Position numbers and translations under genes: made by a program. Positions 1 through 64,000 of a stretch of 64,000 bases of DNA are shown here, one piece after another. Under the pieces are notes generated by a model. The model did no database searches, was not told the DNA's origin, and saw only the letters and a program-made list of their open reading frames with translations. Location: sequence record SRR20825010_1231; one strand, 5' to 3'. Every line of letters starts with the position of its first letter. The stretch's first letter is position 1.

Positions 1-527
1 TCGCTTGCTACCAGACCGACTGCACCCTTTCAGTCGCATAACATTCGATTCAACCCTACTCAGTTGGGTCGTATTCGGGGAGTCGTTTGATACGGGGCAA
101 GTGAGCTGGGGCATTTGACCAATATCACTCCACTCACGCTTGTCCTAGACTTTTTAAGCTTTTCTCGAATCTGCGGCAACAACGCCATTCGAGTCTCGAC
201 CCTGAGCCAACTTGCAGTCTCCGGGTTGGATCGGTGATGCCGGACGGCTCAATGCATGGCGGCTTCCACTCAGCGAGGAATACCTTTGGGATGCCAAGCC
301 GGCCGGACAGTTCCTCAGTATTCTTCAGTGTCTTACAGCCCTCAGTTTCCTTCCGAGACCAAGGTCTATCTACACAGGATCGGCCGAATGAACTGCGTCA
401 ATGTCCGCTGGGCCGCCCTGTTTCATCTCCGATCCTCTCGCTTACTCACCGTCTTTCGATCGAGGTTACAATCGAGCCTCGCAATTCTGCAGAGAGCTAT
501 CGATTCGTTTTGGAACGGCGCGTGTTT

Positions 528-2078
528 ATGAAAATGAAGTTCTTGTCAACAACGGTGTTGCTCGGTGCCGCATTCTGGATCGCTGGTAGCTTCGGTTTGC
601 TCACCGATGCCCAAGTTCAGGGACAACAATTCGGGCCCATCGACATGTTGCCGTCGCCCACTCAGGACATTCCACGCAGCCCGATTACGAGCAGCCCAGA
701 TACGTGCAAACCTATCGATCGTTCTGGTAGCATCTTGACTCCGAGAAGACCGATTCAACTTCCGGAACCAACCTTCGGTCCAATGCTGGGGCCTTCCCGC
801 TCGAGGCAAACTCCCAACGAGGCGGTGCAACCACCTGCGGCGGCTGGCCTGCAAATTCGCGTCGGCGACCTGATCCATCCCGAGAACGAACGCTTGGCTG
901 TTCGGGATGATAACGGGAACCGAGTCGTCGGTCGGTATCTCGTGGGCAGTGGTTCGGTTCGATTTGTGTTGATGCCGGACGGGCGTTTGAAGGTGTTCGA
1001 CGATGCGGAAGTCTCACCGACTGAAGATGCGTTCACACCGATGACCATTGACGAAGTCCGTGATCGCTGGCTGGCAGACGAACGACTCGCCAAGCTTGAG
1101 ATGAAGTCCATTCAGAGCAGACATTTTCTGTTTTTGTACAACACGAGTGAGCCGTTCATTCGCGCGACGCGAACGATCCTCGAAACGATGTACCCGGCCG
1201 TTCGCAAGTATTTCCAACGCACACGAATTGACACCCATGAACCAGAATTCCCCTTGGTCATCGTTGCATTTGCAAACGACCATCAGTTTCAAGAATTCAA
1301 TCGAATGCCCGAGGGCGTGGTGGCGTATTACGACAGCGCCTTCAACAACGTTGCGTTGTACGAGCAATCGCGTTTGAACCAAGTCGCTCCGCACGTCGCG
1401 GTGATGAATTCAATCTCCACCATCGCCCATGAAGGCGTCCATCAAATCCTGTACAACATCGGCGTACAACAGCGTCTGTCCCAATGGCCGATGTGGTTGA
1501 GCGAAGGTTTGCCGGAGTTCTTTGCACCGACATCAACGGGCGAGGGGGCTCGTTGGAAAGGGCTCGGTGCGACCAACGATTTAAGAATGAAAGAGATCTT
1601 CGAAGATGTGAAATCCGGCAGGCGTTTGGGCGACGGTTCCCATCTCAAACGGCTCGTCGAATCAAATGAGTTTGACTCGCAAGAATACGCTTATGCTTGG
1701 GGCGTGATTCACTGGATGGCTCGCAAACAACGGGAGGAGCTGTTTGCATCGATCCGCGAAGCGTCCGCACGGAAGCCGCTCGCCCACCTGACAGAAAACG
1801 CACCAGACAACGCCTCCTTCTTTCAAAAACACCTGGGCGACGATTTCGTTGAACATGAAAAGGATCTGGCCAGACACCTGCTTTCAATTCGATGGGTTGA
1901 TCCAGCGGAGAACCAAGTGCACTACCTAGTCATTTCAGGTAGCCGTGTCACGCTGACGACATCGCCCGAACGAGTTGAAGAATTGCGACGCGCGACGCTG
2001 CCATTGCAGAAATTTCGGGTGCAGCGGTTTCGCACTCGTACGCTGGCCATGCAAGCGATGAGTGCGATCACACAATGA
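528..2078 (+). CDS. DUF1570-like exported zinc metallopeptidase (gluzincin-type)
   Basis: Signal-like MKMKFLSTTVLLG at ATG 528; HEGVH (HExxH) followed by WLSEGLPEFF; upstream extension to 234 looks non-coding. Confidence 0.75.
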   Translation: MKMKFLSTTVLLGAAFWIAGSFGLLTDAQVQGQQFGPIDMLPSPTQDIPRSPITSSPDTCKPIDRSGSILTPRRPIQLPEPTFGPMLGPSRSRQTPNEAVQPPAAAGLQIRVGDLIHPENERLAVRDDNGNRVVGRYLVGSGSVRFVLMPDGRLKVFDDAEVSPTEDAFTPMTIDEVRDRWLADERLAKLEMKSIQSRHFLFLYNTSEPFIRATRTILETMYPAVRKYFQRTRIDTHEPEFPLVIVAFANDHQFQEFNRMPEGVVAYYDSAFNNVALYEQSRLNQVAPHVAVMNSISTIAHEGVHQILYNIGVQQRLSQWPMWLSEGLPEFFAPTSTGEGARWKGLGATNDLRMKEIFEDVKSGRRLGDGSHLKRLVESNEFDSQEYAYAWGVIHWMARKQREELFASIREASARKPLAHLTENAPDNASFFQKHLGDDFVEHEKDLARHLLSIRWVDPAENQVHYLVISGSRVTLTTSPERVEELRRATLPLQKFRVQRFRTRTLAMQAMSAITQ

Positions 2079-2128
2079 GTTTTGATTGCACGATAAATTT
2101 TGGTTGAATAATAAATTTTGGTTGCACA
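2075..2128. repeat. Three imperfect tandem 18-bp AT-rich repeats
   Basis: atgagttttgattgcacg / ataaattttggttgaata / ataaattttggttgcaca. Confidence 0.7.
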
Positions 2129-2395
2129 GCGAATCTGGTTACTCAATGAACACGACTCCATGAAGCAGCGTCTGATTCTGCGTCCCGTGCATGACTCCCA
2201 TCGTGAATCCTGTTTGAGATAGCGCTCCCTCATGGCCGCTGTTGCCTGCGTGAACGGCGCGGCGTCTCGTGCCATCGGATTGGTTCGCAGACGAATTGGT
2301 GATCATGATTGAGGTGCCAGCAGTCCTGGCGTCATGATCCATAGCCGCTTCGCCCAGCTTAAAAAAACGGTCGAAAAAAGCGTCAGGCGAATGGG

Positions 2396-2647
2396 CTACT
2401 CAGAGATTCCCTCGGGGTCTTTCAATGCCCGGTCGGCTTGATGGATCGCGTCGACCAATGTCTGTAGCGCCGACGACACTCGATTGAGTGTCGGTGCCAG
2501 ATCGGCCAGGCACTGCTCTTCAAACTGGCGTGCTGGCTCGTCACGCCAAACCGATTTGGTCTGTTGCCATTGCTCAGCGAATTCACTGAATTCATGTCGC
2601 AGTTGATTTTGAGTCTCTTGGATTGTTCCGGTACCAAACGGTTTCAT
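2396..2647 (-). CDS. Small helical WXG100-like protein (83 aa, central WRD)
   Basis: ATG 7 nt after the HEAT gene stop; helix-W-x-D-helix pattern (QWQQTKSVWRDEPARQFEE). Confidence 0.55.
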   Translation of the reverse strand: MKPFGTGTIQETQNQLRHEFSEFAEQWQQTKSVWRDEPARQFEEQCLADLAPTLNRVSSALQTLVDAIHQADRALKDPEGISE

Positions 2648-2654
2648 CGTTGAT

Positions 2655-4199
2655 TCATTCCGTGATGCCGTTGGGATTGAACGTTCGCAGCATCTTGCGA
2701 CCTTTGTAAAGGTGGAACAAATCCTCCGGCTGCGGCGGACGCGCGCGACCACCAGTGGGCAAATCAATCGTTTCCAAACCATCGGTCACAACGACGCATT
2801 CCTTCTCGTTCCGCACCGCGGTGAACACAGCCGCCGTTTCATCCAAGAAGAATCCCAACCGGTCGACTTTGACATCTTCGTATCCAACCCGTTCCAAATA
2901 GGTTTGCAACGGTTCAACGATTCGACGTTGTGCTTCGTTGAATTCCTTCGACGGCACCGTGAAGATGTCTGGATGATCCGCGTGCCATCCAGCGTAGATT
3001 GCATAGATGTCCTCCGGGGGGAAATCCGCGACATCGCATGAGATGGCGAAGACGGTCGGTCCGGTCAGTCCAACGTTACTGTATTGCCGTTCGCCAAAGT
3101 TGTATTCAAAGCGGACCAAGAACACATCGACTGGATCTTCAAAGCTGGGCCACAACATCCGGCGAGAATCCACGACCTCGACACCTGTCGGCGGCACGCC
3201 CATCTGCTGAGGCTGAGTCAACCACAATGCCATTTCGGCCTCGGCGATCGCACGCGGTTCACGATGTTCCTCGTGGATCAAATCTTCCAGTCCCAACTCG
3301 TCGGCGTAAGCGATCGCGCGGAGACGAGCGGCTGGTTCGCCCGCCAACTCGGCCAAGCGTTCTTTGCCGGTATCGACGCCCAGCTTCGCCAAGGCCCCTG
3401 CCGCTTCACATTGAACTCGGCGATGCTTCAGATCCAAGGTTTTGTTCAACTCACCGATGGAACTTTTATCGCCAATCAACCCAATGGCATCGCATAACGA
3501 GACCGCGAGCGCCACCGCTTCGCCAAGAACCGCTTGGACTTGCTCCACCTCAGTCCCGAAACTGCGTGGGTCTTCTTCGAACTTGGCCAAACGTCCTGCG
3601 ACGTGACCGAGCAAAGCGTTCAGCGATGCAATGCGTCCCTTCGCTGGATGCTCATGGACCAAACCCGTTCGCGTGACGTGCCCAGCCAAGTCCAAAATGG
3701 GTGCGGCCAAGGAGGGCTCCGAAATCGAATCCAATAGAGCGGGAAATACCGCATCAATGGACCAATCGTTGTGTTGCATCAACGGGCTGAGAATCTGCGC
3801 CGCCGCCATCCAACCCTTCGGTGGTGACTGCCCCAATTGCGTGACCAAGACACCCAATGATTCCGGTGTCCGGCGCATCGCCAGCAACTGAAGCATCAAG
3901 TGCCGGTTGGAGACTTCAGGCGAGAGTGATTCGATGATCTTGCCCAGCGCGGCGGGCTCAATCTTCGACAGAGGATCGCCCTTGGCCCTCAACGTTTTCA
4001 GGTGGATCAATCGAAGCAATCCACCCGTGATCGCTGGGTCCGCATCCATCAAACGAGCGGACTCTTCAGCGAGTGCAGCAACCAACATGGGGCCGTCCAA
4101 GCTGGGATCTTCCGCCAACTTTTTCAGTGCCACGCCAGCCTGAACCGGGTCGGCACCGGCGGCGAGAATCGGGTCAAAGGAAATTTCCGACAAGGTCAA
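2655..4199 (-). CDS. HEAT-repeat domain protein
   Basis: 514-aa alpha-helical ORF; PBS/HEAT-like segments (HRRVQCEAAGALAKLG). Confidence 0.65.
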   Translation of the reverse strand: MTLSEISFDPILAAGADPVQAGVALKKLAEDPSLDGPMLVAALAEESARLMDADPAITGGLLRLIHLKTLRAKGDPLSKIEPAALGKIIESLSPEVSNRHLMLQLLAMRRTPESLGVLVTQLGQSPPKGWMAAAQILSPLMQHNDWSIDAVFPALLDSISEPSLAAPILDLAGHVTRTGLVHEHPAKGRIASLNALLGHVAGRLAKFEEDPRSFGTEVEQVQAVLGEAVALAVSLCDAIGLIGDKSSIGELNKTLDLKHRRVQCEAAGALAKLGVDTGKERLAELAGEPAARLRAIAYADELGLEDLIHEEHREPRAIAEAEMALWLTQPQQMGVPPTGVEVVDSRRMLWPSFEDPVDVFLVRFEYNFGERQYSNVGLTGPTVFAISCDVADFPPEDIYAIYAGWHADHPDIFTVPSKEFNEAQRRIVEPLQTYLERVGYEDVKVDRLGFFLDETAAVFTAVRNEKECVVVTDGLETIDLPTGGRARPPQPEDLFHLYKGRKMLRTFNPNGITE

Positions 4200-4317
4200 G
4201 GTTCCAAAAGTGAAAGATTAAAAATGGGGCAGGGCAGAGCAGGGCGGTACTGATCGAAACCACTGTTCTTCCGGTTGGGATCACTGGAGTGACAACAGCG
4301 AAGCTTGCAATGCCCGC

Positions 4318-4734
4318 TTATGAATCGTCGGATTCCGGTTGATACGTCAGATCAGGACTCACCGCATCGGACCATCCCAATCGGTCAATGTCATCCAGAG
4401 TCGCCCAACGATTGTTGCCTTGATAAAGCGGCGATTGATCGATGGGGCACTTCGGTGTTTCGGCATCGGCATAAATGTGCACGCCTTGAATGTTGGGCTG
4501 CAACCAGATCGCTTCGCATTCATCGCAGACCACCAAACCGTGCGATGGTTTGTCGTCGACCAATCCACAGGCACGAATGGAGCACAGCCCTTGTTCACAA
4601 ATCGGGCACGAACCGACGCTGTGTCGAACATCGGAATTGGAATCAGGGTGAGTCACAGAATTGACTTCCAAACAAGAACGGAATGATTCGGATGGTGCCA
4701 CTGAGAATTGATTTTCAAAGTGGCGTTTTCGCAT
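4318..4734 (-). CDS. Small Cys-rich hypothetical protein, possibly zinc-binding (start uncertain)
   Basis: CPIC...C...C...CDEC...CP motifs. Confidence 0.55.
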   Translation of the reverse strand: MRKRHFENQFSVAPSESFRSCLEVNSVTHPDSNSDVRHSVGSCPICEQGLCSIRACGLVDDKPSHGLVVCDECEAIWLQPNIQGVHIYADAETPKCPIDQSPLYQGNNRWATLDDIDRLGWSDAVSPDLTYQPESDDS

Positions 4735-4770
4735 GTCGATTCAACGTCACGGGTCGATTCGACGTCACGG
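4735..4770. repeat. Tandem 18-bp duplication (2 copies, 1 mismatch)
   Basis: gtcgattcaacgtcacgg gtcgattcgacgtcacgg. Confidence 0.8.
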
Positions 4771-4778
4771 AATGAGCT

Positions 4779-5585
4779 CTACAGCGGGAACGCGGTGATC
4801 AAGCGATTGCCTTCCAGCACCAAACGCACTCGGCGGGCCATCGGGTTGCGGCTTCTCTGGCCGTCGCGTCCACCGACAAAGCCAACTCGTTTCCCCATGT
4901 CGACGGTGTAGATCGTTCGCTTCCCGTCCACTTCTTTGGTCGTCCGTTGATTCGCCTGTGCTTTCTCGTATGCCTTGTCGATCGTTGCCAACGCACCTTC
5001 CATGTCGCCATCAAAGACGCCGTGTTTTCCCGAGCGGTTGGGTTGGTCTTTGGTGTGACGTCGAAGATGCTCGAGCCGGTGACCTTCCGCACTTCCAGGT
5101 GTGTACAGCACTCCGGCCGGAGACAGGAATCGGTCCGGGCTGATTTCTCTCAGCAGGCCGTATTCAAGATCCGAATTGTCCGTCGTTGGCTGGGCGGTCG
5201 CCGAGTTGGACTGAGACGCCGGATCCCCACGAGTCATTTTGGAGGCGAGCGGTCCGGGAGACTTGGCGGTCTCGTTCCGTTGAGGTTGAGTTTGACTCTC
5301 AACTCGAGGCGCTGCGGGTTTCGCCGATTCATTCGGCGCTGGGACTGAACGCGAACTGCTGGTTTGATCCGAAACGGGTGCGGGTGAATTGTCCGCAACC
5401 GAATCCTTTGCGACCTGTTTGCCGGGCAACGCAGGCAAGTTCCACCCCGTTGCCTCGTTAATCGATGGCCGGAGCAGCGTGTAGCCACCTACGACAACCG
5501 CGAGGACGATCCCCGCCACCGTGGTCTGTTTGCCTTTTTTGCCGCCAGGCCGATGGGGCCCCGAGCGAGATTCAGCAGCATTCAT
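4779..5585 (-). CDS. Membrane-anchored protein with Pro/Ser linker and C-terminal nuclease-toxin-like domain
   Basis: N-terminal TM (VAGIVLAVVVGGY), low-complexity linker, C-domain HRLEHLRRH...KHGVF...VDMGKRVG...LITAFP. Confidence 0.55.
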   Translation of the reverse strand: MNAAESRSGPHRPGGKKGKQTTVAGIVLAVVVGGYTLLRPSINEATGWNLPALPGKQVAKDSVADNSPAPVSDQTSSSRSVPAPNESAKPAAPRVESQTQPQRNETAKSPGPLASKMTRGDPASQSNSATAQPTTDNSDLEYGLLREISPDRFLSPAGVLYTPGSAEGHRLEHLRRHTKDQPNRSGKHGVFDGDMEGALATIDKAYEKAQANQRTTKEVDGKRTIYTVDMGKRVGFVGGRDGQRSRNPMARRVRLVLEGNRLITAFPL

Positions 5586-5725
5586 TTTGGTTCAATCAAG
5601 CCAGCAAGTTCGAATTCGGTCTTCAATGACCGCCAACTTACCAGCCGATCCCAAAACTAGCCAACCATCTCGGGACACGGGCTCAGCACTCGATATTAGC
5701 ACTCAATCGAAGGCTCAAGATCCGA

Positions 5726-7096
5726 TCAGGACCCAATGATTTCGCTGACCACCCGTCCGTGGACGTCCGTCAGGCGAAAATCGCGACCGGCGTAGGGATA
5801 CGTCAGACGCTCGTGGTCGATTCCAAGTTGATGCAGCATGGTCGCGTGCAAATCGTGCATGTGGACGCGATCGCGAACCGCGTAGTAGCCGTAATCATCG
5901 GTCTCACCGTACGTGATGCCGCCGCGAATACCGCCACCACCCAGCACCATCGAAAATCCCTGCGGGTTGTGGTCGCGGCCATTGCTGCCCTGAACAACGG
6001 GCGTCCGACCAAACTCGCCGCCCCACACGACCAACGTGTCCTCCCAGAGCCCGCGTTGTTTCAGATCTGCAAACAATCCCGCGATCGGCAGGTCCGTCTT
6101 GGCGGCATTTTTCTCGTGCCCGTTCTTCAGATTGCCATGCTGGTCCCACACCTGGCCGCTGCTGACGGTGATGAATCGAACACCGGATTCCGCCAACCGG
6201 CGTGCCATCAAACAACTGCGTCCAAACGAATCCGTCGTCTTCTCGCCGATCCCGTACAGCTTCTTGGTCGCTTCGGTTTCGGTTGATAAGTCCATCACCT
6301 CTGGCGCGGTGCCACGCATTCGATTGGCCAAGTCCACCGCCTCGATAGCACCATCCGTCGCTCGGTCTCGTCCGGCCGATTGCGCATGGCCTCGGTTGAT
6401 TCGATTGACCAAGTCAAACTGGTGTTCCTCGGCGGCATCCAGGTAAGCGATCTTTCCTTCGCCAATCTGACCGTTTTTGCCAACCACGGTCGCTTGATGC
6501 TTGGCGGGCAAGAACGCCGCCCCATAGTTACGAGGTCCACCATGCGCGGTCGCGGGTGCGATCGCGACGTGAGCCGGCAAATCCGGATGCCCGGCCCCCA
6601 AGGCATAACTGATCCATGCACCGACACTGGGACGGACAAAGTTGTCGCTGCCCGTGTTCACCATTCCCACCGCTTGGCCGTGTGATTGACCGCGAGTGTG
6701 CATGGACCGAACAACGCACAGTGAATCCAGATGCTTGTTCATCTCCGGCAATAAATCGGTCGCCCACAATCCAGCCTCACCATGCTGCGACCATTTCCAT
6801 GGGCTGGCCAGCAACGTTGGCTTGGCACTGATTTGAGGCGGCAACTCGAACGGCAAATCCTTTCCGTTGTCGGCGATCAACCGCGGCTTGTAATCAAACG
6901 TGTCGACATGCGACGGTCCGCCATGCATGAACAAGAAGATCACCCGCTTGGCTTTCGCCGGATGATGCTGAACAGGAGTCTGCACACCCGAGTCATTGGC
7001 CCACACACTCGACGCGGGCATCGCCGACGCGGTGACAGCCAACGCTCCGGTCGTCCAAGTCGATTGGACCAAGCAATCTCGACGGTTCAGTTTCAT
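5726..7096 (-). CDS. DUF1501 family (sulfatase-like) protein with Tat signal
   Basis: MKLNRRDCL Tat-like start; [38 protein letters not shown] motifs. Confidence 0.9.
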
Positions 7097-7106
7097 CAGT
7101 TTCGCC

Positions 7107-10085
7107 TCAATCCAAAAATCGAAATTCGGTGCTCGCAAACATCGCCGCGATCCATTCGCGATAACGTTCTTCGTCGCTCGACATGGCCTTCGCCACATCG
7201 CTTTCCAACCAGGCGTGCAAGATTTGTTCGTCGACCGGTCGAGGGTCGCGAGAGAACAACACCGCGCAGGCCCACCGGACACGCTGCGTGTCGTCGGTTG
7301 TCTCTTTCATCATTCGCTTCGTCGTTTGCATCGCCCATCGGCGTACTTCGGGGCTGCCGATCAACGTCAACGCTTGCGCCGGCACGTTCGTTGTCGGTCG
7401 TTTCCCAACCAACAAATCCGGATCCGCCGCGTCCAGGTTCGCCAGCAACGGTGGCACTTCGGATCGAATCAATGGCAAGTAGATTGTTCGCTTTGGATCA
7501 TCCAGCCCAAACTTGGTGGTCGCTTTGGAGTTGGCGTTGTTTTGAATGACCAAGGTCGCATAGCTGTCCATCAAGTTTTCACGACCGCTGGGGTCGAGCG
7601 TGCCGGCAGCAACCAACATCGCATCGCGAATCGCTTCCGCGGGAATGCGTCTGCGAACGGCCCGACCTCGCCATCGGTTTTCAGGATCAAGTGAGACTCG
7701 CGGGTCGTCATCCGAAACCATCGATCGTGAATACGCGTCGCTGCAAACGATGTTTCGAATCAAACGCTTCTGACGCCAACCGTTGCGTACAAAGTCGATC
7801 GTCAACGCATCCAGCAACTCGGGATGAGTCGGTTTTTCACCCCGAATGCCGAAGTTGTCGACGGTCCGCACCAGCCCCTCGCCCATCAGATGCATCCAGA
7901 TTCGGTTGACACTGACCCGCGCGGTCAGCGGGTGATCGGGATCCGTCAACCACTGTGCCAACTCCAACCGACCGCTTCCTTCCAAGGGTTCAAACGCGGT
8001 GGTGGATTCGCTGAAGACTTGCGGAATGCCTCTCGGGACGATGTCGCCCAGATTGCTGACCTCACCCCGAATATGAATCGGGCAATCCTCCTGCTCATCG
8101 CTCGGTAAATCGGCCAGCGCCATCGCGGTCGGAACGGGGGGCGGAGCATTGGCGACCAAATCGGCTCGTTGTGACTTCAGTTGCTTGAGTGTCTGAGTCA
8201 ACGTGGTTCGCATCGCGATGCTTTGTTCGATCGCCGCGTCTGATTCACCCGGGTCCTTTTCGCCATCGACCTGAACCCACTGCACGGCATCGGCGATCAC
8301 ATAACCATCCGTCCCACGGTTCGAAAGCGTGACCTGCGACTGAGTTTCCGCCTCGCACTCAAACTCCTTCAGCACGCTGTAAGTGCCCGTCGTCGGAGGA
8401 ACCGTCTGATTCAAAACCAGATTGTGAGTCTCGTCGTTCAACTGCACCGCGACAGGCAGATTCGACGCCCGATTGCCGCTGGAGTTGTAGTGAACCCGAA
8501 GCTCATACCGTCCGGCATTGGGCAAGACCGCTGCAAACCGGATCGACGCCTCACCTTTGTTTCGGTTTTCGTCGTGCACATAACCTTTGCCAACAAACCC
8601 AGATTTGTACGTCGATTCAACCCAGTGACCATCGCGAACCGCATCAACATCATCGATCGTGATGCCTTCGAGTTCTGTCTTCTCTGCGAGAACCTTCAGT
8701 TCCGACTCGACTGCTTTGATCTCTTGCTCGAGGCCTTGCAGCGATTGTTCGTGTTCGCGAATGGACTCCTCGTGTTTCTTTGAAATCGGAAGCGGAGTTT
8801 TCTTCCACGTGCTGACGTATTGCTGCGACTCACCATGCAATGTTCGCGTGCTGCGAAAGATCCCCGCCATCGCGTAGTAGTCTCGCGTGGTGATGGGATC
8901 AAACTTGTGATCGTGACAGCGAGCACAACCAAACGTCATGCCGAGGAAAGCACGTCCGACCGTGTCGAGTTGCTCGTCGACCACATCCATCCGCAACTTG
9001 GTCTTGTTGCGTTCACTCAGCATCTTGGTGCCGATCATCAAGAACGTGGTGGCGACCAACTTGTCACGTCGATCTTCATCGGAAGACGCCGGCATCAAAT
9101 CACCCGCGATCTGTTCGCGAATCATCCGGTCGATTGGCATGTCGTTGGCAAACGACCGCACCAAGTAATCGCGATACCGCCAAGCGTCGTGATGGGTCGC
9201 ATTGAAATCGCTGCCGTTGCTGTCGGCATAGCGAGCCACGTCCATCCAATGCCTCGCCCAATGTTCCGCGAACTGCGTGCTGGCCAGATAACGATCCACC
9301 AATCGCCGCCAATGTGCGTCGCTGGGATCCGCTTGAAATTGCCGAAGCGTTTCAGGATCAGGCGGCAAGCCTGTCAGATCAAACGCCAAACGTCGCAGTC
9401 GCACGCTCGGGCTTGCGATCGGAGTTGCGGTCAATCCTTCGGCGTCCAAGCGTCGTTGCAGGTAGGCATCGATCGCGGAATCAGAATCAAACGCAACCGG
9501 CGACTCGCTCGAGCGAGGAGGCTGAAACGCCCAAAACTGCCGAGCTTGTTCCCAGTCGAATGACTTTGACTGAGAACTTGTGAGCTGTTCCTCTTCATAC
9601 ATCAATCTTGGATCAGCCGCACCATCGCGAATCCATTTTTCAAAATCTCGCACCACGTGATCGGGCAGCTTTCCCGAGGGTGGCATCTCGGAGGACTCGT
9701 ACCGAATCGCCGCCATCAGTTCGCTTGCCGCGGGATCGCCAGGTCGGATGGACGGCCCACTGTCACCGCCAACTTCCCATCCTTCCTTCACATCCAAACG
9801 CAACGAACCGCCGAGGTCATCCGAATCTTTAGCATGGCATTCATAGCAATGCTCGATCAGAACCGGACGAATGCGAGCTTCGAAGAAGTCAAAGGATTCT
9901 TCGTTCGATTCATCCGCGGAAACCATCGCTGCACAACCGATGGTTAGCCCAAAAAAAGCCAGCATCCATCGAGCGGTCGGCCAACGATTGGCGAGCGAAC
10001 AACATCGATCGCCGATTGGTTCAGCGATGACGTTGTCAAACAAGGGCGGGGCGAACGGACTCTTCATTACAGAACCGTCGATCAA
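7107..10085 (-). CDS. Planctomycete cytochrome c protein (PSCyt1 + DUF1549 + DUF1553) with an inserted golvesin/xanthan-lyase-like beta domain
   Basis: CYECH and [11 protein letters not shown] heme motifs; [35 protein letters not shown]. Confidence 0.9.
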
Positions 10086-10341
10086 AAGGTGGGGGGAGAG
10101 GCGGGCCCTATAGGGTACACCATTCCCAACAACCGTGTGCCACGCGAGTCATCGCACCTTCAATCCGTTGGAACCAGAGGTCAAAAGTCGACCATTCCGC
10201 TGCAAAATCGTTTCAACCGGCACGAGCGGGCGAACCACTGTCGCAGTCGCACAATTTGCAACCGGGGATGGCTCACAAAAGCCCACCTGCTCATTCGTGA
10301 CCTAGTGTTTGTGTTAGCGACGTTGTGGGCTTCCGATTCGA

Positions 10342-10432
10342 CATTCAAGAAAACGGCAAACCACGTGTAAACGTGGGACGCAAAGTCATGGATCCATGTT
10401 GAAAAACATGGACTGCCAGACCGCCCTGGATG
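10342..10432 (+). ncRNA. c-di-GMP-I (GEMM-I) riboswitch
   Basis: GGCAAAC-CACGT-GTAA-ACGTG-GGACGCAAAG core; P3 stem tccatgtt-gaaa-aacatgga; 3' GCC; P1 cattcaag/cctggatg; matches the Vc2-type consensus. Confidence 0.88.
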
Positions 10433-10509
10433 CTTATCGACATCGCGTGAAGATGTGGTTGTCACATCGAGCGGGGGGGGATTCCCGACTCACAACCAAG
10501 GCACACGCC

Positions 10510-11160
10510 ATGCGGAACGAACTTGTCCTTTCAAAGCTACTCCTCACGAGCCTGCTGGGCTTATGGGTTTCACTCATCGCAAGCGACGTCTCTGCAGACG
10601 ATCGCAAATCGATCTACTTCATCGAAGAAAACTGGGAATTGACTCTGGGCGATCCCGAGCCTGACATCAATTCGCCACAAGTATCCTTCTTCGTCTTTCC
10701 GAACCGAGACGACGAGTCACGTTACTTTGAGTTGCAACTGAACTACGCCGCGGATGCAACCTATTCCAGCGGTGGATTCCGCGTCACGGCGGCGGTCAAC
10801 GACAAGGCGGTCGACCACGAACGCGGTGGAGACTTTCAAAACTGGTCAGCGAGCAACGATTGCATCCGGTGGACGACCGTCATGGCCGTCAAGAACTCTC
10901 GCTATCTCTTTGCAATTAAAAATGGCGAGTCGGCTGATTGGGGAGCCTTCGGAGGCCCCGACTACTTAGTCGAGATGCCACACGAAAGCGGCGATGGCCT
11001 GATGAAATACCATCCCGATACAAGCCTCGCGCATGTCGACATTGGATTTGGTGCTAACCGTGTTCGCTCCATTCGATTGAAAAGTATCCGGGTCGTTTTT
11101 GAGGATGGCAGTGATCAAGTCATCACAGTCAATCTGACACCGACGTCGATCAATTCGTGA
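10510..11160 (+). CDS. Exported hypothetical protein
   Basis: Signal peptide from ATG 10510 (MRNELVLSKLLLTSLLGLWVSLIASDVSA); the longer ORF start lies inside the riboswitch. Confidence 0.7.
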   Translation: MRNELVLSKLLLTSLLGLWVSLIASDVSADDRKSIYFIEENWELTLGDPEPDINSPQVSFFVFPNRDDESRYFELQLNYAADATYSSGGFRVTAAVNDKAVDHERGGDFQNWSASNDCIRWTTVMAVKNSRYLFAIKNGESADWGAFGGPDYLVEMPHESGDGLMKYHPDTSLAHVDIGFGANRVRSIRLKSIRVVFEDGSDQVITVNLTPTSINS

Positions 11161-11268
11161 TCGAACGATCGGATCGACGTATCGTGCCAATGCAAAGTGA
11201 ACGAATTCTCAGAAGATTATCCGTTCGTCTCCAACCATCGCGTTCTGCCATCATCCAGTTAAAATCAC

Positions 11269-12423
11269 ATGTCATCCAAATCGATCATCCAACTCCGCTA
11301 TTGCATTCAAGAACCTGAATCCCGACGCGGCGCCGCGGGAATTTTCGGCCTCATACTCTGCGTCGCATTGTTCACAGTTCTGGCGGTGGTTTCAGAATTC
11401 GCCTACATCAACACCGCAAGAACAGAACTCTCCAGGTCCGCAGATTCTGCCGCACTCGCGGGAGCCTGGGCGCTGTATGACGCTCGCGTCAACGGGGACC
11501 ACGATGGCGTGAGCCAGGTAAAGTCTTCAGCGGATCTCATCAGCTCAGCCAACCACATCGGACAAATCCAGGCTCATGTTGGCTCAGTCGATCACGCGGT
11601 CGAGATTGGATCTTACGATCATGCGACTCAAGTCTTTGAGCCAATGAATGATTGGGCGTCGGCCAACGCGGTCCGCGTCAATCTCCATCTGACGAACTCG
11701 GCTCATGGAGAACTTCCCTTGCAGTTGGCTGGATTGACTGGTCGAAAATCGCAAGCTCTTCATCAAAGCGTGACTGCAGCATTCCAACACAATATCAGCG
11801 GGTTCAAGCGTCCACCGAACAATGGAACCAAGATTGACATCTTGCCCATTGCTCTGGATGAGGAAACTTGGCAACTCGTCAGTGACAAACAAACTTCTGA
11901 TGACTTGATGTACTTCAACGGATCGGTCGTGGAAGGAAGCGACGGCTTCCACGAATGCTCACTCTATCCAACGGGAACCGGTGCTCCTGGTAATCGTGGA
12001 ACGGTCGACATTGGATCATCCAACAACAGCACCAGCGATCTTCGCCGCCAGATTCTCTATGGAATCTCGCAAGATGATTTTGATGCTTTGGGACGTGAAT
12101 TGGTCTTTGATGAACACGGCGAACTGTCCTTGAACGGCGACACGGGAATCAGTGCGGGAATCAAAGCCGAACTCAGCTCCATCATCGGTGAGAAAAGGAT
12201 CATTCCGATCTTCCGCAAGGTGCAAGGCAACGGCAACAACGCCAATTACACGATCGTGCGGTGGGAAGGCGTGAGAATCCTCAGCGTGAAGCTAACCGGC
12301 CCGATGAAGAAGAAGCACCTAACGATTCAGCCCACCCCGATGATTGCGAGAGGGTGCGAATTCGACGTCGCAGGCAATGTCCACAGCGAGTTTTTGTACT
12401 CTCCTGCAATGTTGGTGGACTGA
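11269..12423 (+). CDS. TadG-like Flp/Tad pilus assembly protein
   Basis: RRG + hydrophobic segment, then RTELSRSADSAALAGA Tad N-terminal motif. Confidence 0.8.
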   Translation: MSSKSIIQLRYCIQEPESRRGAAGIFGLILCVALFTVLAVVSEFAYINTARTELSRSADSAALAGAWALYDARVNGDHDGVSQVKSSADLISSANHIGQIQAHVGSVDHAVEIGSYDHATQVFEPMNDWASANAVRVNLHLTNSAHGELPLQLAGLTGRKSQALHQSVTAAFQHNISGFKRPPNNGTKIDILPIALDEETWQLVSDKQTSDDLMYFNGSVVEGSDGFHECSLYPTGTGAPGNRGTVDIGSSNNSTSDLRRQILYGISQDDFDALGRELVFDEHGELSLNGDTGISAGIKAELSSIIGEKRIIPIFRKVQGNGNNANYTIVRWEGVRILSVKLTGPMKKKHLTIQPTPMIARGCEFDVAGNVHSEFLYSPAMLVD

Positions 12424-12427
12424 TCTC

Positions 12428-12937
12428 ATGAAACGTTCATTGAAAGGAAGACCTGCCCACCGGAGACGCGCCGAGTCGAAAGTCTCTCGGGAACAAGGCC
12501 CTCGCAAGAAGACGGAATGCACTGCCAGCACATCTCGACGATCGTCTTTGTTGCGTCATGGCGCTGCGGCCGTCGAATTCGCATTCATTGCCCCGTTGAT
12601 GATCTTCTTGACCTTTGGGCTGATCGAACTCGGAAGACTCAGCATGCTTCGCGACAGCGCGATTCATGCCACCCGCGAGGGCGCTCGAGTTGCAATCAAG
12701 CCATCGGCAACGACGAGCGAAATTTCCTCTCGAGTGGAGGAAGAACTTGGTTTGATGGGAATCAGTGGCGGCAGCTCAACCGTCGATTTCACAAGCGACG
12801 GTTCCACCGGAGTGGAATTGGTCACAGTCAACGTTTACATCCCAATCGCCGAAAACAGCTGGCTACCAAACACTCTCGCGATGGGACACACGAACATCGA
12901 AGGATCCACCACCATGCGACGTGAGAGCAGCAACTGA
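12428..12937 (+). CDS. TadE/TadF-like minor pilin
   Basis: GAAAVEFAFIAPL prepilin motif; ATREGARVA. Confidence 0.85.
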   Translation: MKRSLKGRPAHRRRAESKVSREQGPRKKTECTASTSRRSSLLRHGAAAVEFAFIAPLMIFLTFGLIELGRLSMLRDSAIHATREGARVAIKPSATTSEISSRVEEELGLMGISGGSSTVDFTSDGSTGVELVTVNVYIPIAENSWLPNTLAMGHTNIEGSTTMRRESSN

Positions 12938-13039
12938 TTTCCAATTGAATTACCAGGATCCTGCTCACACGACTACCGCTTGAACATGAATGTACGGCGT
13001 TGCGTCAACCAACGCCGTACATTCCATCAACTCCAAATT

Positions 13040-13735
13040 TCAATCTTCTGATTTCGCTCCTTGCTCATCAGATGAGTCGGATGTTTCCTCTTCATCCTTC
13101 GCTGTCGCTGCAGCCTTTTGTTCTTGCTGACGACGCTCTTCTTCGCGTTCCTGGCGTTCTTTTTCCAAAGCCGCATTGGCTTTGTCCAAGTCGGCCTTCG
13201 CGTTGGTGAGTTGTTGTTGCAATTCACCCGATTGAGCTTCCATGTCCTTCTTCAACGTTGTGATTTCCTGCTGAAGCTTTTGACTTTGCTGCAGAGCTAA
13301 CTTCTCAGCTTGCTGGGCCAATTCACGAGCCGCGGTCGACTGTTGTTCAGCTTTCTTGGCTCGCTCAGTTTGGGCTGCGACATCGGCTTTCAAAGCAGCG
13401 ATCTGCTCTTCCAAAGAAGCGACCTTCTCGTTTGCTTCCGCGATCTCGGCGTCTTTCTCTTCTAAGGATTGGTTGGCCGCCGCGACTTCATCTCGCAATG
13501 CAACCAGCTCGGTCGTCAACGCGACGTTCAATTCGCTGGGATTGTCCAATCTGCCCATGTCGTGAGCGGTCATTCCACCAGCAACGGACGAGCAGCTCGT
13601 GACCTCGGTGGGGCACGCGGTAGCGGTCACGCATTTTGGGGCACAGGTGTTTTTGCAAAAACAATCGCCTGCGAAACTGGGTGCGGCGAACGAAAGGGCC
13701 AGCGTGAATGCGGCCGTCGAAGTCTTCTTCATCAT
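13040..13735 (-). CDS. Exported coiled-coil protein with Cys-rich N-terminus
   Basis: Signal peptide, six Cys, then a long E/Q/K/A heptad region. Confidence 0.65.
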   Translation of the reverse strand: MMKKTSTAAFTLALSFAAPSFAGDCFCKNTCAPKCVTATACPTEVTSCSSVAGGMTAHDMGRLDNPSELNVALTTELVALRDEVAAANQSLEEKDAEIAEANEKVASLEEQIAALKADVAAQTERAKKAEQQSTAARELAQQAEKLALQQSQKLQQEITTLKKDMEAQSGELQQQLTNAKADLDKANAALEKERQEREEERRQQEQKAAATAKDEEETSDSSDEQGAKSED

Positions 13736-13878
13736 GGTGTCGATCTTCTAGGGTGGGTCAAAACAGGTGGGATCGGAGCCGGTCGCTCCTATTCGCGACA
13801 TCTCCGATTTCATCCTAGTTGCGACCGCCGATCGCACAGCAAAAAATCCGCCAAACCGCCATCAACGAGGGCATCCCC

Positions 13879-15384
13879 TCAAAACAACTCGTCTTCACGC
13901 GCCATTTCGACCAATCGTTCAAGCTCCGCCGGATGGTCTTTTGAAACATCGTTTTTTTCGCCCGGATCGGACGCCAAATCAAACAGTTTCCAACCGTCCT
14001 CGTTGACGACGGGTTTGCTATTTCCGCTGCGTCGCTTCTTTGTTCCGCCCGGATAATTCACCGCTTTCCATGTTCCGGAACGAAGTCCAACCGACGTCGG
14101 CCCTTCGCTGCTGGCCCAGTACAAATAGCGGTGCTTGGTTTGCTTCTTCGGTTGATCCAGCAAAGCGGGCAGGTAGGAAATCCCATCGATATCGGCAGGC
14201 GGTTCTGCACCAGCCAACTCACACGCGGTCGGCAAGAAATCCCAAAACGCGGAAGGGTGATCGCTGATCGTTCCTGGTTCAATTGTGCCGGACCACTTCG
14301 CGATGAAAGGCACACGAATACCTCCTTCGTGCATCGAACGCTTGCTGCCTTGAAGTGGACCGCTGCTGTTGAAGAACAGATCGCTGTGACCGCCTTCGTG
14401 ATGCGGCCCGTTGTCGGACGTGAAGATCACCAACGTCTTTTCGGACAACTTGAGTTCCTCGAGCAGATCCATCAGACGGCCCATGTCGCGATCCATTCGC
14501 GTGATCATCGCCGCGAATCCTTTTTCTGGGTTGGGCCATCCTTCATCGGCGTAAATGCCATAGTCCGGCACCTCCATTCCGTCGCCGTTCAGTCGGCCGC
14601 CCTCGTTGTTGGCATGAGGGATCGTCCAATGGACGTGCAACAGGAAAGGATCGGACCGATGTTCGCGGATGAAATCAAACGCCGCGTCCGTCATCACGTC
14701 GTGTGAATAGGTTTCTCGTTTGACTGCAACGCGACCGCGAGCGATCGGATCGGTGCTGATCACGTTGCCGGGAAAGAACCGCCGTTCGTAGTTCTGCCAC
14801 AGGAACCTCGGGTAGTAGTTGTGGGCGTTGGATTGATTCATGTAGCCCGTCCAAGCATCAAATCCGTTGGCGAGCGGATGACCTGGGTTCTCGATCTCTT
14901 CGGGAACATCCACGTTGCCGAGAGCCCATTTGCCGACTCCACCGGTTGCGTACCCAGCATCCGAAAGCAACGAAGCCACGGTCGGTTGCTCGCCCGTCAA
15001 ATTGCGAGCCGCATTGCCAATCAATCCGGTGCTGCCGACATGTTTGCCCGTCCACAGCGTCAACCGAGAAGGGCGACACACCGTGTGCCCGGCGTAGTGA
15101 TCGGTGAACCGAATTCCATCCGCGGCCATTTGATCCAGATGCGGTGTCTGAACCCGAGTTTGGCCGTAACACCCAAGGTCGCCATAACCAAGGTCATCGG
15201 CCATCACGTAAATGATGTTGGGCCGCAATGCGTCCCCACTGGCGGGCGAATCTGCTTTGCTCGACTCGTCGCCTGAGACGACTTGGCAACTCACGGCGAT
15301 GCAGCAAAACGCCAACGCCAAACGCGACAAAGATCGCAGGAATTGAGACGATGTTTGGATTGGGGCGATCCTCGCGAGGTTCAT
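13879..15384 (-). CDS. Arylsulfatase (FGly-dependent)
   Basis: PNIIYVMADDLGYGDLG, CRPSR, GKW, SDNG, EGGIRVP. Confidence 0.92.
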   Translation of the reverse strand: MNLARIAPIQTSSQFLRSLSRLALAFCCIAVSCQVVSGDESSKADSPASGDALRPNIIYVMADDLGYGDLGCYGQTRVQTPHLDQMAADGIRFTDHYAGHTVCRPSRLTLWTGKHVGSTGLIGNAARNLTGEQPTVASLLSDAGYATGGVGKWALGNVDVPEEIENPGHPLANGFDAWTGYMNQSNAHNYYPRFLWQNYERRFFPGNVISTDPIARGRVAVKRETYSHDVMTDAAFDFIREHRSDPFLLHVHWTIPHANNEGGRLNGDGMEVPDYGIYADEGWPNPEKGFAAMITRMDRDMGRLMDLLEELKLSEKTLVIFTSDNGPHHEGGHSDLFFNSSGPLQGSKRSMHEGGIRVPFIAKWSGTIEPGTISDHPSAFWDFLPTACELAGAEPPADIDGISYLPALLDQPKKQTKHRYLYWASSEGPTSVGLRSGTWKAVNYPGGTKKRRSGNSKPVVNEDGWKLFDLASDPGEKNDVSKDHPAELERLVEMAREDELF

Positions 15385-15451
15385 ATTTCGGTTCTAATCA
15401 ATGGTCATCAATTGAGTTCGGCAGGGGTGCCACGATCCTTTTCAGATTAAC

Positions 15452-17575
15452 ATGCCGACGAACACAATGAACGACGACCTAGGAAAACACGCAATGAACG
15501 CTCGGCGAATCTTCTGCACCACCCTTCTGATACTCTGTTTCAGTGTCGCGAATCTTGCTGACGGTGCAGAGAATGAAAGCACTCAAGCAACGCGTCCCAA
15601 CGTACTGTTGATCATGGTTGATGACCTCGGGTACTCGGACCTGGGTTGCTACGGCAGTGAAATCGAAACGCCCAACCTGGACGCGTTGGCGGACAACGGA
15701 TTGCGTTTCTCGCAGTTCTACAACACCGCGAAATGCCACTCCTCACGCGTGTCGTTGCTGACCGGGCAATACTGCATCGCCGCGGGAGACACCTCGCTGT
15801 CGCATGCCGTCACCAGCGCCGAAGTGCTCGCAGCGGACGGATACTTCACGGCCATGTCCGGAAAATGGCACCTCGACAAACAGCCCACCGATTTCGGTTT
15901 CCAGCGTTACTTTGGTCACCTCAGTGGCGCCTGCAACTACTTTCGCGGCGACAACACATTCCGTTTGAATGGCGAACCGTGGACCGTTCCTGACAAGGAC
16001 TTCTACACCACGGTTGCGGATGTCGACTACGCGATGCAGTTCCTCAACGAAGCCGAAGAGACCACCGATCCGTGGTTTCTTTACGTCGCCTTCAATGCAC
16101 CGCACGCACCGCTGCAAGCCTTGCCCGAAGACTACGCCAAATACAAAGGCCGCTACGACGAGGGCTGGGACAAAATTCGCGAGCGACGTGTCCAGCGGCA
16201 ACACGAACTCGGTCTTCTGCCGAAGACGTCCCAACCCAGCGAGCGACCTGCGCACATTCCCGCTTGGGACACTTTGTCCGAGAAACGACAAACATTTGAA
16301 AACAAACGCATGACGGCGTTGGCGGGCATGATCGATCGCGTGGACCAAGAGGTCGGCCGGTTGATCGAACATCTTGAAGAAACCGGTGAACTCGACAACA
16401 CGTTGATCTGGTTCGTTTCGGACAACGGTGCTTGCCCGTACGATCGAATCAGCCAAAAGATTGAAGCGGAACCCACCAGTGGCGATGTCTCCTGGAGCGA
16501 TTCAACCGGATGGGCCTGGGCTCGCAACTCACCGTTCCGGCTGTACAAACAAAATCAAACCGAAGGTGGTATCAGCACGCCGGCGATCGTTCATTGGCCA
16601 GCGGGTCTGAAAACCAAACCTGGCAGCATCCAGCGCAGCCCGGCTCACTTGATTGACATTCTGCCGACCATTGCCGATGCCGCCGACAGCACCGTCCCAA
16701 CGACGTTCGCCGATCGTGATCTGCGACCGGTGTCGGGCCAATCGTTGCTGCCGATCTTCGAAGGTGAAACCATCGAGCGTGAGCAACCGATTCACTTGTT
16801 GTTTTCATCCGACCGAGGCCTTCGCGATGGCGATTGGAAGATCGTCAGCTTCCGTAAAGAACCATGGGAACTTTACAACATCGCGACCGACCGGATGGAG
16901 CAGCACAACCTCGCTCACCAGCAACGTGATCGCCTGACGCAAATGGCTCAGAAGTGGAACGAAATGGCAAAGGAGGTCCTGCACACTCAAACCTTCGATC
17001 CCAAGTTCGGAGTTCCGTCAAACAAACCGGTCTCGATGACAGCCACTCACCCTGAGTGGACGGATTTTTCCGTTGATCCCCAAAACAATGTTCGAGGCGG
17101 CACCGGCCGCAAAAAGGCCCCCAAGTCCGCTTCCAGCAACAAGCAAACAACAAGCGGTTCCATCCGAGCCCGCAAGAACACGCGGCTTGAACGACGCGAA
17201 TCCGAATTGCATCTTACGTTCACTGGTGACGATCCAGGAATCGCGATTGATCGTCTGCCGGAGAACCTGCCACCGGGACCCTATCGATTGGCGTTCGATC
17301 TATTGAGCGAAGCCGAAGGCAACGGCGAAGTGTTCTACACAACCACGCCTGACCAGTCCCTACCCAAGGGCCAACACATCCCGATCGAAATCGAATCCGA
17401 TGGGCAATGGCATTCGCACACAATCTCCCTCGGTGACACGACCAAAATCTATCGATTGCGATTGGACATTAGTGAAGGAAAAGGACTGGCTCAAATTCGA
17501 GACCTAAGACTGCTGTCATCCCAAAATGAACCGGTAATTCGCTGGCCAATCGCGAAGATCAAGGTTCTGAAGTGA
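15452..17575 (+). CDS. Arylsulfatase with additional C-terminal beta domain
   Basis: PNVLLIMVDDLGYSDLG, CHSSR, GKWHL, SDNG. Confidence 0.9.
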   Translation: MPTNTMNDDLGKHAMNARRIFCTTLLILCFSVANLADGAENESTQATRPNVLLIMVDDLGYSDLGCYGSEIETPNLDALADNGLRFSQFYNTAKCHSSRVSLLTGQYCIAAGDTSLSHAVTSAEVLAADGYFTAMSGKWHLDKQPTDFGFQRYFGHLSGACNYFRGDNTFRLNGEPWTVPDKDFYTTVADVDYAMQFLNEAEETTDPWFLYVAFNAPHAPLQALPEDYAKYKGRYDEGWDKIRERRVQRQHELGLLPKTSQPSERPAHIPAWDTLSEKRQTFENKRMTALAGMIDRVDQEVGRLIEHLEETGELDNTLIWFVSDNGACPYDRISQKIEAEPTSGDVSWSDSTGWAWARNSPFRLYKQNQTEGGISTPAIVHWPAGLKTKPGSIQRSPAHLIDILPTIADAADSTVPTTFADRDLRPVSGQSLLPIFEGETIEREQPIHLLFSSDRGLRDGDWKIVSFRKEPWELYNIATDRMEQHNLAHQQRDRLTQMAQKWNEMAKEVLHTQTFDPKFGVPSNKPVSMTATHPEWTDFSVDPQNNVRGGTGRKKAPKSASSNKQTTSGSIRARKNTRLERRESELHLTFTGDDPGIAIDRLPENLPPGPYRLAFDLLSEAEGNGEVFYTTTPDQSLPKGQHIPIEIESDGQWHSHTISLGDTTKIYRLRLDISEGKGLAQIRDLRLLSSQNEPVIRWPIAKIKVLK

Positions 17576-17706
17576 GTCTCGTTCGGACGGGAAAATTCTT
17601 GTCGTCAGCCCGTGAGATGGGCGAACAAAAAGCCACCTTTGGCTATGCTATTGGGTTCCCCATCCCACCTTGCAAACCCACCCCACAACGAGAAGTGATC
17701 CCTGGA

Positions 17707-20040
17707 ATGCAGTACCACCAGAGCTCCCGATCATCGGATTTGAACCGCCCATCCACTTTTGTTTGGCTTTGCCTTGCGTTGATGGCCATGGCCTCGGCGA
17801 CGATGGCAACCACATCCACGAAAGCGGCGGATGTGTTTGTCGAAGCCGAGAGTTTTGACACCCACGGTGGCTGGAAATTGGACACCCAATTCATCCAGCA
17901 AATGGGGTCGCCGTACTTGATCGCTCATGGACTGGGGCAACCGGTCGATGATGCGACCACCAACGTTGCGATCCCCGAGTCCGGCAAGTACCGGGTCTGG
18001 GTTCGCACGATTGACTGGGTTCGTCGCTGGGACGCGTCGCCTTCCCCGGGAAAATTCGAACTCCACGTCGACGGCAAAAAACTCGACACCACCTTTGGCA
18101 CCCAACATGCCAAATGGGATTGGCAAGACGGTGGCGTGGTTTCGTTGGACAAGGGTGACCACACACTGTCGCTAAAAGATCAAACCGGTTTTGATGGTCG
18201 CTGCGATTGCATCTATCTGACTACCGAACTGGACGAAACACCGCCTGCCGTGGACGACGTCTTGTCGCCGTGGCGTCGTGGCAAACTGGGCCTTCCCGAG
18301 CAACCTGTCACCAAAGGCCCTTATGACTTGGTCGTCGTGGGTGGCGGTTACGCTGGCATGGCGTCGGCGATTTCAGCGGCTCGAATGGGATGCCGCGTGG
18401 CATTGATTCAAGACCGCGGCGTGTTGGGCGGCAACGGTTCCAGCGAAGTGCGAGTGTGGGCGATGGGCAACATCCGTCGCGGCAAGTTCCCTCGCATCGG
18501 CGAGATCGTCGAAGAGTTCTCTGACAAAGCCACCAAGTCACCCGGCACCTACGAGGAGTTCGGCGATGAACAAAAAGAAGAGATCGTCACAGCCGAACCG
18601 AACATCGATCTGCTGCTGAACCATCACGCTTACGCGGTGAAGATGAAAGCGGACAGCGAAACCAAGCAAATCGAACACGTCCTGGCCTTGAACACGAAAA
18701 CCGGCGAAGACCTGCGAGTTGCCGGCGACCGTTTCGTCGACTGCACCGGCCATGGATGGATCGGCGAGTGGGCCAACGCGGATTTGGACATCACCGACAA
18801 AGGCCGCATGGGCATGAGCAACATGTGGCGTTGGGACGAAGTCCAGCAGGCTCCTGAATTCCCCGCCACGCCTTGGGCGTTGCCACTGAACATGGACGAC
18901 TTCCCGTACCCACGTGACCACCACGGCCAATGGTTCTGGGAAAGTGGTTTTGACATCGATCCACTCGGCGACGCCGAAGCGATCCGTGACTGGAACCTGC
19001 GAGCCGTCTACGGCGCGTTCAACGCGATGAAGAATGGTGACGGTGCCGCCGATCACCCAAACGCTCAATTGACCTGGGTGGCTTACATCGGTGGCCCTCG
19101 AGAAAGTCGCCGACTGCTTGGCGACGTGGTCCTGAACCAAGAGGACATCGTCAGCAAACGCGAATTTCCGGATGGCTGCGTCCCCAGCACTTGGTCGATC
19201 GACCTGCACTACCCCAAGAAAGAATTCGCGGACAAGTTTCCCGAGAACCCTTTCATCAGCATTGCCGTTCACGACCGCCGCGTGGATCGTTCGTACGGCT
19301 ACCCGGTTCCGTATCGCTGTTTCTACAGCCGCAACGTCGACAACTTGTTCATGGCCGGTCGAAACATCAGTGTCACGCACGAAGCCCTCGGCACCGTTCG
19401 CGTGATGAAGACGTGCGGCATGATGGGCGAGGTCGTCGGCAAAGCCGCCTCTCTTTGCACGCTGAACGATTGCACTCCTCGCGACATCTACGAAGAACAC
19501 TTGGACGACCTGCTGGAACTGCTCGAACTGCCTGGCAAGGCTCGCCGAAGCACGCCTTCCGCGACGATCGTGATCCCGGATGACGCGATGGAAAAAGCTG
19601 GCCCGTACGGCCCCATGTCAGGCTTGGATCCCGAGAAATTGCCCGGCATCGTGATCGATGATCGACAAGCCAAGACGAAAGGCAAATGGGCCAAGGGACA
19701 AGGCCTCAAGGGCTACGTCGGCTGGGAATACCGCTACGCATCGGCCAATTCCGGCGCGACCGCGACCTTCCAAACCAAGTTGAAGGAAGCCGGTCAGTAC
19801 GAGCTACAGATCTACAGTGCCCCTCATGAAAATCGTGCCACGAAGCTAGCCATCACCGTGACCGCGCCCGGCCAAGAACCGAAAACCGTTCGGATCAACC
19901 AACGCGACACGCAAGGCGGTGCGATTCCGGCCGGTAAGTACTTCCTGCCCGCGGGCGCCGAAGTGACCGTCGACTTCTCCGCCAAAGACTCGGGCGGCAC
20001 GGTGCACCTTGATGCGATTGGATGGGTCAAACAACCTTGA
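17707..20040 (+). CDS. Exported FAD-dependent oxidoreductase (FAD_oxidored family) with golvesin/xanthan-lyase-like domain; start uncertain (17572-17785)
   Basis: YDLVVVGGGYAG, LGGNGSSE, DCTG, RESRRLLGD, VPYRCFYS, NLFMAGRNIS. Confidence 0.85.
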   Translation: MQYHQSSRSSDLNRPSTFVWLCLALMAMASATMATTSTKAADVFVEAESFDTHGGWKLDTQFIQQMGSPYLIAHGLGQPVDDATTNVAIPESGKYRVWVRTIDWVRRWDASPSPGKFELHVDGKKLDTTFGTQHAKWDWQDGGVVSLDKGDHTLSLKDQTGFDGRCDCIYLTTELDETPPAVDDVLSPWRRGKLGLPEQPVTKGPYDLVVVGGGYAGMASAISAARMGCRVALIQDRGVLGGNGSSEVRVWAMGNIRRGKFPRIGEIVEEFSDKATKSPGTYEEFGDEQKEEIVTAEPNIDLLLNHHAYAVKMKADSETKQIEHVLALNTKTGEDLRVAGDRFVDCTGHGWIGEWANADLDITDKGRMGMSNMWRWDEVQQAPEFPATPWALPLNMDDFPYPRDHHGQWFWESGFDIDPLGDAEAIRDWNLRAVYGAFNAMKNGDGAADHPNAQLTWVAYIGGPRESRRLLGDVVLNQEDIVSKREFPDGCVPSTWSIDLHYPKKEFADKFPENPFISIAVHDRRVDRSYGYPVPYRCFYSRNVDNLFMAGRNISVTHEALGTVRVMKTCGMMGEVVGKAASLCTLNDCTPRDIYEEHLDDLLELLELPGKARRSTPSATIVIPDDAMEKAGPYGPMSGLDPEKLPGIVIDDRQAKTKGKWAKGQGLKGYVGWEYRYASANSGATATFQTKLKEAGQYELQIYSAPHENRATKLAITVTAPGQEPKTVRINQRDTQGGAIPAGKYFLPAGAEVTVDFSAKDSGGTVHLDAIGWVKQP

Positions 20041-21821
20041 GCCAATCTGGCCCAAGCCTGCCCATCGCGGACGCATCCCGCCAACAACCTGCGTCTCGTC
20101 AGACAACTGCCTGGCGAGGACGCGGGCTGCATGCAATCCGAATCGCAATGCTGATCGGTTTGCTGGGCTGTTTGCCGTCGCCGCATCAGCGCAGCGAGAC
20201 GGTTGTCCGACCGACGCTGGAACAAGTCCAACAATTGGAACCCGCCGCTCGTGCGATCGCCGACACCGCGGACGAAAGCGGACGCTGGGTCATCTCGGAT
20301 AGCGATCGGATTCCGTTGGGTTCCGTGGCCAGAACTTTGCCTGAAGCCAACGCGCTGGTCGGTTACCGCGGGCCAACCGAAGCTCTCTTGTTGCTCGATC
20401 AACAGCACGTTGTTCGCTCGGCCGCGGTTTTGCATAGCCATGACACTGATGAGCACGTCGACGCGGTCAAAAACTCGCCCGCATTCTTACGGCAATTCAG
20501 TGGGCTGACCTGGGACGGAACGCTTGCGGGCGGAAGCGTGCCCAAGATCGATGGTGTCTCCGGTGCAACGCTGACCAGTCTGGCGATGGCGGGTGGTATC
20601 CTCAAGCGTCTTGGCACCGCCCCGGGATCGCTCGTTTTCCCGGAACCGCTGACCTTGGAAGAAGCACGGATCTTCTTTCCCGACGCCACCAAAATCCATG
20701 GCGAGCGAATCGCCGTGGTCCTGGCGGACGACGAAACCCGACTCGGGTATCTGATCCGTACGGGAGCATTTGTTGATGACGAGATCGGCTACCAAGGTCC
20801 AACCAGCACATTGGTTGCGTTGGATCTCGAACAACGTCTGCTGCGTCCCAAGATCCGGCATTCCTTCGACAACGAACCCTATGTCGACTATGTCCGCCAA
20901 GAACGATCGTTTTGGAAACGATTCGTAGGCATGACGCTGGAAGAACTCGCGGCGTTTGATCCTCCCGCCGAAGAGGTCGAAGGTGTCTCGGGAGCCACAA
21001 TGACCAGCATGGCCATCGCTTACACGCTGCCAAGTTTCGCGACGGAGTTGTTGGCGGATGAGGAATGGAAAACGCTCGGGCAAACACCCTTTCAAAAGCG
21101 ATTGCGTGCTCTCCAAGAATTCATCCAAACGACGCGTCTGTCCAACGCTGACATCGCAACGCTCATCGCGTTGGTCCTGTTGCCGCTGCTGATTCGCTTT
21201 GGAGCGATGCGGCAAACCTGGCGGCGTCGCTTGTGGCTTTTCGCCGTCTGGTTGGTCATCGGCCTGTACGCTGGCAACCTTCTGTCACTTGCCTTGCTGG
21301 CCGGTTGGGCCACGTCTGGAGTCACCTGGCAACTCGCCTTGGGTTTGGTCGCCCTGGCGATCGTCTCTGTGGTGATCCCACCAACTCGGCGGGGCAATCC
21401 GTACTGCAACCACCTTTGCCCTCATGGTGCCGCCCAACAACTGATCCGGCCAACCAGTGATTCTCGTCGGAAGTGGAAACTTCCGTCATGGTTTTCCAGA
21501 ACATTAGGATTTTTGCCCGCGATGACGTTGTTGTTGGTCTACCTCGCGTTGCTGATCCGTCCGGCCACCGATGTTTCTTTTGTCGAACCATTCCACGGGT
21601 ACCTTTGGCATTTGACTTCGTGGTCCGCGGTCGCTTGGACGATCAGCACCCTTGCGATCGCCTTCTTCGTTCCGATGGCTTACTGCCGACTGGGATGCCC
21701 GACCGGTCGTCTGCTCGACTGGTTGCGACTCAAGGGAACCAGCCACCAAATCTCGCGAATGGACCTCGCCGTTGTGGGCCTGCTGATCTTCGCCTGCGGC
21801 TATCGTTTCCTCATTCGTTAG
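20022..21821 (+). CDS. NosR/RnfG-like membrane protein with two FMN-binding domains and a 4Fe-4S-type membrane domain
   Basis: DGVSGATLTS and EGVSGATMTS flavinylation motifs; YCNHLCPHG and YCRLGCPTG; several TM helices. Confidence 0.82.
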   Translation: MGQTTLSQSGPSLPIADASRQQPASRQTTAWRGRGLHAIRIAMLIGLLGCLPSPHQRSETVVRPTLEQVQQLEPAARAIADTADESGRWVISDSDRIPLGSVARTLPEANALVGYRGPTEALLLLDQQHVVRSAAVLHSHDTDEHVDAVKNSPAFLRQFSGLTWDGTLAGGSVPKIDGVSGATLTSLAMAGGILKRLGTAPGSLVFPEPLTLEEARIFFPDATKIHGERIAVVLADDETRLGYLIRTGAFVDDEIGYQGPTSTLVALDLEQRLLRPKIRHSFDNEPYVDYVRQERSFWKRFVGMTLEELAAFDPPAEEVEGVSGATMTSMAIAYTLPSFATELLADEEWKTLGQTPFQKRLRALQEFIQTTRLSNADIATLIALVLLPLLIRFGAMRQTWRRRLWLFAVWLVIGLYAGNLLSLALLAGWATSGVTWQLALGLVALAIVSVVIPPTRRGNPYCNHLCPHGAAQQLIRPTSDSRRKWKLPSWFSRTLGFLPAMTLLLVYLALLIRPATDVSFVEPFHGYLWHLTSWSAVAWTISTLAIAFFVPMAYCRLGCPTGRLLDWLRLKGTSHQISRMDLAVVGLLIFACGYRFLIR

Positions 21822-23781
21822 CCGCGTTTTCAAAACCGACCAATCGCGAGGTCGCCAGAGACTCGGCGATTCCCTTGACCTGCATTGGCTCGTTGGCTTC
21901 CAGCACAAACGAGTTGCTGAGATGTTGCGAGACTTCGCCGGAAACCACGATTTCGCCCGCCAAGGCTCGATCGCACAACCGGGACGCAACGTTCACTGTG
22001 TTTCCAATCGCGGTGTATTCCATCCGCTGTGGCGTGCCGACGTTGCCAACGACAGCCTGCCCGGTGTGGATCCCAATGCCAATCGACAAACCACTTTTGT
22101 GTGAACGCAACGCTTCTTGAATTCGCCAAGCAACACGCGACGCACGCTCCGCATGATCGGTTTGGTCCAGCGGTGCATTGAACAGCACCAAGATTGCATC
22201 ACCGATGAACTTGTCGACCGTGCCTTCCTCCTCAAAAGTGCAACGAACCATCACTTCCAACAATCCATTGAGTTCTTCCAAAACTTCTTCCGGTTGCAGA
22301 CGTTCAGAAAACTGAGTGAAGCCGCGAATGTCGGCAAACATGACGGTCACTTCGCGAGTCACACCTCCGACCACAATCGACTGCAACTCGGACTGTTGGA
22401 CCAATTGGTTGACCACCGCCCGCGGCACATAGCGACCAAATAAGTCGGTGATTCGTTGCCGCCACCGGATCTCTTCGAAGTATCGAATGCCGACCCCCAG
22501 CACTCCCGCCACCAAAATCGAAACTGGCGTGAAGGCCATGTCGAGAAACCATCCGCCGCGAAAGGCGAACGTGCAGATTGCGATGTATGCGAGTAACAAC
22601 AACGCCACGCACAGCAACGCCCAACGAGCCCGAAAACTGGCCGCGATCACGCAGGCTAAAACGCTGAATCCGATCAGCAGGGCAGGAGTGACGTACCATG
22701 CCGCCATCTGCATGGTGATTCCATTGAGCAGCGTTTCAATCGCGACCCCGGTGACATCCAGCGCGTCCGCCTGCCGATCGCGAATGGGAATGTCGTATCG
22801 ATCCGATGAAGGCACAAAAGACATTTCTAAATCGATCAGCACCGCCTTGCCGCGAACCAATTCCGGATCGAAATCGCCTTCAGCCAGATCGCCGTACTCC
22901 AACCGAGTCAAGTCGCTTGGATTGAACCCGTAGTCGACCCAAATACCAGCCGGTGAAACGGTCGGAAATTCGCTTCCAAAACCGATCCAATTGACCTCGT
23001 TGTGGCCAACTTGATAGTCGGCCAATTTTGGATTGGGTGCGATTGTTTCCTCTCCGCTGGGTGATTGCAGCAGGTTGATCATTTGGGGAAAGACCTCCAA
23101 CCAATGATGAATCAATCCCGCCTGATCGAGTCGCTCGTAGAAACCCGTCTGGCCACCGTTGGGCTGGTCCGTTAATCGCTGCACCACCCAAAACGGAGTC
23201 GTTTCGCGAAGTGCAAAGTAGTCGTGCATCGCGATCGGAAAGATTCGCGAATGGCGATTGACCATCGTTGGTGACTTGAAGCTCATCCCGTGATGCACGA
23301 TGCAATCGTGGTAGCTCTCCACAACTTTGTAGTCGACATCCAACGTCAGATAGACATCTCGAACCAAGTTGCGTTTTGGAGCAACCTGTTGAATCAAATC
23401 CAATGTCGGCCGCACACTCGCTTCGAAATCATCCGGATCGGTGCAGACCAAATTTCGCAAATCCGCCACCACTTTCGCGTCGGCGTTCATCAAGTTCTCG
23501 TAAAGCTTCCGGTCGGTCTCAAGGTCGGGCTTCTTTCCCAATCGCTCCGCACTCGATGTCCCGAAGGACACCAGCACCACGTCGCCTGAAAGTTCCCGTG
23601 CCCCCAGACGCGGCCCACCCTCACGCAGCATCACCGCATCGCTGACTATCCGAGAAAATTCGAATGCGGTCTGGCCTCCCAAATGCATCGCCGCGAAAAA
23701 GAACAGCGAACACAACACCCCGCTTCCAATCGAGACCAACGGTCGCCACCAACGACGGTTGGACTTGGAGATTGATCTCAT
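21811..23781 (-). CDS. Class III adenylate cyclase with CHASE2-like sensor
   Basis: VMFADIRGFT, DKFIGDAI, YTAIGNTVNVASRL; three TMs before the cyclase domain; ATGA overlap with the upstream gene. Confidence 0.88.
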   Translation of the reverse strand: MRSISKSNRRWWRPLVSIGSGVLCSLFFFAAMHLGGQTAFEFSRIVSDAVMLREGGPRLGARELSGDVVLVSFGTSSAERLGKKPDLETDRKLYENLMNADAKVVADLRNLVCTDPDDFEASVRPTLDLIQQVAPKRNLVRDVYLTLDVDYKVVESYHDCIVHHGMSFKSPTMVNRHSRIFPIAMHDYFALRETTPFWVVQRLTDQPNGGQTGFYERLDQAGLIHHWLEVFPQMINLLQSPSGEETIAPNPKLADYQVGHNEVNWIGFGSEFPTVSPAGIWVDYGFNPSDLTRLEYGDLAEGDFDPELVRGKAVLIDLEMSFVPSSDRYDIPIRDRQADALDVTGVAIETLLNGITMQMAAWYVTPALLIGFSVLACVIAASFRARWALLCVALLLLAYIAICTFAFRGGWFLDMAFTPVSILVAGVLGVGIRYFEEIRWRQRITDLFGRYVPRAVVNQLVQQSELQSIVVGGVTREVTVMFADIRGFTQFSERLQPEEVLEELNGLLEVMVRCTFEEEGTVDKFIGDAILVLFNAPLDQTDHAERASRVAWRIQEALRSHKSGLSIGIGIHTGQAVVGNVGTPQRMEYTAIGNTVNVASRLCDRALAGEIVVSGEVSQHLSNSFVLEANEPMQVKGIAESLATSRLVGFENAANE

Positions 23782-24944
23782 TGGTTCGGTCCCAATTGGC
23801 CGACTCCGCTGATCGCATACAGACCAAACGTGGCCAACCAATGGTCGCCTTCGTAGTGACCGCTGTTGATGTAGGCCAAACCCGCGACCAAGTGTTCTCT
23901 TGCATTCGTTCGAATGGCGGCGACCAGCGGATGCTGCTTCGGCAAGTGATTCGCAACCGATTGCAGACACCATGCACGATTGAGGTTCAGCCCGGCGAGG
24001 TGAACCAGTTTGCCGTCAGTGAGGTCGCTGACACTGACGGGCGAGATCGTCCCGTCGGTGAGCTGCTGCTGCAGATTCGGCACAAACGCATCCAGCCAGC
24101 TTGCGAAATCTTCCGGCGAAAGCACCCGCCGCATCAAGTCCGCTTCGTTCCACGCCGACGAGAAGAAATCGTGACCGGACGGTTCGTACTGGACCGGGTA
24201 ATCGGTGTCGGCCAGATAGAAATCACGAGCCCGTGTGATCACCAACTCTTCCAACTCGTTGAGACCACGAGCCCTCGCGTAATCCAACACTTGCCCCAGC
24301 GCAAACGCCGTGTCCGGATGCTGGCCCGTTCGAATTGGAAACGTCAGCAGCGGCAGGTAAGCCGTGATCCGTTCAACCAACAACTCTTCGAGTGGCTCTA
24401 GAGCTCCACGCCACTGAACGGCATCGTCATCTTCGAACGAATCCAACTCCATCGCCAAACGCAGAAACCAAGCCCAGCCATACATGCGTTCGAAAGACTT
24501 GTTCTCATCGCGAGCAAAGAATTCCGCTTCGTGCTTCAAGTTCTCAGCCGTCAAATGCCGAGACAACGCTTCACGAATTTTGGTGGCCGCTGGCATCTCG
24601 GGATGTGTCTTCAGCAGACGCACCAACACCCAGTGACCGTGCACACTGCTGTGCCAATCAAAGCATCCATAAAACGCCGGGAAGTGTTCTTGGGGCGTGC
24701 CGATTTGATCAGGATTGGAATAGACCAACGACAGTTTGTTTGGAAACTCCGTGTCGACACCATGCAGCACCAACTCTGCCCATTGATCCGCCATTTCCGA
24801 CGTCAAAGTAATCGTGGCGTTTGAGTCCAGTTCAACTGACGAATTCCCGTCTGGCGACTGCGTCCACGCTGGAACTGTCATGACCGAACCAAACAGCAAA
24901 ATGGAGAACAATTGGCGAAAGAATGGATCTTTCCAGGCAAACAT
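23778..24944 (-). CDS. DUF2891 family exported protein
   Basis: HFPAFYGCFDWHSSVHGHW, FERMYGWAW, HLAGLNLNRAW, YEGDHWLATF. Confidence 0.85.
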   Translation of the reverse strand: MFAWKDPFFRQLFSILLFGSVMTVPAWTQSPDGNSSVELDSNATITLTSEMADQWAELVLHGVDTEFPNKLSLVYSNPDQIGTPQEHFPAFYGCFDWHSSVHGHWVLVRLLKTHPEMPAATKIREALSRHLTAENLKHEAEFFARDENKSFERMYGWAWFLRLAMELDSFEDDDAVQWRGALEPLEELLVERITAYLPLLTFPIRTGQHPDTAFALGQVLDYARARGLNELEELVITRARDFYLADTDYPVQYEPSGHDFFSSAWNEADLMRRVLSPEDFASWLDAFVPNLQQQLTDGTISPVSVSDLTDGKLVHLAGLNLNRAWCLQSVANHLPKQHPLVAAIRTNAREHLVAGLAYINSGHYEGDHWLATFGLYAISGVGQLGPNQ

Positions 24945-25180
24945 GAAGCTTCCTCAATTCGGCACGGGCAACTTGCGACCAGGATAAAAAACACCTGTCT
25001 ATCGCAATCATCTGATAACATCTTAACGATGAGCAGTGAATCGGTGTCCGGTCGGCATGGCACTTCTGCCGCGGCAAAGCACTGCTTTTCGCCTCCCGCT
25101 TTGACTGGATGTGTTGGGTTGTTTTTCGAAAGGCGTGATTGTCACGCGTTCTTTGAACTCGTCTTGCTTCAAGGTCTGCA

Positions 25181-26224
25181 ATGTTGTGCTTCAGTCGATG
25201 GTCGAACTCAGTGGTGTTCTGGATGGGCATCACAGCCGTGATCTGCGCGCCAGGATCGTTCAGTTGGTCGGATGACGAGATTGACGTGGATCCCACCAAA
25301 CCCAATCGATTGATTCTGCACGTTTGCAAAATGGACGGGACGCCAATACGACCGCTCGTCGCTGACAAGGCAATCCGGCATGATCTTGATCGACAGGGAA
25401 CACCTAACGTTTCACCCGACGGAAAGCGGGTGGCTTACGACGCATGGTCAACGACTCCGACAGATCCAGATCGCGGCCCCCGGGTGTGTGTTTGCGATCT
25501 AGACGGCAAGAACTTCATCGATGTGATCGACGGCTACATGCCTTCCTTCGCGCCCGACAACAAGCGTTTGGTTGTAAGTCGGCCAGCCAAGTATGCCAAA
25601 GCAGACGGCGCCAAAGGCCAATCCATCTGGATTGTGAACTGCGATACCAAAGAGAAAAAGTTAATTGCGGATCAGGGTGCCTGGGGTGGGCGTTGGTCCG
25701 CCGATGGTGCGACGATACTTTTCCAAGGTGGCGTGGATGAGAATGGTGACCCAGTGCCCAAGTCTTGCTTGAGAGTATACGACGTGGCTGCCGAAAAGCC
25801 ATCTCTACTGTTCCCGCCGGAAGGGTCACCGTTTCAGGAGATTAGCTATCACTTTGCCTGGAGCAAGAGTGACCGTCGGTTGGCAATCGGAGGTCGGCTC
25901 ATCCCTGGGCTCGGTGAAGGTGTGCCGAGTACCGTGACGGTGATCATGAATGCTGATCAAGGCCCTGATTCCGTGATCATCATGCTGCCGCCCGCCAATG
26001 GGGCTCGCGTATTCGATGGTTTGTCACTCGATTGGCATCCTGACGGGAAGTCCATTCTCAGTACAGGCATGGTGGACAACCGATTTGTTCCTGTCGGGTT
26101 GTCGACGGATGGCACGGCTTCCGAGATCACGTTCCCTGGCATTCCGGACTCAGTCAACGTACGCGATCCAGCCTACTCGCCCGACGGGAAACATTTGATC
26201 GCATCGTTCGGTGCTCGGCCGTAA
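25181..26224 (+). CDS. TolB-like beta-propeller (PD40 repeats)
   Basis: Repeated SPDGK/WSADG/WHPDGK/YSPDGK motifs. Confidence 0.75.
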   Translation: MLCFSRWSNSVVFWMGITAVICAPGSFSWSDDEIDVDPTKPNRLILHVCKMDGTPIRPLVADKAIRHDLDRQGTPNVSPDGKRVAYDAWSTTPTDPDRGPRVCVCDLDGKNFIDVIDGYMPSFAPDNKRLVVSRPAKYAKADGAKGQSIWIVNCDTKEKKLIADQGAWGGRWSADGATILFQGGVDENGDPVPKSCLRVYDVAAEKPSLLFPPEGSPFQEISYHFAWSKSDRRLAIGGRLIPGLGEGVPSTVTVIMNADQGPDSVIIMLPPANGARVFDGLSLDWHPDGKSILSTGMVDNRFVPVGLSTDGTASEITFPGIPDSVNVRDPAYSPDGKHLIASFGARP

Positions 26225-26290
26225 CCCAAGAGGACCGTTCCGGGTACTCTGCTCCGCGGTTGTCGGCTCCGACCCCAACACGCACAACCA

Positions 26291-26336
26291 GTCGCGGCGC
26301 GACGGTAGCCGAAAGCCTTGGGCTTTCAACCCAAGG
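26291..26336. repeat. REP-like intergenic palindromes
   Basis: gtcgcggcgcgac plus hairpin ccttggg-ctttcaa-cccaagg. Confidence 0.4.
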
Positions 26337-26460
26337 TCATCCGTCGACACCTAAGCCCCCAAATCAGTGAGCATTCAGCGGCCAATCCGCATCTACAAAA
26401 TCCGTTTCGCGAGCGCCTCGTCTGGGTTGGATCCGTGCCCTTCTGTGTTGGAGGAACTCA

Positions 26461-28023
26461 ATGATGAAAACAACACATGAAAACGTCACGAATGACGCGT
26501 TGTGGCAGAAAATTTCTCATTTTCCGATTGGAGGCGAATCCGCTGACTGGACCGCGACTCCACCCACTCAAGGCCTCTCGTTTTCGCAACGTTTGGCCCG
26601 AGAAAACGATTGGAGCATCCAACATGCTCGTCGCTGCATCGACGAGTACCGAAGGTTTCTGTATCTGGCCGCCACCGCGGGTCACAGTGTGACTCCATCG
26701 GACGCGGTCGATCAAGTTTGGCATCAACACCTGGTCTACACCGAGAACTACTGGGTGGACTTGTGCCAAGACGTTTTGCCATCACCGCTGCATCACGGAC
26801 CGACCAAAGGTGGCTCCCAAGAACGGGTGCGATATCAAGACCAATACGAACAGACGCTTGCATCTTATGAGCGGGCATTCGGCAGCGTCCCGGTTGAGGT
26901 TTGGCCGCCGACCGAAGAACGCTTCGCTCAATCGATCGCATCGCTTCGCATTGACCAACGCAAATTCTGGCTGATCCCCAAGCCAAACCTGACTGGCAAG
27001 TCATTGCAAGGGTCGCACCTCGCGATCGCCGGATTGGCAGCGACACCTTTCGCGGCGCTGTTCCCGTTCAACTTGGACGGACCAACGTTCTTGGCGTTGT
27101 ATGGTGCGGCAATCGTGATCGGGCTTGTCTACCTGTTGGTTTGGTTTCACATCACCAACGGTTGGTCATCCAATCCGTCGTCGCCTCCCAAACTTGGCTG
27201 GGGACAACTGTCGATCCTAGCAGGGGGCAAAAAGCGATTGCTGCAAACAACCTTGGTAGCGTTGCAAAAGCGAGGCATCGTCCAGTGCGATCAACACGGA
27301 TTCACCATCCTTGATCGTGGGGCATTGCAGGCCCAACACGACGACGATCCCGTTGCTGTCAGCGCCATGAAGTTGACCACTGACTACCTGGCCTCCAGCA
27401 ATGCTCCGCAATCGTTCCAACGCTTGCTGGTGGCGATCCATTCCACCGCGACCAATGCCGAATCGCAAATGCGAGAATCGGGATTGCTGAGATCGACCGA
27501 ACAACGCAATCGCTTTCGAGCGGGCGCGTTCGGCGTTGCTGGCATCTTATTAGCCGCCGGTGGACTCCGGTGCCTGCAGGGAATCCAAAACGACCGTCCG
27601 ATTGGGTTTCTCGTTTTGGAAATGATCCTCGCGACGGTTGGGTTGGCGGTCGCGTTTCACATGGCGGGTCGTGAGCGTTTGACATCTCTCGGTCAATCGG
27701 TCCAAGAACGATCACAGCGGAGCTATCCAGAAACGGGGTTGAAGTCCGCTCACCAAACCGACGGAGGCGACTTGGATGAGTTGCCCAGCTTGGCGTGCTG
27801 GGGTCCTGCGGTGGCCGCCTATGTGCTCACCGATCCCTCTGAGCTTTTCACCAATGACATGTTGTACGGGGAAGAAATCCAGGCTGCCCAAAAAGCGTCC
27901 AGCTCAACGGGATGGATTGACTGGAGCAGCAGTGACGGGGGCAGCAGTTTCGACTTCAGCGGTGGTGGGGGCGATGCGGGCTGTGGAGGCGGATGCGGAG
28001 GCTGTGGTGGATGCGGAGGGTGA
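26461..28023 (+). CDS. TIGR04222-like membrane protein with N-terminal DUF1399-like domain and Gly/Cys tail
   Basis: EYRRFLYL..PSDAVDQVWHQH; GPTFLALY; RPIGFL; C-terminus GCGGGCGGCGGCGG. Confidence 0.78.
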   Translation: MMKTTHENVTNDALWQKISHFPIGGESADWTATPPTQGLSFSQRLARENDWSIQHARRCIDEYRRFLYLAATAGHSVTPSDAVDQVWHQHLVYTENYWVDLCQDVLPSPLHHGPTKGGSQERVRYQDQYEQTLASYERAFGSVPVEVWPPTEERFAQSIASLRIDQRKFWLIPKPNLTGKSLQGSHLAIAGLAATPFAALFPFNLDGPTFLALYGAAIVIGLVYLLVWFHITNGWSSNPSSPPKLGWGQLSILAGGKKRLLQTTLVALQKRGIVQCDQHGFTILDRGALQAQHDDDPVAVSAMKLTTDYLASSNAPQSFQRLLVAIHSTATNAESQMRESGLLRSTEQRNRFRAGAFGVAGILLAAGGLRCLQGIQNDRPIGFLVLEMILATVGLAVAFHMAGRERLTSLGQSVQERSQRSYPETGLKSAHQTDGGDLDELPSLACWGPAVAAYVLTDPSELFTNDMLYGEEIQAAQKASSSTGWIDWSSSDGGSSFDFSGGGGDAGCGGGCGGCGGCGG

Positions 28024-28132
28024 GAAGCCTCCACCACTTGCCGCGTGACCAGGCTGCTATCTTGGGAGGAATGCTTGCGGGAATCCAAATCGGCTCTCGC
28101 AGACTCGTTCGTCCCATGCACCAGGCCACCTC

Positions 28133-28720
28133 ATGAACCCCGGCACCATCGAGGAACCATCGACTCATCCTTCTTTGCTCGAACGGGCCCGGTACGGCGA
28201 CGACGAAGGCTGGCAGATGTTGGTCCAAGTCTACGGTCCAATCGTCTACCGATGGATCCGCCGATGCGGGGCTCAGTCGGCCGACGCCGCCGACGTGATG
28301 CAAGAAACGTTTCTTGCCGTCGCCAAGGCTCTCCCGCGGTTCAACCTGGACCAAACGGGCGCCACTTTTCGCGGATGGTTGTGGACGATCGCTCGCAACA
28401 AACTTCGCGATCGCCAACGTGCCGACCAACGGTCTCCGATTGTGCTCGATGGCGAAGCGCTGCAGTGGGCGGAGAGAGAAAGCTCTGATCCGCCCAGCGA
28501 ACTGGCCGACGACGTGCAGTCGATTCAGAACCGCATGCTGCAAGTTCTGAGGCAATCAACTGATCCCAAGACCTGGCAGATGTTCTGGCGGACCGCCGTC
28601 GAAGGCTGTGATCCAGCGACGGTGGCAGCCGACCTGAACGTCAGTCGATGGACGGTCTACAAGGCTCGCGCTCGGGTGCTGCAACGACTGCGAAAAGAAA
28701 TGGAGGATTTTCATCGCTGA
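28133..28720 (+). CDS. ECF sigma-70 factor
   Basis: DAADVMQETF, FRGWLWTIARN, region-4 HTH VAADLNVS..TVYKARAR. Confidence 0.9.
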   Translation: MNPGTIEEPSTHPSLLERARYGDDEGWQMLVQVYGPIVYRWIRRCGAQSADAADVMQETFLAVAKALPRFNLDQTGATFRGWLWTIARNKLRDRQRADQRSPIVLDGEALQWAERESSDPPSELADDVQSIQNRMLQVLRQSTDPKTWQMFWRTAVEGCDPATVAADLNVSRWTVYKARARVLQRLRKEMEDFHR

Positions 28721-28789
28721 GGTGTCCAATCGCCGCCCATCCAAGCGTTGCGTGGTCAACCAATCGATCCCTCGCACCGAAAGCCCGTC

Positions 28790-31564
28790 ATGATTGCCAC
28801 CAGCACCGATTGTCTGAGCGTCGAAGAATTGAACCGTTTGCTCGACGGCCAACTGTCCTCCGACGAGTTCGATTCCGCATCCAAGCACGTCGATGAGTGC
28901 GAACAATGCCAGTCACGCATCCCAGACAAATGGGACGCGTTGTCTTCGGTTGCAAAAGCCGGTACGGAGGAAGACTCCGTCCTAGCCGAATCGGCCTGCC
29001 AATTCGCGGTCGCACGTTTGATGACCGCCCACATCGCGTCCTCCCACGTATCCGCCGACCTGCCCATCGACCAAATTGGTCCCTACGAGATCCTGGGGAA
29101 ACTTGGGCAGGGCGGAATGGGCATGGTCTGTTTGGCTCGCCACAACCGACTGAAACGACAGTGCGCGATCAAGTTGCTGCCGCCTCACCGCGTGATGGAA
29201 CCAGGATGGCTGGATCGTTTCGATCGAGAAATGACAACCATCGCGGCACTCGAACATCCGGGAATTGTTCGTGCCACCGATGCGGGCACCCATTCCGGTT
29301 GGCACTACTTGGTGATGGAACACTTGGACGGAATGGATGTCGGCAAAATCGCCCACCGACTGGGATCACTGCCGGTCGCGGATGCCTGCGAGATCGCTCG
29401 CCAGTCCGCGGTGGCACTGATGCACGTGCACGAAACAGGTTTGATCCATCGCGACGTGAAGCCATCGAACTTGATGCTCACGCGAGACGGGACGGTCAAA
29501 CTATTGGACCTGGGTTTGGTTCTGGCGGGCGACGATCCGCTTGCCACGGACGACCGGCTCACCACCGTTGGACACCTGATGGGTACCTTGCCCGCGATGT
29601 CGCCCGAGCAGTTGCTCGACAGCCGAAAAGTCCAACCGGCGTCCGACATCTATTCGCTCGGCGCGACCCTGTATCGTTTGATCTCTGGCCGTTGGCCGCA
29701 TGCAAACGAAGGTGGGTTGGCGGCACGCGTGTTGGCAATCACGAGCGAGTCCAATCGATCGACTCCGCCTCCGCTGAGCCGTTTGGAACCCTCGGTCGAA
29801 TCGGAACTGGAAACGTTCGTCGGTCAGATGATGCACCGGCAACCCGACCAGCGTCCCAGCGGATCGGTCGTTGCCGAGCGACTTGCGACCTGGTCCGGCG
29901 ATGCCAACTTGAAAGCGTTGCTCAAGCGAGCGGAAGCGACCCCGGTGTCCGACGCACCGATCACACCATCATTCCCACTGGCAACGAAACCTGCTTCACC
30001 ACCACCGGGCGGCGGCAAGCACAACTGGACCGCATGGTTTGGGCCGTTGGGTTGGTTCGCAGCAGCGGCCTTGCTCGCAACGGTCGTGATCCAAATCGAA
30101 ACCGACAAGGGTTTGGTGACGGTGACCACGGACGGCAAAGACACCCAGGTTGCGGTGGAAAAGGACGTCCAAAATTCAATGGAAGAAACCATATCAACAT
30201 CCACCGAGAAATCGCTGGCTGAAGGAATCGACTCAACTGGCGGCGAGAAGATTTATCTCGGCGAAAACCTCGATCATTGGCTCGGAGTCTTCCGTCGCGA
30301 ACAACAAATGGAACGTATTGGCCAAGCCATGCGAGCGGTTGAGTTGCTGTCTCGCAACACGCCCAAACGCGAAGAAGCCGCTCGAGTCACGTTGGAGTTG
30401 GCAAATGAGTACGGGACTCAAATCATTGATGACACTCCAGACCAAAATGGAGGCGGCTTTGGGGGACAAAGCCCTCCGAACCAACGTTTCATGGGCTATC
30501 TGACGCAAACCTTTGACAACTACCTTCCAACCCCTGGCCTTCGACCACTCGGCGAGACGCTGGTGGATGGCAATGAGAAGGCTAAAATCGCAGCCATCAC
30601 GTTGCTCAACCAGTATCTTTCAGGCGTCCAAGGGAACACTTTTTACGCAGAGCGAGAGGAATCAGTGACTGAATTTTTCAGTCAGTCTGGAGCGACCGTC
30701 GATGGCCGATCGAAAACTGAGACTTTGCTTCAACAGCTCGGAAAAGCTTCCGACGACTTAAGGATGTCGGCTTCGAAGGCTAGTCACGAAGACCGCTCCA
30801 TGAACAATGCTGCGGGAGAGGCCTACTACGCTCGCCAGTCAGCTTGGTCAGTTGCCATGCGGATTGTAAAGATGACCGGCCCGCATACTGCAACTCCAAA
30901 CTGGATCGCCGAATACGTCCAAGAACAGGTCGATGAGGCAGTTGCTGTTTACGAACAACGTGAGATCGATCCAGACACAGGGCAAACCCAATGGGACTAC
31001 ACCAATCCCAATGCAGCCTACGGTTTTTCAATGGGCGGTTTCGGCGGAGGCTCGCAAATGATCACCAGCCCGACTGCCCCTGACTGGCTGTTGTCGCGTG
31101 AACTCTTCCTCGCCGCCATCGAAATGCAAAGGGAAGGTCGGCTCGATTTACCTATCCAGTTCGCAGCGGAGACGCTAGCCCATCCGAGTTTCAATTGGTA
31201 CTCGATGGACGATTCGTCCCTCAACAACGTAGTCCGAGCCTTGGCAACGATCGATCCGGAAGCTCCTTCCCTGATCGCATTTCATCTCGACCGAAGCTTC
31301 CAAGAAATGGACCGCCAATACCAAGCTAGCCAGAACGCAGAATGGCTTCGCCCGCTGACGTATTTTCAGCAGCGTCTCAAAGAAGGTCTGGCATCCGTCT
31401 ACACCACTCACGTCGATCACCCCAAACAGGCTCACGATCGACTCGGACGGTTGGTCAACTCGTTGCCAAAGCTGTCGTCACTCCAACTCACCACCGACCA
31501 CGACCAAGACTTCTGGCTCTCCATGCTAAACGACCTCAAACAGCGATCCGAAAGCGAGCGATAG
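28790..31564 (+). CDS. Membrane Ser/Thr protein kinase with N-terminal anti-sigma zinc finger
   Basis: HVDECEQC; GQGGMG, AIK, HRDVKPSN, DLG, SPEQ, DIYSLG; TM followed by an extracytoplasmic domain. Confidence 0.9.
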   Translation: MIATSTDCLSVEELNRLLDGQLSSDEFDSASKHVDECEQCQSRIPDKWDALSSVAKAGTEEDSVLAESACQFAVARLMTAHIASSHVSADLPIDQIGPYEILGKLGQGGMGMVCLARHNRLKRQCAIKLLPPHRVMEPGWLDRFDREMTTIAALEHPGIVRATDAGTHSGWHYLVMEHLDGMDVGKIAHRLGSLPVADACEIARQSAVALMHVHETGLIHRDVKPSNLMLTRDGTVKLLDLGLVLAGDDPLATDDRLTTVGHLMGTLPAMSPEQLLDSRKVQPASDIYSLGATLYRLISGRWPHANEGGLAARVLAITSESNRSTPPPLSRLEPSVESELETFVGQMMHRQPDQRPSGSVVAERLATWSGDANLKALLKRAEATPVSDAPITPSFPLATKPASPPPGGGKHNWTAWFGPLGWFAAAALLATVVIQIETDKGLVTVTTDGKDTQVAVEKDVQNSMEETISTSTEKSLAEGIDSTGGEKIYLGENLDHWLGVFRREQQMERIGQAMRAVELLSRNTPKREEAARVTLELANEYGTQIIDDTPDQNGGGFGGQSPPNQRFMGYLTQTFDNYLPTPGLRPLGETLVDGNEKAKIAAITLLNQYLSGVQGNTFYAEREESVTEFFSQSGATVDGRSKTETLLQQLGKASDDLRMSASKASHEDRSMNNAAGEAYYARQSAWSVAMRIVKMTGPHTATPNWIAEYVQEQVDEAVAVYEQREIDPDTGQTQWDYTNPNAAYGFSMGGFGGGSQMITSPTAPDWLLSRELFLAAIEMQREGRLDLPIQFAAETLAHPSFNWYSMDDSSLNNVVRALATIDPEAPSLIAFHLDRSFQEMDRQYQASQNAEWLRPLTYFQQRLKEGLASVYTTHVDHPKQAHDRLGRLVNSLPKLSSLQLTTDHDQDFWLSMLNDLKQRSESER

Positions 31565-31600
31565 CGTCGGCCTGGAATTCTTCATCGAAGACTGTTTCAG

Positions 31601-31711
31601 GAACACTAATCGACGCTAATCGTACACTAATCTTCGAGGCAATCACTCTCCAGCTCACAACGATTAGTGCGAGATCAGAGGAGATTAGTGTTCCCCCGCC
31701 TCCACCATCTC
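31601..31711. repeat. Palindromic repeat, copy 1 (hairpin 31601-31693 plus conserved tail)
   Basis: gaacactaatc-gacgctaatc-gtacactaatc ... gattagtgcga-gatcagagga-gattagtgttc. Confidence 0.9.
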
Positions 31712-31824
31712 GGCAACACGGAATCCAACACAAAGAGTTGTCGCGAAGTACAAAACGCAAACTGCCTCGCCTAGCGACCTACGCTATCGCTATCGCTGCA
31801 GATTGCCTGCCGGACGAATTTGAA

Positions 31825-31939
31825 GAACACTAATCGACGCTAATCGCACACTAATTTCGAAGGCAATTACGCTCTCAGTTCACAACGATTAGTGTGCGAT
31901 GAGAGAAGATTAGTGTTCCCCCCCGGCGTCCACCACCTC
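31825..31939. repeat. Palindromic repeat, copy 2 (hairpin 31825-31918 plus conserved tail)
   Basis: gaacactaatc-gacgctaatc-gcacactaat ... gattagtgtgc-gatgagagaa-gattagtgttc; direct copy of the 31601 element. Confidence 0.9.
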
Positions 31940-31946
31940 AATGACT

Positions 31947-32339
31947 TCATTGCGAATGCAAATCATCGATCACGAATCGCTTCCATTCCAAGTCACCCTT
32001 CTTTCCAAAGTTGATGAGGTAACCAACTCGTTTCCGGGCGATTCGCATGTAGTTGAATAACTGAGCTTTATGATCAGAGCAAAGTTCTTTCAAAGCCTTC
32101 AGCTCGACCACGATTCCACCGAAAACTAACAGGTCAGGTCGGTACTTCGGAGCCAAAAGATGCCCCTTGAAATACACGCTTATTTCAGCTTGGGCAACGA
32201 ATGAGATCCCCCTCAATCCGAGCTCCACCTCCAAAGCGGACTGATAGACTTCCTCTGCCATTCCATAGCCAAGTTGATTGTAGACCTCGAATGCGGCCCC
32301 CATCAGGTCGTAGCCTTCTTGCTTGAACATGAATCCCAC
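31947..32339 (-). CDS. GxxExxY protein (PD-(D/E)xK nuclease superfamily)
   Basis: LGYGMAEEVY, RPDLLV, VELK, AQLFNYM, GYLINFG; alternative ATG at 32330. Confidence 0.9.
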   Translation of the reverse strand: MGFMFKQEGYDLMGAAFEVYNQLGYGMAEEVYQSALEVELGLRGISFVAQAEISVYFKGHLLAPKYRPDLLVFGGIVVELKALKELCSDHKAQLFNYMRIARKRVGYLINFGKKGDLEWKRFVIDDLHSQ

Positions 32340-32430
32340 CTAGAAACTGCGGATCGCACGGTTCCCTTGGCCCTCGAACCTTAAGCGTGCGTCTGAAACG
32401 CCTTCGGTCAGAAGTCTTCACGTCAATCTA

Positions 32431-33495
32431 TCAAATCACCCGACCTTGTTCTGGCAGCACCTTTTGGAGTTGCTCGATGGCGGTGGGAGAGTTGACTGAC
32501 AGAGCGGTTGGTATTTGAAGTGGCAGGGTCACCGATCCATCGCCGCGGATGACCATTGAGTTCGTCCAAGGACTCGCGGGCATGAATGCTTTCGCATGCT
32601 CCACACCAGGGTCACATCCACCGATTTGCAGATCAACCGAACGATCGCCGGACATTCGATGGCCGATCCCCACCAACCGAATCATGGGAGTGGAATCGGT
32701 CTCTGAATCAGACACGATCGACGCAAGTGATTCATTGGTTTGCCAAGCATGCACGCTTCGCAGCGTCGCGGCGGGATCCAAGGTCACGCAAACACAACGA
32801 GCTGACTCATTGCGACGACGAGTGATTCTCGCGATCATCGCGGCGGTCATCTCCGCTTCGTCCGCATCAAGTGCTCCCGGACCGATCACGATTGCCGCGT
32901 ACGAGCTTTCGTGAAAATGCTTGGCCCAGGCTTGAAACTCAGAACCTTCTTCGGTCGCTTCCGGGTGCTCGATCGCATGATGCATCCGACCAGCAAAATC
33001 GGCGGTCCATCGCTCCCAACGCTTCACCTTTCGCTTGCCATCCGTTGCACTGGAGACAGCGGACTCCAAACGCAGTTTTGCTTCCAAACGAGGCCAAGCC
33101 GGATCGACTTCACCAATCAACCAAACCAAATCGGCGTGCGTGACGACTTCGGAAAGTGTTGCGGCAAAGATCCCGTCACGTCGCGTGACCGTTCCAATGG
33201 CCAGGAGCGAAGGATCCGATTCGATTTCAACTTCGATCACCCCGTCGGATTGCCACTGAACCAACTGCCGAGCCGCCACCAGATCCACCCCCGAAGTGAT
33301 CACGCGAATGGGTTGCTTGCAGCCGGCGATCCGGGCCAACGTCGCCTTGTCCGTTCGAGCCACTTGGTTCACCAACGAACCCGCCGACTCAGCGATCTCG
33401 CACCCGTTTGCCTGAACCGATCCGTCCGCGTTCACCACGACATCGTCGCAGTGCAGTGGACAGAGCGGGCAAACAACACGAGACGGTTCGCTCAC
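32431..33495 (-). CDS. Formylmethanofuran dehydrogenase subunit B-like (FhcB/FwdB), divergent
   Basis: N-terminal CPLCPLHCDD; TLSEV..HADLV; IRGDGSVTLPL. Confidence 0.65.
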   Translation of the reverse strand: MSEPSRVVCPLCPLHCDDVVVNADGSVQANGCEIAESAGSLVNQVARTDKATLARIAGCKQPIRVITSGVDLVAARQLVQWQSDGVIEVEIESDPSLLAIGTVTRRDGIFAATLSEVVTHADLVWLIGEVDPAWPRLEAKLRLESAVSSATDGKRKVKRWERWTADFAGRMHHAIEHPEATEEGSEFQAWAKHFHESSYAAIVIGPGALDADEAEMTAAMIARITRRRNESARCVCVTLDPAATLRSVHAWQTNESLASIVSDSETDSTPMIRLVGIGHRMSGDRSVDLQIGGCDPGVEHAKAFMPASPWTNSMVIRGDGSVTLPLQIPTALSVNSPTAIEQLQKVLPEQGRVI

Positions 33496-35513
33496 GAATC
33501 CGTTCCGCCATCCTCGGCTGAGAAATCATCTCGCACCGAGAGTTCTTTCACGGCTTTGACCAATTCAATGGCATTTTCAACCGGGGTTTGTTGCAACACG
33601 CCATGACCGAGATTGAAGATGTGTCCGGGACGCCCGCCGGCCTTGTTCAAAACATCTTGCACGGCCGCGCGAATGGTCTTGGCATCGGTCAACAACACCG
33701 ACGGGTCCAGGTTGCCTTGGACCGAGATGTCATGCCCGACCCGTTTCCAGGCCACGTCCAGTTCGATCCGCCAATCGACTCCCACCACCGTCCGACGATC
33801 GCCACGCAACAAAGGCAACAATTCAGGATTGCCGGTTGCGAAGTTGATCAGTGGCACGCCAGGAGTCACGCCTTCCAAGATGCGTTTCATCCAAGGCAGC
33901 ACAAACTCGCTGTAGTCACCTGGCGACAAACAACCAGCCCAACTGTCGAACAATTGCACACACTGGGCTCCCGCTGAGATCTGCTCGTTCAGGTAGACGA
34001 TGATTGCGTCGGTCAACCGATCCATCAACGCGGCCCAGCCCCCATCGCCGGCCCGCATCAAAGCTTTCGTGCTGCTGTATTGGCGGCTGCCGCCACCTTC
34101 GATCGCATAACTGGCCAGCGTGAACGGAGCGCCAGCGAATCCGATCAACGGAATCCCCTCGGGCAGGTCCGCTCGCGTTTGCTTGACCGTCTCATAGACG
34201 AACCCAAGATCCTGCGGGCTGTCGAGTCCTTTGACTCGGTCGACATCCGCCGCCGACCGAACCGGGTTGTGAATGACTGGTCCATCGCCTTTGACGAACT
34301 CCAAGTCGAATCCCATCGGAACCAAGATCGGCAACAAGTCCGAGAAAATGATCGCCGCGTCGACATTCAGCTTTTCGACGGCCGTGCACATCACTTCGCT
34401 GCACAACTTAGGATTGGCGCAGAGTTCCAAGAACGTTTGCTGCGATCGAACTTCCCGGTACTCCTGCATGTAGCGACCGGCTTGCCGCATCATCCAAACC
34501 GGGGTGCGGGGCGTGGGCTCACCGCGACACGCACGCATGAACAAACTGGACTGGGAGGGATGATCGTCGATGGCGGGCATAGGTATCTTGCTAGCAGAAA
34601 TGAGACTGGAATCATCTGCCCGCAGAGAGACAGACGTTTGAGAAGTGGATGACTGGGAGCCAGACGATCTCTCGCGAACTTCGTCGACCAAACGTTTGGC
34701 ATCGCGAGCCGACTCGCTGACGAGGTGCCCCATTTTTGGATGCGATGGTTCCATCGCGATGGCCAAATCGTGTTCTCGCAACATGTCGCTGGTCGTTGGC
34801 CCGATTGACACGATCGCGGTCTTTGACAAACCGTCGCGAAGCGAATCGCTCACGCCAAGGTCTTCGGCCATGCGGAGCAAGTTGACGACTTGATGAGCAC
34901 TGGTGACCAACAAGATGTCTCGTTCGCCTTCGGCCAAAGCCAGCGTGTTCGCCTTTAGCGGCTGAGTGTCTTCGGGGAATTCCCAACCGTAGACTTTGAC
35001 GGATTCGGCAATCGCACCGCGAGCTTCCAAGCCGGCGATCAACTGTTTGTTGCTGACGCCGTATTCTTGAATTCCAATCGTTTGATTCGCGATCGGAATC
35101 CCCGCGTCGATCGTTTGCAACAATTCTCGCCAAGTGTTTGGCTCCGGCACGCGGTGGGTCGGCTTCAACCCAAACTCTCGCATCACCGCGACCGGTTTAG
35201 GGCCGCGGCAGATCGTTGTGATGTCGCTCAAGGCGTCGATCAACCGTTGTTGGTCGACGTGTTTTTCAGTCGCTTTGAGCAAATATCGAAAACCAACGCC
35301 GGTCATCACAATCACGATACCAATGTCACCGGTGATGATCCGATAAGCAAAATCAATCGCTGCCCGGTTGGGTTCGATCGGCACCTCTCGCATCGATGGA
35401 CTGACAAACGCTTCGCCCCCGAATTTGCAAATCAATCGCGTCATATCGTCAGCCCGTCGGCTTTCGAGAGCGGCCACGCGAAGGCCGTCAAAATTGTTAG
35501 TTGTCGCGGCCAT
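33492..35513 (-). CDS. hemE: Uroporphyrinogen-III synthase (HemD) / uroporphyrinogen decarboxylase (HemE) fusion
   Basis: N-terminal LESRRA..RGPKP..SIGPTTS (HemD); C-terminal PVWMMRQAGRY, IIFSDLL, QLFDSW, FNLGHG (HemE). Confidence 0.9.
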   Translation of the reverse strand: MAATTNNFDGLRVAALESRRADDMTRLICKFGGEAFVSPSMREVPIEPNRAAIDFAYRIITGDIGIVIVMTGVGFRYLLKATEKHVDQQRLIDALSDITTICRGPKPVAVMREFGLKPTHRVPEPNTWRELLQTIDAGIPIANQTIGIQEYGVSNKQLIAGLEARGAIAESVKVYGWEFPEDTQPLKANTLALAEGERDILLVTSAHQVVNLLRMAEDLGVSDSLRDGLSKTAIVSIGPTTSDMLREHDLAIAMEPSHPKMGHLVSESARDAKRLVDEVRERSSGSQSSTSQTSVSLRADDSSLISASKIPMPAIDDHPSQSSLFMRACRGEPTPRTPVWMMRQAGRYMQEYREVRSQQTFLELCANPKLCSEVMCTAVEKLNVDAAIIFSDLLPILVPMGFDLEFVKGDGPVIHNPVRSAADVDRVKGLDSPQDLGFVYETVKQTRADLPEGIPLIGFAGAPFTLASYAIEGGGSRQYSSTKALMRAGDGGWAALMDRLTDAIIVYLNEQISAGAQCVQLFDSWAGCLSPGDYSEFVLPWMKRILEGVTPGVPLINFATGNPELLPLLRGDRRTVVGVDWRIELDVAWKRVGHDISVQGNLDPSVLLTDAKTIRAAVQDVLNKAGGRPGHIFNLGHGVLQQTPVENAIELVKAVKELSVRDDFSAEDGGTDS

Positions 35514-35646
35514 GCGGGTTTGGAATCCGGAAGGGGGTTGGGCAAATCGAGTCGGCAGAAAGCTGGAAGGGAAGATTGTAGAGATTTTGCGTCGCGTTAC
35601 GATGACGGCACACGGTCTTTCGCCTTCCCCTCAACAGCTTCTTTGC

Positions 35647-36309
35647 ATGCCTCGCGCCGCCCTCCGAAAACCCAACCCCGCCTTGGACCTGGATTCCTGG
35701 CTGAAAACGCCCGAGGACTTGCCAGCGACAATCAACAGCCAAACGCTGTTCGGCAACGATCAACCATTGGAAATTGAGGTCGGCAGCGGGAAGGGGTTGT
35801 TCATCCAAACGGAATCCGATCGTCGTCCCGAGCACAATTACTTCGGGATTGAAATTGCTCGCAAATACGCCGCTCACGCTGCCGCCAGATTGGCCAAACG
35901 CGAGCGTGCCAACGCAAAAATGTTGGCTGGCGACGCCACGCCGCTGTTCGAGGTAACTGACGAGGGAAAACGAATCGAAGATGGGTCACTCGATGGCGTG
36001 CACGTTTACTTCCCCGATCCGTGGTGGAAAAAGCGACATCGCAAGCGACGCGTCCTCAGCCACGACAACATTCTCAACTTCAGCCGCTGCCTTCGCGTGG
36101 GTGGGCGACTGCACTTCTGGACCGATGTGCTGGATTACTTCGAGCTGACCGTCGAATTGATCGCCGAGATCGCACCGGAACTGGGCGTGCCGTTGCCGGA
36201 AACGCAGCGAGAATCGACTCACGATTTGGACTTCCACACCCACTTCGAACGACGCAGCCGCAAGATGGGCATTCCGGTTTACCGAGTTTGCTACCGCAAA
36301 CGTTCGTAG
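35647..36309 (+). CDS. trmB: tRNA (guanine-N7)-methyltransferase
   Basis: LEIEVGSGKG, GIEI, YFPDPWWKKRHRKRR, TD, THFE. Confidence 0.92.
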   Translation: MPRAALRKPNPALDLDSWLKTPEDLPATINSQTLFGNDQPLEIEVGSGKGLFIQTESDRRPEHNYFGIEIARKYAAHAAARLAKRERANAKMLAGDATPLFEVTDEGKRIEDGSLDGVHVYFPDPWWKKRHRKRRVLSHDNILNFSRCLRVGGRLHFWTDVLDYFELTVELIAEIAPELGVPLPETQRESTHDLDFHTHFERRSRKMGIPVYRVCYRKRS

Positions 36310-36325
36310 TTTGCAGGCTGAATTT

Positions 36326-36506
36326 GTACGTTGGGCTTCCAAGCCCGACGGAAGAGATGGTTTCGCAATCGTCATCGGGCATGTGAGCCGCTCGGCGTTC
36401 GCCACGGCTCCCGCGCTCGACCGGGGCGAATACCCAAACGGCCCACGGGATTTACCCCAACCATTCCTGCTTCGATGGTTTCGCCGGGCTTGGAAGCCCA
36501 GCGTAC
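36326..36506. repeat. REPIN-like pair of inverted GTAC-REPs enclosing a second palindromic element
   Basis: gtacgttgggcttccaagcccgacg (36326-36350) and cgccgggcttggaagcccagcgtac (36482-36506); inner palindrome at 36383-36446. Confidence 0.8.
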
Positions 36507-36523
36507 GCTTTGAAAGACACCAA

Positions 36524-37312
36524 CTACGGCCAGCTCGGCTTGCGTTTTTCAAGGAACGCAGAAACACCTTCGGCGGCGGATTCGGTCGTGCACGCCGAGG
36601 CACTGTCCGCCGCTGCAGCAGATATTTGAGTCAGCAAGGCTTCACCGACGCTTTCGTTGAGCAAACGCTTGGACGCCTGCACCGCCTCGGCGGGCCCTTC
36701 GCTGCAACGAGCTGCCCACTGGCTGGCCGCCACCCAAACTTGATCCGACGCCACCGGTGATTGGCACAGCAGATTCAGTCGCTGAGCTTCTTCCGCGTCG
36801 ATGTTCTCACCCGCCAAAGTCAACCTGGCAGCGGCCGCTGCACCGATCCGGAACGACAACAACGCGGTCGTCACTCCGCCAACCAATCCGCGTCGCGCAG
36901 CATCGGCGGCAAAGGTGGCTCGTTTGCTGGCCACGCACAAATCCGACGCTAGCATAAGCGCGAACCCCGCCCCAATCGCCGCTCCATCCACAGCAGCAAT
37001 GATTGGCTTGGGAAACCGAAGCATCTTCTCGCAGGTTTCGGAGACCGCCCGCCAATATTCGAACCACTGCTGCATCCGTTCCGACTCGGGCAAATCCGCG
37101 ATCTGCTGAAAGACTTGCAGGTCGACTCCCGAGCAAAAATGATCGCCTCGCGAAGACAGAACGACCGCCCGAGCCCTTTTTTCTTGGTGCACATCACCGA
37201 GAGCTTCGTTGAGATCAAACAACAGTCCGGGACTGAGAGCACCGTGCTTTTCCGGCCGATCAATCAAAACGGTCGCCACGTTGTCGTGAATTCGAACATC
37301 CAGATGTTGCAT
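36524..37312 (-). CDS. Enoyl-CoA hydratase/isomerase family protein
   Basis: FCSGVDL, PKPIIAAVDGAAIGAG, EGVSAFLEKRKP. Confidence 0.88.
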   Translation of the reverse strand: MQHLDVRIHDNVATVLIDRPEKHGALSPGLLFDLNEALGDVHQEKRARAVVLSSRGDHFCSGVDLQVFQQIADLPESERMQQWFEYWRAVSETCEKMLRFPKPIIAAVDGAAIGAGFALMLASDLCVASKRATFAADAARRGLVGGVTTALLSFRIGAAAAARLTLAGENIDAEEAQRLNLLCQSPVASDQVWVAASQWAARCSEGPAEAVQASKRLLNESVGEALLTQISAAAADSASACTTESAAEGVSAFLEKRKPSWP

Positions 37313-37364
37313 GAGAAAAGCCTGTTGAGAGCATCGGCAGAGAAAAACATCGCGTCGCAGATCT

Positions 37365-38288
37365 TCAATCCAGAAGCGACAACTGTTCAGGAGATTGTGG
37401 AGGGCGGGGCAGGGTGAAGTCCACACCCGGCATCGCATCGGACATTTTCGAAAGCAGTAATTTGGCAAACAACGGTGCCAAACGATCATCGGGCGTATGC
37501 GTGAACACAATCGGTCGCAGTTCCGCCTTCAACCAACCGACCACGATCGGCACCCATTGATCGAGGAACGCTTCGGCAAGCTCGATTCGGTTGCGTCCGA
37601 CGATTCGTAACATCGGACGTTTGGCGGTGACCGTTTGGCGAACCGGGGTACGCGGCTTTCTTGCCTGCGATTTCTCTTCGATGGCATCTTCCGGCGGCGA
37701 CTGAAACAGGGGACGGCTGTCAAACGTGACCTTGTCGATCTGCAAGTCCCACAGCAGATCATTCACGCGAGCCTCATTGTCCGCTGAATCAAACCAATCG
37801 TGATGCCGAAGCTCCACCGCCCACGGCAATTCTCGTGGCAAACGGCGGAGGAACTTCGCCAGAATAGGCAATCGATCCGGACCAAAATTCGGCCCGAGCT
37901 GCAAAAACGTCGGCCCCAAACGATTCTCCTTGGCAACCACACGCAATCGAGCCAAAAACTCTCGCACCTCGTCATCGCAGTGCTGCAGCATGCTGTCGTG
38001 CGAAATTCGCTTTGGGAATTTGAAGCAAAACTCAAAACCATCGGCCGCTTGCTCCGCCCAACCGCGAAAAGTCTGCTCGCCGGGGACCGCATAAAACGTG
38101 CTGTTTCCCTCGACCGTGTTGAACGTACGCGTGTACCACGAAAGCCACTCGGTTCGAGGTGTCTTTTTGGGATAGACCACGTCACCCCATCCGTCGCAGG
38201 ACCAAACTGGAGCACCAATCGACATCGGCCAAGATGGTGACGAAAATGTTTCGTTGGGCTGTTTCACGCGGCGAGATTCAGGCGGCAT
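37365..38288 (-). CDS. DUF72 family protein
   Basis: FNTVEGNSTFYAVP, FKFPKRISH, AVELRH. Confidence 0.88.
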   Translation of the reverse strand: MPPESRRVKQPNETFSSPSWPMSIGAPVWSCDGWGDVVYPKKTPRTEWLSWYTRTFNTVEGNSTFYAVPGEQTFRGWAEQAADGFEFCFKFPKRISHDSMLQHCDDEVREFLARLRVVAKENRLGPTFLQLGPNFGPDRLPILAKFLRRLPRELPWAVELRHHDWFDSADNEARVNDLLWDLQIDKVTFDSRPLFQSPPEDAIEEKSQARKPRTPVRQTVTAKRPMLRIVGRNRIELAEAFLDQWVPIVVGWLKAELRPIVFTHTPDDRLAPLFAKLLLSKMSDAMPGVDFTLPRPPQSPEQLSLLD

Positions 38289-38535
38289 GTTCGGGACGCG
38301 GTGGAAAGAAAACCATCAGAACCAGAGTAGAGCAATCGTCCGACAAGCAGAGCGTTTTCCATGTGAAATCCTCTTGCCCAGCCGAAGAAAACTGGGGAAC
38401 ATTTCACCGTCAGACGAAAAGAGATCATTCAGAAGCCACACGACTGACCAAAATCTGCCGCCGCATTTGGGACATTGGAAGTGTCGACAGACACCCCAGA
38501 ATGCCACACGAATGCATTTCACCTGCAATTCGGCC

Positions 38536-38563
38536 TTGACAGGAATGGCACAGCCGCCATACT
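38536..38563 (+). promoter_or_regulatory. Putative sigma70 promoter of the str operon
   Basis: TTGACA-N16-CATACT about 70 nt upstream of rpsL. Confidence 0.55.
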
Positions 38564-38632
38564 TCGCCGCTTGCAAAAATCTCGGCCCAAGTTGCGTGCC
38601 GCGACACATCACCGTCCAATTGCATTGTTTTC

Positions 38633-38998
38633 ATGCCAACGATCAATCAACTCGTCCGTAAAAACCGGAAGCAGAAGAAGAGCCAGAGCAAGTCGCCGGT
38701 TCTCGAGAAATGCCCTCAAAAACAGGGTGTTTGCCTGCAAGTCCGGACCATGACCCCTAAGAAGCCAAACTCGGCTTTGCGGAAGATCACCCGGGTTCGA
38801 TTGAGCAACGGCAAAGAAGTCACCGTTTACATCCCCGGCGAAGGCCACAACCTGCAGGAGCACTCGATCGTGCTTGTTCGCGGTGGTCGTGTTCGCGATT
38901 TGCCCGGTGTTCGATACCAAGTTGTCCGCGGTTCACGCGACGCATTGGGTGTCGATGGCCGTAAGCAATCTCGCAGCCGTTACGGAGCCAAGAAGTAA
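38633..38998 (+). CDS. rpsL: 30S ribosomal protein S12
   Basis: [31 protein letters not shown]. Confidence 0.98.
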
Positions 38999-39072
38999 GG
39001 TTTCACCCTTCACTTCTCGGCCTCTGTCGTTTCCAAATCATTCACTTCCCTTCGTAGCTCGATCAGACATTC

Positions 39073-39546
39073 ATGGGACGCATCACTTCCAGCCGCTCGC
39101 AACTCATCGGCGACCCGCGGCACCACTCGTTGCTGGCTAGCAAATTCATCAACTGCTTGATGCTGGACGGAAAGAAGACCACCGCGCAGCGAGTCTTCTA
39201 CGATGCCCTGGAAGAGATCGGCAAACGTCACGAAGGCGAAGAGACCCCCATCGAAGTCTTCGAAGCGGCCTTGGAAAACATCAAGCCGTACATCGAAGTT
39301 CGCAGCAAGCGAGTCGGTGGTGCGAGTTACCAAGTTCCTATGCAGGTCAACAAAGCTCGCCAACAGAGCCTCGCGATCCGCTGGATCCTGGCTGCCGTTC
39401 GCGACAAAAAGGGCCGCCCAATGGCTTTGAAACTGGCCGATGAATTGCTGGCTGGCTTCAAAAAAGAAGGCGCCGCCTACACCAAACGCGAAAACACGCA
39501 CCGCATGGCCGACGCCAACAAGGCATTCGCTCACTTCGCATGGTGA
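39073..39546 (+). CDS. rpsG: 30S ribosomal protein S7
   Basis: [27 protein letters not shown]. Confidence 0.98.
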
Positions 39547-39689
39547 TCCACCACGTACGACTGAATTGATTTTCAGCCGCTACGCGCGATGCACTCTAAC
39601 GTTCACAATTGGTCGCGATTCGGTTCTGCCGGATCGCGATTTTTCTTTGCGCCTTCGCTCCAAACCGCTTTCCAACGCACCGACCCGCC

Positions 39690-41783
39690 ATGGCCGCCGA
39701 CATATCCAAGATTCGCAACATTGGGATCATCGCCCACATCGACGCTGGCAAAACCACTGTCACCGAGCGAATGCTCTACCTCAGCGGCGCGAAACACCGG
39801 GTTGGACGAGTGGACCACGGCACCACCGACACCGATGACGACCCCGAAGAACAAGAACGCGGCATCACGATCTTCAGCGCCTGCGTGAAGTACGCCTGGG
39901 GCGACTACAACGTCAACCTGCTGGACACTCCAGGCCACGTGGACTTCACCGCCGAAGTCGAACGCTGCCTCCGAGTCCTGGACGGAGCAGTCGTGGTGTT
40001 CTCCGCTCGCGAAGGCGTCGAGGCCCAAAGCGAAACCGTGTGGCGCCAGGCCGATCGCTACGAAGTCCCTCGCATCGTGTTCATCAACAAAATGGACCGC
40101 GAAGGAGCAAGCTTCGAGACCGTTTTCAATGACATCGGACCGCGATTGGGCGGCCGCCCCGTTGCGGTTGAACTGCCCGTCGGCGAAGGGCCCGCCCACG
40201 TCGACAACCCGTTCCGAGGTGTCATCGACCTGGTCGACATGAAGCTGCTGCAGTTCGATCCGGAAACTGAAGGCAAACAGGTCACCGAAACCAATCTGCC
40301 AGACGAACTGGCTGACGACGCTGCGATCTGGCGAGAGCAAATGCTGGAAGCGGTCTACGAGATGAGCGAAGACGCCATGAGCCTTGCAATGGAGGACAAA
40401 GAAGTCCCTCGCGATGTGATCCTGGCGGCACTGCGAAAGGGCTGCCTCGACCGAACCATCCAACCTGTCTTCTGCGGCTCCGCCCTTCATGGAATCGGCG
40501 TGCAGCCGCTGATGACCGGCGTCGGAAATTTCCTCCCCAGCCCACTCGATCGACCGGCAGTCGAAGGCCACGACCCCAAGAAACCAGACAAGACACTTTC
40601 ACGAAACCCAGACCCCAAAGAGCCATTTTGCGGTCTCGTCTTTAAGATTCTGCCCGCCAAAACAGGCGACAACTACTGGATTCGGATTTACAGCGGCGAG
40701 CTGAAACAAAACTCTCGCGTGCATTGCCCCAATCGAGACAAGAAGGAAAACGTCGCCCAAATCTGGCAGATTCACGCGACCAAAAAGGACCGCGACGGCC
40801 AAGTCGACTCCGTCGGAGCGGGTGACATCTGCTGCGTGATCGGACCGCGCTTCGCCATCACCGGCGACACCGTCTGCGACACAAAGGAACTGATCGAACT
40901 TCCCAGCATCAAATTTGCCGAGACAGTGCTCTCGATGGCGATCGAACCTGAAAGCACGGCGGACCGGAAGAAGCTGGAGGAAACCCTCGACATGCTTCGC
41001 CGCCAAGACCCAACCTTCCGGGCGGTCGACAACGAAGAGATCGGCCAGACGATCATCAGCGGGATGGGCGAACTGCACCTGGAAGTCATCCAGCACCGCC
41101 TGACTCGCGACTTTGGCCTGAACGTGAAGTTCTACAAGCCTCGAGTGAACTACCGAGAGACCATTGGCGGCAGCGCCGAACTGGTCGGCCAATGCAACCG
41201 CGTTGTCGGCTCCACCCAGATGTTCGCACGCCTGAAAGTGAAGATCAGCCCGACCGAAAACCCATCCGATCCAGTGATCGTCTTCGACCGACTTCCTCCC
41301 GACGTCGGCCTGCCCAACGCTGTCCGCAGTGCAGCGATCGACGAAATTCGCGACCGAGCCGAAGGCGGCGGTATGATCGCCGGATTCCCGCTCTCGGGCG
41401 TCCGCATCGACGTCATGGACGCCGAAATGGCCGAAGAAGGCAGCGACGAAGTTGCCTTTCGAATTGCCGCTGGCGATGCCTTCGAAAGCGGCTTGCAAGC
41501 CGCCGGGCCCGTGCTCTTAGAACCCGTCATGCGAGTCGAGGTCACCACACCAGAAGACTACATGGGCGAGATCGTCGGCGACCTGCAACAGCGTCGCGCC
41601 ATCATCGCATCCACCGAAAGCCGCGGGGCCATGACCGTGATCACGGCACACGCTCCACTGAAAGAAATGTTTGGCTACTCCGGAGCCGTACGAAGCCTCA
41701 GCCAAGGCCGAGCGGGAAGCAGCATGGAACCCTACGGCTACCAGGCAGCCCCCAAAGAAGACGCCGACAGCTTCCAGTACTAG
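39690..41783 (+). CDS. fusA: Elongation factor G (divergent str-operon copy)
   Basis: AHIDAGKTT, ERGITI, DTPGHVDF, NKMD, GMGELHLE. Confidence 0.95.
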   Translation: MAADISKIRNIGIIAHIDAGKTTVTERMLYLSGAKHRVGRVDHGTTDTDDDPEEQERGITIFSACVKYAWGDYNVNLLDTPGHVDFTAEVERCLRVLDGAVVVFSAREGVEAQSETVWRQADRYEVPRIVFINKMDREGASFETVFNDIGPRLGGRPVAVELPVGEGPAHVDNPFRGVIDLVDMKLLQFDPETEGKQVTETNLPDELADDAAIWREQMLEAVYEMSEDAMSLAMEDKEVPRDVILAALRKGCLDRTIQPVFCGSALHGIGVQPLMTGVGNFLPSPLDRPAVEGHDPKKPDKTLSRNPDPKEPFCGLVFKILPAKTGDNYWIRIYSGELKQNSRVHCPNRDKKENVAQIWQIHATKKDRDGQVDSVGAGDICCVIGPRFAITGDTVCDTKELIELPSIKFAETVLSMAIEPESTADRKKLEETLDMLRRQDPTFRAVDNEEIGQTIISGMGELHLEVIQHRLTRDFGLNVKFYKPRVNYRETIGGSAELVGQCNRVVGSTQMFARLKVKISPTENPSDPVIVFDRLPPDVGLPNAVRSAAIDEIRDRAEGGGMIAGFPLSGVRIDVMDAEMAEEGSDEVAFRIAAGDAFESGLQAAGPVLLEPVMRVEVTTPEDYMGEIVGDLQQRRAIIASTESRGAMTVITAHAPLKEMFGYSGAVRSLSQGRAGSSMEPYGYQAAPKEDADSFQY

Positions 41784-41966
41784 TATTGCCGTCGGCCAGC
41801 AAACGACAGAGCGACGGCCTGGAGCGACCACAGAGCACCCGGCCTTTTCGTAAACCGCCAGGCACAACTCAGTTCAACGCGACCTCGCTGCGACCAAAAA
41901 TCAGCCAAGAGCAAAGACCAGCGACATTCAACTCTGCGCTAGCCCGATGACAGGCTGCCGAGGCAG

Positions 41967-42515
41967 CTACGGAGCCTCGACCTGAGTGGGAGCAATCACC
42001 ATCGCATCCTCGGGACCGCCTGACCAAGCAGGCAACTGGACCTGCGTAGCGACCCATCCGCCATGCACGACCTTTCCCTGCGAGGCCCCGGACGCCTCGC
42101 CAACCCAACGCAAACGAGCAGACGACGCATCGGTTTCTACCGGGATCACCCCGCCGTTTTCGGCATCAACGAGTGGCTTGATTGCCAACAACCGATCCAA
42201 GGTTTGGCGACACTGCTTTAAACAAGGCCGCGCCGCGGCACCGACCTGATCATCACCATACTGGTCCAGATTCTCGTGGATCAAATCCACCAGCCGACCG
42301 TCTCTCTGAAGCGCCCCCAATAACGCGATTGCGTCGCTCTGCGCCGGCGTCTGCCGAACCGGCTTCGCGGGCGCCTGCTCCACAGCAGCCGGCACGGACT
42401 TCGCTGACGACGAAGACGCCAAATCGACGCCATCCAAAGCCAACGCCACTCGCTCAGCGACCTCCCGGTCAAACATTGCCTGCCAAAACGCTCTCAGAGC
42501 CAAACCCAAACGCAT
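41967..42515 (-). CDS. DUF2760 family protein
   Basis: LLGALQRDGRLVDLIHE..D.QVGAAAR; G.VVHGGW; IAPTQVE. Confidence 0.78.
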   Translation of the reverse strand: MRLGLALRAFWQAMFDREVAERVALALDGVDLASSSSAKSVPAAVEQAPAKPVRQTPAQSDAIALLGALQRDGRLVDLIHENLDQYGDDQVGAAARPCLKQCRQTLDRLLAIKPLVDAENGGVIPVETDASSARLRWVGEASGASQGKVVHGGWVATQVQLPAWSGGPEDAMVIAPTQVEAP

Positions 42516-42606
42516 CTCGATGCTACCTCAAGAACCAATCACGAGCAGAAAACGCCGACAAACCTAGCTGACCGCCAAGCCCAATGAACACGAACCAGAG
42601 ACTGAG

Positions 42607-43911
42607 CTACGAAGCCGACGAAGCGACAGGCCCCGCGTCCGCTTTTCCGGCCGCCAGACACTTCCCAATCTGGCGAACCGCCTGACGCAAGCGGTGCTCA
42701 TTCTCAACCAAAGACATCCGCAAATAGCCTTCACCCGCGGCACCAAAACCACTGCCTGGACTGACCGCCACGTTGCCGTCTTCCAGCAACATCATTGCGA
42801 AATCCATGGTGCTCATCTGGCTCTTCCAAGGCTCGGGAACCTCAGCCCAAACGAACATCCCCGCCTTCGGCGGATTGACATTCCAACCGAGTCGCCGCAA
42901 ACCGCTAACCAACACATCGCGCCGACTTTGATAGACCTCAGACTGCTTTGCAACGGTCGCTTCGGTTTCGCGAAGAGCCACAATCGCGGCGATCTGAATC
43001 GCCTGGAACATGCCGTAGTCGTAATAGCCCTTGATCGTACCCAAGCCACGAACCATATCCGCGTTCCCAGCGCAGAAACCAACACGCCAACCGGCCATGT
43101 TGTACCCCTTGCTCATCGTCGTGAATTCAACCCCCACATCCTTGGCACCAGGAGCGGAAAGAAAACTCGGCGGCACATAACCATCGAACGCCACGTCGGC
43201 GTAGGCGAAGTCATGAATGACCATCAAGCCGTACTTCTTCGCCAGGCGAACCACCTCAACAAAGAAGTCACCCTCGATCACCGCCGACGATGGGTTATGC
43301 GGGTAATTGACAATCAAAACCTTTGGCCGCGGCGTCAGGTTTTCGCAGGTGTAAGCCACGTTGCTGAGAAACTTATCGGGATCCGCGACATCGAGCGCCA
43401 CCACATTTCCCGACGCCAAAATCACGCCATACATGTGAACTGGAAAATACGGTGATGGAATGATCGCTGTGTCGCCCGGCCCCATCAAAGCCAAACACAT
43501 GTGCGAGAAACCTTCCTTGCTGCCCAAGCAAGCGATGATCTCGCCTTCGGGATCCAATCGCACGCCGTATTTGCGGTGATATTTGCTAGCCACCTCGCGA
43601 CGAAGATTTGTAATCCCGTTTGACTTGCTGTAGCCGTGGTTCCCGATATCAGCCGCCGCATCATTCAGTTTCTGAACAACGATCGGATCCGGCGGGTCCG
43701 ACGGATTGCCCATCCCCAGGTCAATGACATCATCCCCAGCACGCCGCTTTTGATACAGCAGGTTATTGATGCGCCCAAACATGTAAGGAGGCAAACGGTC
43801 GACCCGCGACGCCAACTTCACTTCGAATTCTGCTGGCTCAGGATCCGTCGTGGGCGAATCGATTGCGGGCGCGTCGATGTTGGGCGTGTCGGGATTGAAG
43901 GTGTCACTCAT
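42607..43911 (-). CDS. PLP-dependent aminotransferase class I/II (AlaC/DapL-like)
   Basis: [37 protein letters not shown]. Confidence 0.9.
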
Positions 43912-44041
43912 TTTGACGCCAAGGTTAAAATTGCCAGGAAATAAACGAAAACCGCCAGCCCTCTCGAGACCAACGCGGGCCGCATTCTCACACGCATCCG
44001 CCACATTCGTGTAGGGGGAATCAAACTTTTGGGTCGGATTT

Positions 44042-44602
44042 TCAATCGAACTGCAATCGAACCAACCATTCCGCGACGCTGAGAACGCCGAGAAACACGA
44101 CACCAAAACCAACCCACCAGTTCACCCTGCGAGACAAACAGCGGCCATACCAAACCAACCTCAAACCCAACACCAACAACACCAAAACGAAAAAACCCAG
44201 CAACATCCCCGACAAATTGGCGGAAGCGGAGGCAACCAAATCACCCCGCGTCAACCAACTCCAAGAAGTCGTCATCCCGCACGCAGGGCACCGAACCCCA
44301 AACAACATCCGCATCGAGCACGGGGGCAGCCCCAACTGCTGATGCGTCCCCAGCCCTGCCGACGCTGGCGACAACGAACGAGCCACACCGAGCAACCCAC
44401 CGCCGACCAACACCCAAACGGCAACAAGCCCGCGAACACCAAAACCGCACGACTCCCCCGACAAACCGACGAGCGACCGGGCACAGCCAACATCAATACA
44501 ATCGGAACCAACACCGCCTGAAGAAGCAGACGATTCGCCTTCAAGTTCAACGCCCAATCGATCATCCGCCCCGAAAAAAGCCCAACGAAAGCAAACCAAC
44601 AA
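44042..44602 (-). CDS. DUF2752 family membrane protein (start uncertain)
   Basis: [11 protein letters not shown]...[10 protein letters not shown] plus TM helices. Confidence 0.75.
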
Positions 44603-44835
44603 ACCCTCTCAACCCACTTTGCCCCGCCTATTCAAGGCAAGTCAACCAACACCGACTCAAGGGAACGAACAATCGCGTCGATGACCATTGCCTTGGAGAA
44701 TCGAAAACACGAAAGACAGAGAGCGCAAAAGAGGCGAATCCACGCTTCCTAGCACGGAACAGGCCGCGACATGTCGCTGCCAAGATCAATCCAGGCAAAA
44801 TCAACGGCTTTTTTTAATCAATTGTTCAAAAGCCG

Positions 44836-44864
44836 TTGACGCTCAATGACGTCAACCGTACATT
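44836..44864 (+). promoter_or_regulatory. Putative sigma70 promoter of the S10 operon
   Basis: TTGACG-N17-TACATT, preceded by an AT-rich UP-like tract. Confidence 0.6.
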
Positions 44865-44933
44865 CTCGCCTCCCCACGGCAAAGTTGCTGTGAGGAATGG
44901 ACTCGTTTCTCGTTCCCGACTTGGAAGTAAGCA

Positions 44934-45260
44934 GTGTCAACCGGCCCCAGCGAAGTCATCCGCATTCGAATGGAAGCGTACGACCATGCCGTGCTGGACC
45001 AGAGTGCCCGCGACATTGTCGACACCGTCAAAGCGACCGCCAGCATTGTGCATGGCCCGATCCCTTTGCCAACCCGAATCGAACGATACACGGTTCTGTC
45101 GAGCCCCTTCGTCAACAAGAAGGCTCGCCAACAATATGAAATCCGAACGCACAAGCGTTTGGTGGACATCGTTCAGGCATCCGCCAAGACGATCGAAGCA
45201 CTCAACAAGCTAAGCCTGCCGGCTGGTGTCGATATCAAGATCAAGGCGTCCGCCCGCTGA
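44934..45260 (+). CDS. rpsJ: 30S ribosomal protein S10
   Basis: [23 protein letters not shown]. Confidence 0.97.
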
Positions 45261-45594
45261 TCGGTCGACAATCGCACTTCGCAACCCCGGCACTCAACTG
45301 ACAAAGAGCCATCACTGACCGAGCCACCGCGAATCACTTCGCTGGCAAAACCAGTCTTCAACCGGCCTCCCAGTCAGAACAAGATCGGACCCCACGGCAA
45401 CATGCCACCTCACCGGGGACCGACTCAAGTTACCCCATCACACACACGAATTGGTCACGGTTTTCCGCATGGTCGGATGTCGCGGCGAAATCACTCAGGC
45501 TCGGCGTCCGCCGATCACATGAGCAGATCGCCTCGAAGGTCTCGGAACTCCTAACGAATCGCACATCGCTCGCTAACCGCGAGCAGGAACTGTT

Positions 45595-46281
45595 ATGTCA
45601 CCATCTATTCTTGGCCGTAAAATTGGGATGACTCAGATCTTCCTGGAAGACGGAACCGCTGTTCCCGTCACGGTCGTGCAAGCTGGCCCTTGCCACGTGC
45701 TTCAAGTACGCAGCAAAGACCGCGACGGCTATGAAGCCGTTCAAATGGGTTTCGAAGACAAGCCTCGCCGCCTGGCAAAACGCAGTGAGCGTGGCCAAGT
45801 TGCTACCATCGAAAGCAAACGTTCTAAGAAACGCTCGGCCGCCGGAATCGAAGCTCCCGCCAAGGCAGATTGCGAACCACAACGATTCGTTCGCGAATTC
45901 CGCGGATCATCCGAAGCAAACGTCGGCGACACCCTCACCGTCGAGCAGTTCAACGACGTCAAGAAAGTCGACATCACCGGCACCAGCAAGGGCCGAGGCT
46001 TCGCCGGGGTCATGAAGCGACACAACTTCGCCGGCCAACGAGCAACACACGGCGTCAAGAAGTGCCACCGCCACGCTGGTGGTACCGGGATGAGTGCATC
46101 GCCTAGCCGCACATTCAAAGGCAAGCGAATGGCTGGCCAATACGGCAACGCCAAAGTCACCACCCGCAACCTGGAAGTCGTTCGCGTCGACGCAGAAAAC
46201 AACCTGCTGATGATTCGCGGTGCGGTTCCCGGACCCAACGGCGGCTTTGTCTCGATTCGTCAAACCAACAAAGTCGGCTGA
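45595..46281 (+). CDS. rplC: 50S ribosomal protein L3
   Basis: GRKIGMTQ, SKGRGFAGVMKRH, GAVPGP. Confidence 0.97.
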   Translation: MSPSILGRKIGMTQIFLEDGTAVPVTVVQAGPCHVLQVRSKDRDGYEAVQMGFEDKPRRLAKRSERGQVATIESKRSKKRSAAGIEAPAKADCEPQRFVREFRGSSEANVGDTLTVEQFNDVKKVDITGTSKGRGFAGVMKRHNFAGQRATHGVKKCHRHAGGTGMSASPSRTFKGKRMAGQYGNAKVTTRNLEVVRVDAENNLLMIRGAVPGPNGGFVSIRQTNKVG

Positions 46282-46292
46282 GGAAAACAATC

Positions 46293-46961
46293 ATGGCAAA
46301 CCTACCTATCCTCGACGCCTCCGGCAAAGAAGTCGGCCAGTACGAGATCGACACCGAACAAATCGCCAACCGAGTCAGCAAACAACTGCTGCACGACGTG
46401 GTGGTCATGTACCAAGCCAACAAACGCCAAGGCTCGCACAACACGCGAACCCGCGGTCAAGTCAGCGGTACCAACAAGAAGATGTACCGCCAAAAGGGCA
46501 CCGGCAACGCACGTGCCGGCTCCAAGCGAACCAACGTTCGTCGTGGTGGTGGTGTTGCACGGACCGTCAAACCTCGCGACTACAGCTATCGCCTTCCCAA
46601 GAAAGCGATCAAGATCGCCACTCGCATGGCAATCCGCTCGCGAATCGACGACGGCGAAATCGTTGTCATCAACGAACTGAAGCTGGACGCACCAAAGACC
46701 AGCCAAATTGCTCAGATCCTAAAGAACCTCGGACTGGCGAACACGACCACTTTGATCGCAACCGCTGGCGATGACCAAATCATCTACAAGAGCGGTCGCA
46801 ACATCAGCGGCGTGACGGTCGAACCCGTTCGCCAACTGAACGCACTGACCCTGCTGACTCCAAAACGAGTACTCTTCACGCAAGAAGCACTGGACCGAGT
46901 CAAAGACGGCACATTCGCCGGTTCCACCCAGAACACCAACGAAGCGGAGGCAGCGGCCTGA
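46293..46961 (+). CDS. rplD: 50S ribosomal protein L4
   Basis: RQKGTGNARAGS. Confidence 0.97.
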   Translation: MANLPILDASGKEVGQYEIDTEQIANRVSKQLLHDVVVMYQANKRQGSHNTRTRGQVSGTNKKMYRQKGTGNARAGSKRTNVRRGGGVARTVKPRDYSYRLPKKAIKIATRMAIRSRIDDGEIVVINELKLDAPKTSQIAQILKNLGLANTTTLIATAGDDQIIYKSGRNISGVTVEPVRQLNALTLLTPKRVLFTQEALDRVKDGTFAGSTQNTNEAEAAA

Positions 46962-46962
46962 T

Positions 46963-47286
46963 ATGTCTGCGATCCAACCACCCAAACCTGTTGAACGTAA
47001 GATCGAACTGGAACCCCACCAGATCTTGCTGAAACCGCTCGTGACCGAAAAAGGCGTGCACCGCGCGACACGGAACAACCAATACGCGTTCCAAATTCAC
47101 CGCGATGCCACCAAATTGGACGTCAAAAAGGCTGTTGAACATTTGTTCGACGTCAAAGTCCTCAAGGTCCGCACCCAGACCCGCAAAGGGAAAGCCCGCC
47201 GGTTCAAATACAAGATTGGACGAACCAGCGACTGGAAGAAAGCAATCGTCTCGCTTCACGAAGACCATCGCATCGACTTCTTCTAG
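46963..47286 (+). CDS. rplW: 50S ribosomal protein L23
   Basis: PLVTEK, WKKAIVSL. Confidence 0.96.
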   Translation: MSAIQPPKPVERKIELEPHQILLKPLVTEKGVHRATRNNQYAFQIHRDATKLDVKKAVEHLFDVKVLKVRTQTRKGKARRFKYKIGRTSDWKKAIVSLHEDHRIDFF

Positions 47287-47383
47287 GACACTGTGAAGGT
47301 CTTTGGGTTCACCAAAGACCTGAAACCAATCTCAACGCAACACTTCCCCGCACAGAAACAGCTCGCAAGAAAAAGCGATACTC

Positions 47384-48244
47384 ATGGGCATCCGAATCTA
47401 CAAGCCGACCAGCGCCGGCCGACGCAACGCGTCGGTCAGCGACTTCAAGGAACTGACGCCTGGCTACACGCCAGAACGTTCCTTGCTGCGTCCAAAGACA
47501 AAAACCGGCGGACGGAACAACCAGGGCAAAATCACTTCACGTCACCGTGGTGGCGGGCACAAGCAAAAATATCGTGTCATCGACTTCCGTCGCGTTAAAG
47601 ACGGCGTCGTTGCAACGGTCGACTCGGTTCAGTATGACCCGAACCGCACCGCACGCATCGCTTTGCTGAAATACCCCGATGGCGAGAAGCATTACGTGAT
47701 CGCACCTTTGGGAGTGGCCGCGGGCGACAAACTACAAAACGGACCCGACGCACCTCCAGTGGTTGGCAACTGCTTGCCGCTGAAAAACATCCCTTTGGGA
47801 ACCTCGGTTTGCTGCATTGAAATGCGTGCCGGCCGCGGGGCAGTGATGTGCCGCTCGGCGGGAACGCAAGCAACCCTTCAAGCTCGCGAAGCTGATTGGG
47901 CCCAGCTGTTGCTTCCATCTGGCGAAGTGCGTCGTGTGCCAAGTGCTTGCCGTGCAACCATCGGCCAAGTCGGCAACAGCGACCACATGAATGTCGTACT
48001 CGGTAAGGCGGGTCGTTCACGTTGGTTGGGTCGTCGACCTCACGTTCGTGGTACTGCCATGAACCCGATCGATCACCCACACGGTGGTGGTGAAGGTCGA
48101 ACCAAAGGTGGACGTCACCCAGTCAGCCCATCGGGCAAGAGTGCTAAGGGCGGCCGTACACGTCAAAAACGTAAACCAAGCAACTCGTCGATCGTTCGCC
48201 GACGCAAGAGTCGTCGCTACGGTCAGTTGAAACTCCACAAGTAG
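47384..48244 (+). CDS. rplB: 50S ribosomal protein L2
   Basis: [27 protein letters not shown]. Confidence 0.98.
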
Positions 48245-48278
48245 GCCACCCTTTCAGCGGCAACTCCGGTAAAAAATC

Positions 48279-48548
48279 ATGAGTCGAAGCAGTAAGAAGG
48301 GTCCCTTTGTTGACCCGAAAGTCTTTTTCAAAGTTCAGAAGGCAGCCGAAACCGGCTCGAAAGAACCGATCAAGACATGGGCGCGATCTTGCACGATCGT
48401 TCCAGAATTCGTGAACGTCACGTTCATGGTTCACAACGGACGCCAACACATCAAAGTGTTGGTGACCGAAGACATGGTGGGTCACAAACTCGGTGAGTTT
48501 GCTCCCACGCGGACCTTCAAGGGTCACGGCGGCAAGGGCAAACGCTAG
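48279..48548 (+). CDS. rpsS: 30S ribosomal protein S19
   Basis: [20 protein letters not shown]. Confidence 0.98.
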
Positions 48549-48608
48549 TCAGTAGCGTCCCACCATACGGTTGGTGAATTTCACGAGTCAAACGATTTAG
48601 CGACAGAC

Positions 48609-48968
48609 ATGTCTCAATTCAACGCATATCATAAGAACGCCCGCATCAGCGCCCAAAAGGTGCGTCTGGTTGCCGATTTGGTTCGTGGCATGTTTGCCGA
48701 CGAAGCATTGGACACCCTGAAGTATCAGCCCCAACGTGGAGCTCGCATGCTTGAGAAGGTGATCAAAAGTGCTGTCGGAAACGCTCAAGATCCAGATCAA
48801 AACAGCGGACGCAGCCATCGCATCGAAGAACTGGTCATCACCGACGTTCGCGTCGACGGCGGCCCAATGTTCAAACGCATCCAGCCTCGTGCTCGCGGCA
48901 TGGCGTTCATGATCAAGAAACGTTCCAGCCACATCCGTGTGGGCCTGACACACATCGAAAACGTCTAG
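48609..48968 (+). CDS. rplV: 50S ribosomal protein L22
   Basis: RISAQKVRLVAD, PRARG. Confidence 0.97.
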   Translation: MSQFNAYHKNARISAQKVRLVADLVRGMFADEALDTLKYQPQRGARMLEKVIKSAVGNAQDPDQNSGRSHRIEELVITDVRVDGGPMFKRIQPRARGMAFMIKKRSSHIRVGLTHIENV

Positions 48969-49063
48969 TTAAGGTTTGCCGAGGGGCACCCTCGAGCATT
49001 CAAACGACACCAAACACAACACCGTTTATTTAACTCCCTGCCTTCAGCACTCAGCACTCTCCC

Positions 49064-49774
49064 ATGGGTCAAAAAGTCAATCCGATTGCGTTTCGTACCG
49101 GCGTCACCCGTGGTTGGGGAAGTCGTTGGTATGCCTCGAAGCAGGATTTTGCGGACCTGCTGGTGGAAGATCGCAAGATTCGCGAATTCATCACCAAGCA
49201 CCCCAAGAAGTCACAATACAAGAGCGCGGGAATCGATCGCATTGAGATCGAACGTACTCGCGATGAAGTTCGGGTGATGCTTTACGTCGCTCGCCCAGGT
49301 CTGATCATCGGCAAGAAGGGACAGGAAATTGAGATCCTGCAAGCCGAACTACAGAACCTGGTCGGACGTCGCATCAACCTGAAAGTGGAAGAAGTTGGAC
49401 GACCTGAACTGCAAGCTCAATTGGTTGCTGAGGACATCTCGCAACAGTTGGCAAAGCGATCCAGCTTCCGCCGCACGATGAAACGAATGCTCGAACAGAC
49501 GATGGACGCTGGTGCAAAGGGCATCAAAATCCAGATGGCCGGTCGACTGGGCGGTGCCGAAATGGCCCGTCGCGAAAAGCAAAGTGCTGGCTCGATTCCA
49601 TTGAGCACGCTACAAGCCAAGATTGATTACGGATTCACCGAAGCGATGACGCCACAGGGGCACATCGGGATTCAAGTGTGGATTAACCAAGGTACTTACG
49701 GAGACGACAACGATGGCGCTGATGCCCAAACGGGTCAAGCATCGAAAAAGCCAAAGAGGTCGTATAAAAGGTAA
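49064..49774 (+). CDS. rpsC: 30S ribosomal protein S3
   Basis: MGQKVNP, GRLGGAEMAR. Confidence 0.98.
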   Translation: MGQKVNPIAFRTGVTRGWGSRWYASKQDFADLLVEDRKIREFITKHPKKSQYKSAGIDRIEIERTRDEVRVMLYVARPGLIIGKKGQEIEILQAELQNLVGRRINLKVEEVGRPELQAQLVAEDISQQLAKRSSFRRTMKRMLEQTMDAGAKGIKIQMAGRLGGAEMARREKQSAGSIPLSTLQAKIDYGFTEAMTPQGHIGIQVWINQGTYGDDNDGADAQTGQASKKPKRSYKR

Positions 49775-50129
49775 CGCGACTCGCGGCAATACGGTCGTCT
49801 TTGGTGACTACGGTATCCAATCATTGGATGCTGGCTGGATCAAAGCAACGACGATCGAAGCCGGACGAATCGCTGCCCAGCAATACGTTCGCGGCCAAGG
49901 CAAGCTCTATATCCGAATCTTTCCCGACAAGTCTGTGACTAGCACACCGCTGGAAACACGGATGGGTAAAGGTAAAGGGGAGCCTGACTTCTGGGCCGCG
50001 GTTGTGAAGCCGGGAACCATTTTATACGAACTCAGTGGCGTGACCGAACAACAAGCCAAGGTGTGTTTTGCACGTCTGGCGAGCAAGATGCCGGTCAAAG
50101 TCCGATTTGTCGAACGCCGCTCAGCGTGA
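49713..50129 (+). CDS. rplP: 50S ribosomal protein L16
   Basis: LMPKRVKHRK, RMGKGKG. Confidence 0.97.
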   Translation: MALMPKRVKHRKSQRGRIKGNATRGNTVVFGDYGIQSLDAGWIKATTIEAGRIAAQQYVRGQGKLYIRIFPDKSVTSTPLETRMGKGKGEPDFWAAVVKPGTILYELSGVTEQQAKVCFARLASKMPVKVRFVERRSA

Positions 50130-50319
50130 TCGCTTAGCGGTCCGACTGATTGGCGGGTCGATGAGAAGGATTGCCCGCGACACTTCAACATACATCATCA
50201 ACGTGAATGATCGAAACATCGATTGTTCCGTTCGTTGGGGTTGAGAAGTCGATTGGTAAACAATCCAAACCATTCTGACCCTTTGTACGATTCATCCCCT
50301 TTGACCTTTGTCTAATTCG

Positions 50320-50526
50320 ATGACCAAACTGACCGAACTTCGCGAAATGAGCGACGAACAGCTCGATGCGACTGCGAAGGAAGCTGCTGAAACACTGTTT
50401 CGCTTGCGTTTCCAATCTCAGTCGGAGCGTTTGAATACGCCCAGCGAGATCAAGAAGAACCGAAAAACGATCGCTCGTGTCAAGACGATCCAAACAGAAC
50501 GTCAACTTGCTCAACCGCAAGCGTAA
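50320..50526 (+). CDS. rpmC: 50S ribosomal protein L29
   Basis: ELREMS, LFRLRFQ, IARVKT; operon position. Confidence 0.93.
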   Translation: MTKLTELREMSDEQLDATAKEAAETLFRLRFQSQSERLNTPSEIKKNRKTIARVKTIQTERQLAQPQA

Positions 50527-50575
50527 TTGACGCCTCAACCTCACCCATTCATTCACTGCACGTCCAACTAGCACC

Positions 50576-50929
50576 ATGCCCAAACGCGTCGTAGCCGGAA
50601 TTGTGACCAGCGACAAAATGAGCAAGACGCGTCGCGTCGAGATCGCTCGTTTGGTCAAGCATCCAAAATACAAGAAGTACATTCGCCGTCGCACGGTGTG
50701 TCACGTTCACGACGAGAACAATGAATCGGGCGTAGGCGACAAGGTCGAGATCATTGAATCGGAACCATTGAGCAAACTCAAACGCTGGCGTTTGGTCCGC
50801 GTGCTTGAAAAGAGCACCGCAGTCGACGTTGTTGCTTTGCGTGCCGCTCGCAAGAATGCCGAGGCTGAAGGCTTGGCCGCAGCTCACGCTGGTGAACCCG
50901 AAACAGAATCGGCCGCCACGGACGCTTAA
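50576..50929 (+). CDS. rpsQ: 30S ribosomal protein S17
   Basis: [21 protein letters not shown]. Confidence 0.97.
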
Positions 50930-50983
50930 TCGCAACCTCCTCCACACAATCGTCCAACGTTTTTGTCGTTGAAGTAAACAGAT

Positions 50984-51352
50984 ATGATCCAACAAGAATC
51001 CCGCCTCGATGTCGCCGACAACACCGGTGCTCGAGAAGTCATGTGCATCAAGGTGCTCGGCGGCAGTCGGCGTCGTTTCGCCACCGTTGGCGACGTGATC
51101 GTATGCAGCGTCAAGAGTGTGATTCCTGGCAGCGAAGTGAAGAAGAAGGCCGTTGTGCGTGCCGTCATCGTCCGGGTGAAGCAACCAACCCGTCGTCCTG
51201 ACGGAAGCTACATTCGCTTTGATTCCAACGCGGTTGTGTTGGTTGACAAAGACCGCAACCCACGCGGAACACGCATCTTCGGTGCGGTCGCCCGTGAGTT
51301 GCGAGAAAACAACTTCATGAAAATCGTCAGCCTGGCCAACGAAGTGGTCTGA
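50984..51352 (+). CDS. rplN: 50S ribosomal protein L14
   Basis: [20 protein letters not shown]. Confidence 0.98.
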
Positions 51353-51431
51353 TTCGGTTTCTCGGTGACATCCACCGGGACATCGGGCCTAACCACCATT
51401 TGCAAACAAATTACCGATCAAAGTTACTACC

Positions 51432-51779
51432 ATGAAATTTCGCGTTGACGATGAAGTCATAGTGATTGCCGGAGCTGACAAAGGTCACCGTGGCAAAATT
51501 TTGAAAGTCGATCGCGACAAAGACAAGGTTGTCGTCGAAGGTGCTGCACGCGTGTGGAAGCACGTTCGCCAGAGCCAAAAGAACCCTCAGGGCGGTCGCT
51601 TGAACAAAGAGATGCCCATGAGCGCGAGCAACGTGATGTTGGTCGATCCATCAACCGGCAAACCAACTCGCATCGGCGTTCGCTACCTGGAAGATGGAAG
51701 CAAAGAACGTTTCGCGAAGGCTAGCGGCGAAAGCCTCGGCCAAATCGCACCGGCGAAGGCGTCCAAAGCAGCTAGCTGA
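51432..51779 (+). CDS. rplX: 50S ribosomal protein L24
   Basis: VIAGADKG KOW motif, SNV. Confidence 0.96.
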   Translation: MKFRVDDEVIVIAGADKGHRGKILKVDRDKDKVVVEGAARVWKHVRQSQKNPQGGRLNKEMPMSASNVMLVDPSTGKPTRIGVRYLEDGSKERFAKASGESLGQIAPAKASKAAS

Positions 51780-51846
51780 TTGACGACTACCACCACACAC
51801 ACCTTACCCTATTGGCCGTTACTTCCTTGGCGGCACAGTGCCTAAC

Positions 51847-52428
51847 ATGTCCAGCAACATTCCACGAATGCAACAGCGTTACGACGAATCCGTTCGTGCC
51901 GCTCTGACAGAAACTTACGGCTACAAGAACGTGCACCAAGTGCCACGTCTGCTGAAGATCAGCATGAACATGGGTGTTGGTGCCGCTGTTGGCGACAAGA
52001 AGGTCCTCGACTTGGCCATCGATTCGATGACCCAAATCACCGGACAAAAACCAGTCACCACCATTGCTCGTAAATCAATTGCAGGCTTCCGCTTGCGTGA
52101 AGGTATGCCAATCGGCTGCATGGTCACGATGCGTCGCCAACGGATGTATGAGTTCTTGGACCGTTTGGTTTCAATCGTTCTCCCTCGTGTCCGTGACTTT
52201 CGCGGTATCAGTCGCAAAGCCTTTGATGGCAACGGCAACTACACACTTGGTTTGAACGAGCAACTGGTTTTTCCAGAGCTTAACCCAGACAAATTCGTTC
52301 GTCCCCAAGGGATGAACATCAGCTTCGTTACTTCGGCCAAAACCGACGACGAAGCTCGTGAGATGTTGCGGTTGTTCGGCATGCCGTTCAAGCAACCCAA
52401 AGAAAAAGAGCAGGCCGGCGCGGCCTGA
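51847..52428 (+). CDS. rplE: 50S ribosomal protein L5
   Basis: [22 protein letters not shown]. Confidence 0.98.
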
Positions 52429-52526
52429 TTCGGTTCCCCTCCCGGAACCAACCAATCGTTATATTTCAATTCGTCACATGTCTCTCGCTTGAGACGCTCC
52501 CCGATCCGTACACCGCAGGTCCTTTC

Positions 52527-52712
52527 GTGGCAAGCAAATCCAAGGTCGCCAAGGCGCTTCGCACGCCTAAATTTTCAACTCGAAAAGAGAACCGTTGCAA
52601 GTTTTGCGGTCGTCCACGTTCGGTGTATCGCAAGTTCGGCTTGTGCCGAATTTGCTTCCGTGAGAATGCCAACGCGGGATTGATCCCAGGCGTTCGTAAG
52701 AGCAGCTGGTGA
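52527..52712 (+). CDS. rpsN: 30S ribosomal protein S14, short zinc-binding type
   Basis: RCKFCGR..CRICFRE; 61 aa. Confidence 0.96.
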
Positions 52713-52741
52713 GCTTGGATAATTAAAGGGAAACCACAGCC

Positions 52742-53143
52742 ATGATGACCGACCCCATTGCCGACATGCTCACCCGAATTCGCAACGCCGTACGCGTCGA
52801 GCGTCCGTTCGTTGACATCCCCGCCAGCCGCGTAAAGCGTGGTTTGGCCGATGTTCTCAAACGAGAAGGATTCATTTGGGACTGGAAAGAAGAGAAGCTG
52901 GAAGAAGAACCAGTCGGCTACCTTCGTTTGGAACTGAAATATGGTCCCAACGGAGAACGAGTGATTCAGTCCATCCGACGAATCAGCAAGCCAGGCCGTC
53001 GTTTGTACAGCCGCAGTAAAGAACTCAAGCCTGTGTTGGGCGGTTTGGGAATCCGAATCATCAGCACCAGCAAGGGTGTGATCAGCGATCGCGAAGCACG
53101 CCGAGACAAAATTGGCGGCGAAGTCCTCTGCGAAGTGTCGTGA
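52742..53143 (+). CDS. rpsH: 30S ribosomal protein S8
   Basis: DPIADMLTRIRN, SKPGRR. Confidence 0.98.
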   Translation: MMTDPIADMLTRIRNAVRVERPFVDIPASRVKRGLADVLKREGFIWDWKEEKLEEEPVGYLRLELKYGPNGERVIQSIRRISKPGRRLYSRSKELKPVLGGLGIRIISTSKGVISDREARRDKIGGEVLCEVS

Positions 53144-53208
53144 TCGATCGTCGTTGACGCCCCAATTGCCAAACCATTTATATTTCCCCCGTACATTTGT
53201 AATCAGCC

Positions 53209-53754
53209 ATGAGCCGCATTGGTAACAAGCCAGTCGCGATCCCCTCCGGTGTGACAGTTAGCATTGCTGACCGCAACATTGATGTGGAAGGTCCCAAGGG
53301 CAAACTGTCGTTCAAACATCGTCCTGAAGTGAAGGTCGCCGTTGACAGTGACACCAACCAAGTGATCGTTTCGCGTGATGGGGATGATCGTCCCTCCCGT
53401 GAATTTCATGGTCTGACCCGTGCGATCGTCGCCAACATGATGGTTGGTGTGAAAGACGGATACGAAAAGAAGTTGGAAATCGTCGGCGTCGGTTACCTGG
53501 CATCGATCAGCGGTGACACACTGCAACTGCGTGTCGGCTATGCCAACGAACTGCACCGCAAAATCCCAACTGACCTGACAGTCACTTGCCCGGACCAGAC
53601 TCACGTTGTGATTCAGGGCTGCGACAAACAAAGCGTCGGGCAATTCGCGGCTGAGATTCGCTCGCTTCGCAAACCTGAGCCTTACAAGGGCAAAGGGATT
53701 CGATACCAAGGCGAACAGGTCAAGATCAAACCAGGTAAGTCGGCCACCAAGTAG
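53209..53754 (+). CDS. rplF: 50S ribosomal protein L6
   Basis: MSRIGNKP, PEPYKGKGIRY. Confidence 0.98.
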   Translation: MSRIGNKPVAIPSGVTVSIADRNIDVEGPKGKLSFKHRPEVKVAVDSDTNQVIVSRDGDDRPSREFHGLTRAIVANMMVGVKDGYEKKLEIVGVGYLASISGDTLQLRVGYANELHRKIPTDLTVTCPDQTHVVIQGCDKQSVGQFAAEIRSLRKPEPYKGKGIRYQGEQVKIKPGKSATK

Positions 53755-53837
53755 GTTTGCCGTCGCAATTGGCGGGGCGTCGCTCCGCTGTTTCCATTCA
53801 TTTCATCCGTTCACAACGATCATCGTGGGTCGTCACT

Positions 53838-54206
53838 ATGGACAAGAACAAAAAACTCCAAAGCAAACGCCTGCGTCGCCGGCGCCATGTTCGCAACAAG
53901 TTGCGAGGCAGTGCCGACCAGCCACGTTTGTGCATTCAGCGTACGCTGAAGCACTTCGCTTGCCAGGTCGTTGATGACCAAGCTGGCAAGACCCTTCTCA
54001 GTGCGAGCACACGCGACAAAACTGTCCGTGACCAAGTGAAGGCCGGTGGCAACTGTGACGCCGCGGCATTGGTTGGTAAGCTGGTCGCAGAAAAGGCTGC
54101 TGAGGCGGGTGTTAAGACCGTCAAGCTTGATCGTGGTCACAACAAGTACCACGGCCGAGTCAAAGCATTCGCAGACGCCGCTCGCGAAGCTGGTTTGCAG
54201 TTTTAA
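53838..54206 (+). CDS. rplR: 50S ribosomal protein L18
   Basis: PRL, YHGRVKAFADAAREAGL. Confidence 0.96.
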   Translation: MDKNKKLQSKRLRRRRHVRNKLRGSADQPRLCIQRTLKHFACQVVDDQAGKTLLSASTRDKTVRDQVKAGGNCDAAALVGKLVAEKAAEAGVKTVKLDRGHNKYHGRVKAFADAAREAGLQF

Positions 54207-54253
54207 TTTTCCCATCCCGCGACATTCATCGCAACGAATCAACATAGTCCGCC

Positions 54254-54787
54254 ATGAGCAACGCACGAAACAAACGCAACAACAAGAACGAAGAGCAAGG
54301 TTTGGAAGCCGGTCTTCTGGACCGCGTCGTCAAAATCAAACGTTGTGCGGCTGTGGTTAAGGGCGGTCGCCGTTTCAGCTTTGCTGCGATGGTTGTCGTC
54401 GGCAACGGCAGTGGGCAGGTTGGTTGGGGCTATGGCAAGGCCAACGAAGTTCCACCAAGCGTGCAGAAAGCACAAAAGCAAGCTTCACGTAGCATGATCC
54501 ATGTTCCATTGGTCGAGGGCAGCATTCCTCACCAAGTTTGGGGCCGATATGGTGCCGCTCGCGTTGTCTTGATTCCAGCTGGTGCTGGTACGGGTATCAT
54601 CGCTGGTCAAGCCGTCCGTGCTGTTTGCGAAGCCTGCGGAATCCACGACATTCTGACCAAGTCCTACGGAACCAATAATCCCGTCACGCTGGTCAAAGCG
54701 ACCCTCGACGCGATGAGCAAGTTGCGAACCCGCGAGCAAATCGCTGCTTTGCGTGGATTGAACCCAGACGATTTGATCGAAGCCTAA
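54254..54787 (+). CDS. rpsE: 30S ribosomal protein S5
   Basis: VVKGGRRFSF, GKANEVP. Confidence 0.98.
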   Translation: MSNARNKRNNKNEEQGLEAGLLDRVVKIKRCAAVVKGGRRFSFAAMVVVGNGSGQVGWGYGKANEVPPSVQKAQKQASRSMIHVPLVEGSIPHQVWGRYGAARVVLIPAGAGTGIIAGQAVRAVCEACGIHDILTKSYGTNNPVTLVKATLDAMSKLRTREQIAALRGLNPDDLIEA

Positions 54788-54950
54788 CAAAGCTGGCGGA
54801 ATGCATCCGCCAAGAAGAAATTGCTTGGTTCCCATCGCTTTGAAGCGACCGACTTCGGATACCTTTGGCAAAGACACTCATTCAAACACTCGGGCAGCAT
54901 GACTGACGCCCAACGCTCAGTCTCCCGCCCCCAGCCATTCCATCACTACT

Positions 54951-55445
54951 ATGCAACTCAACGACGTTCATCGCGGTATTACGAAACACCGCCCTCGAAA
55001 ACGCATCGGTCGTGGTCCTGGTAGCGGCACCGGCAAAACGTCGGGTCGTGGGCACAAGGGACACAAGAGCCGCAGCGGTTACAGCCGCAAGCCCAACTTC
55101 CAGGGCGGTGCGATGCCAATGTTCCGTCGCGTGCCAAAGCGTGGTTTCAACAACCGTTGGGCGTTGACCATCTTCGCTGTCAATGTTGGCAAGCTGAACG
55201 ATGCTTTCAACGAAGGTGAAACCGTCACCCTCGAAGCACTCGCCGCCAAGAACCTCGCGAAGGGAAACTTCGACGAACTGAAGGTTCTCGGTGATGGTGA
55301 ATTGACAAAGAAGCTGACCATTCAGGCTCATCGCTTCAGCAAGTCGGCTGAAGAAAAGATCTCGGCCGCGGGCGGGACAGCAGAAAAGCTGGCTCCGAAA
55401 CGCACGCCAGACGAACGCGTCGAAGCCCTCAAAAGCGAAAAGTAA
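54951..55445 (+). CDS. rplO: 50S ribosomal protein L15
   Basis: [23 protein letters not shown]. Confidence 0.98.
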
Positions 55446-55499
55446 TCCGGAGAATTCGCGGCCAATGACGGTCGCGACTTTCCACCTAACCGACAAAAC

Positions 55500-55536
55500 A
55501 ACAGGCCTTGGCGATTTCGTCGGGCCTGTTTTCTTT
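55500..55536 (+). terminator. Putative intrinsic terminator/attenuator between rplO and secY
   Basis: aacaggcc...ggcctgtt stem followed by ttcttt. Confidence 0.5.
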
Positions 55537-55722
55537 GAATTGGCACCAGTTGAAAAAGCTTCGCGGCAATCGTTCTTCCGTGATTTGGCTTTGGTTGCTA
55601 GTTTGATTGCCGTGGCGATGGTAATTTCCTTCGCCAAGTCCAGAACAACCTTTGCGTGCTCGCCATTTTTGCTTGGCGAGACGACATGAATTCACCCTGC
55701 ACGATCGACGACGGACGGATCG

Positions 55723-57117
55723 ATGTTTGAAAAGCTGCGAATCATTTTCTCGATCCCTGAACTTCGCAAGAAGGTCATGCTGACGATCGGGTTGCTTGCT
55801 ATCTACCGGATCGGGTTCCATATCCCGTTGCCGATGATCGCCACCAACTTGGACAGCGGTGCTGGCGGCGGTGCAGCCGACTTTTTCGAAAAGGTCAGCG
55901 TTTTCGCGGCTAGCGATCTTCGTCAAGCGACGATCTTCGGCCTCGGAATCATGCCGTACATTTCGGCGTCGATTATCTTCCAATTGCTCGGCAGCGTTTA
56001 CAAACCGCTGGAAGAGTTGAAAAAGGAAGGCGAAGCTGGCCGGAAGAAACTCAACGAATACACGCGTTATCTGACTGTGGTGATCTGCTTGGTGCAGAGC
56101 TACATGTATCTCAAGTTCATGCTGATGGCTGGCTCTAATGGCCAAAGCAGCATCAACCCGAACTTCATGAATGCGAACGAACAATTGTTCTTCGGCTGGC
56201 AAATCGTGGCCGTTCTGGTCATGACAACAGGAACCGTGTTCCTGATGTGGCTGGGTGAGCAAATTGACGAATACGGTATCGGCAACGGGATCAGCTTGCT
56301 GATCATGGCCGGCATCCTGGCTCAGATGCCTAAGGCACTCTACGAATTGGTGCTGGGGATGAAGACCGAACTGACCGGACTGGCAAAAGGCCAAGTCGGA
56401 ATTGAGACCCTGATCATCTTGGTCGTGCTGTTTGTTGTCGTCGTCTTCGGTGTGGTGTTTATCACATTGGGACAACGCAAAATCCCAACTCAATCGGCCA
56501 AGTTTACTCGCGGTCGTCGCGTGTATGGTGGCACACGGCAACACTTGCCGCTTCGAATCAATCAAGCCGGTGTGATGCCCATCATTTTCGCCAGCTCGCT
56601 GTTGATGATTCCAGGTGTTCTGTTTGGGTTCCTTGCTGGTCAATTTGCGTCTGACGGTTCCTTGTTCCGCGGATTCAACCTGATCAGCTTGACGATGAGC
56701 GATCAGACCTCGTACTTCTTCAACCTGTTGTATGTCGGTTTGATCTTCTTCTTCTGCTACTTCTGGACAGCAATCACTTTCAACCCGAAAGAAATGAGCG
56801 ACAACCTGCGTGATTCAGGAACATTCATTCCTGGTTACCGTCCAGGCCGTCGTACGACGGACTACCTCGAAAAGGTGATGGTCCGCATTACCTATGTCGG
56901 TGCTGCCTTCTTGGGTTTGATCGCGATTGTTCCAACAATCGTTTACGGATCCCTAGGTGTTCCTTACTCGATCGCCGGTTTTTACGGTGGTACGGGTCTG
57001 CTGATCGCCGTCAGCGTCGCGTTCGACTTGGTTCAAAAGATCGACAGTCACTTGGTGATGCGAAACTATCGCGGATTGCTGGAAGGTGCCGGCGGCGGCA
57101 CTTCACCCGTCGTTTGA
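55723..57117 (+). CDS. secY: Preprotein translocase subunit SecY
   Basis: LGIMPYISASII, GIGNGISL, AGVMPIIFASS, FIPGYRPG. Confidence 0.98.
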   Translation: MFEKLRIIFSIPELRKKVMLTIGLLAIYRIGFHIPLPMIATNLDSGAGGGAADFFEKVSVFAASDLRQATIFGLGIMPYISASIIFQLLGSVYKPLEELKKEGEAGRKKLNEYTRYLTVVICLVQSYMYLKFMLMAGSNGQSSINPNFMNANEQLFFGWQIVAVLVMTTGTVFLMWLGEQIDEYGIGNGISLLIMAGILAQMPKALYELVLGMKTELTGLAKGQVGIETLIILVVLFVVVVFGVVFITLGQRKIPTQSAKFTRGRRVYGGTRQHLPLRINQAGVMPIIFASSLLMIPGVLFGFLAGQFASDGSLFRGFNLISLTMSDQTSYFFNLLYVGLIFFFCYFWTAITFNPKEMSDNLRDSGTFIPGYRPGRRTTDYLEKVMVRITYVGAAFLGLIAIVPTIVYGSLGVPYSIAGFYGGTGLLIAVSVAFDLVQKIDSHLVMRNYRGLLEGAGGGTSPVV

Positions 57118-57130
57118 TTCTGGCAGTTTT

Positions 57131-57709
57131 GTGCGAATTGTCTTTATCGGCCCGCCTGGCGCGGGCAAGGGCACTCAGTGTGAACTGCTAAGCAAAGCTC
57201 TCAAGGTGCCTCACATTGGCACCGGCGGAATGCTGAGAGCCTTAAAGCCAGAAAGTGGCGAGCAGATTCATCTTCGAATCGATCGCGGCCACTTTGCACC
57301 GGATGATTTCGTGCTGCAGATGGTTGCGGAACGACTCGCTCAACCGGACAGCCGCACCGGTTATCTGTTGGACGGTTTTCCGCGAACGCAGGTCCAAGCC
57401 AGTGCATTCGACAAGCAACTCGTCGCGGCTTCGCTGAAACTGGATCACGTGTTGCACCTTCAAGTTTCGGCGGACGTTCTGATCGAACGTCTCCGCAAGA
57501 GGGGTGAAACCGAAAACCGTGCCGACGATTCCGAAGAGTTCATTCGAGAGCGTTTTCGCATCTACGAAGATCGAACCGCCCCGTTGCTGGATCACTATCG
57601 GTGTCAGGGGTTGGTTCGGGACATCGACGCTTCCGATTCAGAGTCGCTGGTGCATGCATCGATTTGCGAATGCCTGAATTTCACGCTCGCCTCGCCAGCA
57701 GAGTCTTAA
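57131..57709 (+). CDS. adk: Adenylate kinase (short LID type)
   Basis: GPPGAGKGTQ, LDGFPRT, RADD. Confidence 0.93.
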   Translation: MRIVFIGPPGAGKGTQCELLSKALKVPHIGTGGMLRALKPESGEQIHLRIDRGHFAPDDFVLQMVAERLAQPDSRTGYLLDGFPRTQVQASAFDKQLVAASLKLDHVLHLQVSADVLIERLRKRGETENRADDSEEFIRERFRIYEDRTAPLLDHYRCQGLVRDIDASDSESLVHASICECLNFTLASPAES

Positions 57710-57771
57710 GCGACGGCCTTTTCCGGAGCGGCGCGGACCCAGGTAGAGCCGACCCACTGCAGATGATGTTC

Positions 57772-58473
57772 TCAACGTGCTCGTCGAGAACGGCGTTGGC
57801 GTTCCATTCGAATCCGGCAACCAACTGGAACCGTCTCTGAAACCGTGACAGGTTTGCCCGCCAATACATCATCGATTGCATCCCGCAGGTACGGCTTGCT
57901 CACATTGCGGCCATCAGGACTATCGTCCATCGCCCCCATGTAGGCGATTTTGCGATCGGCATCGAGCACGAAGAACTGTGGCGTGTACTTCGCGCCATAA
58001 TCGCGAGCGATCTGTTGGGACTCATCGTAGAGATAAGCGAACGGGAACTGCTTTTCCTTCGCTTTCTCTTTCATGGCCGGCATCGCGTCCTCTTCGATCG
58101 TGTTGACGTTGACGGCGATCACCGAGACCGATTTCTCTGCGTAGTCCTTGGTCAGTGCGATCAGGCGTTCTTCCGCGTCGATCGCATAAGGACAACTGTT
58201 GCAAGTGAATGCCAGAACCACGACCTTCGAATCCGATAGATCGTTCAGGGACGAAGTCGTGTCCTCCGTGGTCGGCAACTCACTCCATTCGGGAGCCGGA
58301 TCACCAATCTCCAGCACGGTGTTGAACTCACCAGCAACAGCGTGGCCAGCCAAATGGATCCAGCAACAGGTCGTCACGAGACCGACCAGAACGCAGCAAT
58401 TTAATTTCATCGAGACTCTCTCGGACGAGGCGAAGACACCAACGATCAATGAGTTTAGCTGAACCACCTTCAT
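57772..58473 (-). CDS. Exported thioredoxin-fold (AhpC/TSA-like) protein
   Basis: FTCNSCPY, YLYDESQ, TP, YMGAMDD, GC. Confidence 0.85.
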   Translation of the reverse strand: MKVVQLNSLIVGVFASSERVSMKLNCCVLVGLVTTCCWIHLAGHAVAGEFNTVLEIGDPAPEWSELPTTEDTTSSLNDLSDSKVVVLAFTCNSCPYAIDAEERLIALTKDYAEKSVSVIAVNVNTIEEDAMPAMKEKAKEKQFPFAYLYDESQQIARDYGAKYTPQFFVLDADRKIAYMGAMDDSPDGRNVSKPYLRDAIDDVLAGKPVTVSETVPVGCRIRMERQRRSRRAR

Positions 58474-59519
58474 CGGTAGCCAGGTTGAAAGATGGAATCA
58501 CCGTACATCTGGTGAATCGCGTTCGCGACGTGTTGTGCGATCGCCTTGCTACCGCGAGCGTTGCTGTGGATCCCGTCATCGCTGAGACGAGAGTCTGGCA
58601 TCCATCGACCAGGCGGAGCGTAGGGACTCATCAGGACAATTTCCCGCAACCATGTGTCTGAAACCAATTGGACATCGGTTTCATAAGCGATTTCTCTTTC
58701 TAAAGCCCAGAAAGGATCGAACATGAATCCGCGAGGGATCTCCATTAAAACCACTTCAGCATTTTGCAGACGGCATTGCTCGATGATTTGCAATAGATTT
58801 GCCTTGGTCTGATCGCGACTCTTTCCTTGCAAAAAGTCATGGCCGCCCAGTTCAACGATCACGAGCTGTGGATCGTGAGAAAAGATCCGCTGCATCTGAC
58901 CGAGTCCTTGGGATGTTGCGATCCCGGATGTTCCAAGATTGATGACTTCAACCTCAAGCATTTCGCTTAGCGGATCGGGGAAACCGTGATCCGGTAACAT
59001 CCCGTCGGTTAGGCTGTCTCCCAGACAAACGATCGAGCGAGACGGGTCAAAGGTCAATTCGCGACCACAATTTTGAATGACTTGCCATTCGACATAAAAC
59101 CAAGTCCAAGTCGCGATCAGCGCAAGTGAAGTGCAGAGAGTTGCCCGCCGTGGCAACGTCATGCTTGTACGCATCCGAATGACGATCAACGCCAACATCA
59201 GACCGCTAAGTGTTATGGATGCCGGGGTGCGAGGCAGAAACTTCACGAGCAAGATGACGAGTCCCGCTACAAGCGGCAAATAGGCGGGACGCTCACTGTG
59301 AACCAGAACGAGATGCCAAACAATCCAGACGGCGACAACGAACGGGAGCACACTCGGAAACGCTAATAAAGAAACCGCCAGGATGCTGCCAATACAAAAG
59401 ACTTTCAAAATGCCAGCAAACGACGACTTCTGTCGCTTGGTCGGTTTCGGTTTTGTCTCGTCGCTCTGAATCGAGCAATTCACGTCGCTCAAGTTCGCTT
59501 CGCCTCCATTTTGTTTCAT
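58470..59519 (-). CDS. Membrane-anchored GDSL/SGNH hydrolase
   Basis: TM helices then GDSLT, ELGGHD, DGIH. Confidence 0.85.
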   Translation of the reverse strand: MKQNGGEANLSDVNCSIQSDETKPKPTKRQKSSFAGILKVFCIGSILAVSLLAFPSVLPFVVAVWIVWHLVLVHSERPAYLPLVAGLVILLVKFLPRTPASITLSGLMLALIVIRMRTSMTLPRRATLCTSLALIATWTWFYVEWQVIQNCGRELTFDPSRSIVCLGDSLTDGMLPDHGFPDPLSEMLEVEVINLGTSGIATSQGLGQMQRIFSHDPQLVIVELGGHDFLQGKSRDQTKANLLQIIEQCRLQNAEVVLMEIPRGFMFDPFWALEREIAYETDVQLVSDTWLREIVLMSPYAPPGRWMPDSRLSDDGIHSNARGSKAIAQHVANAIHQMYGDSIFQPGYR

Positions 59520-59611
59520 CCTGCAGCCTGCTCGATTATAACCACATCGATTGCTGCCCCGTTCATCGATCCTTCCCTCCCATTCATCCCCTGAACCAAA
59601 AGGATCAAAGC

Positions 59612-61078
59612 ATGCCACGGCCTGCCTTTTACAGAGCTCTTCTCTCACTATGTGTCGCCGGTCTTCTATCCAGCAGCGGATTGGTTCTCAATGCCGAGGA
59701 TTCCGGTCCGGTCTTTCGGGCCGGAGCTGCCACCAGCAACATCACACCGCCACTGGGCGAGATGATTGTCGGCGGTTGGAAACCAATCCCAGCCACCAAT
59801 GTGCATGACGAACTTCACGCTCGCTGCCTGGTGCTGGATGACGGCAACACGAAGCTTGCTATCGTCCTTTGCGACAATGTCGGCATCCCTGAAGAAGTCT
59901 TTGATCTCGCCAAACAGCAAGCCTCTGATGCGACCGGGTTGCCAGTCTCGAACATGCTGTTGGCATCCACGCACACTCATTCGGCAACCACCGCTCGCGG
60001 TGGTTTGAAGACAGCCAACGAAACCGAGCTGACAAACTACCAAACCTTTGTTGCCCATCGAATCTCGGACGGCATCCGTCGTGCGTTGGCAAATCTGGAA
60101 CCGGCCAAGATTGGTTGGGGCACCGCGGAGGAACCGTCCGAAGTCTTCAACCGTCGCTGGTTCGTCACTGACGCCAGCCTGTTGGCCAATCCTTTTGGCG
60201 GCATCGATCAAGTCCGGATGAACCCACCTCGCGGCAGTGCCAAACTGGATCGACCAGCGGGTCCGACCGATCCTGAAATCAGCTTTGTCTCAGTGCAAAG
60301 CCCTGACGGCCGCCCGATCGCTTTGCTGGCGAACTATTCCCTGCACTATGTCGGCGGCGTTCGATCTGGCGAAGTCTCAGCGGATTACTTTGGCTACTTT
60401 GGGAAATTCATCGAAGAGAAACTTGATGCAACCGACCAGTCGCCACCGTTTGTCGGCATCCTATCCAACGGTACCAGTGGCGATGTGAACAACATCAACT
60501 TTGCTGACAAATCGCCCCAAAAGCACGAACCCTACGAGAAGATGCAGGAGGTTGCGAAGAAGGTCGCCAGCCGCGTGTTCGAAGCCCACCAACAGATTGT
60601 GTTCCATGACTGGGTGCCACTCGCCGCCGAACACACGACCTTGACGCTGAAGACCAGACAGCCGACGCCGGAGATGATTTCCCACTTTGAACAGATCAAC
60701 CGTGACGACGATGAGAACCCCAGAAGCGGCCATCGCCGTGAAGAGATCTATGCGGATCGAATCGCGAAAATTTTGGCTGGTCCCAAGGAAGTGGAAATTC
60801 AACTGCAGGCATTGCGAATTGGCGATTTGGGAATCGCGGCGATCCCGTTTGAAACGTTCACCGAAACGGGACTGGAACTGAAGGATCGCAGTCCCTTCCA
60901 AGACACCTTTACGATTGAACTTGCCAACGGCTCCTTTGGGTACCTGCCGACGCCGCAGCAACATCGCTTGGGCGGCTACGAAACATGGCTGGGGACCAAC
61001 TACGTTGAGAAGGAAGCGACCACGAAGATCGTTGCCTCCCTGCTTGAGATGTTCCAAACTCTCCAAGAGGACAACTGA
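59612..61078 (+). CDS. Neutral/alkaline ceramidase-like exported protein
   Basis: ITPPLG, HDELHAR, STHTHS, SADY, GDVN, LANG..GYLPT. Confidence 0.8.
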   Translation: MPRPAFYRALLSLCVAGLLSSSGLVLNAEDSGPVFRAGAATSNITPPLGEMIVGGWKPIPATNVHDELHARCLVLDDGNTKLAIVLCDNVGIPEEVFDLAKQQASDATGLPVSNMLLASTHTHSATTARGGLKTANETELTNYQTFVAHRISDGIRRALANLEPAKIGWGTAEEPSEVFNRRWFVTDASLLANPFGGIDQVRMNPPRGSAKLDRPAGPTDPEISFVSVQSPDGRPIALLANYSLHYVGGVRSGEVSADYFGYFGKFIEEKLDATDQSPPFVGILSNGTSGDVNNINFADKSPQKHEPYEKMQEVAKKVASRVFEAHQQIVFHDWVPLAAEHTTLTLKTRQPTPEMISHFEQINRDDDENPRSGHRREEIYADRIAKILAGPKEVEIQLQALRIGDLGIAAIPFETFTETGLELKDRSPFQDTFTIELANGSFGYLPTPQQHRLGGYETWLGTNYVEKEATTKIVASLLEMFQTLQEDN

Positions 61079-62556
61079 TGCGTTGGCTTGTTGGTTGGAT
61101 CATGGCGACGCTCACGATGTTACCGTTGCTCGGCACTGCAACGGCAGCCGAAACGAGCCAACCGAATTTCATCATCGTCTACTGTGACAACCTTGGTTAC
61201 GGCGACATTGAACCTTTCGGGTCGACGCTGCATCGCACCCCCAACCTGAATCGCATGGCAAGGGAAGGGCGAACGTTCACCCATTTCTGCGTCACCGCCG
61301 GTGTCTGCACCCCATCACGTGCCAGCATCATGACTGGATGCTTTGCGCAACGGGTCGGCATGCACTTGAACGATCGAGACGGTGCGGTTCTGCGACCTGT
61401 CTCTCCCTATGGTTTGCATCCAGACGAGATCACGATCGCGGAAGAACTCAAGCAACAGAACTACGCCACCGCACTGGTTGGAAAATGGCACCTGGGTGAC
61501 CAACCAGAGTTCCTGCCAACTCGCCAAGGGTTTGATTGGTTCTTCGGCGTTCCATATTCCGACGACATGACCGAGCGAATTTGGAAACAAGACGGATCGC
61601 ACTGGCCGCCGTTGCCCTTGATGGAAAACGAAACGGTCATCGAAGCCCCCTGCAATCGAGACGGGCTAACCAAGCGGTACACCGAACGGGCGATGCAGTG
61701 GATCGCCGAACACAAGGACGAACCGTTCTTCTTGTACTTCCCACAAGCCATGCCCGGCAGCACCAAGACGCCGTTTTCCAGTGACGCGTTCCGCGGTAAG
61801 AGTCGCAACGGGCCATGGGGTGATGCGGTCGAAGAACTGGACTGGTCGATCGGCCAGATGTTGGACCAACTCGTCAAACTGGGCATCGCGGAAAAGACGT
61901 TTGTGATTTGGACCTCCGACAACGGCGCCCCCATCAACCGCGATCCAGATGACTTGAGCCGAGGTTCCAACCTGCCACTTCACGGTCGCGGGTACACGAC
62001 CAGCGAAGGTGCCTTTCGTGTGCCCACGATCGCCTGGCAACCTGGAAGAGTCCCCGCGGGAACTCAATGCGACGAACTGGCAACCACGATGGATTTGCTG
62101 CCCACGTTTGCGAATTTGGCCGGTTGCAAACTGCCGACGGATCGCAAACTTGATGGTCACGACATCGCACCACTGTTGTTTGGTCTCCCCAACGCCAAGA
62201 CGCCGTACGAGGCGTTTTACTACTACCATCAAGATCAACTGCAAGCCGTCCGCTCCGGTCCCTGGAAAATGTTCCTGCCGGTCGATGCGTCACCCGGACA
62301 TCCCCACTTCAACGCGACGCAGGAACCCACGACGCTTTTATTCAACGTGGTTGATGACATCGCGTGCCAGCACAACGTTGCCGACACACATCCCGAGTTG
62401 ATCGTCCGACTGACTGTCTTGGCAGACCAGGCACGCAATGACCTAGGGGACAAAGACCAACTCGGAAACGGCCAACGCCCAATCGGAAAATCCGTGCGTG
62501 TTTCGTCTCAACGTTTGGAAACGCCACCGAGCGAATCAAGCCAACCGGACTCGTGA
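61078..62556 (+). CDS. Arylsulfatase (FGly-dependent)
   Basis: DNLGYGD, CTPSRAS, GKWHLG, SDNG. Confidence 0.92.
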   Translation: MRWLVGWIMATLTMLPLLGTATAAETSQPNFIIVYCDNLGYGDIEPFGSTLHRTPNLNRMAREGRTFTHFCVTAGVCTPSRASIMTGCFAQRVGMHLNDRDGAVLRPVSPYGLHPDEITIAEELKQQNYATALVGKWHLGDQPEFLPTRQGFDWFFGVPYSDDMTERIWKQDGSHWPPLPLMENETVIEAPCNRDGLTKRYTERAMQWIAEHKDEPFFLYFPQAMPGSTKTPFSSDAFRGKSRNGPWGDAVEELDWSIGQMLDQLVKLGIAEKTFVIWTSDNGAPINRDPDDLSRGSNLPLHGRGYTTSEGAFRVPTIAWQPGRVPAGTQCDELATTMDLLPTFANLAGCKLPTDRKLDGHDIAPLLFGLPNAKTPYEAFYYYHQDQLQAVRSGPWKMFLPVDASPGHPHFNATQEPTTLLFNVVDDIACQHNVADTHPELIVRLTVLADQARNDLGDKDQLGNGQRPIGKSVRVSSQRLETPPSESSQPDS

Positions 62557-62580
62557 TCTCGAACGACCGGGTTCCATCTC

Positions 62581-62659
62581 GTGAGCCGTTTGGGCGTTCG
62601 CCCCGGTTGTGCGTGGAAACCGTGGCTCGTGGAAACCGTGGCTAGCACCAAACAGCTCA
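62581..62659. repeat. REP-like palindrome with internal 16-bp duplication
   Basis: gtgagccgtttgggcgttcgccccggtt ... aaccgtggctagcaccaaacagctca; cgtggaaaccgtggct twice; related in inverted orientation to 36383-36446. Confidence 0.75.
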
Positions 62660-62708
62660 GATCCCCCATGACACCTGCGTACCTGTTTGACTTCCTCAAG
62701 GATCCAAC

Positions 62709-64000
62709 ATGTCTCTCCTCCATTTCGGTTCCCGTGTCTTTCCGCTCACCGTTTGGATGCTTGCCGCTCTCTGCTTCCATGCCTGCGTTCCAAAACTACT
62801 GAGAGCCGATTCGAACGACCGACCAAACATTGTGCTGATTCTTGCCGACGACCTCGGCTATGGAGACCTGGGTTGCTACGGCAATGACGAGCAAGCAACG
62901 CCGGTCTTGGATCGGCTGGCCACTCAAGGTGTCCGCTGGACGCAAGCCTATGCCAACGGTCCAGAATGCTCGCCCACTCGAGCAGCACTTTTGACGGGTC
63001 GCTATCAACAACACGTGGGCGGCTTGGAATGTGCGATTGGAGTTGGCAACGTCGGTCGCTACGACGATGCGATTCGATTGCACTTGGTCAACGAACTGGG
63101 ATTGCCCGCCGATCGGCCGACGTTGGCGAAGCGACTGTCCTCCGTCGGCTATGAGACCGCATTGTTCGGTAAGTGGCATCTCGGGTACGAAGCCAAGTTC
63201 TCACCAATGATGCACGGGTTCGATGAGGCGTTGTACTGCATCGGCGGTGCAATGGATTATTACCACTACCTCGACTCCGTCGCCACATACAACCTGTTCC
63301 ACAACGGTCGACCGATCAGCGGCGAAGGTTACTTCACCGACACGATCACAGACCATGCAGTGCGATATATCGGCGACCGAAACGCCAACGACAAACCGTT
63401 CTTTCTGTACTTGCCTTACACCGCACCGCACACTCCTTACCAGGCGCCCGGCGAGTCTCCCGTCGATCCACTGCCGCTTGATTCACCGCTTTGGAAACAG
63501 AACGCCGATCCGCCGGGTGTTTACCGAGCCATGGTGCATCACATGGACGAAGGCATTGGAAAGGTACTTCATGCAATCGAGGAATCGGAAATGACCGATC
63601 GCACACTGGTGATTTTCGCCAGTGACAATGGCGGCACTTCCGCGAGTCGCAACGAACCACTGCGAGGATTCAAAGGCCAGGCGTTTGAGGGAGGAATCCG
63701 TGTTCCTTTGATCGCTCGTTGGCCTGGACATTTGCCCGAGGGCGTGGTCAGCGACCAAGTCACGATCACATTCGATCTGACCGCGTCGATGTTGGCCGCC
63801 GCTGGGATCACGCCCACTCAAGAGGACGCGATGGAGGGAATTGATGTGCTTTCACTCGCCGCGACCGATGAACCGGTTCAACCTCGCACGCTGTATTGGC
63901 GAAAGCCTCGCGACCCTCAAGTCTGGAGCGGCATGCGTGACGGGAACTGGAAATATGTCCGTAAAGAAAAAGCCACCGTTGACGGTCGAACCTCCATCCA
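62709..64000 (+). CDS. Sulfatase, running off the window end (absent from the ORF track)
   Basis: Manual translation: MSLLHFG...RPNIVLILADDLGYGDLGCYG...ECSPTRAALLTGRY...GKWHLG...SDNGG. Confidence 0.9.
   Translation, partial: MSLLHFGSRVFPLTVWMLAALCFHACVPKLLRADSNDRPNIVLILADDLGYGDLGCYGNDEQATPVLDRLATQGVRWTQAYANGPECSPTRAALLTGRYQQHVGGLECAIGVGNVGRYDDAIRLHLVNELGLPADRPTLAKRLSSVGYETALFGKWHLGYEAKFSPMMHGFDEALYCIGGAMDYYHYLDSVATYNLFHNGRPISGEGYFTDTITDHAVRYIGDRNANDKPFFLYLPYTAPHTPYQAPGESPVDPLPLDSPLWKQNADPPGVYRAMVHHMDEGIGKVLHAIEESEMTDRTLVIFASDNGGTSASRNEPLRGFKGQAFEGGIRVPLIARWPGHLPEGVVSDQVTITFDLTASMLAAAGITPTQEDAMEGIDVLSLAATDEPVQPRTLYWRKPRDPQVWSGMRDGNWKYVRKEKATVDGRTSI

Follow-up and report, generated by a model that had tools for sequence, protein, structure and literature searches.

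REPIN/REP-RAYT systems, as presented in the accounts in PMC3116915 and PMC3337134, pair palindromic repeats with a dedicated enzyme gene. REP sequences carry a conserved head, GTAG or CGTC, according to the description in PMC3733652. The locus analyzed here lies in a stretch of 64 kb, the whole of which we call the window, and resembles these systems in several respects. Like REPIN-RAYT, it combines a single-copy gene for a DNA-cleaving enzyme, in this case a predicted one, with short palindromic repeats next to the gene. Gene-less copies of the repeats also exist, often as inverted doublets and tandem arrays, and the type of repeat is matched to the lineage of the enzyme. Unlike in REPIN-RAYT, the enzyme is a PD-(D/E)xK protein of 127-130 amino acids with PF13366 as its only domain and not an HUH/Y1 transposase. 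Each repeat arm is built from three tandem subunits of 10-11 nt, whereas a REP forms one hairpin headed by a conserved tetranucleotide; the arms begin with GGAAC(A/G)CTAATC and do not possess the GTAG or CGTC head of REP sequences. The hairpin of the type found in the window is nearly always linked to its gene within the genus instead of being present in tens to hundreds of copies, and most gene-less CTAAT copies are MITEs with separate ends. As regards flanking of the REPIN-RAYT type, the window has hairpins only 3' of the gene, while three other loci (G021:C44, G012:C23 and G034) have them on either side of it. The parallel to RAYT transposases and their REPINs drawn in an earlier note on this DNA stands with respect to layout and to the different fold of the enzyme, while the analogy is weakened by the finding that the dispersed arms are part of a MITE that has ends of its own.

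Other known systems share individual features with the locus. In its predicted fold and its E...D...ExK...QxxxY motifs, the protein is similar to Cas4/RecB-type nucleases and to the archaeal resolvase Hjc, which cuts four-way junctions as they would be formed by an extruded cruciform palindrome. Unlike for Cas4, no CRISPR context is present at the window locus and PADLOC returns only a weak match of the protein to Cas4 (E 0.009). A dispersed 192-bp element with a CTAAT core, described below, is like a MITE in having inverted ends, 11-13-nt direct repeats and a filled/empty pair. The two hairpins of the window, in contrast, possess neither outer ends nor a target duplication, and no transposase belonging to a known family accompanies them. 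ORF-bearing intervening sequences of 23S rRNA contain a small ORF of unknown function inside pairing inverted repeats and are tolerated in transcription units. Their ORF family is a four-helix-bundle protein and not PF13366, and the window locus, unlike these sequences, is not located in an rRNA gene. We know of no IS family that matches a unit of ca. 0.45 kb composed of a gene and its arms and encoding only a small PD-(D/E)xK protein. As far as the available accounts of the GxxExxY family go, one concerns its confusion with cas4 and another classes the family as 'unknown' and describes its clades as mixing bacteria and archaea. In the literature searched, no link between GxxExxY/PDDEXK_3 proteins and palindromic repeats was found, and the nuclease-plus-palindrome family that our comparisons point to appears to be without a description there.

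The window encodes an intact GxxExxY protein with a predicted nuclease fold. The minus-strand gene recognized as GxxExxY in the earlier note scores above the curated cut-offs of both family models, with 137.1 bits (E 4.5e-40) against a cut-off of 22 for PF13366 and 129.1 bits (E 9.7e-38) against a cut-off of 35 for TIGR04256. Its product comprises 130 amino acids if translation starts at the GTG at 32339 or 127 amino acids if it starts at the ATG at 32330. The motif set is intact and consists of G21-x-G23-x-x-E26-x-x-Y29, D66, E76-x-K78 and Q90-x-x-x-Y94. In an alignment of 33 sequences that includes the window protein, G21, G23, E26, Y29, D66, K78 and N107 are invariant while E76, Q90 and Y94 are near-invariant. 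We take these motifs to be the E...D...ExK...QxxxY set of RecB/Cas4-type PD-(D/E)xK nucleases. An AF2 model of the protein (pLDDT 92.2, pTM 0.85) was compared with known structures using Foldseek, which identified Cas4 SSO0001 (4ic1, E 2.6e-4), Hjc (2wcw, E 7.4e-4), lambda exonuclease and RecE, with E-values of 2.6e-4 or weaker and TM-scores of only 0.4-0.6. The model predicts a PD-(D/E)xK nuclease fold with an alpha-beta core and a central mixed sheet. No match to the protein was found by sequence among solved structures or in PHROGs.

The gene occupies a variable gap between a convergent Ser/Thr protein kinase gene and a gene for a 354-aa protein (Table 1). The latter shares the strand of the GxxExxY gene and is located 91 nt upstream of it. 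It had been named fhcB, a designation that we do not retain: the sole support is an N-terminal match of 22.7 bits to formylmethanofuran dehydrogenase subunit B, for which the cut-off is 327.8, and no Pfam match is observed.

Table 1. Positions in the window of the GxxExxY gene, the paired hairpins and the neighboring features.
Feature	Position	Strand	Basis or remark
Ser/Thr protein kinase gene	28748..31564	+	convergent; left bound of variable gap
Repeat unit copy 1	31595..31716	.	two-copy repeat and hairpin detection
Copy 1 left arm	31600-31632		three subunits, starting at 31603, 31613, 31624
Copy 1 loop	31633-31661		29 nt
Copy 1 right arm	31662-31694		middle subunit degenerate
Copy 1 C-rich tail	31695-31716		
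Non-repeated spacer between units	31717..31818	.	outside both repeat copies
Repeat unit copy 2	31819..31941	.	two-copy repeat and hairpin detection
Copy 2 left arm	about 31824-31855		subunits starting at 31827, 31837, 31848
Copy 2 loop	about 31856-31887		32 nt
Copy 2 right arm	about 31888-31919		
Copy 2 C-rich tail	31920-31941		
GxxExxY / PDDEXK_3 gene	31947..32339	-	PF13366, TIGR04256
354-aa gene	32431..33495	-	right bound of gap; synteny
CTAAT-core MITE empty site	36345..36346	.	filled in G001

Two long hairpins composed of tandem subunits are found 3' of the GxxExxY gene. A 122-nt unit is present in two direct copies with an identity of 79-84% and a start-to-start distance of 224-225 nt. 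Each copy contains an imperfect hairpin of ca. 95 nt, located at 31600-31694 and 31824-31919, which recovers the two direct copies with a period of 224 reported previously. The arms are 31-33 nt long and their complementarity is 79% in copy 1 and 87% in copy 2. Subunit mapping also bears out the description of three CTAAT subunits of 10-11 nt per arm with a degenerate middle subunit on the right. The left-arm subunits are, in order, ACACTAATC, ACGCTAATC and ACACTAAT(C/T) with a spacing of 10 and 11 nt, and their complements in the right arm are located at 31662 and 31683 in copy 1 and at 31887 and 31908 in copy 2, while the middle unit has degenerated to GATCAG in copy 1 and GATGAG in copy 2. 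Both arms fit a single subunit consensus, (A/G)C(A/G)CT(A/G)ATC, with a length of 10-11 nt. The loop (ca. 30 nt) and the C-rich tail are alike in both copies, and the tail of copy 2 stops a few bases short of the GxxExxY stop codon at 31947-31949, again as the earlier note had it. At uniform settings, no other hairpin with separate arms of at least 30 nt is found in the 64-kb window, and our own hairpin detector found no further hairpins in the rest of it. No hairpin arm is seen in the 91 nt 5' of the gene.

The two hairpins are predicted to fold stably as single-stranded DNA. None of 200 shuffled sequences folds as stably as either hairpin, with z-scores of -3.3 (copy 1) and -6.5 (copy 2) on the plus strand and -3.6 and -5.0, respectively, on the minus strand. 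A/G differences between the arms are not accompanied by compensatory changes, and mismatches in the spacers between subunits are conserved. As the arm differences are uncompensated, the integrity of the hairpin itself may not be under selection. Uncompensated differences combined with conserved spacer mismatches would fit better with repeated protein-binding sites than with a perfect stem maintained by selection. What is preserved in the arms is their sequence, and the structured RNA partner that the earlier note offered as an alternative gains no compensatory changes in its favor. The tails are C-rich on the plus strand and a T-run following the stem is absent on both strands. A scan of positions 31300-32600 for terminators and promoters returned no terminator-like and no promoter-like site. 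The sole Rfam match at permissive thresholds was mir-986 with 24.6 bits, far below the gathering score of 70, and was taken as a chance match to a hairpin.

Within the genus, hairpins are strongly concentrated at GxxExxY genes. We identified 18 PF13366 matches in five genomes and searched the corresponding loci of 3.3 kb for hairpins with arms of at least 26 nt, a complementarity of at least 75% and a loop of at most 120 nt. The loci contain 33 hairpins distributed over 13 of the 18, with the tandem-subunit type present in 12. As a control, twenty arbitrary 20-kb pieces of the same genomes (400 kb) contain eight hairpins, two of them of the subunit type. Comparing 12 of 18 loci with 2 of 121 windows by Fisher's test yields p 2e-11, and p 4e-7 is obtained after collapse to nine gene lineages, six of them positive; related genomes represent non-independent samples for both values. 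Among 25 additional GxxExxY loci, taken from other relatives, 13 are positive. No arms are found by these criteria in 6 of the 18 genus loci and 12 of the 25 further loci, our detectors being ungapped and missing decayed arms. The cores vary by lineage and include CTAAT, TTCGTGT, CTTCGTG, ATCTGTG and CACAGAG. The CTTCGTG hairpin is nearly confined to the neighborhood of its own gene clade, counting both halves of one split copy in G001, and has no matches in two genomes that lack this clade.

A similar association extends across phyla. To cover the wider family, we assembled 80 GxxExxY loci that stem from numerous bacterial phyla and from a single archaeon. They represent the best matches to one sub-family, obtained with a narrow query alignment of 10 proteins, and were not randomly sampled. 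The density of compact hairpins is 0.55 per kb in the first 150 nt from the gene and drops to 0.047 per kb farther away, an 11.7-fold difference. Comparison of the 250 nt upstream with the 250 nt downstream of each gene, using inverted arms scoring at least 14, shows that subunit arms bracket 43 of 74 testable genes, with the remaining 31 being without arms. The same test is positive at only 1 of 248 positions shifted by 2-3 kb and at 8 of 285 neighboring ORFs. The typical arm in this set consists of three subunits of 8-9 nt (CACGAAG, CACAGAG, CACGGAG, CGCAAAG or CGCAGAG) that abut the start and stop codons, and arms occur in both orientations relative to the gene. Enrichment of palindromes at the flanks of GxxExxY genes, which the earlier note had proposed as a test of its idea, is observed both in the genus and in the wide set against low controls. 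Mapped onto a tree of 109 proteins, the core label undergoes 17 changes, compared to a mean of 36.6 (range 32-39) in 300 shuffles. One CACGAAG clade spans, by record titles, Planctomycetota, Desulfobacterales, Nitrospirales, Gammaproteobacteria, Acidobacteriota and Verrucomicrobiales. The association of gene and hairpin is real and clade-specific and not a product of chance. Clustering of the cores on the protein tree would also follow from simple linkage, as related genes share labels. Linkage does not, to judge from the sequences compared, explain why the same pair of gene and core recurs in unrelated contexts.

The clade of the window gene is found with CTAAT-type hairpins in at least five such contexts with non-homologous flanks, namely the window locus, G021:C44, G012:C23, G006:C6 and G034:C403. 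At G021:C44, the gene is located between two DUF1559 genes and is associated with six hairpins, two on one side and four on the other. A GxxExxY gene of clade I is flanked by CTAAT hairpins on both sides at G012:C23, and CTAAT-type hairpins are likewise present on both sides of the gene at G034:C403. The more distant proteins of G006 and G034, with 63% and 56% identity, respectively, keep an adjoining (G/A)CTAAT core. With regard to an empty site for the gene-bearing copy at G012:C23, its flanks are non-adjacent in G001, G010, G020, G007 and G022. The window clade corresponds to a CTAAT clade of five rows (SH-aLRT 97) within a branch of 12 rows (SH-aLRT 95). This branch possesses longer subunits of 9-11 nt, and whole hairpins, often in tandem, are found beside the gene instead of single enclosing arms. 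As read from these arrays, the window lineage is a variant of the family with subunits of 10-11 nt instead of the usual 8-9 nt of the CACGAAG/CACAGAG type.

The variable gap holds different alleles in related genomes. The nearest genome, G001, has 51% of sampled words in common with the window. The order of kinase gene, hairpins, GxxExxY gene and 354-aa gene is kept in G001, G010, G020 and G022, with two hairpins in G001 (the first one decayed), two in G010, three in G020 and one in G022. In a related strain (run X3), a contig passes directly from 31600 to 31825, so that only one copy is present, and 22 nt are shared at the joint. This strain lacks a block of 224 nt that corresponds to one unit plus the non-repeated spacer, and simple recombination of the direct repeats would equally produce the one-copy/two-copy difference. 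The 354-aa neighbor in G007 and G012 is as similar as its counterparts in G010 and G020, with 85-87% identity, while the gap there contains neither the GxxExxY gene nor the hairpins and is instead occupied by a 239-aa Y1/RAYT-like gene. This occupant matches PF01797 (E 1e-5) and the NCBIfam model REP_Tyr_transpos with 63 bits, below the cut-off of 80. Five tandem repeats of 149 nt are located beside the RAYT-like gene in G007 according to TRF. A repeated pattern similar to that of G007 is noticeable beside the RAYT-like gene in the ORF listing of G012. The 149-nt repeat has no match within the window. Y1_Tnp genes are also found elsewhere in the related genomes, with none at the site in the window. 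The sister strains thus supply alternative occupants at the very site between the kinase and 354-aa genes that the earlier note had wished to see compared. A fully vertical locus, which that note had listed among the outcomes speaking against its proposal, is not what we find: hairpin number varies from one to three, RAYT-like alleles exist and the gene-hairpin pair occurs in unrelated contexts. The history of the locus is not purely vertical.

The CTAAT arm is also dispersed as part of a mobile element. The 33-nt arm is found at ca. 17 further loci in G001, which provides the copy count in a related genome that had been called for. In these dispersed copies, the arms are present in the opposite order, with the right-arm type first and 16 nt between the arms. 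The arm pair forms the center of an element of ca. 192 bp whose copies are ca. 90% identical to each other. The element possesses terminal inverted repeats, and both terminal cores are present in 14 of 15 G001 loci examined. Direct repeats of 11-13 nt flank it, likewise in 14 of 15, and are interpreted as target duplications because they are copy-specific and are themselves small palindromes. One filled site in G001 corresponds to an empty site in the window (Table 1): ca. 205 nt are inserted between two direct copies of GGCTTCCAAGCC, and the flanks are 95-98% identical to the window. The absence of this copy from the window at 36345/36346 indicates that the MITE is mobile now or was so recently. 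With inverted ends, target duplication, several copies and insertion polymorphism, the dispersed element has the properties of a MITE. An integron attC interpretation based on the gene-then-palindrome order was set aside, the copies being dispersed MITE-like elements. Short high-depth unitigs containing the central spacer of the MITE are present in the sequencing run of the window itself.

Allowing no more than one mismatch, we count 33 triple-subunit arms in G001, 46 in G010, 23 in G020 and 14 in G012, all of which contain the clade-I gene. G007, which is equally close and does not contain the gene, has only two, and controls with reversed patterns yield none. The CTAAT arm is also matched 14 times in G011, 15 times in G018 and 18 times in G036, in which no close homologue of the window protein was found with the query used. 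G036 contains compact dispersed hairpins in the arm order of the window, and G010:C34 has a tandem pair of the window type that lacks a gene and has decayed. Palindromic repeat families unrelated to GxxExxY exist in the genus as well. As the MITE possesses its own ends, a target duplication and the opposite arm order, it may be moved by another transposase. It may represent a derivative of the hairpin system or an independent element that captured the arm pair.

Overall, the CTAAT hairpins are probably the cognate repeats of the adjacent GxxExxY gene, the two together representing one member of a widespread and compact nuclease-plus-palindrome family. The candidate nuclease-plus-repeat system put forward in the earlier note gains support from the clade-specific association and from the non-vertical history of the locus, and the regular flanking of the gene by clade-specific hairpins suggests a selfish nuclease-plus-repeat element. 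In a possible mechanism, several PD-(D/E)xK protomers would each recognize one subunit, with the three subunits per arm lying one helical turn apart on one face of the helix. An Mg-dependent nuclease activity would then nick or cut at the palindrome, and repair or recombination at the cut could keep, duplicate and occasionally move the unit of gene and hairpin. Gene-less hairpins would represent derivatives, including the second copy in the window, the decayed pair in the sister genome and possibly the MITE core. That the protein binds and cuts the palindromes, and the assignment of each movement to an enzyme, are the inferred parts of this scheme. More tentatively, and with somewhat less than even confidence, GxxExxY proteins in general might be mobility or maintenance enzymes of so far unrecognized ultra-compact elements. 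The common form of such an element would measure ca. 0.45 kb, and its sole gene would encode a 125-aa PD-(D/E)xK nuclease that reads arrays of three subunits in each inverted arm. The CTAAT lineage would then be a branch that shifted to 10-11-nt subunits and free-standing hairpins, with the gene-less hairpins and the CTAAT-core MITE as non-autonomous offspring.

The hairpins could alternatively serve gene expression, as RNA stems that stabilize or end the transcript or are cut by RNase III, thereby insulating a promoterless cassette from its host operon in the manner of the ORF-bearing 23S rRNA intervening sequences, or as DNA operators for autoregulation. Such a role would suit a gene that is located 91 nt downstream of a co-oriented gene, has no promoter-like site and would carry the hairpins in its 3' UTR, as well as the arms of the wide set that abut start and stop codons. 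Sense RNA is more stable than antisense RNA in 16 of 24 loci, a split of 16 to 8 that is weak and stems from non-independent loci. However, the arm differences are uncompensated, neither a T-run nor a terminator-like site is present, the arms occur in both orientations relative to the gene and gene-less copies exist away from GxxExxY genes. A function restricted to expression would also leave an intact nuclease active site without a role, and we regard this explanation as unlikely.

Lower still is the probability that we assign to gene and hairpins being unrelated, with the gap between convergent genes collecting selfish DNA and the hairpins being REP- or MITE-type repeats moved by another enzyme. 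The clade-specific cores follow their genes across phyla and into unrelated contexts, brackets are found at 43 of 74 genes compared to 8 of 285 neighboring ORFs, and the CTTCGTG family is confined to the flanks of its gene clade. This outweighs, in our assessment, the RAYT-like gene with its 149-nt repeats in the same gap of G007 and G012, the other palindromic families of the genus that are not linked to GxxExxY, the incorporation of the CTAAT arm in a MITE that has separate ends and a target duplication of its own, and the orphan CTAAT populations in G011 and G036. That the hairpins are a duplicated intrinsic terminator, the fallback of the earlier note, would agree with strong predicted stems between the convergent kinase and GxxExxY genes and is nevertheless highly improbable given the missing T-run on either strand, the lack of terminator-like sites in 31300-32600, stems that are 31-33 nt long, contain conserved internal mismatches and repeat a subunit three times, and the presence of the arm inside a MITE at ca. 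17 other loci in G001.

The cognate pairing of GxxExxY genes with clade-specific hairpins, which we favor, bears on a large family. PF13366/TIGR04256 proteins are found in many phyla and have no assigned function, and a clade-specific partnership with palindromes gives the family a concrete candidate substrate, making its function directly testable. The window locus contributes a variant whose subunits are spaced by one helical turn, natural alleles at a single site that hold one, two or three hairpins or a RAYT-like gene, and a tie between the arm and a MITE with proven insertion polymorphism. If the enzyme maintains or moves the repeats, it would represent a second enzyme-plus-palindrome partnership, mechanistically independent of REPIN-RAYT and distributed across bacteria and some archaea. 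If true, this would explain many 'orphan' intergenic hairpin repeats.

The MITE, a dispersed CTAAT-core element of about 192 bp, has a tandem counterpart in the related genome G020. Four units with a period of about 360-366 nt are found at the end of contig C48, each containing a CTAAT pair with the right arm preceding the left arm, and represent the MITE-type arrangement in array form.

In G001, the genome nearest to the window, a CTTCGTG-clade GxxExxY gene is broken into an N-terminal and a C-terminal piece located about 340 kb apart. Hairpin arms still adjoin each piece, pointing to a rearrangement whose breakpoint fell within the gene. G001 also contains about 3 kb of DNA without a counterpart in the window, with weak CTAAT-arm matches at G001:4154739-4154836; the alignment restarts at window 5726. 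A 107-nt window segment missing in G001 has the 11-nt direct repeat GATGGTTTCGC on either side. This segment is located within a small hairpin-like target, a few bases away from the MITE empty site. Elsewhere in the window, HemD and HemE are combined in one 673-aa ORF.

Palindromic repeats of the TCGTTTAACGGCAAGCCG and ATCGAAACCCGAAGCGTGAGCGAGGGAT types are dispersed in G021 as at least two further families; they lack tandem subunits and lie away from GxxExxY genes. Contig C2 of the same genome carries a gene-less palindrome with 39-nt arms and a 116-nt loop. The arms consist of near-perfect tandem GAGTGAA heptamers (97% periodicity) and no match to PF13366, the GxxExxY family model, is present on this contig. 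The control that scored neighbouring ORFs for inverted flanking arms included three features, about 2.7-2.9 kb in size, bordered by strong inverted repeats (scores of 39, 30 and 16). Their size suggests putative 23S rRNA genes with processing stems.

Coordinates of features in the window and in fetched loci (L)
Feature	Locus	Position	Genome position or residues
Four-unit CTAAT tandem	L044	4877-6044	G020:C48:204376-205543
Split CTTCGTG-clade gene, piece	L066		G001:91454-91696
Split CTTCGTG-clade gene, piece	L067		G001:433060-433179
DNA without window counterpart	L068	1-2988	G001:4152500-4155487
Segment missing in G001	window	36367-36473	
HemD (uroporphyrinogen-III synthase)	window	33492-35513 (-)	residues 22-265
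HemE (uroporphyrinogen decarboxylase)	window	33492-35513 (-)	residues 322-657
TCGTTTAACGGCAAGCCG/ATCGAAACCCGAAGCGTGAGCGAGGGAT-type families	L084	11863-11930	G021
TCGTTTAACGGCAAGCCG/ATCGAAACCCGAAGCGTGAGCGAGGGAT-type families	L085	2451-11498	G021
TCGTTTAACGGCAAGCCG/ATCGAAACCCGAAGCGTGAGCGAGGGAT-type families	L086	3960-4041	G021
GAGTGAA palindrome	L085	15217-15410	G021:C2
Feature with inverted repeats	L151	6949-9639	
Feature with inverted repeats	L186	5939-8830	
Feature with inverted repeats	L162	1103-3994	
Gap orthologous to window 31565-32430	L123	2545-3997	G007
Gap orthologous to window 31565-32430	L121	2548-3548	G012

In the two sister genomes G007 and G012, neither the GxxExxY gene nor the hairpins are present in the gap orthologous to the hairpin locus; this gap is occupied by a Y1/RAYT-like gene of 239 aa that carries an HUH-type 'NHVH' motif. 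In G007, a 149-nt repeat precedes this gene in five tandem copies, and the ORF listing suggests a similar repeat in G012. One site thus accommodates two different enzyme-plus-repeat occupants.
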